A stretch of 64,000 bases of DNA, taken from Promethearchaeota archaeon. Its GTDB lineage: Archaea > Asgardarchaeota > Heimdallarchaeia > Hodarchaeales > Hodarchaeaceae. Every line of letters starts with the position of its first letter. Within the stretch, counting starts at the first letter, position 1. This document shows, in pieces, positions 1-64,000 of the stretch. The stretch covers positions 121,059 through 185,058 of the forward strand of contig JBHLMN010000013.1 in NCBI GenBank assembly GCA_048938105.1, in the 5' to 3' direction. The notes below the pieces were generated by a model. The model made no database searches. It had not been told where the DNA came from and saw only the letters and a program-made list of their open reading frames with translations. The translations under genes were made by a program, and so were the position numbers.

Positions 1-88
1 ACTATAAGATTGTCAGCAACTCATTTCTCAAGCTATAGATTTGAAAAACCTTTCAATGGACTAGTGAACTAATCAGGGATCATGTAAG

Positions 89-1255
89 CTATTGTAATAT
101 GTCTATCAATACTTCTTTCTTTAATTCAATTGGATTATACCCCATACTCGATGATTTCTTTGCTTTTTCGACAATAATCTGCACAATAGAATCAGTTAAG
201 GAAAACTCCGATAATGTTGGTACATTTAATTCTTTTGTTAAGCTTTTCAAATAGTCTACTAAAGCATCATGAGCATCAGTAATCGAGGGATATGTTTTTT
301 CAGAGACGATTTCCCCTAGTTTTGCATATTTTACAAGGGTTTTATTCTTTGGATCCATCATCGTTAATTGCTTAATATTTGCTTCTATTGTAGGGGCAAG
401 GAGAGCTGCACATATGACTCCATGAGGGATTTTTAATCCTCCCATTGGTGAAGCGAAACCATGTACAGCTCCTAAACCAGCGTTTGCTAAGCAGATTCCA
501 CTTAATAAAGATGCCAAGGCCATGTTCTCCCTTGCTTCTAGTGATTGACCATTTCTGTAACAGGTGAGAAGAAATTTTGAGGCCTTTTTAATTCCCAACA
601 GAGCCCAACTATCAGTTAGGGGTTGGGATTTGTTTGATGTATAAGCCTCAATCAATTGGGTTAAAGCATCCATTCCGCAAGTTGCAGTAACAGACTGGGG
701 AACTGTCAACATTAACCTCGGATCAACAATTGCAATTTTAGGAATTAAAAATGGGCTACGAATGCTAGCTTTAAATTCCTCCTGTTCTGCTAGGATTACT
801 GCGTTCTTTGTTACTTCACTTCCTGTTCCTGCAGTGGTTGGGACTGCTATAATTGGTAATGGAGGTTTAATAATTGTTGCTCCTTTTCCAATTACTTCCA
901 TATAATCTCGTGCTGAACCCCCATTTGTGTATAATCCCGCTATTGCTTTGCAAGCATCAATGGTACTACCTCCACCAATAGCTAAGAAGCAATCTGCCTT
1001 AAATTCTTTAGCTTTCTGTACACCTAAATCTATGGTTTCAATAGTTGGTTCCCCTCTAATTAAATAGGTCTCAAAACGTATTTCTTGTTTTACTATTGAA
1101 ACCGTGAAAGTTTCTCTTGTTTCAGGGGAGTTTAATGCACTTCCACTAGCAACCACAAATAATCGTGCTCCAAATTCTTTCACAAGAGTACCAATATTAT
1201 GAAACTGCTTAGGACCAAAAAATATACGAGGAGTAGGAAGAAACTCAAATTCCAT
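89..1255 (-). CDS. Iron-containing alcohol dehydrogenase
   Basis: GGGSTIDACK, PTTAGTGSE, GMDALTQLIE and GAVHGFA/PHG motifs of the Fe-ADH family. Confidence 0.93.
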   Translation of the reverse strand: MEFEFLPTPRIFFGPKQFHNIGTLVKEFGARLFVVASGSALNSPETRETFTVSIVKQEIRFETYLIRGEPTIETIDLGVQKAKEFKADCFLAIGGGSTIDACKAIAGLYTNGGSARDYMEVIGKGATIIKPPLPIIAVPTTAGTGSEVTKNAVILAEQEEFKASIRSPFLIPKIAIVDPRLMLTVPQSVTATCGMDALTQLIEAYTSNKSQPLTDSWALLGIKKASKFLLTCYRNGQSLEARENMALASLLSGICLANAGLGAVHGFASPMGGLKIPHGVICAALLAPTIEANIKQLTMMDPKNKTLVKYAKLGEIVSEKTYPSITDAHDALVDYLKSLTKELNVPTLSEFSLTDSIVQIIVEKAKKSSSMGYNPIELKKEVLIDILQ

Positions 1256-1264
1256 GGTTTTCCC

Positions 1265-1582
1265 CTATTTTGAAAGAAAAGCTGCTTCGGTCTCTGGGAA
1301 GAGATTCTTATGTTTGATACCTTCACGAGGCTTGGCCATCATTTCTTCAACAGTTTCTCGCCATTTTTGGTAATGAGTGGTGGTTTTATGATCATCCATA
1401 CCACTTTCATCCCGATAGACCTCATACAAAAAGAAACGATCTGGATCATCTAAACCTTGTAAAACATCAAATCTTAAGTTCTTAGGTTCTTTCCTTGTAT
1501 TTCTAGCATTCTCTAACGAAGCTTCTATGAACGCCTCTCGATATTCAGGCTTAACAAAGACACTAACACATGCAATAAACAC
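1265..1582 (-). CDS. ABM-domain protein (LsrG/putative quinol monooxygenase-like)
   Basis: 105 aa; EPKNLRFDV, FFLYEVY and HKTTTHY motifs; co-oriented with the ADH gene. Confidence 0.88.
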   Translation of the reverse strand: MFIACVSVFVKPEYREAFIEASLENARNTRKEPKNLRFDVLQGLDDPDRFFLYEVYRDESGMDDHKTTTHYQKWRETVEEMMAKPREGIKHKNLFPETEAAFLSK

Positions 1583-1751
1583 ATTCTAAACCTCCTAGAT
1601 GTATTAATGGAGAAAAGCTTAGGAGGTTTTTAAGAGGATTTCTGATCTTGAAGTTATTTTAAAATTATCCAAAATCTGAGTTTAGTGTGATCTCTCTCAT
1701 CGCTATCTTTCTTATAGGAGTAGTAAAAAGGGAGAAAGCTTGTAAAAGCTG

Positions 1752-2888
1752 TTAATCTTTGATTAGGAATTCATCTAATCGGTTTCTTGCTTTTTCTCGT
1801 TTTTTCCTATGATTTTCAAGGAATACATTGATTTTATCTATTAAAATGGCTTTCAATTCACCAGTGAGTAAATCTCCATTTCGATAATCTTCTTCTAATG
1901 TCTTTAGCTTTTTATCGTCCTCTTCAAAGAGGATCTTTAACCATTGAAAACTAACGTCAATGTCTGGATCGCCCCCTTTTTTCCGATGTTCCTCGATAGA
2001 TACTTGACCCCCAGAAAACGCATATTTAACAATCTTCTTTTCAACTGTTTTAGGGTCATCCGTCACATACACAGTTTGAGTGGGGTCAGAAGCAGACATC
2101 TTACCTTCAGGCCCGCCAAGAGCAGGAAGGAACGAACATTGAATACTGGCAGGTTTGTAAAATCCTAACCGTGGAAGAACATCTCGAGCCAATCTAAAAT
2201 GTGGATCTTGGTCTATTGCGTGTGGGATGAGGCAGGGCACATTTTTTCCCTGTCTGACGCTTTCCAAGACTGCAGGAACTGCTTGTATGCTTGTATAAAA
2301 TACGCTTCCAATATTAATGGAGTTATCGAATCCGAACGAAGCTTTAACTGTTGAATAAGTAATTTTCTTGGCAATGGGAAGAGCGATGTTATAGAACGTT
2401 TGAGCATTGTCTGTATCAATAATGATTTCAGTATTTTTAGGATCAAACCCTAAAGCAATCACATCACAAGCATTTTCGATTGCATAAGAGTAAGTATCTT
2501 CCTTACTCAATTTTTCTTCAAATAAAAACTTCTCATCATCAGTCAATTGGAAGATAAACTTAACATTGAATTTATCCTGTAACCATTTAGTAAAAATCCA
2601 AGGGACTAGATGCCCAATGTGAATACCTTCTGAGGGACCCCTACCAGTGTAAAGATGGAATTTATTTCCCTTTTCCCATTCATCTAGGATGAAATTCATG
2701 TCTCGGTGGGTAAAAAAGGTTCCACGACGTAACATGTAGTGTAACTCTCCAGTATGCTTTTTAATTCTTTCAAGGAGAGATTCATCTATCGGTTCTGTTC
2801 CAAATCGTTCCATTAGTTTGGTGTAGTCTACTTTACCATGAACTTCCCATGGTGTGACAACGAAATCATTTTCATTCTCTTTAGTCAT
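1752..2888 (-). CDS. trpS: Tryptophan--tRNA ligase, archaeal/eukaryotic type
   Basis: VTPWEV, YTGRGPS, HIGH, IDQDPHFR, KMSAS and AFSGG motifs. Confidence 0.97.
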   Translation of the reverse strand: MTKENENDFVVTPWEVHGKVDYTKLMERFGTEPIDESLLERIKKHTGELHYMLRRGTFFTHRDMNFILDEWEKGNKFHLYTGRGPSEGIHIGHLVPWIFTKWLQDKFNVKFIFQLTDDEKFLFEEKLSKEDTYSYAIENACDVIALGFDPKNTEIIIDTDNAQTFYNIALPIAKKITYSTVKASFGFDNSINIGSVFYTSIQAVPAVLESVRQGKNVPCLIPHAIDQDPHFRLARDVLPRLGFYKPASIQCSFLPALGGPEGKMSASDPTQTVYVTDDPKTVEKKIVKYAFSGGQVSIEEHRKKGGDPDIDVSFQWLKILFEEDDKKLKTLEEDYRNGDLLTGELKAILIDKINVFLENHRKKREKARNRLDEFLIKD

Positions 2889-3120
2889 CCTTTAGAAACT
2901 CCTGAGTTCTTGCATGGTTGATTTAGGGTAAAAAGGGCCCATTTTTTTTAATTTAGTATTGCTCATAAACAATTTATGAATAAAGGGATCTACAATAAAT
3001 GGTGTATTAATCTTCTTTGCACTTAAGCTGCAAAATCCTATCTTAGAAAAATGTCTTCGAAAGAAATAGTAAAACCTAAAGAGGATGCTCAACTTTATCC
3101 TTTTTGAATCAAGAAAAAGT

Positions 3121-3140
3121 GCTGGTGGTTGTCCACTAGC
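3121..3140 (-). terminator. Hairpin followed by a T-tract upstream of trpS
   Basis: Minus strand GCTAGTGG-ACAA-CCACCAGC (8-position stem with one mismatch on this strand, a G-T pair on the + strand), then ACTTTTTC. Confidence 0.3.
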
Positions 3141-3288
3141 GACAAATTCCATTGGTAGAGCATTCTCATCTCCAAGTGGTTGGTTTTATTTCGTATATTA
3201 AAATCTTGCCAATGGTGATAAATATGTTGATTGAAATGAAGGTGTGAGCTAGCAAATTGATGAGATTTGGGTATTTTGAGGGTATTTA

Positions 3289-3795
3289 ATGCCTCTAGGC
3301 CTTACTTTGTTACTGGATCCTGACGTTTCTCAATCAATGATCAAAGAACTTGACCAACATTTAATTGCTGTGTTTCCTATTAAAAACATTGAAGTTATTA
3401 AATCAGTTGAACTTCCTAGTTCGTGCTGGAATAGATCTCGAAAGCAGTTTGAAGCCAATTGCTTGTTAGCTTTTGCTAAATCTTTTAAAAGTATTGGAAT
3501 TGTAGTACTAATAATATCTAAAGATGCTTATGTATCAGGCCTGAATTTTGTCTTTGGGGTTGCATCTAGAGGTATAGGAGCTGTTGTTTCAAGCTGTAGA
3601 CTTGAGAATGATCCAGATTTTTTGAAAAAGGAAATAACTCATGAATTAGGGCATGTATTTGGATTAAGTCATTGTACGCTTCCTTGTGTCATGACTTTTT
3701 CAAACAGTGTTTGGGAAGCTAGAATCAAGAGTAATACATTCTGTGAAAGATGTCAGAAACAGCTAAAACAAGAGGTTCAAGAAGGATTTAAATAG
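3289..3795 (+). CDS. amzA: Archaemetzincin (peptidase M54)
   Basis: LNFVFGVA, HELGHVFGLSHC, CVMTFSNS and FCERC Cys4 zinc site. Confidence 0.92.
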   Translation: MPLGLTLLLDPDVSQSMIKELDQHLIAVFPIKNIEVIKSVELPSSCWNRSRKQFEANCLLAFAKSFKSIGIVVLIISKDAYVSGLNFVFGVASRGIGAVVSSCRLENDPDFLKKEITHELGHVFGLSHCTLPCVMTFSNSVWEARIKSNTFCERCQKQLKQEVQEGFK

Positions 3796-3834
3796 ATACT
3801 ATTTCTACAAGGAGAAAAAGAAAAGGGATATCCA

Positions 3835-4314
3835 ATGAAAGATCAAGAAGTGTTTAATGAAGTCTTAACCCAGGCCTATAAAAGAATGCATCGGTATACT
3901 TGTGCAGAAGCATCCCTGCAAGCTTTACTGACCCTATGGAATCTTCCTCTTGAAGATATTTCTTGGGCTACTGGAGGATATCTTGGAGCCATTCTCTCTG
4001 GAGAAACTACTTGTGGACTTCTAATTGGCAGTAGTATTGCTATTGGCTTTCACTGTGGTCAAGGGAAAAGAGAAATACCTGAAAAATGTGAAGAGGAGAG
4101 AAATATGGCTATTCAAGCAATAGGCGAATTATATACGGACTTCTTGGAAGAATTTGGATCTACTAAATGTAAGAAATTATGTAATGTAGATTTTAGAAAA
4201 GGAGAAGAAATCGCTCATTATTTAGCAACGAAAGGGTGGAAACAGACCTGTGATATATTTTTAGATTTTGTGATACGAAAATGTGTGTCAATGATGGAGG
4301 AAGGAAAAATCTAG
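3835..4314 (+). CDS. C_GCAxxG_C_C family redox protein
   Basis: TCAEA, ETTCGLLIG, FGSTKCKKL and C-terminal Cys pattern. Confidence 0.85.
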   Translation: MKDQEVFNEVLTQAYKRMHRYTCAEASLQALLTLWNLPLEDISWATGGYLGAILSGETTCGLLIGSSIAIGFHCGQGKREIPEKCEEERNMAIQAIGELYTDFLEEFGSTKCKKLCNVDFRKGEEIAHYLATKGWKQTCDIFLDFVIRKCVSMMEEGKI

Positions 4315-5060
4315 AATTTCTTAATAGCCTCTTCCAATTGTTTACGGGCTTCTGTAGAAAACCAGTGTTTTAAAAAGGATTGTTCTTTTTCTGTTAAGTA
4401 CTTCATTATTTGAGCTTCAACATTCTCAATCCTATTACGTTTGATCATCGTAAAAGCTTCTTGTGGTAATGAACCCAAGTATTTAGCTTTATCTACCGCT
4501 TCGTTTTGTACTTGCTTTAATGGAACTACTTTATCGACCATACCCATTTGAAGTAATTTTGCAGATGGATAGAAGTTCCCAGTATATGTTATCTCCTGAG
4601 CATTCCGCGCTCCTACAATCTGACGTAAAATGCAATCACCAGGATATGGAACAGGAACTCCAAGCTTGATTTCATTGAGTCCCATGAGTTTACGCCCTTC
4701 ACTTATGATTCGATAGTCACAACAAAGTGCTAAGATGCAACCACCCGCTATCGCATGTCCTGTGATTGCTGCAATTGTGGGTTTGGGAAAAAAGTATAAA
4801 TCTAAACAGAGACGATTGTATGATCGATAAAAAACCTTGAAATCCTCTAGAGAAAGCTTAATTAACTCTGGAATATCAAAACCAATGGCAAAAAATTTCT
4901 CATTTGAACTAGTAAGCACGATACTACGAATATCTGGATTTTGTTCTATTTTTTGAAGATTTGTGGTTAATTCATTGACCAAATCAAGATTTATTGCATT
5001 CGTGATTCCTCTATTTAATTTTAGTATCCCAACAGATTCAGAGACTTCTATAGTAATCAT
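4311..5060 (-). CDS. Enoyl-CoA hydratase/isomerase (delta-isomerase-like)
   Basis: FAIGFDI, AAITGHAIAGGC and MGLNEIKLG crotonase motifs. Confidence 0.92.
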   Translation of the reverse strand: MITIEVSESVGILKLNRGITNAINLDLVNELTTNLQKIEQNPDIRSIVLTSSNEKFFAIGFDIPELIKLSLEDFKVFYRSYNRLCLDLYFFPKPTIAAITGHAIAGGCILALCCDYRIISEGRKLMGLNEIKLGVPVPYPGDCILRQIVGARNAQEITYTGNFYPSAKLLQMGMVDKVVPLKQVQNEAVDKAKYLGSLPQEAFTMIKRNRIENVEAQIMKYLTEKEQSFLKHWFSTEARKQLEEAIKKF

Positions 5061-5239
5061 TTTCAGCTACCAACTCCTAGATATAGAATTTAAAAATCCA
5101 AGATTGGAATAACCTAAAAGATTCAATTTGAAAAACTGTTCGGTATAGGCACTTTTGAATCACTCTTTTTTGGAAAGACTTCAAGCAATATCTCTTTGAA
5201 ATAGAATTTCTGTTTCACCAAGGCTTTTAAAAAAACCAA

Positions 5240-6313
5240 TTATAAAGCAAAAGATAACTTTTGCTTATACCACGGATTTTCTGAAATAAAATTACCAAAT
5301 TTTTCCATTGACTCTGATAGTGAGACAGTATAATTGAAACCAGTACTTCTAATCTTACTATCATCTGCCCATATATCTTTTCCGAGTTTATCGAATAATA
5401 CTGGGATCAGAATTGAATTTTCTTTTGCCTTCTTTATTTTTCTAACACAGCGAGCCAAATAATACATTGGTTTGAATATAAATAATGGAATCGAAATAAT
5501 TGACAACTTTTGTTTTTGGAGAGCATGACCTAATTCTTGGACAACCTCACGAAGTGTCGGAGTGCAGCTAACAAGGTTATATACTTCTCCATTACCTTTT
5601 CGGAAATCGGAAAGAAAAACAATGGCACGTGCGACATCTTTAGTATCAACAAGGCTTATTTTATCCTTACCACCACGAGGTAAGGGAACTAAACGACCAA
5701 TGAACATTCTTGAGAACATATCTAATGTAGAACTAGAGCCACCAATTATTCCAGATGGACGGAGAATAGTTATCAATTTTTGAGGGTGTTTAAATTGATA
5801 TTCCCAAACAAGCTCTTCTCCAAGAGCTTTAGTGAGTTCATAACTCTTTTTCATATGTAAATCAATTGGTTGATTTTCTGTAATTCCCTGCTCATTAGTC
5901 CCATTCATCTGGCCATAAACAGCAATGGAGGAGAGATAAATCAGTTTCTTTATTTCATTCTGATGAAAAGCTTGAAGAACTCTCTCTGTTCCATTCACAT
6001 TAACATCATATAAGAGCTCATAGGGCTGCCATAAGTTGAATATTGCCCCACAGTGTATCAATACAGACGACTCGGGATCTGGTACTTGAGTAAATGCCAT
6101 TACATCTTGGTAGTTTCTCAAATCGCCAGAAAATATGTCAATCTTTTTTTCTTTACACCTTGCTAGAAATTCTTGTCTATGGTGATTTCCTTTTTTTTCA
6201 CGAATTAATAATCGTATTTTGGAAGGATTTTCAGCGTAAAATGTTTCACTAAGTAAATAACGAACAAGTGCTTGCCCAACTAAACCTGTACTACCTGTAA
6301 TCAATAATGTCAC
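5240..6313 (-). CDS. NAD-dependent epimerase/dehydratase (extended SDR)
   Basis: TGSTGLVG, NVNGT, SSIAVYG and YELTK (YxxxK) motifs. Confidence 0.9.
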   Translation of the reverse strand: MTLLITGSTGLVGQALVRYLLSETFYAENPSKIRLLIREKKGNHHRQEFLARCKEKKIDIFSGDLRNYQDVMAFTQVPDPESSVLIHCGAIFNLWQPYELLYDVNVNGTERVLQAFHQNEIKKLIYLSSIAVYGQMNGTNEQGITENQPIDLHMKKSYELTKALGEELVWEYQFKHPQKLITILRPSGIIGGSSSTLDMFSRMFIGRLVPLPRGGKDKISLVDTKDVARAIVFLSDFRKGNGEVYNLVSCTPTLREVVQELGHALQKQKLSIISIPLFIFKPMYYLARCVRKIKKAKENSILIPVLFDKLGKDIWADDSKIRSTGFNYTVSLSESMEKFGNFISENPWYKQKLSFAL

Positions 6314-6393
6314 TCATTAACCCTCACAATTCATATACATAATTTGAAGAGAGATATCAATAAAATAACCCAAAAAATATCAAGATATAATAA

Positions 6394-6894
6394 ATGGATA
6401 AATTTTCAGAGGAAAATAAAATGCATGGATCAACACCTAAAGGGAATAATAGATTGGTACAAGAAAACAAACAACTAATTATTTCTGTTAGAAGTGATCC
6501 TCTGTTAAGTCTGGTTATCTTTCAGTTCTTAATTTTTGGAATAATTGGGCTAGCAGGATTTGTGGGATGGTTGTTATCTCTAACTTATCAATTATCCGCC
6601 CCAGGTTATTTAAATTATATCGCAGATCATCTTGAACACTGGACGGCCAATTTTTCTTTGTGGGGAGTGCTAAGCTTATGTGTTGGGTTTTTAAGTTTTG
6701 GAGCGGCTATTTTAATCAGAAAAAATGACCTAATAGGAGCAAGTCTAGAATTATTTGCCTTTCTATTAGGTTTTGCAACAAATATGATCATTGCTCGTAA
6801 TCCCCCTGCTCATATTGCCGTAGGAGCCATCATTGGTTGGATTTTAATAATTCCCACTCTATTCTACTTAATTAGACTTAATAGAACTAGTTAA
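6394..6894 (+). CDS. Hypothetical 4-TM membrane protein
   Basis: Four hydrophobic segments; fills the gap between genes. Confidence 0.65.
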   Translation: MDKFSEENKMHGSTPKGNNRLVQENKQLIISVRSDPLLSLVIFQFLIFGIIGLAGFVGWLLSLTYQLSAPGYLNYIADHLEHWTANFSLWGVLSLCVGFLSFGAAILIRKNDLIGASLELFAFLLGFATNMIIARNPPAHIAVGAIIGWILIIPTLFYLIRLNRTS

Positions 6895-6951
6895 AGCTCA
6901 TAGTTTCTTAGAAAGAAATATCTTAAGAATTATCACATATATCTGTAAATC

Positions 6952-7983
6952 ATGTTTAATCCTGGAAATATCGGTTCTTTAAAGATACGGAATCGTTTTA
7001 TTCGCTCTGCTACAGCTGAATTCGTAGCAAACGATGAAAATGGTACAATAACTAAAGAATATCATTCTCTATACTCAAACCTTGCGTTGGGGGAAATAGG
7101 ACTTATAATTCAAGGACATCTTTATGTTATGGATGAGGGGAAAGCTCACACAAACATGGCTGGTATAGCGCATGATAACCAGATAGCTGGTTTGAAAGAA
7201 ATCACAAAGTTAGTTCATGAAGCAGACACAAGGAATCTGATCGGTGCGCAGTTGAACCATGGAGGTGCATATTCAGTAAGTACTAAAACTGCTTCACCTC
7301 GAGAGGACAAAGAAATCAAAGTCATGAGCGATGAGGACATTGAAAACGTAATTAAAGGCTTTCGAGAGGCTGCTTTGCGGGCAAAAAAAGCTGGGTATGA
7401 TGCGGTTCAAATTCATTCGGCTCATGGCTATTTATTAAGCCAGTTTCTTTCTAATAAAACAAATGAACGAACTGACTCCTGGGGTGGAAGTCTAGAAAAC
7501 AGAGCACAATTATTGTTATCAATATATCAGGCGATAAGATCAGCAGTTGGATCTAATTACCCAGTATTAGTGAAAATGAATGGTTCCGATGATCCTTTGG
7601 AGGGTTTCCCTGTAAATGAAAGTTCTAAAGTAGCGAGTTGGCTAGCTAACGAAGGACTTGATGCTATTGAGATAAGTGGAATGAAATCCACTCGTACAGT
7701 CAAACCAGAGAAAGAAGCATATTTTGCCTCTACAGCTAAAGGGATAAAACAACATATTAGTGACATGCCCCTTGCATTAGTTGGCGGACTTCGTTCTCTA
7801 GCCCAAATGCAAGAGCTTCGAAAGGATTTTGTGGACTTTATTTCCATGTGTCGTCCCTTTATAAGAGAACCTAACATTGTACAGAAGTTTAAAACAGGAA
7901 AAAAAAGAACTGATTGTATTTCCTGTAATCGATGCTATAAAGCACGAAATATTTCCAAATGCTTTGAAAAAGACAACATTTAA
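6952..7983 (+). CDS. NADH:flavin oxidoreductase (Old Yellow Enzyme family)
   Basis: NRFIRSAT, QLNHGG, HSAHGYLLSQFLS, WGGSLENR and CISCNRC motifs. Confidence 0.93.
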   Translation: MFNPGNIGSLKIRNRFIRSATAEFVANDENGTITKEYHSLYSNLALGEIGLIIQGHLYVMDEGKAHTNMAGIAHDNQIAGLKEITKLVHEADTRNLIGAQLNHGGAYSVSTKTASPREDKEIKVMSDEDIENVIKGFREAALRAKKAGYDAVQIHSAHGYLLSQFLSNKTNERTDSWGGSLENRAQLLLSIYQAIRSAVGSNYPVLVKMNGSDDPLEGFPVNESSKVASWLANEGLDAIEISGMKSTRTVKPEKEAYFASTAKGIKQHISDMPLALVGGLRSLAQMQELRKDFVDFISMCRPFIREPNIVQKFKTGKKRTDCISCNRCYKARNISKCFEKDNI

Positions 7984-8005
7984 TTAAATTCTAATCCATT
8001 TTTAC

Positions 8006-8665
8006 TTACATCAGTAAAATGATAGAACCTATTAAGACGAATAATAAACCACAAACTATGTCTATCTTGTCCCTCGGAATTCTAGTAGCTATTTTCTCAC
8101 CAGCATATACTCCTATCCCATTTACTAAAGATAAAGCAATCACGGCTCCAAATAAAACTCCCCAAGGATCAAATTGAGTAGCTAAACCAATTCCCATCAA
8201 CATTGTCTTGTCACCTAGTTCAGCTAAAAACATGAAAGTAAGTGAACTTATGAATCCTCCTTTCTGAATGACATTTTGTAAATAGATCTCGCAATGTTCC
8301 ATGTCTGGACAATTTTCATGAGGTTTATCGCATAGTTCTAGGTTTACAGGACATATTTTAATCTGTCTATCATTTTGCCTTCGGAATTGAATTAATAAGA
8401 AGATGATTCCGCCAAGTATGAAAAGAATACCAATAATTGGCTTTAAAAAGGAAACTTCAATGGTGTTTTTCATAACAATACCAATTGTTACAGCAATTAT
8501 TGTAACTCCTGATAAGCCCAATATAGCCCCAAAAAACACTTTTAATGGGCTTCGATATTTCATACTCAAAGCAAAAGCAGTTAACTGAGTTTTATCACCC
8601 ATTTCCATAATGAAAACGGTTGAAAAAGATAGTAAAAGTGCTTGAGCTATTTCAATCATAGTCAT
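8006..8665 (-). CDS. TMEM165/GDT1 (UPF0016) Ca2+/Mn2+ transporter
   Basis: Two E-x-G-D-K-T motifs (EMGDKT, ELGDKT) in a 2x3 TM arrangement. Confidence 0.92.
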   Translation of the reverse strand: MTMIEIAQALLLSFSTVFIMEMGDKTQLTAFALSMKYRSPLKVFFGAILGLSGVTIIAVTIGIVMKNTIEVSFLKPIIGILFILGGIIFLLIQFRRQNDRQIKICPVNLELCDKPHENCPDMEHCEIYLQNVIQKGGFISSLTFMFLAELGDKTMLMGIGLATQFDPWGVLFGAVIALSLVNGIGVYAGEKIATRIPRDKIDIVCGLLFVLIGSIILLM

Positions 8666-8743
8666 ATGGGTTAATTCCTAGAATAAACTTCAAGATGGAA
8701 ATCAAGACCACAACAATACTTATTTTGAAAAATTGATGATATA

Positions 8744-10678
8744 ATGAAAAAAGCTTTTATGGTTACCAAGTTGGGAAAAACATCCAAAACTAAACTACAG
8801 ATCATTTTTTTTCTCTTGTTGTTGATATTAATCGGTTCTCTGATTCTACTAATTCTGGAAGTGTTTCCAACCCCCTCTGATCGTATACAATTTCCAACAC
8901 CAGATTATAAAGGTCATTTACCTTTAAGTACTGCCATACATCAATCTAAACCATCTCAAGATCTCAGGAACCATATAATTGAAAATAAAAGTATTTCTCA
9001 GTTAATGTGGGCTCTTCAAGGCGAAACACACGGCCCTCGTTTCCGAACTGTGCCTTCTGCTGGTGCAACATACCCCCTGGAAATATTCATTGTCAGTAAT
9101 GGAACATCTGCTCTTAAGAAAGGGAATTATAATTATATTCCTCAAGGGCATCAACTGAAATGTATTTCTTCATCGTACAATTGGACAACATTACTTTCAG
9201 CACTTTTTAGTGAAGACCAGGAGGCAGTATCCAATGTGAGTACTATATTCTTTATTTTGGCTGATTATAATCGTACTACTTTCAAATATAAAGAAAGAGG
9301 ATATCAATATGTACATTTGGAAGTAGGGCACGCTATTCAAAATTTCCTTTTACAACTGGTTTCTTTAAATTTGAAAACAAGAATAATAACAAATTTTGCC
9401 TCACAAAAAATCCAGGAATTTCTAGATACAACGCTAGAACCAATGGTAGTGCTACCTGTTGGCATTAATGGAGGTTCTAGCTCTCCTTTCGTTAAACTCA
9501 AACAACTTAGTTCAAGTAACACAGAAGAAATGACTGTTGAGCAAGCTATTGCTAAACGTGAATCTGTGAGAGATTATCAAAGTGGGAAAATTCCCCTCTC
9601 GGTAATTTTAGATGTGTTAGAAGATAGTATCACAATTCCTCACATTGTTGGAAATAATTCCCAGTTCGATTTCCGTTTAGTAGCTAATGCTATAGATGGA
9701 TTACCAATCGGTTCATATCAGTATTCTCTAGAAAAAAAATCTTTATATCAATTATATCAAGGAGATTTACAGTCTAACATCACGGACATGATTTCAAGAC
9801 AATCATGTGTTGTATTAGCTCAATTAGATGCTGTTATCTCGGTTGATGAAGATTGGATAAATCAACAAGTTGATTCTCGTTTTTCTCGTAGAATTATGAT
9901 GTATGATGTTGGTATGATAGCTCAAAATATCTATCTCAAATGCGCCGCTACTGGTCTAGGGACAGTTGTTATTGGTGCTTTTTCCGAAAGTGGGTCTTCT
10001 CAACTCTTAGATATTCCTAGAAAATATACTCCAATCTATGTTATACCGATTGGTCTGACACCTGATTTCTTTGAGGAACCAACTGGCTTTCAGCTTTCAT
10101 TATCAGAAATGGCAAGGTGGACAGGTCTATTGTTATATGTTCTCTTCTTTATTAGCCTATATCTATCCCTTCCTTTGTTAAAGAAACGTTTGAAAAAGAA
10201 AATACGTTGGTTACATTGCATATTTGGCATAGTCGCTTTAATAGGAGGTATTTTTCATTATATGATTATTCATGGTCATGTTTACAATCTTTGGGAATTT
10301 CTAAACGTAACTTCTTATTTCAATGCTCTGATTTACTTCGCATTTAACTTGTTTTCATTTCCAGAGACTCAATATGATGTAGGGATGCTCATGGCAAAGC
10401 TCACTGTATGTTTTGGAATCATAGCTGTTATTACTGGGATTTTGTTTGCTTTCAAGCTGGTTAACCAAAGGAAAATTGTTCGTGCAACTCACAAATATAT
10501 TATCTTCTTCACATTAATCTTTGCGATTATTCATAATATGTTAAACGGAGTGATTTTTGCCACTGAGCCTTTTATTTTCCTTTTACTCAATATAATGGCC
10601 ATTGATCTATATTTTCTGTTATTAGTCTCTCCTGATTTTATCAAAACTTCTCAGAAGAAGGATCTTTTTTATCAATAA
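8744..10678 (+). CDS. Membrane-anchored tandem SagB/ThcOx-type nitroreductase fused to a His-rich cytochrome b-like TM domain
   Basis: RTVPSAGATYPLE, EVGHAIQN, KRESVRDY, DVGMIAQNIYL and IGAF motifs; N-terminal TM; about five C-terminal TMs with His pairs. Confidence 0.8.
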   Translation: MKKAFMVTKLGKTSKTKLQIIFFLLLLILIGSLILLILEVFPTPSDRIQFPTPDYKGHLPLSTAIHQSKPSQDLRNHIIENKSISQLMWALQGETHGPRFRTVPSAGATYPLEIFIVSNGTSALKKGNYNYIPQGHQLKCISSSYNWTTLLSALFSEDQEAVSNVSTIFFILADYNRTTFKYKERGYQYVHLEVGHAIQNFLLQLVSLNLKTRIITNFASQKIQEFLDTTLEPMVVLPVGINGGSSSPFVKLKQLSSSNTEEMTVEQAIAKRESVRDYQSGKIPLSVILDVLEDSITIPHIVGNNSQFDFRLVANAIDGLPIGSYQYSLEKKSLYQLYQGDLQSNITDMISRQSCVVLAQLDAVISVDEDWINQQVDSRFSRRIMMYDVGMIAQNIYLKCAATGLGTVVIGAFSESGSSQLLDIPRKYTPIYVIPIGLTPDFFEEPTGFQLSLSEMARWTGLLLYVLFFISLYLSLPLLKKRLKKKIRWLHCIFGIVALIGGIFHYMIIHGHVYNLWEFLNVTSYFNALIYFAFNLFSFPETQYDVGMLMAKLTVCFGIIAVITGILFAFKLVNQRKIVRATHKYIIFFTLIFAIIHNMLNGVIFATEPFIFLLLNIMAIDLYFLLLVSPDFIKTSQKKDLFYQ

Positions 10679-10763
10679 TGTTAAGTGAAAAATGTGAAAC
10701 AAGAACTTAGATGTAACATCAGACACGAAAAACTTATTCAATGAATAATGGTTACTAGTCCAT

Positions 10764-11681
10764 ATGGTGCGTACTTCAAGAAAACGTATTGCGATATGTT
10801 GCCACGGATTTCTAGGCGAACCCGGAATGCTAAAAGAAATAGAGGTAACGCTTAATGAAGATCCTTTTGATCAGATATATGATCTTGTGTCTAATCTGTC
10901 TTACTATAGTTCAAAGTACGGTATTAATTTCACTCGGCCTTTTGATTTGAAAACCCCCATATACAAGAAGGACTCCAATCAATCACTTGCTCACCATCTT
11001 TTTCTTCAGATATGTTCAATTCTCAAGGATTATAATGAAGAAGAAGTAGATTTAGACATTTATGCGCATTCTATGGGTGGATTAGTAACACGAAGTATGA
11101 TAAAATATCTAACAGAGAAAAAACAAACCAGTATTTGGATAAGAAATGGAGTTATCAGAAATATTTTTTTGTTAGGAACTCCTAATCACGGTACTAGATT
11201 AGCACAACGCGCAATAAATATTCCTGTTGATATTTTGATGACAGGATTGAATATTCTGCTTGAACTTCCTGATGAGGTTACCTCTGAAGATTTGAAAATA
11301 CTTAATTCTCAGTTCATCCAAATGATACCAAATTCATCTTTCCTTAAACAACTCAATGAACCTTCAAAAATTCTAGAAGAATCGATCAATTGGTTTACAG
11401 TAAGAGGTTTGAAATGGATTGGGCAACTTGGATGGTTACCAATGGTGTGGCAACCATTTCTCTTTAGAAAGTTTTGGATTGATCGTCATTTCCCATTCTT
11501 GCATGTTGGTATAATTCCAAACGATGGATTAGTGGATGCTAGCCGCGTGCCCCTGAAATACGCAACTAATCTAACTATTCCAAGTGCTACTCATATGAGT
11601 CTTCTTTATTGGAAGAGTAAAAAGTCAGGAATAGAAGTCTTAAACAAACTTAAACCAATAATTCTTGGTAGGAGAATTTAA
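10764..11681 (+). CDS. Alpha/beta hydrolase (lipase/PGAP1-like)
   Basis: HGF oxyanion loop, AHSMGG nucleophile elbow, LGTPNHG, NDGLV and a late His. Confidence 0.85.
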   Translation: MVRTSRKRIAICCHGFLGEPGMLKEIEVTLNEDPFDQIYDLVSNLSYYSSKYGINFTRPFDLKTPIYKKDSNQSLAHHLFLQICSILKDYNEEEVDLDIYAHSMGGLVTRSMIKYLTEKKQTSIWIRNGVIRNIFLLGTPNHGTRLAQRAINIPVDILMTGLNILLELPDEVTSEDLKILNSQFIQMIPNSSFLKQLNEPSKILEESINWFTVRGLKWIGQLGWLPMVWQPFLFRKFWIDRHFPFLHVGIIPNDGLVDASRVPLKYATNLTIPSATHMSLLYWKSKKSGIEVLNKLKPIILGRRI

Positions 11682-11845
11682 TCATATCTGTTTTCTTAAC
11701 TAACAGTAATATAGAATTTAACTAGATGAACAACTTTTATTTTTAATAAGAGAACCTCAAAAATATACCTGAATATACTTTAAAGAAAGCTCCAACAGCA
11801 TTATTTTTTCCAAAATATACAAAAGAAAACTGGGCAGAATCAAAT

Positions 11846-12919
11846 ATGAAAATAAATATTGAACCTTTTCCTGAAACAGAGCTAAAGCAAAAATACTCCT
11901 CAGAAGATAACTTAGGTTTTGGAAAAATATTTACTGATAGAATGTTAGTCATGGAATATAAGAATGGTGTTTGGCAAGATCCTACGATAAAAAAATATTC
12001 ACCAATTACACTTGATCCCTCAGCTATCGTTTTACACTATGCTCAGGAAATTTTTGAAGGCCAAAAAGCTTTTAGTACTCCAGATGGACATATTAACTTA
12101 TTTCGTCCAGATCGTAATGCTGCTCGCTTTAATTCTTCCGCTAGACGGATGATGATGCCAGAAGTAGATCTAGAAGTCTACTTAACAGGATTAAAAGAGT
12201 TAATAAGACTCGAGAAAGATTGGACTCCAAAATCTCCAGGTACATCATTATACATTAGGCCAACAATGATTGGAACAGAACTTGGGTTAGGTGTACGGCC
12301 CTCTACTGATTATCTTTTCTATATTATTCTCTCACCCTCAGGATCATATTTTTCTGAAGGGTTCCAATGTGTCAAGATTTTTGTTAGTGAATTCTATATT
12401 CGTGCTGCTCCTGGTGGTACTGGTAGTGCGAAAACAGGAGGTAATTATGCAGCTAGCTTACTAGTGGGGAATGAAGCTGAAAACTATGGTTGTAGTCAAG
12501 TACTATGGCTTGATGCCATTCATAAGAAGTATGTTGAAGAAGTTGGTGCTAGTAACATCTTTTTTGTTTATGATGATGTCATTTACACGGCACCTTTAAC
12601 CTCTGGAACGGTACTACCAGGAGTAACTAGAGATAGTACAATTCAATTGGCGAAAGATGGAGGTATGACATTAAAAGAAGAAGCGATTTCAATAGATGAG
12701 GTTATTGAAGGGATATACAATGGAAAAACATCTGAAGTATTTATGAGTGGAACTGCTGCCTCAATTGCACCTGTTGGAAGTCTTTATTATCAAAACAAAG
12801 AACATATTATAAACAACTTTGAGATCGGTGATATTTCAAAAAAGCTTTATAAGCAATTGACTGATATTCAATATGGGAAGGTTGAGGATCCTTATGGATG
12901 GATTGTCAGAGTAGTATGA
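11846..12919 (+). CDS. ilvE: Branched-chain amino acid aminotransferase
   Basis: LHYAQEIFEG, LYIRP, KTGGNYAAS, EEVGASN and LPGVTR motifs. Confidence 0.96.
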   Translation: MKINIEPFPETELKQKYSSEDNLGFGKIFTDRMLVMEYKNGVWQDPTIKKYSPITLDPSAIVLHYAQEIFEGQKAFSTPDGHINLFRPDRNAARFNSSARRMMMPEVDLEVYLTGLKELIRLEKDWTPKSPGTSLYIRPTMIGTELGLGVRPSTDYLFYIILSPSGSYFSEGFQCVKIFVSEFYIRAAPGGTGSAKTGGNYAASLLVGNEAENYGCSQVLWLDAIHKKYVEEVGASNIFFVYDDVIYTAPLTSGTVLPGVTRDSTIQLAKDGGMTLKEEAISIDEVIEGIYNGKTSEVFMSGTAASIAPVGSLYYQNKEHIINNFEIGDISKKLYKQLTDIQYGKVEDPYGWIVRVV

Positions 12920-13028
12920 TGTCATTTCGATCAACTATCTACTCTAAAGAAGCTTCTTAGAAGAGAAATTTTCAAATATATAACCTAATATCCTTTATAT
13001 CTCCATTATCTTTAAATAGGCGATCAGT

Positions 13029-13682
13029 ATGACCAAAACATTTATAGAATCCAATCCTGATGAATTACACATAATTCGTAGAGGAAATAAGCTCCAGAGT
13101 GTCTTTTTTGTGATAATGGGTTTTTTCTTTCAATTATTATTTGTTTGGGCTTATTGGAGTTTATTGGATGCAACAGGGCCTTGGGCGTTTTTTTGGCTTG
13201 GTTTAATAAATAGTGATTATTTTCCTTTCATTTCACTGTTATTCTTGTTTGGTGGAGGGTGTTTTTTGATTGCAATAAAGGAAGGGGGTTGGATTGAGAG
13301 TTGGATTATTAGAAGGGAGTTACCTACAAAAAAACCAGGGATACAAAAGCAATGGCAGCTCTTCAAATGGTCTGGGGTGAAAACAGTACCAAAAGATCAA
13401 ATTCGATCAGTTAGGGTTCACACAATTCCACTAGACACTTTGAAACTCTTCAATCGTTATCAGCTTGAAGTAGATTGTCAAATTACTCCTAATTCCCCTA
13501 TAGAAACTCATGTCCTTTATTCAGATGATAGTGAATTAGCAGGTGGCACAATCATACGATTGGCTAATCAAATTCAGGAAATTTTAAATCTAACTGAAGG
13601 TGTCGAGAGAACAGAGGCCCCATATCCAACTTTAGTAAGATCTAACAATTTCAAAGAAAAAAAAGATGTAAGACAAGATTGA
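13029..13682 (+). CDS. Hypothetical protein with 2 TM helices and a soluble C-terminal domain (possibly PH-like)
   Basis: Two N-terminal hydrophobic helices, then a beta-rich segment (VPKDQIRSVRV) and a C-terminal helix. Confidence 0.6.
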   Translation: MTKTFIESNPDELHIIRRGNKLQSVFFVIMGFFFQLLFVWAYWSLLDATGPWAFFWLGLINSDYFPFISLLFLFGGGCFLIAIKEGGWIESWIIRRELPTKKPGIQKQWQLFKWSGVKTVPKDQIRSVRVHTIPLDTLKLFNRYQLEVDCQITPNSPIETHVLYSDDSELAGGTIIRLANQIQEILNLTEGVERTEAPYPTLVRSNNFKEKKDVRQD

Positions 13683-13696
13683 AATTCAATCTTGTG

Positions 13697-15139
13697 TTAA
13701 AAATATTGAGTAGGATCTCGCATACCTCGTTTTCTTCGGTCTCGTGCAGCCAAAGTTTTGAATTCCGTACGAAGTTCTTTGGGGAGACGACTTGGCTTTT
13801 TGTAACCTTCAATAGTATCTTTTGCATAAGAATAAAGGAAAGAACGGAAAGCTACTTTCATAGGCATAGTGACAACATTATAGGGTAAACTTCCTAAAAA
13901 GAGGAATATGAAAGCAAATAGAATCCCAAATCCGATATCTCGGCTAACTGCAAATCCGAGGCCAAATCCAGCCAAAATCCATATTAAAGAATTAATTATG
14001 GCAAAGATGAACGTTGTAAGTCCAAATCCAGACTCTCCAACTAATACATCTAATAACGAATTCCAAGTTGTTTTTGCTGAATCCTTAATAGATTCTGTTA
14101 ATCCTCGTTTATTCTGGACTATTGATATTAGCGTAAAATAATTCATAAACATCCAGATCGCGCCAAGGAGTGAAATAAATAGACCTGCGATGACACCACC
14201 AATAATTCCAGCGATAATTGCACCACCGCCATATTGTCTGTCAGTAGCTCTTGATTGACTTCTTCCTGCTGATGTAACTATTTGCATAATCATCTTAACA
14301 GTTGCCATTGCAAAAGCAAATTTGATGATTATAGGAAACACTTGACGCACATCTTTCATTGCAGAGCTCAAGTCTGGATCCAAACCTCGATACCAATCAC
14401 TGGCATAGGAAATTACACCAGCAGATAAACTGTAATATACACCCAAATATACAATTAAGTAGATATATTCAAATAAAATGGCAAAAATATAACCTGGGAG
14501 AGCAAGTTCGGTTTCACCTGTTGAGTTCGTAACTGTAAAAAGATTAAGGATTTCTAAAAAACCAAATAGCATGAAAAATCCTGTAATAATGGTATAAATA
14601 CCTAGAAGGATAGGCATAGCTATTACTGCTTTTTCATCAAGTACAAGTTTGGCTGAAAATTCAACAAATTGGCCAGAACGTTTAATTAAAGTAAATTTCC
14701 AAATAACAAAAATAAAGAATAAAGCTCCAAGTCCTGCAATAATTAACGCAATTAAGGCTGCTTCAGGATCGTAAATAAAAATCAAAGCTCCAATTCCAAT
14801 CATTAATAGAGGAAAAAGAATACAAACTGCGATAGTGACTTCTTGAGCAAGTTTACTCATAATCCAGACAATTACATATGCCAATATGACTGTAATAAAT
14901 AGAAAGATTGCTGCAAAAGCAATTAAAAGTGGCAAAAACGGCAGTGTAACGGGGAGTAATGTGTAAATGACCTCTGAAATGGATTCTAGCGTCTCAGTAT
15001 TTTCAGGAGCAAATATATAGTGCACAAAAGAGTATGCACCAAAAACATAGAGAATTACTACTATTAGCATATATAACCATGTTGGTATGCTAGAAAAATC
15101 AGTTTTTATGTCAGGTTTTCTATATTCAGATAGACTCAC
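13697..15139 (-). CDS. Multi-pass membrane protein, choline transporter-like (CTL/SLC44/Pns1-like)
   Basis: About 10 TMs; GVISYASDWY and FMNYFTLISIVQNKRGLTESIKDS segments resemble conserved CTL-family blocks. Confidence 0.65.
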   Translation of the reverse strand: MSLSEYRKPDIKTDFSSIPTWLYMLIVVILYVFGAYSFVHYIFAPENTETLESISEVIYTLLPVTLPFLPLLIAFAAIFLFITVILAYVIVWIMSKLAQEVTIAVCILFPLLMIGIGALIFIYDPEAALIALIIAGLGALFFIFVIWKFTLIKRSGQFVEFSAKLVLDEKAVIAMPILLGIYTIITGFFMLFGFLEILNLFTVTNSTGETELALPGYIFAILFEYIYLIVYLGVYYSLSAGVISYASDWYRGLDPDLSSAMKDVRQVFPIIIKFAFAMATVKMIMQIVTSAGRSQSRATDRQYGGGAIIAGIIGGVIAGLFISLLGAIWMFMNYFTLISIVQNKRGLTESIKDSAKTTWNSLLDVLVGESGFGLTTFIFAIINSLIWILAGFGLGFAVSRDIGFGILFAFIFLFLGSLPYNVVTMPMKVAFRSFLYSYAKDTIEGYKKPSRLPKELRTEFKTLAARDRRKRGMRDPTQYF

Positions 15140-15301
15140 ATCAATTCACCATAGATAGATTCATTTGTCAGAATTTGTCATTTTACGATAAAAGGGGTTT
15201 ATTAATTGAGTGTTGTCAAACTATTAATGTATTTTTATGTATTAAAAAAGATTATCCCTTGTTGATAATTAAGAAGAATAGTTATCGAAATAGAAGACCT
15301 T

Positions 15302-16186
15302 CTATTTAGCAGCTTCAAACTTGATTATGGAGGACACTGATACATCTAGGAATTTTTTTCCAAACGCTGAAGATAAAGCACACTTTCCACGTAAACCAGT
15401 GCAATGGCAAGGAGCCATGATTCTTATCGGATATTTCTTTAATTCTTGAACTGTAAATGAAAGACGGTCATATGAAGCATCATGGAGATGCAAGCCGCCT
15501 AAAACTCCAACTATTTTGTTAGAATCAATTAATTCCCTAGTTTTAGTAATTGTATTAACAATCCCAGCATGACAACAACCTGCAAGAATTACAATAGAAT
15601 CATCAGCTAAATGAAAAACTAAAGAAAGGTCGTCCTCTAACTTATCTGGAATGTTTTTCCCATCTTTCACTGTTGTGGCATCTATGAGTCTTCCTGTTAA
15701 TACTTCATAGTCATTTCTACGAGGAACCTCACCTGTTGTCATAACTGATTCAGTAAATTTGTGAGGTGTTGTCGTTGTTATTAGATCAGCTTGTTTTTTG
15801 AGATCCTCTATCGATTCAAAGAATCCTTGAATTCCTATGTCATAAATTTTACCTTTATCAATAAAAATCTTAGGTGAAAGTGCCTGAGGATGACAAATGA
15901 CAGGAATTCGTTTCGTTAGACCAATAGCTTCTTTCAATCCCCCTACATGATCCCAATGGCCATGACTTAGAACTATTGCATCAATAGTAGTAAGATCAAC
16001 TTCAAGTTTCTTAATATTATGAAGAAAAGCAACAGATGAGGGGCCAGTATCAAATAAGAGATTTAATTGAGAGGAATCACTAAAGTATGCTTTTGCAAGA
16101 GCTGAGAATCCCGACTCACCAAGAGTTCCTCCTGGTCCTGCCACATTTTCAACAAGTATTTGAATATCTAATTTTTGAATTTTCAA
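15302..16186 (-). CDS. MBL-fold metallo-hydrolase (MJ0301/dihydropteroate synthase-like subfamily)
   Basis: LFDTG, SHGHWDHVGG, GCCHAG, GGLHL and PCHCTG motifs. Confidence 0.88.
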   Translation of the reverse strand: MKIQKLDIQILVENVAGPGGTLGESGFSALAKAYFSDSSQLNLLFDTGPSSVAFLHNIKKLEVDLTTIDAIVLSHGHWDHVGGLKEAIGLTKRIPVICHPQALSPKIFIDKGKIYDIGIQGFFESIEDLKKQADLITTTTPHKFTESVMTTGEVPRRNDYEVLTGRLIDATTVKDGKNIPDKLEDDLSLVFHLADDSIVILAGCCHAGIVNTITKTRELIDSNKIVGVLGGLHLHDASYDRLSFTVQELKKYPIRIMAPCHCTGLRGKCALSSAFGKKFLDVSVSSIIKFEAAK

Positions 16187-16195
16187 TTTATCACT

Positions 16196-16897
16196 TCATT
16201 CGATCATTCGCAATATTGATGGATAATTCTTAAGAGCACCAAGACTTTGGATAAAAAAACAAGTGATGAGGTAATAGATAACTATCTTTTGCATCACCAC
16301 TCGAATGAATAATGAGACTGAAATATAGGTTTCAGGAAAGAATGTTGTAACCAAAGATACCGCTCCATATATGACAATAATAATACTAAAAACTAAGAAT
16401 ATCAGATGATAAATCCTTGGTATAAATTCTCTTTCTTTAAATAAGGAATACATTAAGCTTGATACGATAAATGAGACAACAAAAGCTAGAAAAACTATCA
16501 AGTCATGCAATAAAGGGAAAAGGTTTGTAGGAGTCAGTGCAACGCAGCTGAACAAAGTGGCATTTAAAGTTCCTAGAACGGAGAGGGGCCTCAATTTTTT
16601 TGGATTTTCAGTGTTAATAACACCAGGAATTGCTATAAAATATGCAGCGAACGAAATACTAGCCAACATAAGAGTAATAAAGAAAATAATGGCTGAAATT
16701 ATATTTGGATTGCCAAATGATTGGGTTCTTCCGAGATCACTGAAAAAGTTAAGATAGAAAGTGTATCCTGAACTATTCGGATTAATACGTGTTCCTCCTC
16801 CATAGATGAACATGGCTAGAGAGGAAAAAAGAATAAATTGGAAACAGCCAAAGATTGTAAATAGAAAAGCCAGATTTCTCCAATTTAATTCACTCAA
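16196..16897 (-). CDS. Membrane protein, DUF998-like
   Basis: YGGG...Y.F..NFFSDLG motif, about 6 TMs, conserved His. Confidence 0.65.
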   Translation of the reverse strand: MSELNWRNLAFLFTIFGCFQFILFSSLAMFIYGGGTRINPNSSGYTFYLNFFSDLGRTQSFGNPNIISAIIFFITLMLASISFAAYFIAIPGVINTENPKKLRPLSVLGTLNATLFSCVALTPTNLFPLLHDLIVFLAFVVSFIVSSLMYSLFKEREFIPRIYHLIFLVFSIIIVIYGAVSLVTTFFPETYISVSLFIRVVMQKIVIYYLITCFFIQSLGALKNYPSILRMIE

Positions 16898-18878
16898 TTA
16901 CATTCACCTTAACTGTCATCTGAGAAGATCCACGATTAGCCCAACAATAATAGGGAATTGTAACAACATCTGATCCTTCATTCGTTTGGCCTTTTATTGT
17001 ACATATTCCATTAAATAGTTCTGATGGTTCAACATATAAAGAATTGTTCATTATTTTGGCTCGAAAGATGTCAAAATTAGGATTATCAATCTCTTCCAAA
17101 CAATAAACGAGTGGGCCTCGTGTAATAGTAGAATTTCCCAAACATGTTTTGACATTGGGATGAGAATTGAGAATTCGTATTTTCATAGGGAAGTAAACTT
17201 CGATTTCATCCCTTGATTTCCATTTTCGTTTCAAGAAAATATAATTTGATCTGAATGGAGAATAACCTGACGCAGTTTCAGAATGAATGGTCTCCTTATT
17301 AACAGATTTTTGTTCTTGATCATTTATTTTCACAGAATATTCATCAACCCAGCTTGGAATTCTTAATGCCAAGGTGAAAAATAGTGGGGAATCAATTTCT
17401 AACAAGATTTTGATAGTTCCTTCCCAAGGTAAGTTCGATCTCATTTTAATATTAATTGGTGGGCTATTTGAATTAAGAGAAATCTTTCCGCTGCTGCTAA
17501 TAAACTGATTTACCCAAATTGTGTCACTAGTATAAGTATAAAGATATTGGCTAATAATAGCCAATGTTCGTGTTAAATTTGAAGGACAACAAGGTATTTC
17601 AAACCATTCTTTACGAGTTAGATCTCCCCTTGAAGCCAGAGGATTCTTGTAGAGATATGATTTTCCATCCTGAGACAAACCTACTAGGGCAGCATTGTAA
17701 AGTTGCCATTCTAAAAGGTCCGCAAACTTAGCTTCTTGAGTAAGAAGTGTCATCTGCCAATTCCAAAATATGGATCCAAGACTCGCACATGTTTCGCAAT
17801 ATGCATGTTCAGGATCAAGTTCGTAATCATGTCCAAAACCTTCAATTCTTGGTAGTGAACCAATACCACCAGTCACGAACATCCTGAACCTAACCATATG
17901 ATCCCAAATAGTTTGGAGTGTTGGTATAAATTTACCGTCTGTTTCATATGAATACATTGCTGCAGCAGTCATCAAATATGAAAAACGTACTGCATGTCCT
18001 TCAGGAGTTTTTTGTTCTTCTAAGGGGAGATGATTCTGAAAATACCTGCCAGAAGCATAATTGTATAAAACACGACGTTTAACTCCCGATGGAAAAGCAG
18101 TATAAACATTTTCGGGTAATTGAAAGTCTTGATCTTCAGGATGATCCATCAAATAGTTCTGCTTTAATTTCTCAACCCTTTTTTTTCTTCGATTGTGACT
18201 GATATCTTGTTTTAATAATAATAACCACTTGAATCTAGATTTTCCTCTTCTTTGGATAAATTCATTGGCAAGTTCCAAGTATTGTTTGTCTTTTGTAATC
18301 CGATAAAGCTTTATCAATGATATTTCAATTTCTTGATGCCCAGGAATAGCATTATTACTAGTATTTAATTTTAAAAATTGGTGAACCAAAAGATCTGCGG
18401 GTTTTTTTGTCATTTCAAGAATCTTGGGATCCTGACTAAATTCATAATAAGATATTAGAGCTTCAATAAGATGACCTAGACAATATAATTCGTGTTCGAT
18501 CCATAAATTTGTCCATCTTGTATTAGGAAAGTGGATTTGATTGAATGTGTAAATGTATCCATCACTCTCTTGAGATTTTTGAATCAATCCAATGAAATCA
18601 TCTAATATTGATTTTAATTTATCGGATGGGGACGTGATATAGATACGACTCGCCGCATCAAGCCATTTAAAAGCGTCAGAATCCGAAAAGAACCATCCTT
18701 CACGAAATCCGTCTTTTTCACCAGCTAGAATTCGAAAATTGTCAATACACCTTGTTTTTTCTAGTTGATTCCACTGATGAAAAATCGCTTTTTCCTTATT
18801 TATCTTTAAGTGAGGGGTCCAGAATGGATCATCAATCTGTACTTGGTTTAATCCTAATTGGTTGCTGAAACGATTCAT
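16890..18878 (-). CDS. Glycoside hydrolase family 127 (beta-L-arabinofuranosidase-like)
   Basis: FSDSDAFKWL, HELYCLGH, EGHAVR, CETCAS, CCPSN and RGPLVYC motifs. Confidence 0.93.
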   Translation of the reverse strand: MNRFSNQLGLNQVQIDDPFWTPHLKINKEKAIFHQWNQLEKTRCIDNFRILAGEKDGFREGWFFSDSDAFKWLDAASRIYITSPSDKLKSILDDFIGLIQKSQESDGYIYTFNQIHFPNTRWTNLWIEHELYCLGHLIEALISYYEFSQDPKILEMTKKPADLLVHQFLKLNTSNNAIPGHQEIEISLIKLYRITKDKQYLELANEFIQRRGKSRFKWLLLLKQDISHNRRKKRVEKLKQNYLMDHPEDQDFQLPENVYTAFPSGVKRRVLYNYASGRYFQNHLPLEEQKTPEGHAVRFSYLMTAAAMYSYETDGKFIPTLQTIWDHMVRFRMFVTGGIGSLPRIEGFGHDYELDPEHAYCETCASLGSIFWNWQMTLLTQEAKFADLLEWQLYNAALVGLSQDGKSYLYKNPLASRGDLTRKEWFEIPCCPSNLTRTLAIISQYLYTYTSDTIWVNQFISSSGKISLNSNSPPINIKMRSNLPWEGTIKILLEIDSPLFFTLALRIPSWVDEYSVKINDQEQKSVNKETIHSETASGYSPFRSNYIFLKRKWKSRDEIEVYFPMKIRILNSHPNVKTCLGNSTITRGPLVYCLEEIDNPNFDIFRAKIMNNSLYVEPSELFNGICTIKGQTNEGSDVVTIPYYCWANRGSSQMTVKVNVIE

Positions 18879-18933
18879 GATTAGTCAGCTGGAAACGGAA
18901 AAATTTGTCAATCTACTTAATTGTATTGAAAAA

Positions 18934-19479
18934 TTACTCAAGTAGTTTAGACATTTCTAAACGGATATCATGTTTCCGACAATCTTGATTGCTGTATCCA
19001 ATTAGGTCAAAACCAGTTAATGAAAAACCACATTTTAAATAAAATTGAATAGCATTGTAATTAGAACTTTGACATTCGAGAACCAGAGCTCTGGATTGCC
19101 ATTCCTTGGCTTTTATTTCTGCGAATGCCATCAATTTTGTACCAAATCCTTGATGATGAAATTGTTTATCAATAGCAATATCCCAGATACGGGTAACATT
19201 ATTCCATTCTTGCTTTCCAACAACCAAATGCCCAATTTCTCTTTCTTCATCATTTACTATAATATAATATTTAGCGTTTTCTTTGTGGTCTTCAAAGAGA
19301 TTTTCATTGATACATTTTGTGAATGTTGTAGGAAATGCCTTTAACGACCAGTCAAAAATCCATCCTTTGTTAGTATCTTTCTTAATAACTTGAACATCAT
19401 AATAATAATCGGATTGGAAAGTAAAAGTCACTTCTTTATTTTCAGGAAAGTCTTTGGCAAAAATTTGGATGATTTTCAT
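18934..19479 (-). CDS. GNAT N-acetyltransferase (streptothricin acetyltransferase-like)
   Basis: WNN, HQGFGTKL, LECQSSNYNAIQFY and GFSLTGFD motifs. Confidence 0.85.
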   Translation of the reverse strand: MKIIQIFAKDFPENKEVTFTFQSDYYYDVQVIKKDTNKGWIFDWSLKAFPTTFTKCINENLFEDHKENAKYYIIVNDEEREIGHLVVGKQEWNNVTRIWDIAIDKQFHHQGFGTKLMAFAEIKAKEWQSRALVLECQSSNYNAIQFYLKCGFSLTGFDLIGYSNQDCRKHDIRLEMSKLLE

Positions 19480-19641
19480 CTATTTTCACACGAATTGCCA
19501 TTATATGAATGATGTAAGAAAATTTCCCTTGAAGGATTGATTTCTTAGGTGGTTATAAGGAACTATCTGATTTCTTTCTTGATCAATAGTAACTCATCTG
19601 GAACCTATCTCTTCTGAAAGTGATATTGCTTGAACAAAAAG

Positions 19642-19725
19642 GTGAGAGTCATCAGAACTGAACGGATATGGTTCAAATCAACTACTAAACTCAGATAGCT
19701 TTGCCAGTACAAATTTCTCAATAAC
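19642..19725 (+). pseudogene. Degenerate 5' fragment of a TnpB gene
   Basis: Reads MRVIRTERIWFKSTTKLR*LCQ, collinear with the adjacent TnpB N-terminus MIVTRTEQIWLKTHKTFSWFCH (9/22 identical; TAG aligns with a TGG codon). Confidence 0.7.
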
Positions 19726-21035
19726 TTAGAACAAAGAACCTCTCAGGAAATTCAACCAATGTGAGGGCCACCTAATGATAGTCACTCGTACAGAACAGAT
19801 TTGGTTAAAAACACACAAAACCTTTTCATGGTTCTGTCATCTCTCAAAAAATCTCTATAACGAAGGAAATTACCTTATCCGTCAGGAGTTTTTCAATCAT
19901 AGTAAATGGATTCGGTATAATTCCCTATATCATCTCCTTAAAACTTCGGATAATTATCACCGACTTCCTGCTCAAACAGCTCAGCAGGTGTTGAAGATCC
20001 TTGATAGGAGTTGGAAATCCTTTTTTATCGCTATCAAAGCATTGAAGAAGAATAAGTCGAAATTTAACGGGAAACCAAAACCCCCTGGATACAAACCAAA
20101 GAATGGGGAGTTTCTGCTAGTTTTTACTAAACAACAGGTGAAACTAAAAAATAGTGTCTTGCAATTTCCTAAAAAGGTAAGTATTAACCTAAAAACCAGA
20201 CTTCATGACAAACCAGACATTAGAGAGGTACGAATTATCCCAAAAGGGGTAGGTTATGTGGTAGAAATCGTTTATAAGAGAAAAATCCATCCTAAACCTT
20301 TGAATAAAGATAATATTGTGGCTATCGATTTAGGGGTACGCAATCTCATAACTACAGTCAATAACAATGGTTTAAAACCATTTGTTATTAAAGGTGGGGT
20401 TGTTAACTCCATTAATCAATACTATAATAAAAAGCGGGCCAGAATTCAATCAACATATGACCATCTAGGAATTAAAAGAGGAAAAGCTATACAAAAATTA
20501 ACCCATAAACGTAATAAAAAAATCAATGACCATTTCCATAAAATTAGTAAAAAAATTATTGAGTACTGTGTATTGAATGACATCGGAACCGTTGTTATCG
20601 GGTACAATCCCAATTGGAAACAAAATTGTCATATTGGTAAAAAAAATACACAGAGTTTTGTCACCATTCCATATTACAAGCTAATTCAGCAATTGGAATA
20701 CAAAGCTGAAGAACAGGGAATGACTGTTATTAAACAAGAGGAAAGCCATTCTAGTAAATGTTCTTTTTTGGATGATGAACCAATCGAACATCACGATAAA
20801 TATCTAGGGAGAAGATTTACTAGAGGATTATTTAAATCCTATAAAGGTATTATTATTAATGCTGATGTGAATGGGGCATATAACATTCTGAAAAAAGCAT
20901 TCCTGAACGCGGTTGACGCTGACAGGATAGAGGCTGTTGGGTTACATCCCACACGATGGAGACTAGCTTCGGTGACGGGCTAGTTGATGACCTCGTGTGA
21001 ATAAAATTAAATATACTATAAATAATTTTAATAAC
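19726..21035 (+). mobile_element. Non-autonomous tnpB-only IS200/IS605-family element (ends approximate)
   Basis: tnpB with no tnpA; 3' hairpin ACTAGC...GCTAGT over the stop codon; AATAAC at 19720-19725 and 21030-21035. Confidence 0.6.
19775..20983 (+). CDS. tnpB: TnpB (IS200/IS605 family RNA-guided nuclease), rearranged RuvC-II type
   Basis: KNLYN, AIDLGVRN (RuvC-I), VIGYN..WKQ, QEESHSSKCS and NADVNGAYNI (RuvC-III). Confidence 0.93.
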   Translation: MIVTRTEQIWLKTHKTFSWFCHLSKNLYNEGNYLIRQEFFNHSKWIRYNSLYHLLKTSDNYHRLPAQTAQQVLKILDRSWKSFFIAIKALKKNKSKFNGKPKPPGYKPKNGEFLLVFTKQQVKLKNSVLQFPKKVSINLKTRLHDKPDIREVRIIPKGVGYVVEIVYKRKIHPKPLNKDNIVAIDLGVRNLITTVNNNGLKPFVIKGGVVNSINQYYNKKRARIQSTYDHLGIKRGKAIQKLTHKRNKKINDHFHKISKKIIEYCVLNDIGTVVIGYNPNWKQNCHIGKKNTQSFVTIPYYKLIQQLEYKAEEQGMTVIKQEESHSSKCSFLDDEPIEHHDKYLGRRFTRGLFKSYKGIIINADVNGAYNILKKAFLNAVDADRIEAVGLHPTRWRLASVTG

Positions 21036-21132
21036 CTAGCTTAATAAATATTGTTGAGGATTAGTCAATTAGAAGCTGTAAAATGATTTGAGAAAAATAA
21101 GAAGTTAATTTTATGAGAGAAGTGTCTAATAG

Positions 21133-22824
21133 ATGGCAATAACAGAAGAATTGAGGGATATACAACAGTTAATAACCCAATGTCATCTAAGAAAGGCATT
21201 ATCTAAAGTAAAAAAGTTGGAAAAAAGAGAGAAGCTCAAAGAAAAAGATTTTAACAACATCAATCTTATGAAAAGTAATATTTTCATTAAATTAGGTAAT
21301 TTTGAGAAGGCAGAAGAGCTTTCTCGCAAAGTATTGTTGAAAAGTGAACGAATAAAAAATGAAATGCAGAAGATTGATGCTTGCATAATGGTAGCTAAGG
21401 CGTTATTAGCACTTGGGAAATATGATGATAGCTATCTCATGGTTAAAAAAGGAGAACAGCTCCTCGATGCAATCATAGTACAATCACCAAAGACAAACTT
21501 CTTTAAAGCTGAAATTTTAAGGGTTTATGGTGTTATATCTTGGAATAAAGGACAATTTGAGCTAGCTTTAGACTACTATCGTCAAAGCTTTGTTATTTTC
21601 GAGAAAATAAGAGATGAAAGGGGAATAGGAAAAATTCTCAGTAATATCGGTTCTATCTATCAGATAAAAGGAAAATTCGCCCTAGCAATTGAATATAAAC
21701 AGAATGCTGCGCAAATTTTAGAAGAAATTGGTGATCAACTTAATTTAGCATCTACATTCCAAAATATTAGTGAAATTTACACGAGTAGAGGAAAACTGGG
21801 TTTAGCATTCGAGTATGCACAGAGAAGCCTGATAATCTTCGAAGAACTCGAGATTAAACATGCTATAGCTGAAAATCTTTGTGTCATTGGAGAGATCTTT
21901 AAGGCTAAAGGGGATCTAGATGCAGCTCTAGAATTCTATAAAAGAAGTTTAACTCTTTATGAAGAAGTCGGAAGACCAGGCGCTTTACCCCTAGTTAATA
22001 TGGGAGAGATTCATCATGCTAGAGAAGAATATGAGCTTGCGTTGCAATGTTACAAACAAAGCTTAGATATTTTCAAAGAATGGAATCTTTTAGAGACGGC
22101 TATGCTTTATTATGACTTAATCAAGTTAAGTATTGATACGAAAACTCTTGAGCAAGCTAAGATATACGTACAACATCTACAAAGGATTAATAAAAAGGAA
22201 GACAATTTAGTTTTCAATCAACTATACCGCCTAGGCCAAGCCATGCTTCTAAAAACAAGTAAGAGAATCACAAATATTGCAACAGCACAAAAAATATTCA
22301 AACAAGTAGCCACTGAAGAAATTGTATATTTTGAGTTAACAGTTGATGCTATTCTTAATTTATGTGAACTCCTTCTAATTGAATTACGATCTTTTGGTAA
22401 TGAGGAGGTTTTTAGGGAAGTAAAAACTTGGTCGAATAATTTACTTGAAATTGCCCAAATGCAACACTCTTTTTCATTACTTGCTGAGACCTATCTTCTC
22501 CAATCTAAACTTGCTTTGTTAGAGTTAGATCTTGAAAGAGCCCAGAACCTTTTAAGTCAAGCAAAAAAATTAGCTGAGGAAAATGATCTGCAACAACTCC
22601 TCACTAAGATATTAGACGAACAATTCCTATTACATGAACAATCAAGTAAATGGGAACACTTACGTGATCAAAAGCTTTCAATTAAGGAGAGGATAAATCT
22701 CATCCAGTTCGAAGACTTACTGGATCGAATGCTTCATAAAAGGTTTTATCAGAAACAAGAAGAGATCATGGAGTATGCAGCTGAAGCACAACAATTAATT
22801 GAGAAATGGGAAAAAGAAGAATGA
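21133..22824 (+). CDS. Tetratricopeptide repeat protein (Asgard-expanded type)
   Basis: Repeated NIG.IY..KG....AL.YY..SL units and a helical C-terminal region with LLKTSKR. Confidence 0.88.
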   Translation: MAITEELRDIQQLITQCHLRKALSKVKKLEKREKLKEKDFNNINLMKSNIFIKLGNFEKAEELSRKVLLKSERIKNEMQKIDACIMVAKALLALGKYDDSYLMVKKGEQLLDAIIVQSPKTNFFKAEILRVYGVISWNKGQFELALDYYRQSFVIFEKIRDERGIGKILSNIGSIYQIKGKFALAIEYKQNAAQILEEIGDQLNLASTFQNISEIYTSRGKLGLAFEYAQRSLIIFEELEIKHAIAENLCVIGEIFKAKGDLDAALEFYKRSLTLYEEVGRPGALPLVNMGEIHHAREEYELALQCYKQSLDIFKEWNLLETAMLYYDLIKLSIDTKTLEQAKIYVQHLQRINKKEDNLVFNQLYRLGQAMLLKTSKRITNIATAQKIFKQVATEEIVYFELTVDAILNLCELLLIELRSFGNEEVFREVKTWSNNLLEIAQMQHSFSLLAETYLLQSKLALLELDLERAQNLLSQAKKLAEENDLQQLLTKILDEQFLLHEQSSKWEHLRDQKLSIKERINLIQFEDLLDRMLHKRFYQKQEEIMEYAAEAQQLIEKWEKEE

Positions 22825-22890
22825 AGCTCATTTGAGTCAAAAGGATTATCTCCCTAATAAATGTAATTTTAGTTACAAAGTTGATTAAAA

Positions 22891-23604
22891 ATGGATAAAG
22901 AAGGGTTTAAAGAGGGAATAGAAGAAATTATAGAAAATGCAACAAAAAAAATATTTGAAGAATGGGAAATTCTTGATGAAATAAAGGGACCTAATCCTGA
23001 GACTTTAGAATTTCTTAACAATGTTGATGAATTAATTAGGAAAGAGGCTGGTATCAATGGAGGTGAAATCAAGATTAAGAAATCTATCGAAAAATTCGTT
23101 AGGTCTAGAAGGGATTTGGGTGAAATAACAATAGGAAGTAACATTATTAAGAAAATAGAAATCATTGATGACTATAAAGAATACAATAGATCTCTAAGAT
23201 CCATTGCTTATTATCAATTGATACCTGTGATAGATGCTAAGAAACCAATTGTACGTATACTCAATTGGACTGTAAGTCATCATCCTCGTTGGGTTATCTG
23301 GTTTACCAGCCCAATAGCAAAAGGGATTCAAGCTAGAACAGGGGGTGAATACCTTGTTGCTCACAGTTTAAATGAGAAAGAATCTGAAGATTATGATTTA
23401 CTTAAAAAATTTAGTAAATTCCCATGTTTTGGGAGAAGTGATGGAATTGACATTCTTCTTAGTTATGAAACAATAGATACCGCTGTGAAATTTGTTGATA
23501 AATTCCTACCTACTATAATGGAAAGAAATTTGTATGGTGACCCTGATTTTTTACTGTTCTTACAGAACTATAGACAAACAATGTTAGAATTAACAGACTA
23601 TTGA
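22891..23604 (+). CDS. Hypothetical protein
   Basis: 237-aa ORF with normal composition; no motif recognised. Confidence 0.65.
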   Translation: MDKEGFKEGIEEIIENATKKIFEEWEILDEIKGPNPETLEFLNNVDELIRKEAGINGGEIKIKKSIEKFVRSRRDLGEITIGSNIIKKIEIIDDYKEYNRSLRSIAYYQLIPVIDAKKPIVRILNWTVSHHPRWVIWFTSPIAKGIQARTGGEYLVAHSLNEKESEDYDLLKKFSKFPCFGRSDGIDILLSYETIDTAVKFVDKFLPTIMERNLYGDPDFLLFLQNYRQTMLELTDY

Positions 23605-23647
23605 GTTATTTACCTTGAGAAAGTTACTGAAATATATTCTTCTGATC

Positions 23648-24286
23648 TCATTCAAGTTTTTTAAATAACGGTTCCACTTTTGACCAACCTTTTACAAAAA
23701 TCATCAAGCAAATGATAATGGTTGCGAGCAACAGTAGAGCCAAAACAAGAGCTTGTTCGAAAATAAACCTCAACAGTGCCCAAGGGAGAGTAATAAAGCT
23801 GAATATGAGACTAATGAGGAGTGCAACCATTCCTCTTTGCTGCCAAACAAGCAATTTTTCTTCTGCAACTTTGTTAGAAGTATACATTGCCATTTGAATC
23901 ATTCCAACTCGTATAAAACACACATACGAGATAAAGCTTAATAAAAATAAACTAATGAATATTAGAAGCATATATTCGAAGTGTGTTGGCCATAAATTGC
24001 TAAGATGCAATTTAATAAGTATCTCCATGATTAAATTACCCAATATAGCAATCTCAGCTAAGAGGGGTTCATCTAGGAATGGAAAAACATCAGTTCCTTG
24101 TGCTCTGACACTAATAACAAAGGCACTCGTAGCCATGTAAAATCCAGCTAGGATGGCACTTGCAGTAGAAAAATGTCCAGCAAGATCCATCATAGATTCT
24201 CTTAAAGCAGCTCTGCTCTTATCTTTCTCAACTTCTCTTATATTATTTTTTGACTCTTGTTCATCAACCAAATTACACATCCCCAT
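23648..24286 (-). CDS. Hypothetical membrane protein
   Basis: 212-aa ORF with 4-5 hydrophobic segments. Confidence 0.6.
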   Translation of the reverse strand: MGMCNLVDEQESKNNIREVEKDKSRAALRESMMDLAGHFSTASAILAGFYMATSAFVISVRAQGTDVFPFLDEPLLAEIAILGNLIMEILIKLHLSNLWPTHFEYMLLIFISLFLLSFISYVCFIRVGMIQMAMYTSNKVAEEKLLVWQQRGMVALLISLIFSFITLPWALLRFIFEQALVLALLLLATIIICLMIFVKGWSKVEPLFKKLE

Positions 24287-24524
24287 ACCTGAAGATTAGA
24301 AATAATGTCCAACCTTGAATTTGTCTAAATAGGATTAATCTTTTTATAATACTTTTCACGGATAATAACAATTTTTTCTATTTTTTCGCTATTCTTCCAG
24401 GATTTTCTTTTTATCATTCTGCCACAATAAAAAACCTTATATTCTGCTTCTAACATGTTAAAAATGCTTTTAAATGACAAATTAAGACTTTAATGAGTCC
24501 ATCGTTATTCTAGAAATTGCTGTT

Positions 24525-25190
24525 GTGAAAATTTTGGTCACGAATAGAGAAAGTAAATGGTCAGAAGAGGAACTTATCTCTTTTAAGAATAGATGGAGAG
24601 CGACGACTATACCAGTCAATGTCAAGATTGATGTTCCTCAAACTACTCTGCACTTGGATCAAGTTCTTTCTATTATTCGATCATCAGAAAGAATAGCTGT
24701 AGAGGATTGTATCTGTCGAATAGAGCTCCAGAATTGTGATTTTCCCCTAAAAGTATGCCTCTCGCTTAATTTGAACGCAACTAAGAATGTGGAAGGTGGT
24801 ACAGCAGAATTCATCTCCAAAACTGAAGCGGAAAGAATTGTATTAGAAACTCATCAAAAAGGACTTGTACACCTAGCTTTACATCGTCCTGAGGAAGATG
24901 AAAAGAACATCCAAGCAATCTGTAGTTGTTGTTCTTGCTGTTGTCATGCTCTTCAAGGGCTTTTATTGAAGAATATGAAAGGATTAGTGAAAAAAAGTAA
25001 GTATGTTTCAACTCATGATCCAGAAAAATGCGTCAATTGTGGAGAATGTATTTCTAGTTGCCATTTTAAGGCTAGAACGCTAAGTCAAGAAGGAGATATG
25101 ATCTTTAATCAGAATAATTGCTTTGGCTGCGGCCTTTGCATCACTAGTTGTCCCGAGAATGCAATAACAATGATTGAACGCGTTTTTTAA
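24525..25190 (+). CDS. 4Fe-4S dicluster ferredoxin-domain protein
   Basis: CICR, ICSCCSCCCH, CVNCGECISSC and CFGCGLCITSCP motifs. Confidence 0.9.
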   Translation: MKILVTNRESKWSEEELISFKNRWRATTIPVNVKIDVPQTTLHLDQVLSIIRSSERIAVEDCICRIELQNCDFPLKVCLSLNLNATKNVEGGTAEFISKTEAERIVLETHQKGLVHLALHRPEEDEKNIQAICSCCSCCCHALQGLLLKNMKGLVKKSKYVSTHDPEKCVNCGECISSCHFKARTLSQEGDMIFNQNNCFGCGLCITSCPENAITMIERVF

Positions 25191-25231
25191 TAGTATATTC
25201 CTAAGAGGATAAGAATTCGAGAGTAATAGAT

Positions 25232-25804
25232 ATGGGTAAACAAAGGATAGTCATCATTAAAGGTAGTCCAAGGAAGAAGGGTAATAGTTGTGTTCTAGCA
25301 GAATCCTTAGCTAAGGGAGCTAAAGATAATGATGCAGATGTAGAAGAATTTTTTCTTCAAGATATGGAAATAAAACCCTGTAACGCATGCAATGTATGCA
25401 TCAATCAACCAGAGAAAGGTTGTATTATTAAAGATGATATGCAAAAAATCTATGTTTCTCTTCGTTCTGCTGATTCAATAGTTATTGCCAGTCCAATATA
25501 TTGGTTCAATATTAGTGCTCAAACAAAATTATTTATTGACCGATTATATGGTTTAATTGAACCAAACAGACATGTCTTAAAAGATAAAAGGATTGCAATA
25601 ATTCTAACTTACGGGGACACAAATCAACATTCCTCTGGTGCTATACATGCGATAAATTCATTTAAGGATATGTTCAGATATATTGGCGCCGAAATAACAG
25701 AAATTATCCATGGGAGTGCAATGGATGCTGGTGAAATAAATCAAAATCAGAAATTAATGGAAAATACTTACTTATTAGGAAAAAAGTTAAGCCTTGAAAA
25801 ATAA
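25232..25804 (+). CDS. Iron-sulfur flavoprotein (Isf/flavodoxin-like)
   Basis: GSPRKKGNS, PCNACNVC...CIIKDDM, ASPIYW and KLFIDR motifs. Confidence 0.92.
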   Translation: MGKQRIVIIKGSPRKKGNSCVLAESLAKGAKDNDADVEEFFLQDMEIKPCNACNVCINQPEKGCIIKDDMQKIYVSLRSADSIVIASPIYWFNISAQTKLFIDRLYGLIEPNRHVLKDKRIAIILTYGDTNQHSSGAIHAINSFKDMFRYIGAEITEIIHGSAMDAGEINQNQKLMENTYLLGKKLSLEK

Positions 25805-25836
25805 AATATTTGTTTAAAGAATTAAACAGGCCAGAC

Positions 25837-26103
25837 CTATCTTCTCATCTTATTTAGAATTTTCTTTGACCAGATCATTATGGGATTTCTTGAACACGGT
25901 TGTTTGAATACCTTGTGAATTCTAAACATTGAGTCAACATCTTTATTTTCTGTGTTCCAGAATGATGCCAGTGTCTCTGTGAGGTCCCAAGCTTCAGATG
26001 CAGATGTTGCAGAGATGAATGCGCAATTATCCATCTTTCTACCGCCGAAATAAAGTGTATATTTTGCACAATAAAGCTTTTCAACCAAACCGTTGTTAGA
26101 CAT
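25837..26103 (-). CDS. Small hypothetical protein
   Basis: 88-aa ORF with ATG preceded by AGGA; no motif recognised. Confidence 0.45.
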   Translation of the reverse strand: MSNNGLVEKLYCAKYTLYFGGRKMDNCAFISATSASEAWDLTETLASFWNTENKDVDSMFRIHKVFKQPCSRNPIMIWSKKILNKMRR

Positions 26104-26314
26104 AATACATTCCTTAATAATATTATAATTACGTGGTTCTTAAATACATACAAGACACTGAGAACATATGACAGGATTTTGGTTGTTTACTCCTCGACCT
26201 ATTTTATAAAAATGTTCTTTGTTTCAAATAAAATCAATGATCAATTTTCAACAAGAAAAAGATTGTTGTGATGTTTTTAGATAATTGTTATTCAGAGAAT
26301 CATCTATAATAAGG

Positions 26315-26941
26315 CTATTCTTTCGATATTTCCAATTCCATAAGGTATCCTTCAATAAAATCAATTTTTCGATTTGATATAAAATAGAAAGGAAATGCGA
26401 TGAAAATCACAAATATTATAACGAATAAACAAGTACTAAAGAGCAATAAAGCAGGATTTTGTAACCATATACGATTAGGGTTAATATACATAATAAAAAA
26501 AATCAAAATTATAATACTAACCGATATTAGGCTTGAGATAATAATCGCTAAGCCCCTTCTTTTATATCGTAATTCAGGTGAACTATTTTGGTATATTCTT
26601 CCATTTAAATTAAATGGTTCAACCAGAGTAATATAGAATAAAATATAATTATTTATTGCAATAACTAGAAAAATGAAGTTATAAAAATCATTAATATTAT
26701 CAATTATTTGTCTAGTCACAGTCCAACTAGCAGAATTAATTAACATTTTTACAATTACATAAATAAAACCAAGTGCTATTGTTAAATACACACCAATCGT
26801 TATCTGTAAAAACCTTGGAGCTTTTGGAGGGAATAATGAATCCTTCTTAAAACGCGTTCCAATAAATTCAAAGTCAGAGATATTGCGATTGGGATCAGGC
26901 ATTTCACAATTGACTCCTTTCTTCATATCAACATCATTCAA
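26315..26941 (-). CDS. Hypothetical 4-TM membrane protein (very AT-rich)
   Basis: Four hydrophobic segments rich in Ile/Phe. Confidence 0.55.
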   Translation of the reverse strand: MNDVDMKKGVNCEMPDPNRNISDFEFIGTRFKKDSLFPPKAPRFLQITIGVYLTIALGFIYVIVKMLINSASWTVTRQIIDNINDFYNFIFLVIAINNYILFYITLVEPFNLNGRIYQNSSPELRYKRRGLAIIISSLISVSIIILIFFIMYINPNRIWLQNPALLLFSTCLFVIIFVIFIAFPFYFISNRKIDFIEGYLMELEISKE

Positions 26942-27297
26942 AGCTCAAACTTATGGTTTTGAAACATATAGAAATATAATTCAGAGAAATACGGCAACTC
27001 TTACATTTAGATAAAGAAAACTCATGACCCATTTTGATTAATCATATCGTGAGAAAATAATTTTATAGCTTTATTTCTATGCAAATTGCTAGGTAAAATA
27101 GAGAAAAGAGGAGTTCAAAGGAATATATTTCATATCAGAAAACAGTAATGAACAAGAAGATTTAACACTTTCATATGGAGTCCCAATCCGAATATATCGC
27201 AATACTCCCTAACCTAAACAATAATCGATTGAGAATACATATAAACAGGAGCTTCAACATATTAATGGAATCATAACTCATTTATTTACTTTACAGG

Positions 27298-28002
27298 GTG
27301 AAATACTTGTTTACCAGAGCATTAACACAGAAAGAGCAGCAAATTTTGTTAAAAATTCAGGGATTCGTGAAACGTTGCCATGCAAAAAGTGATTCACATG
27401 ATTATTCACATGTTTTCATGGTAACACGGACTGCAATCAAAATTAGTAAGAATATTGAAGATCCAGTAGACCCTTTTATAGTAATAGCAGGATCTTTACT
27501 ACATGATATTGGCAAAACCACTTCAAATTTTGCGGATTTTCACGGTTTGTTTGGAGGTAGTATAGCTGAAGAATTCTTAGAAGGTATTCAAATAGATCCT
27601 GTAATAAGTGATAAGATCTGTCGTGTGGTGATACGACATACACCTACGTCTGGTATACCACCAGAGGCGCCAGAAGAAAAGGTGGTTTATGATGCGGATA
27701 CACTTGATCGTTTAGGATTAATGGGTTTATTACGAGGCTTTATTGGGAAAGAAGGATCAATGCAAGGAATTCTTGAGAAATATATGAAAAGTCGCCAGCT
27801 AGATTATGAGAAGCTGAATTATGAATACTCACGTGAGTTAGGGGTGATGGGGGCTCAAGAATTGGAGGGATTTTCTCATGTGATTCAAAAGCGGCTTGAT
27901 GATCGGATGAGTAGCATCGAGCATATCTTTGAAAAGGAAGGATTATTAGAGAAAAACCCAGTTGCAGAGACTGATAAGAAAAAGAGAGAAAAGAAAAAGT
28001 AA
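27298..28002 (+). CDS. HD-domain phosphohydrolase
   Basis: HDYSHV, LLHDIGK, RHT and DADTLDRLG motifs. Confidence 0.9.
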   Translation: MKYLFTRALTQKEQQILLKIQGFVKRCHAKSDSHDYSHVFMVTRTAIKISKNIEDPVDPFIVIAGSLLHDIGKTTSNFADFHGLFGGSIAEEFLEGIQIDPVISDKICRVVIRHTPTSGIPPEAPEEKVVYDADTLDRLGLMGLLRGFIGKEGSMQGILEKYMKSRQLDYEKLNYEYSRELGVMGAQELEGFSHVIQKRLDDRMSSIEHIFEKEGLLEKNPVAETDKKKREKKK

Positions 28003-28075
28003 ACCTCTATAATTAATTTTCGACTACAATGTAACTATTCTTATATTAGGTTTATAGTTCGATAGAGATCCAAAA

Positions 28076-28213
28076 ATGACTGGAAAAATCGTAGATAAGA
28101 GAAAACGAGTTACACCAAGTATTATTAGAGGTCTAGTTATCTTAATTTTATTCTATATAGTATTAATGTTATTCCTAACCCTTATTACTAATAATCAGAC
28201 ATTGAAAATATAG
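28076..28213 (+). CDS. Unannotated 45-aa single-pass membrane microprotein
   Basis: MTGKIVDKRKRVTPSIIRGLVILILFYIVLMLFLTLITNNQTLKI; basic N-terminus and one TM; fills the gap between co-oriented genes. Confidence 0.5.
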   Translation: MTGKIVDKRKRVTPSIIRGLVILILFYIVLMLFLTLITNNQTLKI

Positions 28214-28237
28214 AAACATATCTCAAGGAGTAGAGAA

Positions 28238-29248
28238 ATGAAAACATGTCCATACTGCAATGCAACATTAAAAGTATATGCAAAATTCTGTTCAAAGTGT
28301 GGGCAGAAAATATCTCAAAAAACTGTTTTCCCACCAGTTCTACAAGGAAAAATAGATATTGAGTTTACAAAAGAAAGAGTATCTTTGGAACGTGCTTTGC
28401 ACAGTTTTGATGGAATTTTTGCTGATAAAACCTTAGAACCTGCAACCAATAAAGAGCTGTGGGAAAATAAGAAAAATTGGTATTCAAATCAGAAGAATAG
28501 ATTTTTACAAGGAAATATCTCAAATGAGCTGTTCTATAATCAGTTGAAGAATCTGAATGAGTATATGCAATCAACGGTTAAGATTCCAGAGGATAGATTA
28601 GGATTAAGCTTAAAAAACCAAATTACATCCGATTTTTCGGAGGGAAAATTACCTAAGAGGATTAGTAAGAAACAGAATGATGTAAAAGTTCAAATTTCTG
28701 AACCAAATCTTATAATAGAACCTGAAGCAGTTGAAAAAATGGTTACTGTAACATCACCTAAAGAATCTGTGAGTGAGGAAAAAAGATCTTTATTTACATC
28801 TATTCAGTATCAAGTTCAAGACTTGGTATTTGAGCAGGATGATACTGGTCCTTTTGTACGCATTATTCCCTATTCGGGGTCACTTGAGGAAATCAGGGTA
28901 GATTTTTTCAAGAATCAAATAATAATGAGTGGCTGTTTGAGGCGTCAAAATCTCCCTCTAGTAAATCTTGAGTTGAAAATTAATGAAGAACCAAGACAGC
29001 CATCCTGGGATGATCCTTGGCTGGATATTACCTTATCTGGGGAGGAAAGGATCCTCAAACGGATTAAATTACGAAGTGAGATAGCTAATCGGTTAGCTTC
29101 TTTAGGGACAGCCTTAATTAAGGTCGAGTCAGAAGTTAAAGGAGAAATTTGCTTACATTTAACATGTAAAGAAACTCAGGACGCTATAAGGCTTGCTTAC
29201 TCGCTGCTTAAAGACTTACAATTATTCCTTGAAATTTCTTTCTACTAA
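28238..29248 (+). CDS. N-terminal zinc-ribbon domain protein
   Basis: CPYC...FCSKCG at the N-terminus; remainder unrecognised. Confidence 0.75.
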   Translation: MKTCPYCNATLKVYAKFCSKCGQKISQKTVFPPVLQGKIDIEFTKERVSLERALHSFDGIFADKTLEPATNKELWENKKNWYSNQKNRFLQGNISNELFYNQLKNLNEYMQSTVKIPEDRLGLSLKNQITSDFSEGKLPKRISKKQNDVKVQISEPNLIIEPEAVEKMVTVTSPKESVSEEKRSLFTSIQYQVQDLVFEQDDTGPFVRIIPYSGSLEEIRVDFFKNQIIMSGCLRRQNLPLVNLELKINEEPRQPSWDDPWLDITLSGEERILKRIKLRSEIANRLASLGTALIKVESEVKGEICLHLTCKETQDAIRLAYSLLKDLQLFLEISFY

Positions 29249-29254
29249 TCTGAA

Positions 29255-29656
29255 TTATGACCAATTTCCCACAACGATAGCTTTGGTTCTTCGAAATCCA
29301 AGCTGTTGCCAAAAAGGTATAGTTTCTTCTAAAACTGTTGCTGAAACTGTTGGTGCTCCCAGCTGCCTGAAGGTTTTAACTATTTCAGTAACTAAAGTGG
29401 TTCCAACACCTTGTCTTTGATACGCAGGATGAACTGAAAGCTGATGGATCATTGCTCTTGATCCATCATATACTCCCCTTATTACCCCTATAATTTTCCC
29501 CTTAATTTCACACACAAGAAAAACCGCTGCATTGCATGATTTGACTCTCGTCATCGCTTCTGGTCCGTCAACCTCTGGCATACCATATTGATTATTAAGT
29601 TCCAAGATCTTAACGACATCTTCAATATCATGAAGTTTAAAATTCCTAATTAACAT
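29255..29656 (-). CDS. GNAT N-acetyltransferase
   Basis: LSVHPAYQRQGVGTTL acetyl-CoA motif and FWQQLGF. Confidence 0.88.
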   Translation of the reverse strand: MLIRNFKLHDIEDVVKILELNNQYGMPEVDGPEAMTRVKSCNAAVFLVCEIKGKIIGVIRGVYDGSRAMIHQLSVHPAYQRQGVGTTLVTEIVKTFRQLGAPTVSATVLEETIPFWQQLGFRRTKAIVVGNWS

Positions 29657-29742
29657 CTAGTAATCACTCCAAATTATTTTACCATCAAACAACTAGTAGA
29701 GAAATTGTGTGACTGATAAAAGTGAAATAACTAGTATTGGAG

Positions 29743-31023
29743 CTAAGATAAATCCCATAGATTTGTCGTAGATAGGGAAACTCCGTGTATAATTTTCTTT
29801 TGGTCTTCACTTATTCCTTCAAAAATCTCTTCCATACGCTCTTTTCCTTCACTGAACCTGCTAATCTGATGATGACTACCTTTCGTAATAGATGAAATAA
29901 TTTTGGTTACTATAAAGCCATAAGATTCCCGCCCAGCTAAATGTGGGTTTGTGTTTACAACAGTAGTATGGATTCCTTCTCTTTTAATCATCTTTGAAAC
30001 TGAAACTACATCTTTGATAGCTAAGTCTTCAAATCTTCTCAATACAATGCCCACATCGTTAAACTTCCGAGTTTCTCCAGTCTCTAAGCTTCTGTAAAGT
30101 GGAACATTAGCATTTCCATCTGTAATAATAACCATAACAGGAATTGCTGCTTTATCCCTACGTCTCGTTTCTTTCAAAACTTCCCTTGCTTTTAGCATAC
30201 CAGCTGCCAAAGGTGTGAAACCACTAATCTTCAACTGAAGTAACTTATTTGCTACTACTCCTAAATTGGTAATAGGATGTTGGACAACAACAGCTCTTGT
30301 TTCCTTGAGAGCTACTATCCCTACTTTATCTCTATATCTGTAAGCGTCTCGGTGAAGTTTTAATAAGGCTTCCTTTGCTTCTTCGATACTAAACAACATT
30401 GATCCACTAAGATCAATGACAAAGACCAAAGTCATGGGAGCCTTATACAATCGTAATTTTTCACAAGCATCCTCTAAGAATATTGTGAGGGTTGTTTCCT
30501 TAGATGTTTCTCTGTTTCCCTGTTTTCTCGCTGCAGATCTAATTGTTGCTGGTAAGTGGATGTCTTTTGGTTTTCCTCTTGGTCTTTTCCATCCCCATGG
30601 TCGTCCTCGATGGAGCGTTGTTATCGTTTCTCCTCTTTTACCAGCATAATTACTAATTCCTCTGATAGGAGGCTTTTTTTCGAGAAATAGTTTAAAAGGC
30701 GCTAATACACTTTCTTTAATCTTGGAAAGAAAGGTCTTACCCTCATATAAATCTGGTGGTTTTAGTGCTAAACTAACTGTAGGGATTCCTTTCATTTTTC
30801 CTTTTATAGGGTCATCAGAGATCTCTCCCCTTAAGTTATCCGATCCTTTCACAATACCATCTATTACGGGAGCTTCTTTCGGACTTGATTTCATTTTTTT
30901 TCCAAAAGCGAATCCTGGACCTAATCTACTAAAAAAAGCAAAGATTTTTGCACGAGACTTACTGATCTTTTTTTCTGCAATAGCCTTTTCTTTATCAGAT
31001 GCGTCATCCTGAGCCCAGATCAA
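29743..31023 (-). CDS. VWA-domain ORF, C-terminal half of a ChlD/CobT-like chelatase medium subunit (probably reached by -1 frameshift)
   Basis: [20 protein letters not shown] (MIDAS), [16 protein letters not shown] and ITDGNANV; weak TTG start overlapping the upstream TGA. Confidence 0.85.
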
Positions 31024-32126
31024 GGCCCGTCCTTTTGGTTTTTTACGTTTTTTTTTTGAGTTTCAGGAGGTCGGATTTTCTCTGTATATTTTACCTCTTT
31101 GACTTTTGCTTTAAATACCTTAGAAATTTCTTCTGAAGTAGCTGGTTCCAAAAAGCCCCCCTTCCTTGTTCTGTGGCTCAGAGTAAGTTCAGAAGCCATT
31201 AAAATGTCAGCTAGGGTAGTAAAGACTCTGTTTTCAAATGCTGCAAGTGTGCATGCAGCTTTATTTATTACGATGTCAGGTCTCATTCCATCAACCCCTA
31301 AATCTAAGCACATCCTGCAGATAGCTTCAAGAAGCTTTTCTGGCATCTCAACTTGTGGTAGAATTGTCCTAGCATCTGTTATCCGCTTTCGTAGTTCCTC
31401 CTGGTTTGGTTTGTATTTATCAAAAAAGCTTTCAGGATTTCCTTCAAACTCGACATTTCTCTTAACTACTTCCATCCTATCTTTAACAGTTAATATTTGG
31501 TCTACACTTACAGATAATGAGAAGCGATCCAAGAGTTGTGGTCGAAGTTGTCCTTCTTCAGGATTCATGGTACCAATGAATATGAAACGAGAGGGATGAC
31601 GAACTGAGATTCCTTCGCGTTCTACCACGTTCCAACCTGTTGCAGAAGCATCTAACAAATCATCAGCAACATGGTCAGGGAGGAGATTGACTTCATCAAC
31701 ATATAAGATATTTTGATTTGCTTCTGCTAGAACTCCAGGTTCTAAAGCCCCTATTCCATGTTTTATTGCTTTTTCAACGTTTAAACTCCCTACTACTCGA
31801 TCCTCTGTAGCTCCGAGTGGAAGATCAACAACCACCATGTCTCTTTTTTCCATTTGCAGCTGATCTCCCCTTTGGTAATGTTCACTGCATTTTTCACACA
31901 TATTTGTGAGGTCATAAGGATTGCAATTAAAGGGACAACCTTTCACAACATCCAGTTTTGGCAAAATTGCAGTTAATCCTCGCACCACGGTTGTTTTTCC
32001 AGAACCTTTAGGGCCCTGAACTAATACTCCACCAATTTTAGGATTGATCGCGTTGATTAGAATGGCGAGTTTTAGCTTATCTAATGAAACAATAGCCGAA
32101 AATGGAAATGATAACCTTTTTTGCAT
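31020..32126 (-). CDS. Magnesium/cobalt chelatase ChlI/BchI-like AAA+ ATPase
   Basis: [15 protein letters not shown] (Walker A), [21 protein letters not shown] (Walker B) and [18 protein letters not shown]. Confidence 0.93.
31038..31057 (-). promoter_or_regulatory. Candidate -1 frameshift/slippage signal: A10 tract and tandem A_AAA_AAC heptamers
   Basis: mRNA CAA AAA AAA AAC GTA AAA AAC; the -1 frame is open from here into the VWA ORF. Confidence 0.7.
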
Positions 32127-32221
32127 ATATCTTGACAGTTAGAAAAAGCATTATTATAATTGATGATTCATGAAGGAAGAAATTGTCAAGAAACTTCCAT
32201 CATCCACGCAAAAAAACTTAG

Positions 32222-32565
32222 TTATTTCTTTAATGTCGCGATTTCTTTTTGAATTTCTTGGATTAATATGTCATAGGGGCATAAAAGGCTTAAATTAATA
32301 TTATCAATATTTTGGAGATTGTTATCTATTAATTGGGGTAGTCCTGTAGGAACATATACAATGCCTTTGCGAATAAGTCGAAAAATTTCCTTCAAAATAG
32401 TTTTTTTTCCTTAAGAGTTCGAATTCCTAGCAAATTCATGATGAATCGAAGATTCTGAGTATCAGTATCCTTAAAAGATAATAAGATCAAAGCACGATCC
32501 GCTAACTGATTTATCTCTGCTTCAGAAATTGCGATATCTGGAAAGGTATGCTTGTTATTACTCAT
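32222..32565 (-). pseudogene. Small winged-HTH-like gene split by a -1 frameshift at an A8 tract
   Basis: 57-aa ORF (32565-32392) continues in the -1 frame after GAAAAAAAA (32401-32408) as TILKEIFRLIRKGIVYVPTG...IATLKK; 114 aa if joined. Confidence 0.6.
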
Positions 32566-32790
32566 TGTAATTTCACAAAAAATTCATTTACAGCTGTTGT
32601 GAAGGGCTGTACTATTCCAAAAACCTGTTAAAATTTAATTTGCAATAGTAAATAAAAGATTAGCTAGATAATCTGTTCTAATAACGGAATACAATCTCTA
32701 ATAATTACATCTAAAAAATGCATATATTGAAAGTTTTTTCAGTAAAAGAACTTTGTCTAACTTATGTTCATATTACGGAGATAGATCCAA

Positions 32791-33102
32791 ATGGCGGACG
32801 TTAAGGTCAATACACAACACATTGAAATGTTTAGACGTGAAATTAAGCGATTAATGACATTATTGTTACTTTTTCTAGCAACAGTCGTCCTCGGACTAAT
32901 TGTGAGATTAGCTTATCCACAAACCATTCCATTGAGTTATCTTGAATTACAGGAACTACTTCCCCCAATTTTCTTAGTTCTGTATTTAATTGCACAAGTA
33001 TCATCATTTTTCACGATTTTCTTTGCAGGATATTTTCTTGCAGAATATCGAATTGCCCGGAAAACTGAGAAATGTAGCAGTATTGAAGATGAACTAGAAT
33101 AA
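32791..33102 (+). CDS. Hypothetical 2-TM membrane protein
   Basis: Two hydrophobic helices; GGAG upstream of ATG. Confidence 0.6.
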   Translation: MADVKVNTQHIEMFRREIKRLMTLLLLFLATVVLGLIVRLAYPQTIPLSYLELQELLPPIFLVLYLIAQVSSFFTIFFAGYFLAEYRIARKTEKCSSIEDELE

Positions 33103-33268
33103 CTCTATAATGAAAAAAATTGTTTAACTAAAATGGTATTGGGCTTAATTATATTCAATTATCATACATTTTGAGTTCTCTTCTCATTCATGAGTTACCT
33201 AAAAACTGTGAAAAAGATCAGGGCAATAATTTTATTTAAGTACACCGTAACTTCGGTTTGGAGGTTCC

Positions 33269-33709
33269 ATGTTGGTTAGTAATGATGAAACAGTAACATT
33301 ATTTTCCCAATTCTCCCAAATCGATCAAATTGGAGTTGTTGTTAAAGATATGGAAGCAACTATGAAGTTCTATGAGTCATTCGGGCTAGAATCCTTTCTT
33401 ACACTAGAATCAGTAATAAATTCTGCGAAGCTAAAGATTGGATTACTCCAGTTAGGGGATGTACAGCTAGAATTAATACAGGTTCTTGAGGGAGAAACTA
33501 GTCATTCCAAATTTCTCCAAGAAAGAGGAGAAGGAGTTCACCATTTAGGGCATATAGTCGTCGATTTAGAAGAAGAACTATCTAAACTAGAGGAAAAGGG
33601 AATCAAAGTGTTGGAAAGAGGTATTGTCCACGAAATGGTGAAGTTTGCCTACTTAGACACTGAAAAGACTTTGGGCGTTATATTAGAACTAATTCAATTA
33701 GAGCTCTAG
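33269..33709 (+). CDS. VOC/glyoxalase family protein (methylmalonyl-CoA epimerase-like)
   Basis: IDQIGVVV, QLELIQ, GEGVHHLG and GVILELI motifs. Confidence 0.9.
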   Translation: MLVSNDETVTLFSQFSQIDQIGVVVKDMEATMKFYESFGLESFLTLESVINSAKLKIGLLQLGDVQLELIQVLEGETSHSKFLQERGEGVHHLGHIVVDLEEELSKLEEKGIKVLERGIVHEMVKFAYLDTEKTLGVILELIQLEL

Positions 33710-33797
33710 ACGTTATTTTGATGCAGATAAGAAAAAGATAATAAGAAACTCATTTTCAGAGTGCACAAAGAATATTCTTATTATCTAATAGGAAACA

Positions 33798-35444
33798 TTG
33801 TCCATGCAAAAATCCAAAGATAAATTCTTGACTGGGTTTAACAAATACTCCTTTTCTCTTCCTCCTCGTTTCTATAAAATTATAAATAAAGAGAATGTGA
33901 AGAATAGTCTTCTCTTCTTTACTTTAGCAAATCTCTTATGGTTAATATTTCGAACAGGTACAAAACCTTCAAGAATAGTATACCCCTGTCAGCGAGCTGC
34001 TTTGGATAACCTTTCAGTCTCTTTTAGTGGATTGATTCCTCTCTCAATTGCTCCCATCGTTACGACAATCAATAGCTTTTTCTCTAAAAATAGAACAACA
34101 ATCTTTGTAATGCTCATGGTTGGAGTAATCAGCAGTGGTATTTTTCTTGTATTACCAACTCCAAATCCTTCTCAAGAAATTCAATTGGTAATTCGATCTA
34201 ATACTGAAACTCTTCCTCCCTATTCTGATATTTATGTAGTAAACGGACGACCTGTTGCACATATCAGTGAACTCATTACCTTAATGAGTTCATACAATTT
34301 TTTCTTTTACAAGTCAAGTACAGTGGGAATAAAGCAGGGGCCTGATGGTTTAATTGCACCGAATGATGTTGTTTTAGTAAAATTTAATTCACAATGGTCT
34401 CAACGAGGGGGAACTAACACTGATGTGTTGAAAGAGTTGATCCAAGCCGTCATCAGCCATCCTGATGGATTCGTGGGAGAGATTGTGTTGGCAGATAACG
34501 GCCAAGGACGTGGAAGTATGAACTATGTATCAAGTAACGCTGAAAATCGATCTCAGTCAACTCAAGAAGTAGCTAATATGTTCTCGTCAATGTACAAGGT
34601 TTCAACCTACGATTGGCAACAAATTAGGAGTAATCATGTTGATGAATATTCTGAAGGAGATCTAAAGGACGGTTATTTTGTTTATGATGAAGTAGATCCT
34701 GAAACAGGGATCTATGTTTCTTATCCTAAATTTGAAACAGAATTTGGTACTAAAATCAGCTTTAAACATGGTATCTGGAATGGAACTGGTTATGAAAGGC
34801 GATTAAAAGTAATAAATCTGCCTGTTCTCAAATCACATGTCATATATGGGGTTACCGCCTCCGTAAAGAACTACATGGGTGTACAATCAGAAAGTTTAGC
34901 TAATGGGCATTCAACTGTAGGAACTGGTGGAATGGGGACATTACTGGTAGAATGTGGCTTGCCTACTCTCAATATTATAGATGCAATCTGGGTTAACGCA
35001 AATCCTTATCCTTCTAGCTCAACTGGACCAAGTACAAGTTATAATCAAGCCACAAGAGTAAATATACTTTTGGCAGGCATTGATCCTGTTGCGCTTGATT
35101 ATTGGGCTGCAAAATATGTTCTTTATCAGACTGCAAACTTCATCGGATATGATGATGCTCATACAGTAGATCCCGATAACACAGAGAAAAGTGGTTTACA
35201 GGAAGCTTTTGGTGTCTGGTTGAACCTTACAAAAAACGAGCTTCTGAGAGGGAATTACAACGTCACTACAGATGAGAAACATATGATTATATGCCAAGAG
35301 CAAGTGTCTACTATTTCTTCCTCAACAAATCTAACAAGTTCTCAGATCCCAGGTTTTGAGCTTGTATGGATCATCTTAAGTTTAATGATTGGTATCTTGT
35401 TTTTTCGAAACAGAAAAAAAGAACATAATAAAACCTTATCATAG
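33798..35444 (+). CDS. DUF362-domain surface protein with a PGF-CTERM-like anchor
   Basis: KPSRIVYPCQRAA, VLVKFNSQW, NLPVLKSH..GVTASVKNYMG and DPVALD; C-terminal Ser/Thr linker, IPGF, TM and RNRKK. Confidence 0.8.
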   Translation: MSMQKSKDKFLTGFNKYSFSLPPRFYKIINKENVKNSLLFFTLANLLWLIFRTGTKPSRIVYPCQRAALDNLSVSFSGLIPLSIAPIVTTINSFFSKNRTTIFVMLMVGVISSGIFLVLPTPNPSQEIQLVIRSNTETLPPYSDIYVVNGRPVAHISELITLMSSYNFFFYKSSTVGIKQGPDGLIAPNDVVLVKFNSQWSQRGGTNTDVLKELIQAVISHPDGFVGEIVLADNGQGRGSMNYVSSNAENRSQSTQEVANMFSSMYKVSTYDWQQIRSNHVDEYSEGDLKDGYFVYDEVDPETGIYVSYPKFETEFGTKISFKHGIWNGTGYERRLKVINLPVLKSHVIYGVTASVKNYMGVQSESLANGHSTVGTGGMGTLLVECGLPTLNIIDAIWVNANPYPSSSTGPSTSYNQATRVNILLAGIDPVALDYWAAKYVLYQTANFIGYDDAHTVDPDNTEKSGLQEAFGVWLNLTKNELLRGNYNVTTDEKHMIICQEQVSTISSSTNLTSSQIPGFELVWIILSLMIGILFFRNRKKEHNKTLS

Positions 35445-35546
35445 AGATTAGGCCGTTAGGTTTAGTTTTCATTAAAATCGTTTCAATTATTCATATTTTC
35501 TTTGTTAGATATTGGATACTTAACCCCCTTTTTTATGATTTCACTC

Positions 35547-36323
35547 TTAAACATTAATTCTAACACCATTCTGCCATAATTTTTCAAGAATTTTCTCTGA
35601 TTTTGAATCAACTTGATTCAATCCAACATCTAAAAGCTGGAGATTAACCAGATCTAAGAGCTCTAACGGAAGAGTATTTATTTGGTTATCACGTAGAATA
35701 AGCTCTTCAAGATTTGTAAGGTTAGCAATTGTCTTGGGAAGAGAACCTATACTGTTAGATTTTAAAAACAGTACACGCAATGATTTAAGTTTTCCTAATG
35801 AATCTGGCAATGAACTTAATTGATTATGATATAAATCGAGAAACCAAAGATTCTTAAGTGAACCAATAGAAGCTGGAAGACTTCTTAATTGATTGTCTCT
35901 TAAGCTTAGTTTTTCCAAATTAAAAAGACTATCAATATGTTTTGGGAAGTCAGTTATCATATTATCAGAGGCATTGAGTTCGACTAACTTTGTTAGCCCT
36001 CTTAAAGCGGGGAGAACTCTCAATTTATTATGTTCGAGATCTAAAATTCTTAGATTTCTTAAGTTGCTTAGCGTCTTAGGAAGCGATGATATATAATTAT
36101 AGCTTAAAATAAGTGTTTCAAGATGATTCAAGTTTCCTAGGCTATCTGGTAACGATATTAATCGATTAATATCTATTTTTAATGTTTTTAAGTTCGAAAA
36201 ATCCTCTATAGTATTAGGTATTGACTCCAATTCATTATTGCTTAAAATCAAATGTTCTAGAGTCTCACATTGCAGAATTTTCGGGAATTTCCTTAATTGT
36301 TTTCCAGATAAATTTAACTCCAA
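35547..36323 (-). CDS. Leucine-rich repeat protein
   Basis: About ten 23-aa LxxLxLxxNxLxxLPxxI repeats. Confidence 0.93.
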   Translation of the reverse strand: MELNLSGKQLRKFPKILQCETLEHLILSNNELESIPNTIEDFSNLKTLKIDINRLISLPDSLGNLNHLETLILSYNYISSLPKTLSNLRNLRILDLEHNKLRVLPALRGLTKLVELNASDNMITDFPKHIDSLFNLEKLSLRDNQLRSLPASIGSLKNLWFLDLYHNQLSSLPDSLGKLKSLRVLFLKSNSIGSLPKTIANLTNLEELILRDNQINTLPLELLDLVNLQLLDVGLNQVDSKSEKILEKLWQNGVRINV

Positions 36324-36589
36324 TTTTACACAAGTTCCATTTTCTTCTGAGATTAGGAGATAGCTATATACTCACCATTAAAGTAACAGGTCAGCGGAAT
36401 GTTTTCATACCGTTCCTTTCAAAATAGGCCTTTACTAACAAATATAGCTTTTGATAGCTTTTTGTTATTAGCACCTATCCGTTTAAAAGAACTTGAACAG
36501 AGGCCCCGTCCATATGCTTACCTTGTCCAACCTAAAATACAGGATAACGATCAAATTTCTTTTGAAACAACTCCTTAAACCTCAGCTTC

Positions 36590-37992
36590 TTACTATAGGA
36601 CTCCCAATGAAACCCGTGAATTCATTCAGGGGAGGAATTGGGGAAGGAGAAAAGATTATTTGCAGTATTATACCACCACATATAATAATATATAATATTA
36701 CAAATGAAATAATTGTTAAATACTTATACATTTTGTTATAAAGCAAAAATACTTTGATCTTACTCTCATCTAAGCTTAAATATTTGGAGAACCCCAGTCT
36801 AGGTGTCATGCGGCGAACTATCCAATGTCCACTACCTGCTGAAAATGAGCTATTAGAAACGATAAAAACCTATAACAAAGCAGTTCAGCATGTTATTGAT
36901 AGAGGATGGTCAAGAAGGACTTTCAACAAAAATACCCTCCACTTTGAAACGTATAAAGCTGTTCGTAAAAGATATCCTTGTCTACAGTCATCACTTGTCC
37001 AGTGCGCTCGCGATATGGCAGCTGACATACTTAAGCGTGAAAAATTCAACCATAACCGACCTATTAAAAAGGTATTAAGTGGGATTCGATATAATCAACG
37101 CACATTCACCCCCTTCTTAGAAACAGGGGTGATTTCTATTAGCACAATCGCTGGTCGAAAAAGATATCCGTTTATAATCCCTGAATATTTCCAGCAGTAC
37201 CTTGTTTTTGGGAGGATCAGCTCACTAACACTCTATTATAACAAAAAAAGGAAGAAAATCATCGCGTATTTGACAATGGAGTTACCAGATATTCCTGTGG
37301 AAGAACCTTCTTCCTTTCTAGGAGTAGACCGGGGTATTAAACGGATAGCCGTTTGTTCCAATAATATGTTCTATCCCACTAATCATATACTAGCTGTGAA
37401 GTGGAAGTATCAACAATTACGAAAACGCCTTCAGTCAAAAGGCACTCGATCCGCCAAGCGTAAATTACGGTTGGTTAGTGGTCGAGAGAGACGGTTTATG
37501 ACTGATGAAAATCGTAATCTAGCTAAATGGATCTGTAATATGCCTAATAATTGTATTGTATTAGAAAACATTCGTGGGTTGAAACAACATAGCAAAAAGG
37601 AGAACAAAGCATCTAAAAAACTTCGTCGGAAATTTAGTAATTGGTCTTATTACCAACTCGAACAATTTATCATTGAACGTGCTGAAAAGGTTGGAAAGAC
37701 GGTTTTATTTGTCAATCCTCGGTATACTTCGCAGAGGTGTTCGTGTTGTGGTTATATTTCCTCTCATAATCGTTGTTTTCAATCGTCCTTTGTGTGTGGT
37801 AACTGTTCTCTCCAATTGAATGCTGACCTTAATGCTGCCCGTAACCTATCTGATTTTGGCATGTCCGAGATCAGGAGGGCTTCTGTCAATAGCCCTAATG
37901 TAGCGGTCCTTCCCATGACCATAGGAATTTCCTCGTTGAGTCGTGGGACGGTTCTAGCTACAAGCCATTGAATTCATTCAGTGGTAATTGAC
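36590..37992 (+). mobile_element. IS200/IS605-family (IS1341-type) tnpB-only element; left boundary approximate
   Basis: Related subterminal hairpins at 36613-36632 (CCCGTGAA-TTCA-TTCAGGGG) and 37965-37984 (CCATTGAA-TTCA-TTCAGTGG); right end TTGAC at 37992; no tnpA. Confidence 0.82.
36808..37971 (+). CDS. tnpB: TnpB RNA-guided nuclease with intact RuvC triad
   Basis: GVDRG (D), IVLENI (E), CSCC/CGNC zinc finger and NADLNAARNL (D); ATG 36808 preferred over TTG 36754 (AGGTG upstream). Confidence 0.93.
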   Translation: MRRTIQCPLPAENELLETIKTYNKAVQHVIDRGWSRRTFNKNTLHFETYKAVRKRYPCLQSSLVQCARDMAADILKREKFNHNRPIKKVLSGIRYNQRTFTPFLETGVISISTIAGRKRYPFIIPEYFQQYLVFGRISSLTLYYNKKRKKIIAYLTMELPDIPVEEPSSFLGVDRGIKRIAVCSNNMFYPTNHILAVKWKYQQLRKRLQSKGTRSAKRKLRLVSGRERRFMTDENRNLAKWICNMPNNCIVLENIRGLKQHSKKENKASKKLRRKFSNWSYYQLEQFIIERAEKVGKTVLFVNPRYTSQRCSCCGYISSHNRCFQSSFVCGNCSLQLNADLNAARNLSDFGMSEIRRASVNSPNVAVLPMTIGISSLSRGTVLATSH

Positions 37993-38012
37993 TTGTGATA
38001 AAGCTTAAGAAA
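37860..38012 (+). ncRNA. Putative omega/reRNA of TnpB (scaffold plus about 20-nt guide); 5' end uncertain
   Basis: Stems AGGGCT/AGCCCT (37876-37896), TCCCATGAC/GTCGTGGGA (37911-37948) and the right-end hairpin overlap the tnpB 3' end, as known for TnpB reRNAs. Confidence 0.6.
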
Positions 38013-38030
38013 TAAATATGTCAAAAGGAC

Positions 38031-39014
38031 ATGAAGATGAGGTACAAAAGACTTTTTTCAATCAGTTTGATAATATTAACTTTTTCTATAATTATTACTT
38101 TAGTTCATTGCACTAATCTTGAAAAAATATCGAAGGAAGGATCGTTAACCCTCCATAGTGTGGAAATTGATGGGGAACCCCAACAGTATTACCTCTATCT
38201 TCCTTCTCAAGAACCAATTGGAGTTATTCTTGTTATTCCTCCTTTGGGTGGTAATCATGAGACCTACTTAATTGGTGCTAATTGGGGATCTTCTGAAGGG
38301 AATATGACAGAGTCTCCGCTTGTACGAACTGCAAAAATATATAATTTAGCATTAATATTTACTGAAGGTTCGAGTAATGGGTGGTATGCTCCTGATGATG
38401 GTGAGAAGAAGGTATTGAGGTGTATGGAGGACGCAAATAACACTTTCCTTAAATTAAATAGGAAAAAGTGGTTTATTTACGGTTTTAGTATGGGAGGTGC
38501 AGGAACAATAACTATCACAGTACGCCACCCGAATTTGTTTAGTGGTTTATTCTCTGGAGGGGGATTACCTGACCTCACAAATGATATGTGGATAGCTCAT
38601 TATAGCAGATGGTGGCCATGCGAAGAATTAATACAAACTGCTTCTCCCCAACAACACCTAGAAGTATTTTACAACAGAACAATCTTTTTAGCTTGTGGTA
38701 CAGCTGATCCCATTTTTGTTAATTACGATAATTTTTCACAGATTCTTGATACTCATGGGATTAGGCACTATTATTATAGAGGTAACGAGGGACATACAAA
38801 TCAAATATTGCTTGAAACTATGAATCAAACATTCAACATGTTTTCTCACCATTTATTTGGCACTCTCGATACATTCTTTGAGGACTATACATCCCCTTTG
38901 ACCCCCATTACCATTTCTAAGTCAACACAATGGAGTGATAATTCTTCACTTGTTGTTATCATCGTTTTCTTTACTATAAGGGTTTGTATTAAATATCAAA
39001 AGGGAAGGAGATGA
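38031..39014 (+). CDS. Secreted/membrane-anchored esterase (alpha/beta hydrolase)
   Basis: N-terminal signal, YLYLP, GFSMGG, CGTAD, EGH and a C-terminal TM with basic tail. Confidence 0.82.
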   Translation: MKMRYKRLFSISLIILTFSIIITLVHCTNLEKISKEGSLTLHSVEIDGEPQQYYLYLPSQEPIGVILVIPPLGGNHETYLIGANWGSSEGNMTESPLVRTAKIYNLALIFTEGSSNGWYAPDDGEKKVLRCMEDANNTFLKLNRKKWFIYGFSMGGAGTITITVRHPNLFSGLFSGGGLPDLTNDMWIAHYSRWWPCEELIQTASPQQHLEVFYNRTIFLACGTADPIFVNYDNFSQILDTHGIRHYYYRGNEGHTNQILLETMNQTFNMFSHHLFGTLDTFFEDYTSPLTPITISKSTQWSDNSSLVVIIVFFTIRVCIKYQKGRR

Positions 39015-39275
39015 TTTTTATCATAATAACAGTATTCTTATTAGCTATCGAGAGCATTCCAATTGTTTAAAGGTTTCCCAGGAAATAATAATGTTAATCC
39101 ATTGAATAGCATCTAATACTAGCATTTTTAATGAATTCTCAAGCCTCAATAACAAAAATTATTATTGTTAAGAAAAATAGATGTTGTAACCTTTAGATTT
39201 GCAACCACAAACATAATTTTTTAAAGAAGAAATTGAAATGTCGGATTACATTTCAATTTTCAGGATCGTAGGATT

Positions 39276-40661
39276 ATGGAAGACTTAACTCAGATAGCCA
39301 TAGAAACCGCTCTTAAGATGGGTGTTAGTTTTGTTGATGTTAGAATTGAGAACTCTATTTCAACAAAAATTGAGTTTACTGATGGAATAACAAAAACAGC
39401 TCTTGCATCAAATTTGAAGGGTGCTGGGGTTAGAGCCTTCGTTGATGGAGCATGGGGGTTTGCTCAAACTTCAGATCTCACACCTGGAGGAATGCGTGAT
39501 ACTGCGAAATCTGTAGCCAAACTGGCTTTGGCTACTAGCGGGAATGTGGATGAAAAATTCTCTATTGATGGACCTGTGTTCAATGATAAGGTCAGGATTT
39601 CCGCCAAACGCCCCATACAAAATGTTACTATAGAGGATAAGATTGAATACACAAAGATGATTGATGATCAATCTCATAACTTTGACAAAAGAATCATCAA
39701 CACCCAAACAATCTATGTAGATGTTTGGACTGATTTATACATTGGAAATTCTCTGGGAACAAGTGTTTGGATTGAAAATTCCCTTCCACGAATCTTATCT
39801 TTCGCAACCATTAAGGATGGAATTAGCAGACAACAGGGAGTTCGGTCTGTAGGGGTCAGAGGGGGTTTTGAAGAGATGGAAAAAGAACAACCGCAACATA
39901 TTGGTGAGGAAGCTGCACAATTAGCTGTTGACCTTCTATCATCGGAAGCAGCAAAAGGTGGAATCTATGATGTAATCATGGATCCAATCTTAAATGGTGT
40001 CATGATTCATGAGGCTTTCGGTCATGCCTGTGAAGGAGACATTTGGATTGCACATGCAACAGTTCTTGAAGGGAAAGTTGGAACAAAATTAGGACCTAAA
40101 TATCTCAATATAAGTGATGACCCCACAAGATCAAACGAACGAGGATCATTTGAATATGATTGGGAGGGAACAAAGACAAAGAAACGTTTTTTAGTAAAAA
40201 ATGGTGTTTTAACTGAGCTACTTCATTCCCTAGAAACTGCTTCACGCCTCCACATGAAACCAAATGGTGCTGCCAGAGCTCAAAACTTTACATTTCCACC
40301 AATACCTCGAATGAGTAACACATTCATGGAACCAGGAGACTGGGATGTCGATGAATTGATTGCTGAAACAGATGGAGGAATAATACTATGTGACTTTTCA
40401 TATGGGTACACCGATCCTTCAAAAGGACAATTCAATTTCAAAGCAAACTATGGGTATCTCATTGAGAATGGGGAGAAGGGTCAGATGGTAAGAGATGTAT
40501 CACTTGCAGGTCAAATATTAGAAGTTCTCGCCAAAGTTGATGCGATAGCTAATGATTTTCAAATGGAGCCAGGAACCTGTGGTAAATCAGGGCAATATGT
40601 GCCAGATTTCAGTGGTGGGCCCCATGCTCGAATAAGGAGTGTTCCAGTAGGAGGATTATAA
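39276..40661 (+). CDS. tldD: TldD metalloprotease subunit
   Basis: GVRAFVDGAWGFA, HEAFGHACE, DWEG, PRMSNT and GTCGKSGQ motifs. Confidence 0.93.
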   Translation: MEDLTQIAIETALKMGVSFVDVRIENSISTKIEFTDGITKTALASNLKGAGVRAFVDGAWGFAQTSDLTPGGMRDTAKSVAKLALATSGNVDEKFSIDGPVFNDKVRISAKRPIQNVTIEDKIEYTKMIDDQSHNFDKRIINTQTIYVDVWTDLYIGNSLGTSVWIENSLPRILSFATIKDGISRQQGVRSVGVRGGFEEMEKEQPQHIGEEAAQLAVDLLSSEAAKGGIYDVIMDPILNGVMIHEAFGHACEGDIWIAHATVLEGKVGTKLGPKYLNISDDPTRSNERGSFEYDWEGTKTKKRFLVKNGVLTELLHSLETASRLHMKPNGAARAQNFTFPPIPRMSNTFMEPGDWDVDELIAETDGGIILCDFSYGYTDPSKGQFNFKANYGYLIENGEKGQMVRDVSLAGQILEVLAKVDAIANDFQMEPGTCGKSGQYVPDFSGGPHARIRSVPVGGL

Positions 40662-40662
40662 T

Positions 40663-42036
40663 ATGGAAACAGAGTTATTGGAGATAGGGGAACGTACTGT
40701 TCGGAAAGCTGAACAATTAGGAGCAGATGAGGTAGAAGCTTATCTAGTATCTTCTAAATCCATTTCAATTGATGTAAAAAATAATTTCATAAATAGTGCG
40801 GCTATAAAAAGGGATAAAGGTTGTGGAATACGCTCAGTTATACGTAAAACGATAGGCTATGCCTATGTTACCTCAGTACTTGAACAAGATATTTTTAGGG
40901 TGGCGGAAAAATCCGTAGCATTAGCCAAAGCCGCAGTACCAGATCCAGATTTCGTTGGTCTTCCCTCGTATAAAGGATCATATCATTCCATTGATGGTTT
41001 AATTGATAAAAAAATCGTAGATTTGAGATCGGAGGAAGCAGCAGATATAATCAAAAGAACTGTGGAAGCTACAAAAGATGCTGTGGGAGGTATGAAGGTT
41101 GCAGTAGAAGCAAAAATAACATCTAATCATATGACCAGAGCAGTGGTTAATTCCCTTGGTATATCTAAGCTTGAAGAGAGTACCTTTGTTTCTCTCTATA
41201 GTGAACCGACTGTTAAAACGAGTGATAGTCAAACATCAAGTTATGAATTTCAAGTATCACGTGATCTCAAAGAAATAGACCCAAATTGGATTGGTAAAAC
41301 TGCAGGTGAAAATGCAATTAAACTGTTTAATCCCAAGACAGTTGAGAACGCTGAAATGACACTCTTACTATCACCGCTTGCTTTATTTACAATTATCGGG
41401 AGAGGATTTGGTGAGGCTATTAATGCAGAAGAAATCCAATATGGTAGATCCTATATATCGGACGCGATTGGTGAATCACTTGCATCGGAGGAACTTCATA
41501 TTGTGGATGATGCACTAAGAATTAAAGGAGTCGGGTCACGAATATTTGATGCCGAAGGATTTCCCTCTCAACGAACAGAAATAATTAAGGACGGTATATT
41601 GAAAAGTGTCCTCCATAATTCCTACACAGCAAATAAAGAAGAAGTGAATAACACAGGGAATGCCAATCGGCCCTCTTATTTCGGGGTACCATTCATATCA
41701 CCTTCTAATCTTGTGATTTCACCTGGTCAGGGCACTCAAGAGGATTTAATTTCAGAAATTGATAAGGGGATATTTTGTCGTGATACAGGAGACCGTCCGA
41801 ATATGACTACTGGTGATCTAAGTGCAATGGTGATGGAAGGATTTTATATAGAAAAAGGAGAGATTAAGTTTCCAGTTAAGAATACTTTGTTCGGTTTACA
41901 TATGCGGGACTTATTAAAAAAATTAAAACGAGTTGGAAAAGATAGTCGTGTGATCACAAATGTGTTTGATCCAAAATTTACTGTAATTTCTCCATCTATT
42001 GTGATTGAATCAGCTAAAATTACCTCAGGAGAATAA
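40663..42036 (+). CDS. pmbA: PmbA/TldE subunit
   Basis: Directly follows tldD; FDAEG, TGNA and TTGDLS motifs; lacks HExxH. Confidence 0.9.
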   Translation: METELLEIGERTVRKAEQLGADEVEAYLVSSKSISIDVKNNFINSAAIKRDKGCGIRSVIRKTIGYAYVTSVLEQDIFRVAEKSVALAKAAVPDPDFVGLPSYKGSYHSIDGLIDKKIVDLRSEEAADIIKRTVEATKDAVGGMKVAVEAKITSNHMTRAVVNSLGISKLEESTFVSLYSEPTVKTSDSQTSSYEFQVSRDLKEIDPNWIGKTAGENAIKLFNPKTVENAEMTLLLSPLALFTIIGRGFGEAINAEEIQYGRSYISDAIGESLASEELHIVDDALRIKGVGSRIFDAEGFPSQRTEIIKDGILKSVLHNSYTANKEEVNNTGNANRPSYFGVPFISPSNLVISPGQGTQEDLISEIDKGIFCRDTGDRPNMTTGDLSAMVMEGFYIEKGEIKFPVKNTLFGLHMRDLLKKLKRVGKDSRVITNVFDPKFTVISPSIVIESAKITSGE

Positions 42037-42113
42037 AAATTGCTAAAGATGGATTCTTCTCCTATAAAAATGGATTATGAAAATTAAAGGCATTTACTTA
42101 AGGAATTGTAAAT

Positions 42114-42866
42114 CTAGGCTTTATTATCCCTAATTTTCCTTTGGATTTGTCTAAGTTCTTTCCTGAAAATATTTCTATCCATTTGTTTAGGGTTGTAGAA
42201 TAGTACAACACAATGAGTTGAGGTTTTTATGGCATATAACTCGATATCCTTGAAATTAATTGTACTTGTTGCGTGTTCTTGATTGAGTTTTGATTCTAGA
42301 TTTAATATTTCCCGATAAATACGTGTTATTTGGGGTAAATGAGGAGTTATATTTGGAATGACAATCTTAGTAAAGATAGGAAGCAATAACTTTGTTTCAT
42401 AAATGATGTAGTTATTAGCTGTACTTGAATCATTCATAATTTTGATAAGTCTGTCTAAACTGGACACATCAATGGCAATCATGTCAGTGTATTGATTTCT
42501 GACAGTCTCACGAAACGATTCAAAATCAGCTCGATTTATAACAGTTTGTTTATATAATTCATACGTAAACTGGAGTTCAAACTTCAAAACAATATTCCGA
42601 AGGAAATCCTGAAGTTTTGGATTATGGCCCTCAAAACCAAATAATATACCATTAGTCAATACTCCCTCATAAAGCAAAAGTCGATATTCTCTGTATCGAA
42701 TAACCGTAACAGATTCGCCTCGAGCTTCTTTAAGAGCACCTAATACTGCTGTGATAAGACCAGCTTGGATATCAACGTCTGTATCTATTTTTGAGAGAAA
42801 ATCACCTGAAAAAGAATGAGAGAAAACAAGGATACCTGTTTTGGTAATTATATTAATTCCAAACAT
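42114..42866 (-). CDS. Longin-like domain protein with a second small alpha/beta domain
   Basis: INIITKTGILVFSHSF...AGLITAV...LRNIVLKFELQF pattern typical of Asgard longins. Confidence 0.7.
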   Translation of the reverse strand: MFGINIITKTGILVFSHSFSGDFLSKIDTDVDIQAGLITAVLGALKEARGESVTVIRYREYRLLLYEGVLTNGILFGFEGHNPKLQDFLRNIVLKFELQFTYELYKQTVINRADFESFRETVRNQYTDMIAIDVSSLDRLIKIMNDSSTANNYIIYETKLLLPIFTKIVIPNITPHLPQITRIYREILNLESKLNQEHATSTINFKDIELYAIKTSTHCVVLFYNPKQMDRNIFRKELRQIQRKIRDNKA

Positions 42867-43366
42867 CTGTTTTCAGGATTCCTAGTAATCATTCGAGTAC
42901 AGAATCAAAATATAAGAAGTATATTGGCTTGGTTAACGTAGAACCTGATAATATCAATCTTCATTTATTTTTTCTAGTTCAATTAGAGAAGAGAACTTGT
43001 TTGAATTTTAAGATTATCATAAGAAGTTGGGTACAGCTAATGAAGAGGTTTTTAAAATTGCATTAAACATCGTCAATTGAAAATTGACAAAGCCATGAAA
43101 GTATTTGATGTGGTTTAATCCAGATTTGTTTTGACCAAATAGTAACCATTATCATCATTATTTAGGCCTTATTCCGAGGAAATTTTATTAAAAAGGGATC
43201 TAGCTGAATCTTTAACAGGATTACGAAGTGACTTGAGTAGAAGATCTTTTTTAGCTCGTTTCCGTTTCAATGGTGTAAAATCTTAATATTTCAAGAGAAA
43301 AATTGAATATTTGACTGAATTTTTATCAACTAGATTAATAAAAAAATAGTTATTTTATAGATATAT

Positions 43367-45388
43367 ATGAAATTTAAGATGGTTCAAATGGAAGAGGAAT
43401 TTACTACATTGATAAAACGGGAAGATATCCCGAAAGACGTAAAATTGATATTAGAGAAATTAAGAGACTCATATATAAATCAGAAAAGAGAAACTAAGAG
43501 AATTAAGCTACAAAAAACAGAAGACTCACTTAGAGACAGTGAGGAAAAATATCGAAATCTCTTCCATTTTTCACATGATGCAATTTTCATTTATGATCTC
43601 CAAGGAAATATCCTTGATGTTAACCAAAAAGTATTAGAACTAATTGGATATACAAAAAAAGAAATAATTGCCTTAGATGTTGCTGATCTTCATCCTCCTG
43701 ATATGCTTGAAGCATCAGAAGCAGCCTTTGAAGAAATCGCTAAAAAAGGCTTTGTAACTTTTGAAATCGACTTTAGAAAAAAGAGTGGGAAAAGGATTTC
43801 TACTGAAGTATTCTCAAGGTTGATTGAGATTAAAGGTCGAAAAGTTATACAAGGAATTGTAAGAGATGTCTCCGAGCAAAAAAAAGCACATGAAAGTGAG
43901 GATAAGTATCGAACAATTCTCGAGAGTATTGAAGATGGTTACTATGAGGTTGACTTAGCTGGTAATTTTTCTTTTTTCAATAAGAAACTCTGCAAAATCT
44001 TAAGATACCCCGAAAATGAAATATTAGGGATGAACTATAAGCAATATTGTAGTGAATCAACTGCTGAGCAAGTATTTAAGGCTTTTAATAGAGTATATCG
44101 AACAGAAAGGCCAGTAAAAGGTTTAGAATTTGAATATATAAGGAAAGATGGGACATTAGGTTATGCTGAAGTATCCGTGTCTCTGATAACTGATTCTAAA
44201 GGCATTAAGTATGGATTTCGTGGAATTATTCGAGATATTTCTGACCGAAAAGTAGCAGAAATCGCATTGCAAGAAGCGAAAGAAAAATATCAAATGCTGA
44301 TAGAAAGAATGGAAGAAGGAGTGGTTTTAGAAGATGCTAACGGCTTTTTCACCTTTGTTAACCCTCAAACAGTCAAATTACTTGGATACACGGAAGAAGA
44401 AATACTTAATAAGCATTGGTCCAATTTTGTTGCACCAGAATGTCTACAAATGGTAAATGATGAGTCAAGCAAACGACCAGAAGGTATTAGCAGTAAGTAT
44501 GAAGCAATAGCATTAGGTAAGACAGGACAACGAATCCAAATGATAGTAACAGCTACTCCTCTTCAATCGAAGGAAGGAGAATTTGAGGGGGTTTTATCAG
44601 TATTCACAGATATTACAAGACTTAAAAGAGTTGAACAACAACTATATGAGTCAGAGAGAAGAGTTCAACAAATTAAGCTTGAAGAAGAACGATATCACGC
44701 CATGTTAAGCCATTTTCTCAATAATGATCTCCAAAAAATATTATTTAACCTTGATTTATTAAACAAGTATAGCTTTGGTAGAGAATTAGATCAAGAAATA
44801 ATCACACGATTGATGAGTATTATTCAACATTCTTCTCGAAATATTGATTTAGTTAAGAAAATTTTCGTTGTGCTTCAATCAGAACTCCCATTCAAGACTG
44901 AAAAACGAAGAGTCATAGATCTAATTCACAATACTTTAAGAAAAATTACTCCATTACCACAACTCAAGAATGTTGAGGTTAATGAATCATCTTTTTCAAA
45001 CATCAAGCTCGAGGTGGATAATTATTTTTATGATATGCTTTATGAATTATTATTCTTTATTCTAAGCTCTAATAACCTAGAATCTAAAAAACCAAATGTG
45101 TCAATCACAATCGAAGCTTTATTAGGCCCCCTAAATCTTTGTATCTCTATTCGTGATAATTATTCGCAAACAATACCTCAATCAATAAGTACACAGCTTA
45201 CCTCTCCCATAACAGAAAATTGGGAAACAAGAGGCCATTATCTCCCTATCGCTCTCGCATCTGTCATTATGAAACGATATGATGGGACACTCAAGATTAA
45301 TCCATTATCTCCCAATGGAAATGAATTCCAATTATTATTCCCTCTAAAGATAGTTCAAAACACTCATGCCTCTCTTTCATCATTTTAG
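43367..45388 (+). CDS. Multi-PAS sensor with histidine-kinase-like C-terminus (degenerate ATP-binding domain)
   Basis: Three PAS/PAC repeats (GIVRDVSEQK, GIIRDISDRK, SVFTDITRLK) and H-box SHFLNN; G-boxes degenerate. Confidence 0.85.
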   Translation: MKFKMVQMEEEFTTLIKREDIPKDVKLILEKLRDSYINQKRETKRIKLQKTEDSLRDSEEKYRNLFHFSHDAIFIYDLQGNILDVNQKVLELIGYTKKEIIALDVADLHPPDMLEASEAAFEEIAKKGFVTFEIDFRKKSGKRISTEVFSRLIEIKGRKVIQGIVRDVSEQKKAHESEDKYRTILESIEDGYYEVDLAGNFSFFNKKLCKILRYPENEILGMNYKQYCSESTAEQVFKAFNRVYRTERPVKGLEFEYIRKDGTLGYAEVSVSLITDSKGIKYGFRGIIRDISDRKVAEIALQEAKEKYQMLIERMEEGVVLEDANGFFTFVNPQTVKLLGYTEEEILNKHWSNFVAPECLQMVNDESSKRPEGISSKYEAIALGKTGQRIQMIVTATPLQSKEGEFEGVLSVFTDITRLKRVEQQLYESERRVQQIKLEEERYHAMLSHFLNNDLQKILFNLDLLNKYSFGRELDQEIITRLMSIIQHSSRNIDLVKKIFVVLQSELPFKTEKRRVIDLIHNTLRKITPLPQLKNVEVNESSFSNIKLEVDNYFYDMLYELLFFILSSNNLESKKPNVSITIEALLGPLNLCISIRDNYSQTIPQSISTQLTSPITENWETRGHYLPIALASVIMKRYDGTLKINPLSPNGNEFQLLFPLKIVQNTHASLSSF

Positions 45389-45401
45389 AAGAAATTTTAA
45401 A

Positions 45402-45656
45402 TTAATTTATTAATTCAAGATAGTCCTTGAAATGTGATCTGGGTCCAGGATAAACGGTACCAATTTCAAAATTATTTTATTTTGTATTGCTAGAATTTAA
45501 TTCTTCATGTTCAACAATCATGGATGATTTTTTACAGTTTATAAATAAGTCTCTGGAAAATAAATAACCATTAGCGGTTAAAATTCTAATAGATTCCTTA
45601 GAATGGCCTGGAAGATGTAGTACTATGGCTTTTATGCCGTTTAATGATAAATTGTC
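45402..45656 (-). pseudogene. C-terminal fragment of an MBL-fold hydrolase
   Basis: Translates as DNLSLNGIKAIVLHLPGHSKESIRIL...LFSRDLF...TK*NNFEIGTVYPGPR; decayed PGH, GD and YPGHG motifs; internal stop; N-terminus missing. Confidence 0.7.
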
Positions 45657-45787
45657 ACATCGGAAAGGTACTCATCATGACTAAATTTCTATTTAATTAA
45701 CAATAACTAGGTTGAAAAGTATAAATAATTCCTAAATCATCCAAAAATGGATGCAAAAAATTATTTGTATGCAAGAAGGAGAAAAAA

Positions 45788-46243
45788 GTGCACGATAAAT
45801 CGACTCAAGAACCAATTGTAAGGATAATAAAAGAAGAAGATCTTGAACGAATAATTGAAATCGATAATAAGGTTCTAGGAGAAAGACGATCAGATTATTG
45901 GGAAATAAAACTAGCAACTATCACAAAATCGCCCCTTCCCTCACTTATTGCAGAAATAGACGGAAAAATTGTCGGTTTTGTTTTCGGGGAGGCAAGTGGT
46001 TGGGAATACGGTGTACCAGAGAATATTGGTTGGATTGATACAATTGGAGTGGATCCTGATTATCAAAAGAAAGGTATAGGGAGACTTCTGATAAAAGAAC
46101 TTCTTAACTATATGAAAAAAGTAGGTGTTGATACAGTCTACACGTTTGTAAATTGGCGAGACTGGGATCTACTCAGGTTCTTTGATGCCATGGGGTTCAA
46201 TAAAGGTGATATGATAAATCTCAAGTTCAAAATTGAAGATTGA
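45788..46243 (+). CDS. GNAT N-acetyltransferase
   Basis: IGVDPDYQKKGIGRLL and FFDAMGF motifs. Confidence 0.9.
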   Translation: MHDKSTQEPIVRIIKEEDLERIIEIDNKVLGERRSDYWEIKLATITKSPLPSLIAEIDGKIVGFVFGEASGWEYGVPENIGWIDTIGVDPDYQKKGIGRLLIKELLNYMKKVGVDTVYTFVNWRDWDLLRFFDAMGFNKGDMINLKFKIED

Positions 46244-46244
46244 T

Positions 46245-46919
46245 TTAATCGACTCTTCTCAATTGGGTTCCGCAGTTACTACAATAAAATCCTTCATCAA
46301 GATAACCACAATTTGGACACGAGATTGTGTCAGAATCAGCGAAGCTATTCGAACTTGACTCGATTGGTTCAGACTCTTTTTTCGGAGTTAATCTACGATG
46401 TCTCACTATTCGACCAACCCAAGGTAGTATCAATCCTCCTACAATAGCGATAAGAATTCCTAAAAAAATGAGTTCAATGGAATTGATTCCTAAATAATGT
46501 TCAATCATAGATTCTTGAACCCTAAGCTTTACCTGAGTATTGTACAAAGTGTTATGTGCTTCAAAATAATGAAAATAATAGTCTCCTGAAAGAGGAACCT
46601 GAAAGTCACCAAGAATGACCTCCTCACTAGTAGAATCGCCATTAAAGGAGAAATGAATGCTTAGGTTAACTACTGGGGTTCCATCGCTAAGATAAAACAC
46701 TAAAAATCCCCCACTAGATCCAAAGGGATAGTTTGAACCTGACGCTGAAATAGAATATGATTTTCCTTTCTCAAGGTGAAAACTTCCACTGGTATGAGAT
46801 TCTTGGAGAGAAATTTCCCCATGAGTGATTTGAAGAAAAAAGATGCTAATAAATCCGATTACAAGGCAAAGAATACCAAAAACAATTAGAATACGTGAAA
46901 GAATCTTTGAAGGTTGCAT
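46245..46919 (-). CDS. Membrane protein with extracellular beta-domain and C-terminal zinc ribbon
   Basis: Two TMs flanking a beta-rich domain; CPNCG...YCSNCG. Confidence 0.72.
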   Translation of the reverse strand: MQPSKILSRILIVFGILCLVIGFISIFFLQITHGEISLQESHTSGSFHLEKGKSYSISASGSNYPFGSSGGFLVFYLSDGTPVVNLSIHFSFNGDSTSEEVILGDFQVPLSGDYYFHYFEAHNTLYNTQVKLRVQESMIEHYLGINSIELIFLGILIAIVGGLILPWVGRIVRHRRLTPKKESEPIESSSNSFADSDTISCPNCGYLDEGFYCSNCGTQLRRVD

Positions 46920-47269
46920 AGTTGATCAAACCAAATCTCCTTCTTTTCTAAAACACTATCAAGTTACTAAGAGAGGAGGTGATTTTCAAGACTTTCTGGA
47001 AGGATTAATGAAATTTGATTAGACTTATTTAAGGGGTGAAATGCTCTATTTAATTAGTGTTGATATCTATTTTTATGGAAAATTAGATCCTTAAGAAAAA
47101 TATTATCTAGCTACTTCGCGAATATAATTTCGAAAATTTTTTATTTCTAGGCGCGAACAAATACATGCGTGCATATAAACGTTCATACTTGTAATATGTC
47201 AGTAATACGTACCAATCTTGGATCTAAGAGAATTAAATTACAATTATAGGAATAAAATGTGAAATAATA

Positions 47270-48985
47270 ATGTCTAATCCTCAAGCTCCATGGTTCCAGA
47301 TGAACTCCGATCAGAAACGTGAGGAAATTATTAAAAGGCGTCTTTTAGGTGAATCATTTGCCCAAATAGCTAAGAATCTCCTTGGTAGTGCTAAAAACAA
47401 GTCAACTATTTGGTCTTGGGCACAGAGAAATATGGAAACAATAGAAATCTACCCTCGAATGGCTAAGCTTTCAGCAGAACCTTATGGTCAGTTTTCTGAG
47501 GCTGAACAATGGATTATGTATGACATAATCCAATCATTATACCCACGCTTAGATGCTTTATCAGAACATATGATAACTGAAATTAGAAAGATCCATACAG
47601 AACAAAAACAGAAATTTCTAACAACAGCAGGGTTTTTAGATGATCTTGAAGAGAAGATTATGGGAGCTATCAGTCAAGTATCTAGACCTATTGCATCCTC
47701 AGTACCACAACGACCCCCACCAGTACCTACGAAAGTATTTGCTTTTGGAGCCCCTCCTCCACCCCCTCCACCAGGATCTACCTTGCTAACCCAAGTTAGT
47801 GTTCCTGCTGGGTCAATGGGAGAATTACGCACTGATTTTGAGGAAATGAGTATGGAGGAAATTCAATCTCTTCCTCCAGACTTTTTGGAGGCTCTAACAC
47901 CTACTGATAGGAATAGGCTACAAGATCGTGTAAAAGAACTGAAAAAAATTGAAAAAATGAGCCCCGAGGAAAGAAAGGCATATTTACAGGAAAAGAAAGC
48001 AGAGAAAGAGCGAATGGAAGCAGCAGAAGGTCTTGGAAGTTCACTAACTGCAATGCTTGATGACTCTGACTCTCTGTTTTCTCGAATGCGTCGGGCTGCA
48101 GATGAGTCTCAAGTGGCAGGAACGGGAACATTTGGGAAATTTACAACAGAATATGTTTATTTCTATTGTTTTGCTTGCGGCAAAATGAATCGCTCTGAGG
48201 ATAGTGATTTATCATCTTGTGAATACTGTAATTCTGGAATAGAGCAATTAGTATTAGATGAAGAAAAATTAAATTACACATATTGGGAATGTTTATCAGC
48301 CAAGGATCGTGAGTTTGTTGACTTGAATTATACTCGAGGAACACAAATTGTAGTACGTTCACGTTGGAAAGTGCCAATGGGGGAACCGACAGTTACCAAT
48401 AAGTGCGAACCTGAAAAAGTTCGTGAGATAACAAGTGCTGTTCTCGTGAAAGCGGATCCAGATGAGCAATTTTCGCATTATCTAACCTTATTTAGATTAT
48501 ATGGGCAATTAAACTTACAAGGAGACTTAAGAACTTATCTAGGAGAATTATCAGAAGAAATCCAGAGAATAATTGATCTTACCTCCAAAGAAGCAACTGT
48601 TTCCCAAGCAATCATTATTGTTGAGAAGATTTTATTCCTCCTCGAGTGGTTAGAAGCAAGAGGAGCCATTGAAGCCATTCCTGATTCCCAAGAGGTTAAA
48701 ATTCAGATAGAAAACTTAAGACAAGATCTACAACTCCTGACAAACCCAGATTCACCTCAAGAATTGAAGAAAGCTAGTGAGGTAGGTTATATCACAGGAA
48801 AAATGGACCAACTTCTCAATCGATTTTCCACTATTCTCACCCGATTAGAACAGGAGCTATTAACTCCCTCAAGTTGGAAATGTAGTGAGTGTGAGAATGT
48901 ATTTGAAGTTAAAGATCGCCATAATGTCCCAGAACGTTGTGGTTCATGCGGTAAGATAATTACAAAATTGGTTCCAGTCCAATGA
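47270..48985 (+). CDS. Multidomain protein: HTH, coiled coil, poly-proline, WH2-like motif, two zinc ribbons
   Basis: GESFAQIAKNL..KSTIWSW (HTH); RPPPVP and PPPPPPP; DRNRLQDRVKELKKI; CFAC..CEYC; CSEC..CGSC. Confidence 0.75.
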   Translation: MSNPQAPWFQMNSDQKREEIIKRRLLGESFAQIAKNLLGSAKNKSTIWSWAQRNMETIEIYPRMAKLSAEPYGQFSEAEQWIMYDIIQSLYPRLDALSEHMITEIRKIHTEQKQKFLTTAGFLDDLEEKIMGAISQVSRPIASSVPQRPPPVPTKVFAFGAPPPPPPPGSTLLTQVSVPAGSMGELRTDFEEMSMEEIQSLPPDFLEALTPTDRNRLQDRVKELKKIEKMSPEERKAYLQEKKAEKERMEAAEGLGSSLTAMLDDSDSLFSRMRRAADESQVAGTGTFGKFTTEYVYFYCFACGKMNRSEDSDLSSCEYCNSGIEQLVLDEEKLNYTYWECLSAKDREFVDLNYTRGTQIVVRSRWKVPMGEPTVTNKCEPEKVREITSAVLVKADPDEQFSHYLTLFRLYGQLNLQGDLRTYLGELSEEIQRIIDLTSKEATVSQAIIIVEKILFLLEWLEARGAIEAIPDSQEVKIQIENLRQDLQLLTNPDSPQELKKASEVGYITGKMDQLLNRFSTILTRLEQELLTPSSWKCSECENVFEVKDRHNVPERCGSCGKIITKLVPVQ

Positions 48986-49136
48986 TCATTTTTCTGATGA
49001 TGCACGGATAAGATTAAAAAGACTGATGGCATAATCAGATTGAATAACAATCTCTAAACAAGAACTCACATCACTCGATAAGAAAGAAGGGTTGTTGTCA
49101 GTTCTATAAGGGATTAAAATAAAGAAAAATGTAGGG

Positions 49137-49634
49137 GTGAAGAAGCTGAAATTAAAGATGCCAAATACAACAGCTCTATTAGCATTTAGTCTCTCCTCAC
49201 TTTTACTCTTCACAGGATTTCTCTCCATCGGATTTACATATGTAATTTATCCTTTCCTCGTTCCTGGATATGGCGGAGGAGAACCTTTCTTGCTGACAAG
49301 CTATAACAACTATACTGATACATATCCATGGTTCTCTAGTTCGAAACTCCATTTGACAATTAAAGCAAACGACACGATACAGATCAATATTGATGGAGAA
49401 AATGTCTATAATGGAACTTATTACAAGATATCAATAGAACCGAATGAGAATACCTTAATCACGCTGAAATCAAGTTCTCCTGTAACAGGGAGGTTTGAGG
49501 CATGGCAGGAGCCGCCATGGATGATGCAACTAAGTGTTATTGGTATATTTTTTGCTGGTTTGATAACAACTGGATTATCCTTTGCATATTGGATTAGAGT
49601 AGGAAAATCTGAAAATAGAAAAAAAGCATCATGA
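49137..49634 (+). CDS. Hypothetical 2-TM protein with an external beta-domain
   Basis: N- and C-terminal TMs with a basic tail. Confidence 0.6.
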   Translation: MKKLKLKMPNTTALLAFSLSSLLLFTGFLSIGFTYVIYPFLVPGYGGGEPFLLTSYNNYTDTYPWFSSSKLHLTIKANDTIQINIDGENVYNGTYYKISIEPNENTLITLKSSSPVTGRFEAWQEPPWMMQLSVIGIFFAGLITTGLSFAYWIRVGKSENRKKAS

Positions 49635-49694
49635 GGAAATGATGAGACCATTAGATATACTTTTTTAATCAATCTAGCTGAAGGAAGAAGATAA

Positions 49695-50399
49695 ATGACT
49701 AAGCCAATACTCTTTAAAAACCTTAATTGGATGGATGTTGAGCGATACTTAGAACACGATGATAGAATAGTGGTAACCATAGGATCATGTGAACAACATA
49801 GTTATCTAAGCCTGTTAACAGATACCATCATTCCAACGAAAGTGGCGCGGGAGGTATGTGAAAAGGAAGGAATCCTCATGACCCCATCGTTCCCCTATGG
49901 TGTTTCTTCAGCCTGGACAGCTTACCCTGGAACAATAAGTCTAAAACCAGCGACATTCATAAGCGTTATACAAGAAATAGTTGAGGGACTGTTAACTCAA
50001 GGATTTCGTCGAGTACTACTGAATAATGGTCACGGGGGGAATACTGGAGCATTAGGTTGGCTACAAGATGAGTTAAACAACACACACTCGGGAGGCATAA
50101 GGGTGAGTAGTTTTAATTGGTGGTTTCATCCTATCGTCACAAAAGTGTATGAAGAAGTAGGTTTTCCTCAAGGCCACGCAAATTGGTCTGAAAATTTCCC
50201 ATTCACCCGAGTAGGATCCGTTCCAGAAGGAGAGAAAGAGCTATTAAAGGAATGGCCCCGAGCACCAACCGCTGCTGATTATCGAACTGTATTGGGTGAT
50301 GGCTCCACTGGCGGATTGTATCAGGCTTCGGATGACGTCATGGATCAGCTCTTTGCAGCAGCAGTAGAAGCAATGGAAGCTGAACTGAGGCTGTTATGA
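49695..50399 (+). CDS. Creatininase/creatinine amidohydrolase family protein
   Basis: GSCEQH, TD, YPGTISL, NGHGGN and GHANWSE motifs. Confidence 0.92.
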   Translation: MTKPILFKNLNWMDVERYLEHDDRIVVTIGSCEQHSYLSLLTDTIIPTKVAREVCEKEGILMTPSFPYGVSSAWTAYPGTISLKPATFISVIQEIVEGLLTQGFRRVLLNNGHGGNTGALGWLQDELNNTHSGGIRVSSFNWWFHPIVTKVYEEVGFPQGHANWSENFPFTRVGSVPEGEKELLKEWPRAPTAADYRTVLGDGSTGGLYQASDDVMDQLFAAAVEAMEAELRLL

Positions 50400-50464
50400 A
50401 AATTGAAGATAGACCCAATTCAATAAACTGGATGTAAACATCAAGAATATAGTCGAGCTTGGAT

Positions 50465-51142
50465 TCATAATAAAATTGATGAGATTTCAGGTATTGCCCT
50501 GATAATCATATCTGGATTCTCTTTCTTTAGAGCCTTTTCATCAAATAATCCGGATAAAACAGCGATGGTTTTCGCACCACTGGCTTTTCCAGCACGAATA
50601 TCAAGGATGGAATCTCCAATGATGACACAGTCCCCTATAGGTACACCTAATTTTTTCGCTCCTTCAAGAAATGAATCAGGATTTGGTTTTTTAACATCCA
50701 AGGTAGTAATAATGACCTTAAAAAACGCATTTAAACGCAGTCTTATCAGTTGTTCTTTAATGAGGGATTTTTGTAGATGGCGAAAGGTGACAAGAGCTAG
50801 AGGAAAACGGTTGGATAGATCCTTTAAAACCTCATGTACCCCCAAGATAGGCTCTACTTCCCAAAGACAGACTTCATTCCAAGTTCATAACCATGCCTCA
50901 AGAAAAGCTTGATTCTTACTAGGTGATACAGAAATCATGCCATCCAAGATTTTTTCTTTTGAAAATCCTTGATCCAATCTCCTAGCGATCTCTAAAGATA
51001 TCTTTCTCACTTCTTCTTTCTCTATTTTAACATTATTGATACTCTGCAAAGCATCATTAGTCGCTTTCATGTAAGCTCTTGTTGAATCTACAACTACACC
51101 AAAAAAATCAATTAATAATCCATTAATCTTCATTCGAACCAT
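50465..51142 (-). pseudogene. HAD-family hydrolase (phosphoglycolate phosphatase-like) interrupted by an in-frame TGA
   Basis: ORFs 50885-51142 and 50465-50845 are in the same frame: FLEAWL*TWNEVCLWEVEPILGVHEVL; motifs IDFFG, LVT, KPNP and IGDSILDI. Confidence 0.8.
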
Positions 51143-51483
51143 TTTAATACTTCTAATAAAAAATTCAGTCTTTTTGTATTTAAATTCTATGGATCTTTCA
51201 TCGCCTTTAATACACGTTATGATGGCTTCTCAGATTTATCCAGAATCTACATCAATTAGAGTGCAAAAATTCTCCTTTACCTTGAATTCAGGAATTATTC
51301 TCATCTTTGAAGAGTTTATACTACAATTCTCATTAATAAAGTTATTAAAATTCAAAATTTCCCAGCCTGAAAGGATTTTAAAATAGATGATTTATAAGGG
51401 AGTCTAGAGAATTTATCCGCATTATTATTTACTGATATAAAATTACTGATATGATTCATGATAATCTCTTTAATGACGAGAAA

Positions 51484-52143
51484 CTAATGTGTCTCTATTG
51501 GAGGTTTTCTTTGTGGGGAATTGATATGTAGTATAGAGGCAACCTTATCAGCAACAGTGATTAATTCGTGAAAAATTTCTTCAGAGACACTTGGTGGTCG
51601 AAATTCGGGAGTGTTGTTATATTTATCCATAAATTCTTCTTTTGATAAATTTTGATCACGTAATAGACCTAATAACTGATAATTCCGCATTGGTCTCTCA
51701 ATCCATCGCATTACCTCATCTCCCTCTTCATCTGCAAAGATAATTACAGGTATTTTTTTCCTACCAGCAGTTGTATAAAACATTTCGACCTCTCTACTAA
51801 ATTTATCTCGAGCAGCAATTCGAAAATCCCATTTTGGAAGTTCATCTGCAAGTTTGGCAATCACAGGCACTGCATTCGCACAATCACCACACCAATTCTC
51901 TGCTATGCACAGTACACGTAATTTTTCATTCAAACGCGCAATATGATCTTGTGATAATCCCTTTACTGCAGTTTGACTAGCAAGCCAGCTATCTTCCATT
52001 CTATCTACATGTGATTCAGATCGTTCAACGTATTTCTTATACGAAATTCCATTATCAAATAATTTATAAAAAGACTCTCGTTTTTTCATGCAACATATCT
52101 CCATAATCATATTATTATGAAATTCTTCTATATTAGGAAACAA
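51484..52143 (-). CDS. Thioredoxin family protein (Thioredoxin_9-like)
   Basis: AENWCGDC, KIPVIIF and WIERP motifs. Confidence 0.88.
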   Translation of the reverse strand: MFPNIEEFHNNMIMEICCMKKRESFYKLFDNGISYKKYVERSESHVDRMEDSWLASQTAVKGLSQDHIARLNEKLRVLCIAENWCGDCANAVPVIAKLADELPKWDFRIAARDKFSREVEMFYTTAGRKKIPVIIFADEEGDEVMRWIERPMRNYQLLGLLRDQNLSKEEFMDKYNNTPEFRPPSVSEEIFHELITVADKVASILHINSPQRKPPIETH

Positions 52144-52280
52144 ACTCCAACACGAAAAGACAACTTCTATCTAATGTGGACTCATATTTTGTATCTGAAG
52201 AAACGATATCATTTTATAAGATCGATCTTCTTACCACTAATAGTAGTTAGTAGTTAAATTTGTAGGGAAGAAAAAGGACC

Positions 52281-53072
52281 ATGACAAGCGTTGAACTTGG
52301 TAATTCTATTTTATCTCACGATTTAAAACCCGAACGGCTATTAAATTTAATGACAGTAGCAGGTCTATCGCGACCTCAAGCAAGAGTGTATCTAGAATTA
52401 ATAAGAAAGAAAGAATCGACCGCCAGCGATCTTTGCAAAGCAACTGGAGTAAAAGATTCTAGAATTTATAGAATATTAAACGAACTTGAACAAATTGGAT
52501 TAATAATGGTCCAAACTTCCATACCAAAACTTTACATGGTCGTACCATTAGTAGAAGGACTTCATAACCTTCAAGAACGCCTAGAAAGTGATTTCAATAA
52601 AAAGAAAAGCGCTATCAAAGAGCTTAACCTTCGATTGACTCCATTATTTGATTCAACAGTATCAATTCCATCAGCCATCGCATTTATTATCAAAGGCCAA
52701 AAAAATATAATCAATAAGATTCATCATGAGTTATCAAAAGTGGAGACGGGGATTCTCATCCGATTTCCAAACCCAGAGCTATATTTTAAGTTTGAGCCAA
52801 TCTTATTAGATTTACAGAAGAATGGAATTAAGATAAATGCTGGATTGTGTCAACGTTCGATGAAAAAATTAAGAGAGGAGTTCAAACAGATACCTGAACT
52901 ACCCCTGATCATCTGTAAAAAATGTTGTGATTGTTTCTATTTGATGATTGATGAAAATTATTTACTCTCTGTTTCCAACTGGAACTCAACTAATGTTTAT
53001 GCTATTTGGACATCTGATACGAGTCTTCTCAACATCACCTCGTTCTTTAGTGATTCTAATATTATCGAGTGA
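52281..53072 (+). CDS. TrmB family transcriptional regulator
   Basis: GLSRPQARVYLEL, SRIYRILNELEQIGLI and PKLY wHTH, followed by an effector domain. Confidence 0.9.
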   Translation: MTSVELGNSILSHDLKPERLLNLMTVAGLSRPQARVYLELIRKKESTASDLCKATGVKDSRIYRILNELEQIGLIMVQTSIPKLYMVVPLVEGLHNLQERLESDFNKKKSAIKELNLRLTPLFDSTVSIPSAIAFIIKGQKNIINKIHHELSKVETGILIRFPNPELYFKFEPILLDLQKNGIKINAGLCQRSMKKLREEFKQIPELPLIICKKCCDCFYLMIDENYLLSVSNWNSTNVYAIWTSDTSLLNITSFFSDSNIIE

Positions 53073-53166
53073 ATCCAAATTTTGTATTTTTATCAACAAA
53101 ATACTCCAATTCGAAATATTATTAATACAAAGAATACTGTATGAATAAAAAGAGGCGAATTCTAAA

Positions 53167-53547
53167 ATGTCAAAAGTAGAACAATCCATTGAAAAAAATC
53201 TTGTTATTCAAGGAGTTATTGTTGCAGATCCTGATAATAGATGTTATGGTTCAGAATCAGGATTTCCATATTATGACACCCGATTTATATTAGAATTGAA
53301 AACTGAGGTGGTGGCAACTTTTAAAAGATCAGAACCAGTGAAACTGAGTACAGGAGAGAAAATTCCCGTCAAAATCAGAGAGGAATGTTACATTCGAAAA
53401 GGAGACGAAGTTACGGTAGTTGAAGCGAGAATGAATAAGTTAAAACACAAAGTTGCTACTGTCGGAGAGTTAGCTATACCAGATTCAATTTATCTTGAGT
53501 CTTACATGCTCTATAATGAAACACTGGGTTTTAGTTTTAATTTTTAA
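53167..53547 (+). CDS. Hypothetical protein, possibly OB-fold
   Basis: IQGVIV...IRKGDEVTV beta pattern. Confidence 0.6.
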   Translation: MSKVEQSIEKNLVIQGVIVADPDNRCYGSESGFPYYDTRFILELKTEVVATFKRSEPVKLSTGEKIPVKIREECYIRKGDEVTVVEARMNKLKHKVATVGELAIPDSIYLESYMLYNETLGFSFNF

Positions 53548-53584
53548 CAAAAGAAGTGAATAAACCTTCTTTCTTATTCCATTA

Positions 53585-54550
53585 ATGAATAAACCGGTGA
53601 ATGTCATGCAGATTAAGCCATTAAATGCGTCTATTGAGCGATCTAACATTGTTGATATATGGAAACAAATGTGGAACCATTTAATGCCTGAAGAACCTAC
53701 CCTAACTGGAGAAGAATTTAATACATTGCTAATACGTGAAGATCAGACTGTTATTGAACGTGATCTTCTGGTTACGGTGGATAATCAAGAAAAAATAATT
53801 GGTTATACTGGTTTAATGAAATCCTCAACACGAGATTATTGGAGGATTATGAATGTTGTATTACCAGAATATATTCAATCGAATCTTCCAGGAAAACAAT
53901 TGGATGCTATTGTTAATCTTGCAAAGAAACAGGCTGCTCCAAAACTCCGATTTTATTCAAGAGAAGGCTTTAATCCCCTTAATAAAAAACTCAAGGAAAT
54001 GGGTATAAAACCTATTCAATATGGCTGGTGGATGCGTTTGGATGATTTTGAATCACTACCTCAATCAGTAATTCCATCAGGTATCAAACTTAAGAAACAA
54101 AAAGATATCGATAATTTAAACCAGTATATTGCAGTTTATAATGAAGTTCATAAAGACGCTTTTGAGTTTGAACCCTATACGGAGGAAAAAATAAAATATT
54201 TCTTCAACCAAATGAAAAATTATCTTGATATCGAACATTGTTTTGCATTAGACGGAAATGAACTTGTTGGGTTATGTTATATTACAAACGATCCAGAAAA
54301 ACAGCATATTGGGACAATTAATTCAGTGGGGGTTCTTCCTAGTTATCGATACCAAGGGATTGGTAGTGCCTTGATGATGTTTGGAATCCAATTGCAACGT
54401 GAGAAGAAGTGTAAGATGATCGAGCTAAGTGTCATGGCTGATAATGAACAGGCATTAGCGCTCTACAAAAAGTTTGGATTTTACAAATTGGCCTTACGAA
54501 CACAATACATATATGAAGTTAATCCGTTTGAATATGTTAATAAGCTCTAA
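53585..54550 (+). CDS. Tandem GNAT acetyltransferase (MshD-like architecture)
   Basis: VGVLPSYRYQGIGSAL and LSVMADNEQALALYKKFGF; degenerate N-terminal GNAT. Confidence 0.87.
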   Translation: MNKPVNVMQIKPLNASIERSNIVDIWKQMWNHLMPEEPTLTGEEFNTLLIREDQTVIERDLLVTVDNQEKIIGYTGLMKSSTRDYWRIMNVVLPEYIQSNLPGKQLDAIVNLAKKQAAPKLRFYSREGFNPLNKKLKEMGIKPIQYGWWMRLDDFESLPQSVIPSGIKLKKQKDIDNLNQYIAVYNEVHKDAFEFEPYTEEKIKYFFNQMKNYLDIEHCFALDGNELVGLCYITNDPEKQHIGTINSVGVLPSYRYQGIGSALMMFGIQLQREKKCKMIELSVMADNEQALALYKKFGFYKLALRTQYIYEVNPFEYVNKL

Positions 54551-54562
54551 TAAGATATTGAC

Positions 54563-54874
54563 TTGAAACAAGAGGCGGTAATTGTGGATACTGAAGCTTT
54601 GAAAGAAGCAGCATTAAACATTTTCAATGCTATTTTTACTAATCAAGATAGGGTCGAACTAGAGGGACGAATCTATCCTATTCATCAAACAAAAACAGGT
54701 TTGCGGAATGTGACCTATTCAGATATCTGGTTCATTGAGCAAAATCCACAAAAAGATTCTCGTTACGCACATATGGCTCGTGAAGGACATAAAATCCTGT
54801 GGGGATTGAAAAAACGAACTTATGTGTTACGAGTCATTGATGGGAATTTTATCTTTCTAAAAAAGATCAAGTAG
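54563..54874 (+). CDS. Hypothetical protein
   Basis: 103-aa ORF with IEQNPQKDSRYA...GHKILW motif; function unknown. Confidence 0.65.
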   Translation: MKQEAVIVDTEALKEAALNIFNAIFTNQDRVELEGRIYPIHQTKTGLRNVTYSDIWFIEQNPQKDSRYAHMAREGHKILWGLKKRTYVLRVIDGNFIFLKKIK

Positions 54875-54989
54875 TATGGTATAGTATTCATTGATCGACT
54901 ATTCCCGTAGCTTGAGTCTCCTTTATGAAAATCGAAGCTCATTTCTCATAAAGCTAGATTTTCTTTAAGGTGAATGAAAGGTATAACAA

Positions 54990-56027
54990 ATGAGTCGGTC
55001 TATTTTTAATTTCCTGTTTCTTATGTTCCTATTTTCACTACCATTGATTGCTGTCGGATTTATTGTTTACAGTCAAGACCGAATAACATCGAACGATGAA
55101 TTCTTCACAAATTCAATCAGTCCACCACCCAAACTCAATGTTACTTCATGGACACTACGTGTCTACGGACACGTGGAATCGCCATTAGTATTTAATTATG
55201 AAAATTTCACCTCACAACCATCTCAATTGGAAATTGCGACGATTAGATGTGTAGAGGGATATTCAGGTACAGCAGGATGGCGTGGAATATCGTTAAAATA
55301 TATTTTGAATCTGGCTCAAGTCAAAAGTGGTGCTATTGATGTAATTTTTTATGCATACGATGGCTATTCATCATCCTTAACCATAAGTGAAGCCACCAAA
55401 GATGATGTTCTTTTAGCATATGAGATGAATGGTGAGCCCTTACCTGTGAATCAAGGCTTTCCTGTGAGAGTTGTAGCGCCTGGACACGCTGGGTATAAGT
55501 GGGTGATGTGGATCTATGAGATAAAGGTCGTAAATTTTGATTACCAAGGTTTCTGGGAAACACGCGGTTGGAGTGATGATGCAAGCTACACAACACTTAA
55601 AGATTGGGTTCTTCACGCGACTATTTTTTCAATAACTTTCTTATTAGGGGGATTTTCAATTATATCAGGATTGAAAAGTACAAGACGGATTCATGAATTG
55701 GAACTACCTGGATTTATTGCGAATAGAAAGTTTCATATTCTTGTGACCACAAGTTACTTGATTTCTGCAATCGTGACTTTCACATACTGGGTAGTTCAGA
55801 CATTGATACTAAGGGGGAATGTATTCTATTCACTCCATGGTTTAATCGCTTTATTGAGTGTGATAGGGTTGTTAAGTACTGGAATAACAGGATTACTCAA
55901 AGTGAAAGGGGTGAAAGGGCAGAGATCGTGGCATCTGAAGTTAAGCACGTACTCTTTCATTTGTTATATAGTAACAATAGTATTAGGAATATTAATCGGG
56001 CTTGGGTTTCGTTCATTTATCTCCTGA
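54990..56027 (+). CDS. Sulfite-oxidase-family molybdopterin oxidoreductase fused to a 4-TM cytochrome b561-like domain
   Basis: TIRCVEG (Mo-Cys), DGYSSSL, LAYEMNGEPL, GFPVR, GYKWVMW and GFWETRGW; four TMs each carrying a His. Confidence 0.85.
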   Translation: MSRSIFNFLFLMFLFSLPLIAVGFIVYSQDRITSNDEFFTNSISPPPKLNVTSWTLRVYGHVESPLVFNYENFTSQPSQLEIATIRCVEGYSGTAGWRGISLKYILNLAQVKSGAIDVIFYAYDGYSSSLTISEATKDDVLLAYEMNGEPLPVNQGFPVRVVAPGHAGYKWVMWIYEIKVVNFDYQGFWETRGWSDDASYTTLKDWVLHATIFSITFLLGGFSIISGLKSTRRIHELELPGFIANRKFHILVTTSYLISAIVTFTYWVVQTLILRGNVFYSLHGLIALLSVIGLLSTGITGLLKVKGVKGQRSWHLKLSTYSFICYIVTIVLGILIGLGFRSFIS

Positions 56028-56213
56028 ATATGGGTACTCACATTTCAATGAATCAGTATGGAATTCTTTGTCTTAATTTTCGTACTAATCCAGAATGCTT
56101 TTAATAGACTAAGTCTGAAATATAAGAAAGATATGAGAGGATTGTATCTTGGGAATCAATGACATGAGCATCATTATTATGATGATCAAGTCATGAATTA
56201 GAAATGAACACTG

Positions 56214-57839
56214 ATGTCTTTAAAAGACTTATTTGAACAAAGAAAGTACCAGGAAATCTTAGATCAAGTGAAACAGCTTGAAGAGAAGGGGTCTTCCTCC
56301 TCCAGATCGGTTGCAGAACAAGTTGACCTTACTTATTATCAAAGTCGTGCTTTGGGAAGACTGGGGCAACATGAAAAAGCTTTGCTCGTAGTAACCCAAA
56401 TTCGTGAGAGAATATCACCAATTCAAGATAAAATAATTACTCTAAAGCTTTTGATAGCCAATTTTTATGCTTTATACCTACAAGAACAGTACAAAGAAAC
56501 CACATCTGTCTTACAGGAGGGTGATTTTATTATAAAGTCTCTGTCAGGTACAGAACGCGAAAGAGGAATGGAATGGGTAGCCCTGTATTATAATATTCAG
56601 GGTATTTCTAACTTCCAGAAGGGTGAATTCATATTAGCATTAGATCATTTAAATCACAGCTTGGAATTATATGAAAGATTAGAGGAACCAATTGATATTT
56701 TATTACCTATATATAATATAGGAATAATAAACTTGACAATAGGTAACCAATCAGTAGAACTTCTACAACGTGGATTAAGCATAGCAGAGGAGTATAATCA
56801 ACCCTGGTATGTTGCAGACATGTTAATTATGATTGCTTGGATGTTAACAAGAAAAGGTGAGGTCAATGGGGCCTTAAAATATGCCCAACGTGGATTAGCT
56901 CTTATCAAAACTCATGGTGATAAGGAAGGTTTGGCAAACACCTTGAATTGTCTGGGTTGGGTTTATCGTGCAAAAGGGGAGCTTGATACTTCGTTAAGGC
57001 ACTTACATCATAGTTTATCGTTGTACAAGGAATTAGAAAATCAAGTAGCTATTGGCCACCTTTTGAACAATATTGGACATGTATATTGGTTGAAAAACGA
57101 CCTTACCAAGGCTTTGGATTATCACCAACGCAGTTTAACACTCCGAGAAGAAATAGAGGTCGATATGGACATTGTAGAATCACTCGGTAACCTTATATTG
57201 GTTTCATTGGGCCAACAAAATTACGATCAAGCACGAATTTATATTGATCAAATACAAAAAATGCATGAACGACATTCAGAGAATTTTTATAGGATTAACA
57301 AACTCTATTTTGAAGCTTTACTTTTAAAACAAAGTGGGCGAATGAGAGATAAAGCTAGAGCTCAGGGTCTCTTCAAAGATATTATCAACGAAAAACATGA
57401 GTTACTAGGATTCAAATATGAGTCGATGATTCAATCATGTGAACTCCTGTTAATAGAAATGAAATCATTTGGTGATCCTAGAGCACTTGAAGAGGCGAAA
57501 ATCCTCGTCCAGCAACTACATTCCCTTTCACGAAATGATCCTACATACTTCATTGAAATTTTACTCTTAGAATCCAAGTTCGCTGTTATTGAGGGAGATT
57601 TTCAGCAGGCATTCAAACATCTTGAAGAAGCACAACGGATCACAGAGGATAGGAAACTAGAACTACTCAATCAACGTGTTCGAATTGAGCATGAACATCT
57701 CGAAAAAGAACTTGATAATTGGAGAGAGATCTTCGAAAGAAATGCACCTCTGCAAGAGCGACTCAAAAGAGCAAGAGTCGAAGAATACATCATAGAAGCG
57801 AAAAAACTAGTCACACCACTACAATCCCCTGTTCATTGA
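56214..57839 (+). CDS. Tetratricopeptide repeat protein (paralogue of 21133-22824)
   Basis: LNNIGHVY..K.DL.KALDYHQRSL repeats; LLKQSGR and CELLLIE shared with the paralogue. Confidence 0.88.
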   Translation: MSLKDLFEQRKYQEILDQVKQLEEKGSSSSRSVAEQVDLTYYQSRALGRLGQHEKALLVVTQIRERISPIQDKIITLKLLIANFYALYLQEQYKETTSVLQEGDFIIKSLSGTERERGMEWVALYYNIQGISNFQKGEFILALDHLNHSLELYERLEEPIDILLPIYNIGIINLTIGNQSVELLQRGLSIAEEYNQPWYVADMLIMIAWMLTRKGEVNGALKYAQRGLALIKTHGDKEGLANTLNCLGWVYRAKGELDTSLRHLHHSLSLYKELENQVAIGHLLNNIGHVYWLKNDLTKALDYHQRSLTLREEIEVDMDIVESLGNLILVSLGQQNYDQARIYIDQIQKMHERHSENFYRINKLYFEALLLKQSGRMRDKARAQGLFKDIINEKHELLGFKYESMIQSCELLLIEMKSFGDPRALEEAKILVQQLHSLSRNDPTYFIEILLLESKFAVIEGDFQQAFKHLEEAQRITEDRKLELLNQRVRIEHEHLEKELDNWREIFERNAPLQERLKRARVEEYIIEAKKLVTPLQSPVH

Positions 57840-58650
57840 GAGGTAGATCTAATTTTCTTAAGAAAACCAGCATTCCTGCAACAATTATCGAATAATACAC
57901 CACGTGTCTTACTAAGTCAGTTAAGGAAAAAAGGGTAATATAATGCCATGTCTCTTCTGAAGTACTGGGGCGTATCATTATGTCTGGAATAAAACTCAAG
58001 GTAATTAATTGAACAATTATCCCAAATATAAATGCAGAAATTAAACTCATTAAGAGGATATCTACCTGTGGTACAGATTTTCGAGAGATGAATAGATCAA
58101 TACAGACCAATCCTATAGCAACAAGGGATAGTGTGCTCAAGACCCCAGAAATAATAACAGGATTCAGATAATACAAAGACAATTCATTAACAATAATTAC
58201 TCCTAGGTTTACAAGTGCTGGAATTCCTTTCATCCTAAATTGACAGAAATAATTGTCATAATAAAAATAAAGAAAACTAATAGCAACTCCTGATCCTATA
58301 TTAGATATAAAAGCTGAAAGGCTAATAGTCACCCAACTTCCGTCAATCAGCGGAATTTGGATTGAAAAATAATAATTACTCTCCAAAGGAATTAGACTCC
58401 ATCCTGTAAAATGGATCCAAACTATCCAGACGCTTTCTATGAAAAACAGGAATTGTGAAACAAGTAAAATCTCAAAAAGGACGAGAAAGCGATTATAAAG
58501 TAGCTGGCTAGGTAAGTATTGAGATGAATCTTGTTTTAACCGCCTCTGTTTAAACTTTTCGTGGCTTACAATCACGATAAAAACTATAGTAGAAAAGAAT
58601 ATCACAATATGGATAAAAGCAAAGGTTACCACATCTTGAGGAAGCGCCAT
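57811..58650 (-). CDS. Hypothetical 7-TM membrane protein
   Basis: About seven hydrophobic helices in 279 aa. Confidence 0.6.
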   Translation of the reverse strand: MALPQDVVTFAFIHIVIFFSTIVFIVIVSHEKFKQRRLKQDSSQYLPSQLLYNRFLVLFEILLVSQFLFFIESVWIVWIHFTGWSLIPLESNYYFSIQIPLIDGSWVTISLSAFISNIGSGVAISFLYFYYDNYFCQFRMKGIPALVNLGVIIVNELSLYYLNPVIISGVLSTLSLVAIGLVCIDLFISRKSVPQVDILLMSLISAFIFGIIVQLITLSFIPDIMIRPSTSEETWHYITLFSLTDLVRHVVYYSIIVAGMLVFLRKLDLPLNEQGIVVV

Positions 58651-58959
58651 AAGGAAACAACTCTTAGTAGAAATATAAAAGCATCTACCATGAAAGTATC
58701 ATTCTCTCCTGAGAATAAAAGTATCACTCTTGAGATAAATATGTTCATGTAATAAAAAGGAAAGAAGACACAATTATATGTTTTTTCTGTTTGCCCTCAT
58801 CAGTTATCACTAGCTTGAAGTCTGTAGCTGTCGGTTTCACTCGATTTTTTTGATCCCTAAGCATGATATTCTGGATATCTTCTGATTGTATATAAATGAA
58901 GGAAGAAGAACACAACTGAGAATAAAACAGAAAACACCTAAACAGTAGAGGATCATAAG

Positions 58960-59316
58960 ATGTTCACACCTATCCCTATCATTAAACCGATTGAGAGCTC
59001 CTATGCTCAACAGAGAAGGATTGAAAAAGAAGATGTACACCTTTTTTGCGTAAAAACAAACCCTGATGAATTACAATCACTTTCCTCTCCTTCCATGCCA
59101 TTAAAGGAGAAGGAAGTTTATTTACTCATTAATCAAGCCCTACGTAAGATCTTCTTGTGGATCGGAATGGATGCCTCCGCTCGTTCCAAATTCGTAGGGG
59201 CTCATTCTGCAAATGTAATCCAACGAGAAACAGGGATTGTTTATCGAGTAGAAAACGTGGATCGAAAATCGAAATCTGCCGATTTTAAGCAAACATTAGC
59301 ATTATTCGAAGCTTAG
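58960..59316 (+). CDS. Single-domain gelsolin-like protein
   Basis: L..KEVYLLI...RKIFLWIG..AS.RSKFVGA..A..I...F pattern of the gelsolin fold. Confidence 0.8.
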   Translation: MFTPIPIIKPIESSYAQQRRIEKEDVHLFCVKTNPDELQSLSSPSMPLKEKEVYLLINQALRKIFLWIGMDASARSKFVGAHSANVIQRETGIVYRVENVDRKSKSADFKQTLALFEA

Positions 59317-59436
59317 GATAAAATTCTTGAACAATTTACCAAAAAATGTGAGGAAAATATCAAGAGGAGACCTTACCACCAAGCATCTAGAATATAAATT
59401 CCACATGGAAGAAAAATACTACTCTATCTACACTGA

Positions 59437-59820
59437 TTATTTTTCCATGGGTTGGGAAATTTTATGAACAATCCACCAAGTACCGCCAATTTTCATAAGA
59501 TTGAAGTAGTCAAGGTACTTAACGTTTTGATTTTCAATGCTTATCTTAGCTTGAGCATTGTTTTTATAAACATCAACATAAAAAACTTCAGTTTTCCATT
59601 GTAAGCTGGAGTCAACATTTTGTGGATCATACCAGGAGTAATACTCCTTTTTATCAACGACTTTTAATTTACTTTGATCATCAAACATAAAAAATTTCCA
59701 TTCATCATGTAACACCTGTTCATACAAATGGGGGTCTGCTTTCACATGTCCTTCGTGATAATAATCCATAATCGCTTTTTTTATGAGATCTACTTCCTGA
59801 TTGTGTCTTACATTTTTCAT
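59437..59820 (-). CDS. NTF2-like protein (Lumazine_bd_2 type)
   Basis: IMDYYHEG, AQAKI and YLDYFNLMKIGGTWWIVHKI motifs. Confidence 0.85.
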   Translation of the reverse strand: MKNVRHNQEVDLIKKAIMDYYHEGHVKADPHLYEQVLHDEWKFFMFDDQSKLKVVDKKEYYSWYDPQNVDSSLQWKTEVFYVDVYKNNAQAKISIENQNVKYLDYFNLMKIGGTWWIVHKISQPMEK

Positions 59821-60190
59821 CGATCATCAATCTCCTCAGATACCTATTCATAAGTAAGAATTTCCATTTTTATTCTTTTGGGTGTGGGTAAAACCAACTA
59901 GAAGTTTTGATGACAAGTGTAAAGGAACATTCCATTTTTGCTTCAGGAAACAAGTATGGATACAAGAAGATTAACAGATTTAATCACAATATTACCGATA
60001 TAATATATAACAAAGATTGCGAGGGACTGAAAAAACCAATTGATTCAGTTAAAAGACTGTACCAATAAGAATAAAAAAAACTCTGAACATTGAACGAAAC
60101 ATACTCCTTCTAATTATATTGATAACAAGTAATAATGATAAAGAAATCTAGAACTAAAATTTATTTGAGGATCTAATTGAGGGAATTAGT

Positions 60191-61150
60191 ATGTATAATT
60201 CTTGCATGCCAGTTGTCATTGAGGATTTAAAAAAGATGTTTTATCCCGATAAAATTGTTTTAGAGCGGATTAATCTCACTGTTGTCGAGGGAGAAACAGT
60301 GGGTATTTTGGGAAATAATGGTGCGGGTAAAACAACACTCCTGCGAATCTTGGCTACATTATTATACCCCTCTTATGGATTTATAAATATTTTTGGCTTG
60401 GATCCTCGTCTTGAGGCCCCTGAAATTAAAAAACTAATTGGCTATCTTCCTGAAAGGTTTTCGTTTTATCCCTACTTCTCTGTAAACGATATTCTTGATT
60501 TTTTCGAGCGTCTTAGCCCCATATACAAAACTGATCAGGAGGAGCTGCGAGAACAAGTCATTAAAATGTTAGGTATAGAATCATTTTTGCAGGTCCGAAT
60601 AAATGCTCTTTCAAAGGGGATGTTACATAAAGTTGGCTTAGCTATCACTCTTATCCACGATCCCCCACTCTTGCTACTCGATGAGCCCACCTCAGGGTTG
60701 GATCCTTTAGTTCGAACTCAAGTCAGAAAAATTTTGATGAATTTAACCGAGGATTTTGAGAAAACCATTTTAATTTCCTCACATATTCTAGAAGATGTTG
60801 AAGCAGTCTGTGATCGTGTTTTCTTTTTAGAAGCAGGAAAAATGCTCCACCAACCCTTTTGGATCTCTGAAATAAAACAAAAATTGTTAAAAATGCAACG
60901 ACTAGAGATCAGGAGTAATAATCCAAGTGATATGTTTAATGAATTATTAGAATTAGAGGAAATCCTATATTGTGACATTAATCCAAGAGGTATTGAAATT
61001 TATTGTAAAATAGATCAAGTGTCAGAGATCTGTGATCATTTGGAAGATGTTCTCAATATAAAAGTGGAAGCAATCAATCATTTAATTTCTTTAGAGGATA
61101 TTTACATTCTAAATCATATCAACATTAATTGGTTGGACTATTTGTCATAA
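60191..61150 (+). CDS. ABC-2 type transporter ATP-binding protein
   Basis: GNNGAGKTT, LSKGM, LLLDEPTSGLDP and SSH motifs. Confidence 0.95.
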   Translation: MYNSCMPVVIEDLKKMFYPDKIVLERINLTVVEGETVGILGNNGAGKTTLLRILATLLYPSYGFINIFGLDPRLEAPEIKKLIGYLPERFSFYPYFSVNDILDFFERLSPIYKTDQEELREQVIKMLGIESFLQVRINALSKGMLHKVGLAITLIHDPPLLLLDEPTSGLDPLVRTQVRKILMNLTEDFEKTILISSHILEDVEAVCDRVFFLEAGKMLHQPFWISEIKQKLLKMQRLEIRSNNPSDMFNELLELEEILYCDINPRGIEIYCKIDQVSEICDHLEDVLNIKVEAINHLISLEDIYILNHININWLDYLS

Positions 61151-62688
61151 TAATTATGGGGGATGAGTTATTGCAGAGTACAATGCTATTTTATATCACA
61201 AATGAGATCAAAGTCAGATTAAAGACATCTATGCTTCTATGGTGTTACTATGGGAGTATTTTTTGTATCAGTATTCCAAACTTACTGGCAACAATCCTCT
61301 TTAACGAGTTTGAGCTCTATCAAACTCTACCAAGTATCTTTCTTTTCCTTTTATTGTTATTTTTTCCCCTAAATTTGGATATCATTGCTCGAGAAAGTCA
61401 CTTAAATATGTTAGACTATTTAATTATGAGCTCAGCTAGATTTAAAACGATTTATGCCGCGAGAATTATTGCTAATGCGTTGTTAATGATTATTCCAATA
61501 ACCATTGGATTCTTAAGTATCTTCTTTGGACAATTTTTCGTTACCGACTTCTTAGATATCTTCATTTTTGCCCCTTTATTATTAGGCTATATGTTAATTA
61601 TTTTACTTTTCTTCCTTTTTTGGTTCTTAATTGCGATGATAATACAGGTAATTATTGAATTGAAATATCCTGACTCTTCATTTCGCGTAATTCTTTATTA
61701 TTGCGGATTAATAACCATGATTGGCTCATTATTTCTTCTAAATAGATTATTAAAAACCTCATTCATTATTATTGGAGTTTTTTTCGAATATAAGTTGTTT
61801 GAAAATATATTCCTCTCATTTAATGAGATTATTATAGGCTGCATAATAGCCCAATTGCTTCTTTCATTGATCATAAACAAAAGGATTAAGCTTATCATGA
61901 AAAAAATGTTGAGAAGAGATCAAGAAATGCAAACTGGGAAAGTTCTACCAAAATTTGGCCTATATACATTGTTAGAAGCAGAAAGATCCATTAAAAGCTC
62001 ATTGTGGAGAAGGATGGGTCCATACTTTAATGCTGTGCCATATTTGCTCATATTTATCGTGTTACTAGATAAATCTAGCCTCATGGAAAACTTTATGTTA
62101 GTTCTTGGGATTCATTTCTTTTTTATTCTCCTTTATGTACTCCTAATAGTATTTCCACGAATAATAATCGAGAAAGAGTTTAATATGGAGGAACTACTAT
62201 TGTCTCGGATAACAATTTATCAATACTTCTTTGATAAGATCCTCCTATTATTCCGTAGTATCTTTTTCCCTTTCATAATTGCAACAATCATGATAACAAT
62301 CCTTTCATGGCCTTCTCTTTTTCATCCAAACTCGATTTATGTTTTTACGATTCTAATAATACGTGCTTTCTACTTTGTATCGGTCATTATTTTTGTTTGG
62401 CGGTTATTCCCATCCAAGAATTTGTTACAAACATCTCTGTTTTCCATTATTGGGTTAGAAATCCTTGGATTTCTCGTAATTCGTTTTATATGTCCAGATG
62501 ATTATACCAACCAATTTGCCTATTCACCAATCATTGGAAGCATTTCAATTCCAAGTATTATGCTTCATCCTAATATCGAAAACTGTACTTATTCAATATT
62601 CTTTTCTATATATTCAAATTTAATACTTTCAATAGCTTTATTTCTTGGTTCACTAGTATTAATTAAGTCCGAGGTTCGTTTTGAATGA
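61129..62688 (+). CDS. ABC-2 type permease (two fused halves); true start probably further downstream
   Basis: About 12 TMs; duplicated IARE...MLDYLI and IIIEKE.NMEELLLSR motifs; follows the ATPase. Confidence 0.75.
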   Translation: MVGLFVIIIMGDELLQSTMLFYITNEIKVRLKTSMLLWCYYGSIFCISIPNLLATILFNEFELYQTLPSIFLFLLLLFFPLNLDIIARESHLNMLDYLIMSSARFKTIYAARIIANALLMIIPITIGFLSIFFGQFFVTDFLDIFIFAPLLLGYMLIILLFFLFWFLIAMIIQVIIELKYPDSSFRVILYYCGLITMIGSLFLLNRLLKTSFIIIGVFFEYKLFENIFLSFNEIIIGCIIAQLLLSLIINKRIKLIMKKMLRRDQEMQTGKVLPKFGLYTLLEAERSIKSSLWRRMGPYFNAVPYLLIFIVLLDKSSLMENFMLVLGIHFFFILLYVLLIVFPRIIIEKEFNMEELLLSRITIYQYFFDKILLLFRSIFFPFIIATIMITILSWPSLFHPNSIYVFTILIIRAFYFVSVIIFVWRLFPSKNLLQTSLFSIIGLEILGFLVIRFICPDDYTNQFAYSPIIGSISIPSIMLHPNIENCTYSIFFSIYSNLILSIALFLGSLVLIKSEVRFE

Positions 62689-62773
62689 AAACAATCTTAT
62701 GTTTCGGATCAAGAAAAGGATTAAATATATTAAAGATCAATGAAAGGATGAATATCCTTAGGGAGTATTTTAA

Positions 62774-62986
62774 GTGAATATCGGTCAGAGAAGATGTCAT
62801 TATTGTGGGCTTGAAGAATCCAGTTGGAAGCGGGCAAATGGGTACTTCTGTTCGTTTGGATGTATGATAAGGTTCATAGTTTCTCCAAGAATCATCAAAG
62901 CTTTAGTCGCATTTATTGTGATATTCTTTCTTCTTACTTTTCTTAGCTTCATTCGATATGTCGCTGAGAGTAATCTTCATTTCTAA
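62774..62986 (+). CDS. Small Cys4 zinc-finger protein with C-terminal TM
   Basis: CHYCG...YFCSFGC, then one hydrophobic helix. Confidence 0.6.
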   Translation: MNIGQRRCHYCGLEESSWKRANGYFCSFGCMIRFIVSPRIIKALVAFIVIFFLLTFLSFIRYVAESNLHF

Positions 62987-63002
62987 TCATATAGGGAAGA
63001 AA

Positions 63003-63521
63003 ATGACAAAATCCATACCAAATTTTGAGTTCATTGCTAACAAGATTCGAAACCAGACATTTGGATTATTGGACATTATTTCTCCAGAAGGAGAAACACA
63101 AACGTCAGGCGTTTCATATGGGGTCTCTCCCCCAGAATCAAAATTTGGGATCTATATATTAAGCAATCAAAATGATCTAAATTTTAAGAAAATCAAGGGC
63201 AATCCTCGAATATCATTCTCAATCCCACTCTGTCACCGTTTTATCTGTTTTTTACCTTTTTCTACAGTTTATTTTGAATCAAAAGCTGAAATTATCCCTT
63301 ATAATAATTCGGAAGCCCAGAAAATATTCAGGAAAACCCGAAAATTAAGAACAATGCTCAAAGAAGCTATTAAATTAAATGAAGAGAAAGGTCTAATCTT
63401 CATTCGATTAAAACCTAGCAAAAGGGTATTGTTATATAGACCAAGTCTTAGCTTCCGTTCTTTGTTACGAAAAAATGAAAGAACATACGATATAATCAAA
63501 ATACCTGAGGATAAATACTAG
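63003..63521 (+). CDS. Pyridoxamine 5'-phosphate oxidase-like FMN-binding split-barrel protein
   Basis: FGLLDIISPEG..Q.SGVSY and KKIKGNPRISFSIP motifs; ATG 63003 preferred over 62958. Confidence 0.75.
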   Translation: MTKSIPNFEFIANKIRNQTFGLLDIISPEGETQTSGVSYGVSPPESKFGIYILSNQNDLNFKKIKGNPRISFSIPLCHRFICFLPFSTVYFESKAEIIPYNNSEAQKIFRKTRKLRTMLKEAIKLNEEKGLIFIRLKPSKRVLLYRPSLSFRSLLRKNERTYDIIKIPEDKY

Positions 63522-63671
63522 TGATAAAGCAATGGATCTCTCTAACTATACAGGGAAGAATTCAAGAGTGTAAACCGACATGATTTTAAGTTTCAGCATT
63601 CCCTAATTTCAGTTTGAGAGTTCTGATATGAAAAATTAATTAGGTATCATGGAGGAAAAGTTAATTGAGCA

Positions 63672-63956
63672 ATGTATAGGGAGACAATGACAATGATATT
63701 GGAAACCAATAACTTCCATTCAATAGGATTATTATTAATAGTAATTCTTCTCAACTTGGTAATAGGTTTTCTAGTAGCTTTAGGTTTAGGAGTATCTTAT
63801 TATCATTTCAAGTGGCGTGATTCTCGTCAAGTTGAGAAGGATAGACCGTTCCTTGATACTTATGCTTTTATTATTTACAATAAAAGCAGATCATTCCTGA
63901 TTCATAAAGCCGGGCCCAGAAGTACTAGGTCTTACCGATTCTCCACAAGCGTTTAA
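63672..63956 (+). CDS. Hypothetical single-TM protein, possibly frameshifted and continuing past the window end
   Basis: One long TM; the +1 frame is open from about 63901 to 64000. Confidence 0.45.
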   Translation: MYRETMTMILETNNFHSIGLLLIVILLNLVIGFLVALGLGVSYYHFKWRDSRQVEKDRPFLDTYAFIIYNKSRSFLIHKAGPRSTRSYRFSTSV

Positions 63957-64000
63957 AGTCTCCGAGGAACTCACGGCGACTAAATTATCAGATGGATGGA

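Follow-up and report, generated by a model that had tools for sequence, protein, structure and literature searches.

A ten-adenine tract probably allows one ChlI/ChlD-like gene of an Asgard archaeon to encode both a short ATPase and a longer ATPase-VWA protein

The closest described systems are the frameshifted chlD genes (fs-chlD) of the 'magnesium chelatase' recoding cluster, which are known from Methanocaldococcus, Methanococcus, Pseudomonas, Burkholderia, Delftia and Herpetosiphon (Antonov et al. 2013, PMC3711429; Atkins et al. 2016, PMC5009743). Some of its members are archaeal (PMC3711429; PMC5009743). Analysis of Mg-chelatase frameshift genes in E. coli reporters revealed 10% frameshifting with seven A's, 40% with nine and 63% with eleven (PMC3711429). 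A 'stage 1' fs-chlD genotype has been described in anaerobes with neither chlH/cobN nor the pathways for chlorophyll and B12, including Spirochaeta thermophila and Brevefilum fermentans (Kuznetsov et al. 2022, PMC9227772). The recoding mechanism has thus been in print for the fs-chlD family, archaeal members included, since 2013, and was reviewed in 2016 and 2021. What is specific to the locus analyzed here is its Asgard host, a tract that occurs at either of two positions, and in-frame and broken forms that alternate. No paper on frameshifting in a cellular gene of Asgard archaea was found in the literature searched.

The locus lies in a stretch of 64,000 nucleotides of Asgard DNA, referred to as the window, in which the first-pass annotation had proposed that a ChlI-like ATPase ORF and a VWA ORF are joined by a -1 frameshift. 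The features of the junction are as follows.

31020..32126, minus strand: zero-frame ORF P0001, a 368-aa ChlI-like AAA+ ATPase with an ATG start and a TGA stop, the product of standard decoding
29743..31023, minus strand: -1-frame ORF P0002, 426 aa with a TTG start, comprising the conserved linker and the VWA domain
31048..31057, minus strand: A10 tract, the proposed one-base slip site, where the zero frame reads CAA AAA AAA AAC
31063..31065, minus strand: TGA that shuts the -1 frame, the 5' limit of the shift window
31020..31022, minus strand: zero-frame TGA stop, overlapping the TTG as TTGA, the 3' limit of the shift window
31024..31047, minus strand: eight overlap codons, RKKPKGRA in the -1 frame, upstream of the sole candidate start
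30968..30974, minus strand: A7 run at the 'site 2' position, where the window copy is unbroken
31011..31028, minus strand: 6-bp hairpin GGGCCU/GGGCUC, present, neither significant nor conserved

The two ORFs, their strand and their coordinates agree with the first-pass annotation. The ATPase ORF ends in CAA AAA AAA AAC GTA AAA AAC ... CCT TGA, and the VWA ORF lies in the -1 frame relative to it, with an overlap of TTGA. The TGA that closes the -1 frame sits five bases before the A10, after which this frame is open into the VWA ORF; a shift joining the two ORFs is confined to 40 nt, and the A10 is located inside that stretch. Both in-frame A_AAA_AAC heptamers described previously were found, as were the -1-frame TGA immediately 5' of the run and the TTG overlapping the stop. 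The A10, which had been recorded as the longest homopolymer noticed in the window, is the only A/T run of at least 9 there. Runs of at least 10 number 60 in the 5.85-Mb genome (35% GC), below the expectation from base composition. Analysis of all 329 A runs of at least 9 in the genome revealed that only the A10 at 31048-31057 lies between two long frames.

Under standard decoding, translation would stop at the TGA at 31020-31022 and yield the short ChlI-like ATPase. A one-base slip on the A10, either a ribosomal -1 move on A_AAA_AAA/A_AAA_AAC or the addition of an extra A by RNA polymerase, would shift some of the products to the -1 frame and generate a 794-aa ATPase-linker-VWA (ChlD-like) protein. 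In congeners in which the gene is in frame, the same slip would produce mainly the fusion together with some short ChlI-like ATPase; the tract would yield both products from either allele, and the ratio alone would differ. We assign a probability of roughly 0.7 to this reading, in which a single gene gives rise to a short ATPase and a long ATPase-VWA protein by slippage on the A10; we infer the occurrence, efficiency and level of the slip from comparative sequence analysis.

The two ORFs were assigned to the ChlI/ChlD family by profile searches. P0001 matched ChlI (E = 1e-121), the ChlI/BchI model TIGR02030 (E = 9e-121) and, in its N-terminal half, TIGR02442 (E = 1.5e-134), a model of the fused 'putative cobaltochelatase'. 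The VWA ORF represents the last two thirds of a ChlD-type protein; it contains a VWA domain and matched the C-terminal part of ChlD (E = 1e-41) and that of TIGR02442. The nearest solved structures are Synechocystis ChlI 6l8d for the ATPase ORF (E = 4e-103) and BchD 2x31 for the VWA domain. As read from the translations, the ATPase motifs are intact (Walker A GPKGSGKT, Walker B DEVN), as is the MIDAS motif (DxSxS...T...D) of the VWA domain (DLSGS, GFTPL, TDGNAN). P0001 scored below the NCBIfam curated cut-off for TIGR02030 (403 versus 467 bits), and the in-frame orthologue P0122 scored below those for TIGR02442 (601 versus 779) and TIGR02031 (344 versus 500). Since both proteins fall below the equivalog cut-offs, the family is, on profile scores, a related subfamily rather than a bona fide Mg- or Co-chelatase subunit. 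A MoxR-type AAA+ protein with a VWA partner was also considered and rejected, with a Pfam AAA_3 score of 16.4 bits against a cut-off of 27 and E-values of 1e-121 or better for the ChlI-type models. No second ChlI-like gene was found elsewhere in the 99%-complete genome.

We compared the orthologues from seven species-level genomes of the genus, the window's own (L001) included. An A10 or A11 tract was present in the linker of all seven, at either of two sites. Four of the seven genes carry a -1 break that lies exactly at the tract; the other three are in frame. The window copy and L004 are broken at the same tract, designated site 1. At site 1, L006 and L007 lack a long A run and keep the frame; they are broken at site 2, a second tract of A10-11 located ~25 codons downstream that aligns with the A7 run of the window at 30968-30974. 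The in-frame congeners L002 (A11), L003 (A10) and L005 (A10) encode ~792-795 aa from the start of the ATPase match; in L002 and L003, both alternative frames reach stops ~7-12 codons past the tract. Given a single such junction among the 329 runs of the genome and a tract kept in every congener, chance is ruled out as the source of the tract and its associated break.

Homopolymers of this length are prone to errors, and the window's exact protein was identified in one contig only. The true DNA might then be A11 and the gene an ordinary in-frame fusion, as it is in three congeners and in all Bathyarchaeia orthologues. Several results argue against such an assembly or sequencing error. P0003, a 369-aa protein with 82% identity to that of the window, is encoded in three separate JGI metagenomes, and all three contigs (L053-L055) read A10 followed by CG, the same allele as the window. 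P0018, a site-2 form, was recovered on 10 contigs from NCBI and several Logan runs. Within the window's genome, 357 A runs of at least 8 lie inside intact open frames, and frame junctions occurred at 0.7-1.7% of A-runs compared with 0.7% of random positions; systematic homopolymer error was rejected on this lack of excess. The recurrence of broken alleles and the background junction rate thus make assembly error unlikely from the sequences compared, and as an account of the window's break we regard it as highly improbable.

To place the tract in the wider family, we examined proteins from near-length and longer-length searches. The near-length search revealed many independent metagenome proteins that stop a few residues past KKK, with end points at site 1 (357-374 aa) or site 2 (396-403 aa). 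At least some of the short Bathyarchaeia proteins in the near-length list appear, from inspection of their C-terminal tails by eye, to be contig-end partials rather than breaks; P0011 carries the NCBI name 'partial', and its tail runs on in frame in P0177. The longer-length search revealed in-frame proteins of ~790-810 aa that formed more than 120 clusters and had at least 70% identity in the ATPase domain. The named clusters are mostly from Bathyarchaeia, and their linker is conserved as protein. At 30-odd Bathyarchaeia genome loci, the gene was always in frame, and the A-runs in the linker did not exceed 9 and were mostly 7 or shorter. Most orthologues are plain in-frame genes with no long A run, which weighs against the slippage reading; with more than 120 clusters of this kind, a separate short ATPase is therefore not a requirement of the family.

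A quick IQ-TREE analysis of the ATPase domain, from which proteins without the anchoring motif (including P0135 and P0136) were excluded, placed 14 clusters in an Asgard clade. Thirteen of these end directly past KKK at one of the two sites: seven were labelled site 1 by tail length and six were broken at site 2. The remaining cluster was in frame. P0015, one of the seven site-1-labelled clusters, looks cut off by a contig end. The sister clade of the Asgard clade on this quick tree is entirely in frame. As in-frame genes are also widespread, the fused protein is the common form and, judged from this distribution, probably the ancestral one; by the same comparison, only this Asgard clade combines a long A-tract with a frame break.

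Closely related genes alternate between the in-frame and the broken state. The broken L004 (A10) has the same sequence context as the in-frame L002 (A11), the closest relative of L004 is the in-frame L003 (7-8% difference at non-synonymous sites), and the in-frame P0122 nests among broken forms. Such a pattern would also fit a mutational hot spot at the DNA level, through phase variation or tolerated indels, where A10 and A11 switch the gene between split and fused states and the window allele is 'off' or partly inactivated. A long-lived 'off' state would decay, however, and the same A10 was identified in three samples. The broken allele common to L001 and L053 has persisted over 18% protein divergence, with a dN/dS of 0.13 for the linker and VWA domain at a dS of ~1.3. 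Two site-2 broken genes gave a dN/dS of 0.12 for the same region and in-frame pairs gave 0.06-0.09, synonymous sites being near saturation in these comparisons. The low dN/dS of the broken genes therefore indicates that their VWA part is still under purifying selection and that they are not decaying, and we consider a switch of this type quite improbable. Slippage on the tract, in turn, would explain the alternation, as both products would be made from either allele.

The structure of the overlap was examined with respect to translational coupling of two separate genes, in which ribosomes terminating at the TGA would reinitiate at the TTG to produce the ATPase and a free linker-VWA protein. 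Gene callers annotate two genes at the locus, the sequence AAGGA is located 8-12 nt upstream of the TTG, and NTGA overlaps are present in L001 (TTGA), L004 (GTGA), L006 (ATGA) and L053 (ATGA). However, the NTG corresponds to the ancestral Met/Val/Leu of a conserved '(M/V/L)IW' motif in the in-frame genes. Because the NTGA spans the Met/Val/Leu-Ile codon pair of this motif and the AAGG belongs to Lys-Gly codons, both are side effects of the encoded protein, and the overlap did not evolve for coupling. Conservation of the eight codons that precede the NTG is seen in the -1 frame, where they encode R-x-K-P/T-K-G-R-x, but not in the zero frame. Comparison of these codons in three broken genes revealed 9 synonymous and 6 non-synonymous differences in the -1 frame, versus 2 synonymous and 15 non-synonymous differences in the zero frame. 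By this measure, the codons upstream of the sole candidate start evolve as coding sequence in the -1 frame and not in the zero frame. One subclade also lacks a nearby start for the VWA frame: in L007/P0018-type genes, the VWA frame contains no ATG, GTG or TTG for 33 codons after the stop, a distance that extends past conserved linker motifs. Coupling also leaves the conserved A10-11 tract unexplained, and we judge it to be rather unlikely.

As a further examination of the shifted product, one A was added to the tract. The resulting 794-aa protein gave a single-segment alignment (residues 1-791) with both P0122 (77%) and P0123 (77%). Taken together, retention of the tract, the -1 direction of the breaks at the tract, the constraint on the overlap codons and the colinearity of the product with fused orthologues support the proposal of the first-pass annotation that one recoded gene would encode both a 368-aa ATPase and an ATPase-VWA fusion.

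The sequence requirements for slippage were then considered. In the zero frame, the A10 offers both A_AAA_AAA and A_AAA_AAC, which suits a ribosomal -1 slip. The hairpin noted earlier at 31011-31028 was confirmed as present, but a role for it as stimulator was not borne out. Its fold in the window had a z-score of -1.1, with 30 of 200 shuffled sequences folding at least as well. Folds downstream and upstream of the tract in the window and in four relatives were not significant, with z-scores from -1.0 to +0.8 in the relatives, and the consensus fold of six site-1 sequences was -2.8 kcal/mol with no covariation. With no significant or conserved structure in the window or its relatives, the hairpin was rejected as a stimulator; it probably does not promote the slip, which we therefore attribute to the tract alone. 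A run of ten is also long enough for RNA polymerase slippage that adds an A, and since no stimulatory hairpin is supported, ribosomal and transcriptional slippage are indistinguishable at this locus.

To assess function, we searched the genome for partners of a classical chelatase. No match to CobN/ChlH (PF02514) was detected in the 99%-complete genome, while control genomes gave matches; HemB (PF00490), HemC (PF01379) and CbiX (PF01903) were likewise unmatched in this genome. These results extend to the whole genome, and strengthen, the earlier suggestion from the window that the gene does not encode a classical chelatase. A role as a tetrapyrrole chelatase is unlikely, and the substrate is therefore probably not a porphyrin; more likely, the complex is an AAA+/VWA motor that remodels a non-porphyrin client or inserts metal into it. 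The binding of ChlI to ChlD is a textbook interaction, and by inference the two products form a ChlI/ChlD-like AAA+ ring in which the VWA/MIDAS domains engage the client. As in-frame congeners retain the tract and would make both products, the tract probably determines the balance between ring protomers that carry a VWA domain and those that lack one. The window neighbours of the gene, encoding a GNAT acetyltransferase, a zinc-ribbon protein and a glyoxalase, are unrelated. Across 38 loci, no neighbouring family was common to more than 9, and none of those included the window.

Thus, the annotation of the locus is corrected from two genes to one recoded gene, and a well-supported case of poly-A recoding is added for a cellular gene of Asgard archaea. 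The in-frame A10 and A11 alleles, the broken A10 alleles and the two tract positions provide a natural series for the analysis of polymerase and ribosome slippage in archaea. The same series could also help to address the role of a ChlI/ChlD-type motor in a genome in which the large chelatase subunit, HemB, HemC and CbiX are unmatched. More tentatively, the A-tract could be an evolvable stoichiometry dial, with its two linker positions and flipping alleles adjusting how many protomers of a mixed AAA+ ring carry the VWA domain and how many lack it; the ring would serve a non-tetrapyrrole client. The gene may have been acquired from Bathyarchaeia before the tract arose in it. We offer this as a possibility that is, at present, doubtful.

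Comparison with known systems revealed both shared and distinct features. One precedent outside the chelatase family is dnaX. In E. coli, a -1 ribosomal frameshift at A_AAA_AAG in this gene gives rise to tau and gamma and is stimulated by a Shine-Dalgarno-like element and a hairpin; in Thermus thermophilus, dnaX undergoes transcriptional slippage on an A run. As in dnaX, a single AAA+ gene would provide long and short ring subunits through a slip at an A-rich tract on a domain boundary. In contrast, the slip truncates the dnaX product and would extend the product here, and no counterpart of the E. coli stimulators was found.

The resemblance to the fs-chlD cluster is closer, and the locus has the defining features of this family apart from a stimulatory structure. 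In both, a ChlI-like ORF overlaps a downstream -1 ORF for the ChlD linker and VWA domain, and a poly-A slippery site is located in the overlap (A_AAA_AAR with up to 11 A's in the cluster, A10 here). Fused in-frame homologues are colinear with the shifted product, and the locus is annotated as two genes. In contrast to the cluster, the host is an Asgard (Hodarchaeales-type) genus; the tract occupies either of two linker positions in sister subclades, with alleles that alternate among congeners; and the stimulatory RNA structure that is usual, although not universal, in the cluster was not detected here. The locus also resembles the 'stage 1' genotype, as an orphan fs-chlD in a genome in which the large subunit and HemB/HemC/CbiX are unmatched. 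It differs from the named 'stage 1' hosts in that its host is an archaeon and its nearest relatives are plain in-frame Bathyarchaeia genes.

These relatives, the fused ChlI-ChlD-like proteins of Bathyarchaeia (for example P0123 and P0129, ~790 aa, related to TIGR02442), are encoded in a single frame with linker A-runs of 9 or fewer, and recoding is neither needed nor indicated for them. Nevertheless, they share 75-77% identity over their full length with the shifted product, and their domain order and linker motifs match it. Having in-frame Bathyarchaeia genes as its nearest relatives, the locus is better explained by a derived gain of the tract within its own clade than by an ancient 'living fossil' state.

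Directly upstream of the chelatase-like gene, and on the same (-) strand, lies a small gene that is also split by a -1 frame break. This gene has three paralogues in the same genome (on contigs C64 and C28), each of which is a single in-frame ORF of approximately 120 aa.

Window 32222-32565 (-): small split gene, -1 frame break at an A8 run
C64:31860-32235: paralogue of the small split gene, in-frame ORF
C28:25135-25520: paralogue of the small split gene, in-frame ORF
C28:24250-24640: paralogue of the small split gene, in-frame ORF

The window copy and the C64 paralogue both have an A8 run, followed by CT in the former and by GCT in the latter. The loss of one base immediately 3' of an A run is of the same kind in the small gene and the chelatase-like gene, and the two ORFs overlap as TTGA in both. 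The small gene may be a pseudogene, or it may represent a second slippage site.

A more distant in-frame paralogue of the chelatase-like gene was identified in seven other genomes of the genus (L008-L013 and L017); its open frame spans 959-1046 aa, and its VWA part shows 35-39% identity. The two gene types occurred together only in genome G010; the distant paralogue is absent from the window's genome.

In L054, one of three JGI contigs carrying the allele of the 369-aa broken-form protein P0003, the VWA part (L054:2015-3225) was called as two genes (139 and 228 aa), pointing to either an additional break or a contig error.

The predicted shifted product of the chelatase-like gene (window 29743-32126, minus strand) was 75-77% similar over approximately 789 aa to Bathyarchaeia proteins (the in-frame fused P0123 and P0129, and loci L018-L049) and 72-77% similar to its Asgard congeners, and was thus no closer to the latter. 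In a sample of 60 genomes from the class, the chelatase-like orthologue was confined to the window's genus. Together, this equal similarity and restriction to one genus suggest that the gene passed between the Bathyarchaeia and the Asgard genus, in one direction or the other. At one Bathyarchaeia locus (L043, JBEKKK010000003.1), the fused ATPase-VWA gene is present twice in tandem, and both copies are complete.
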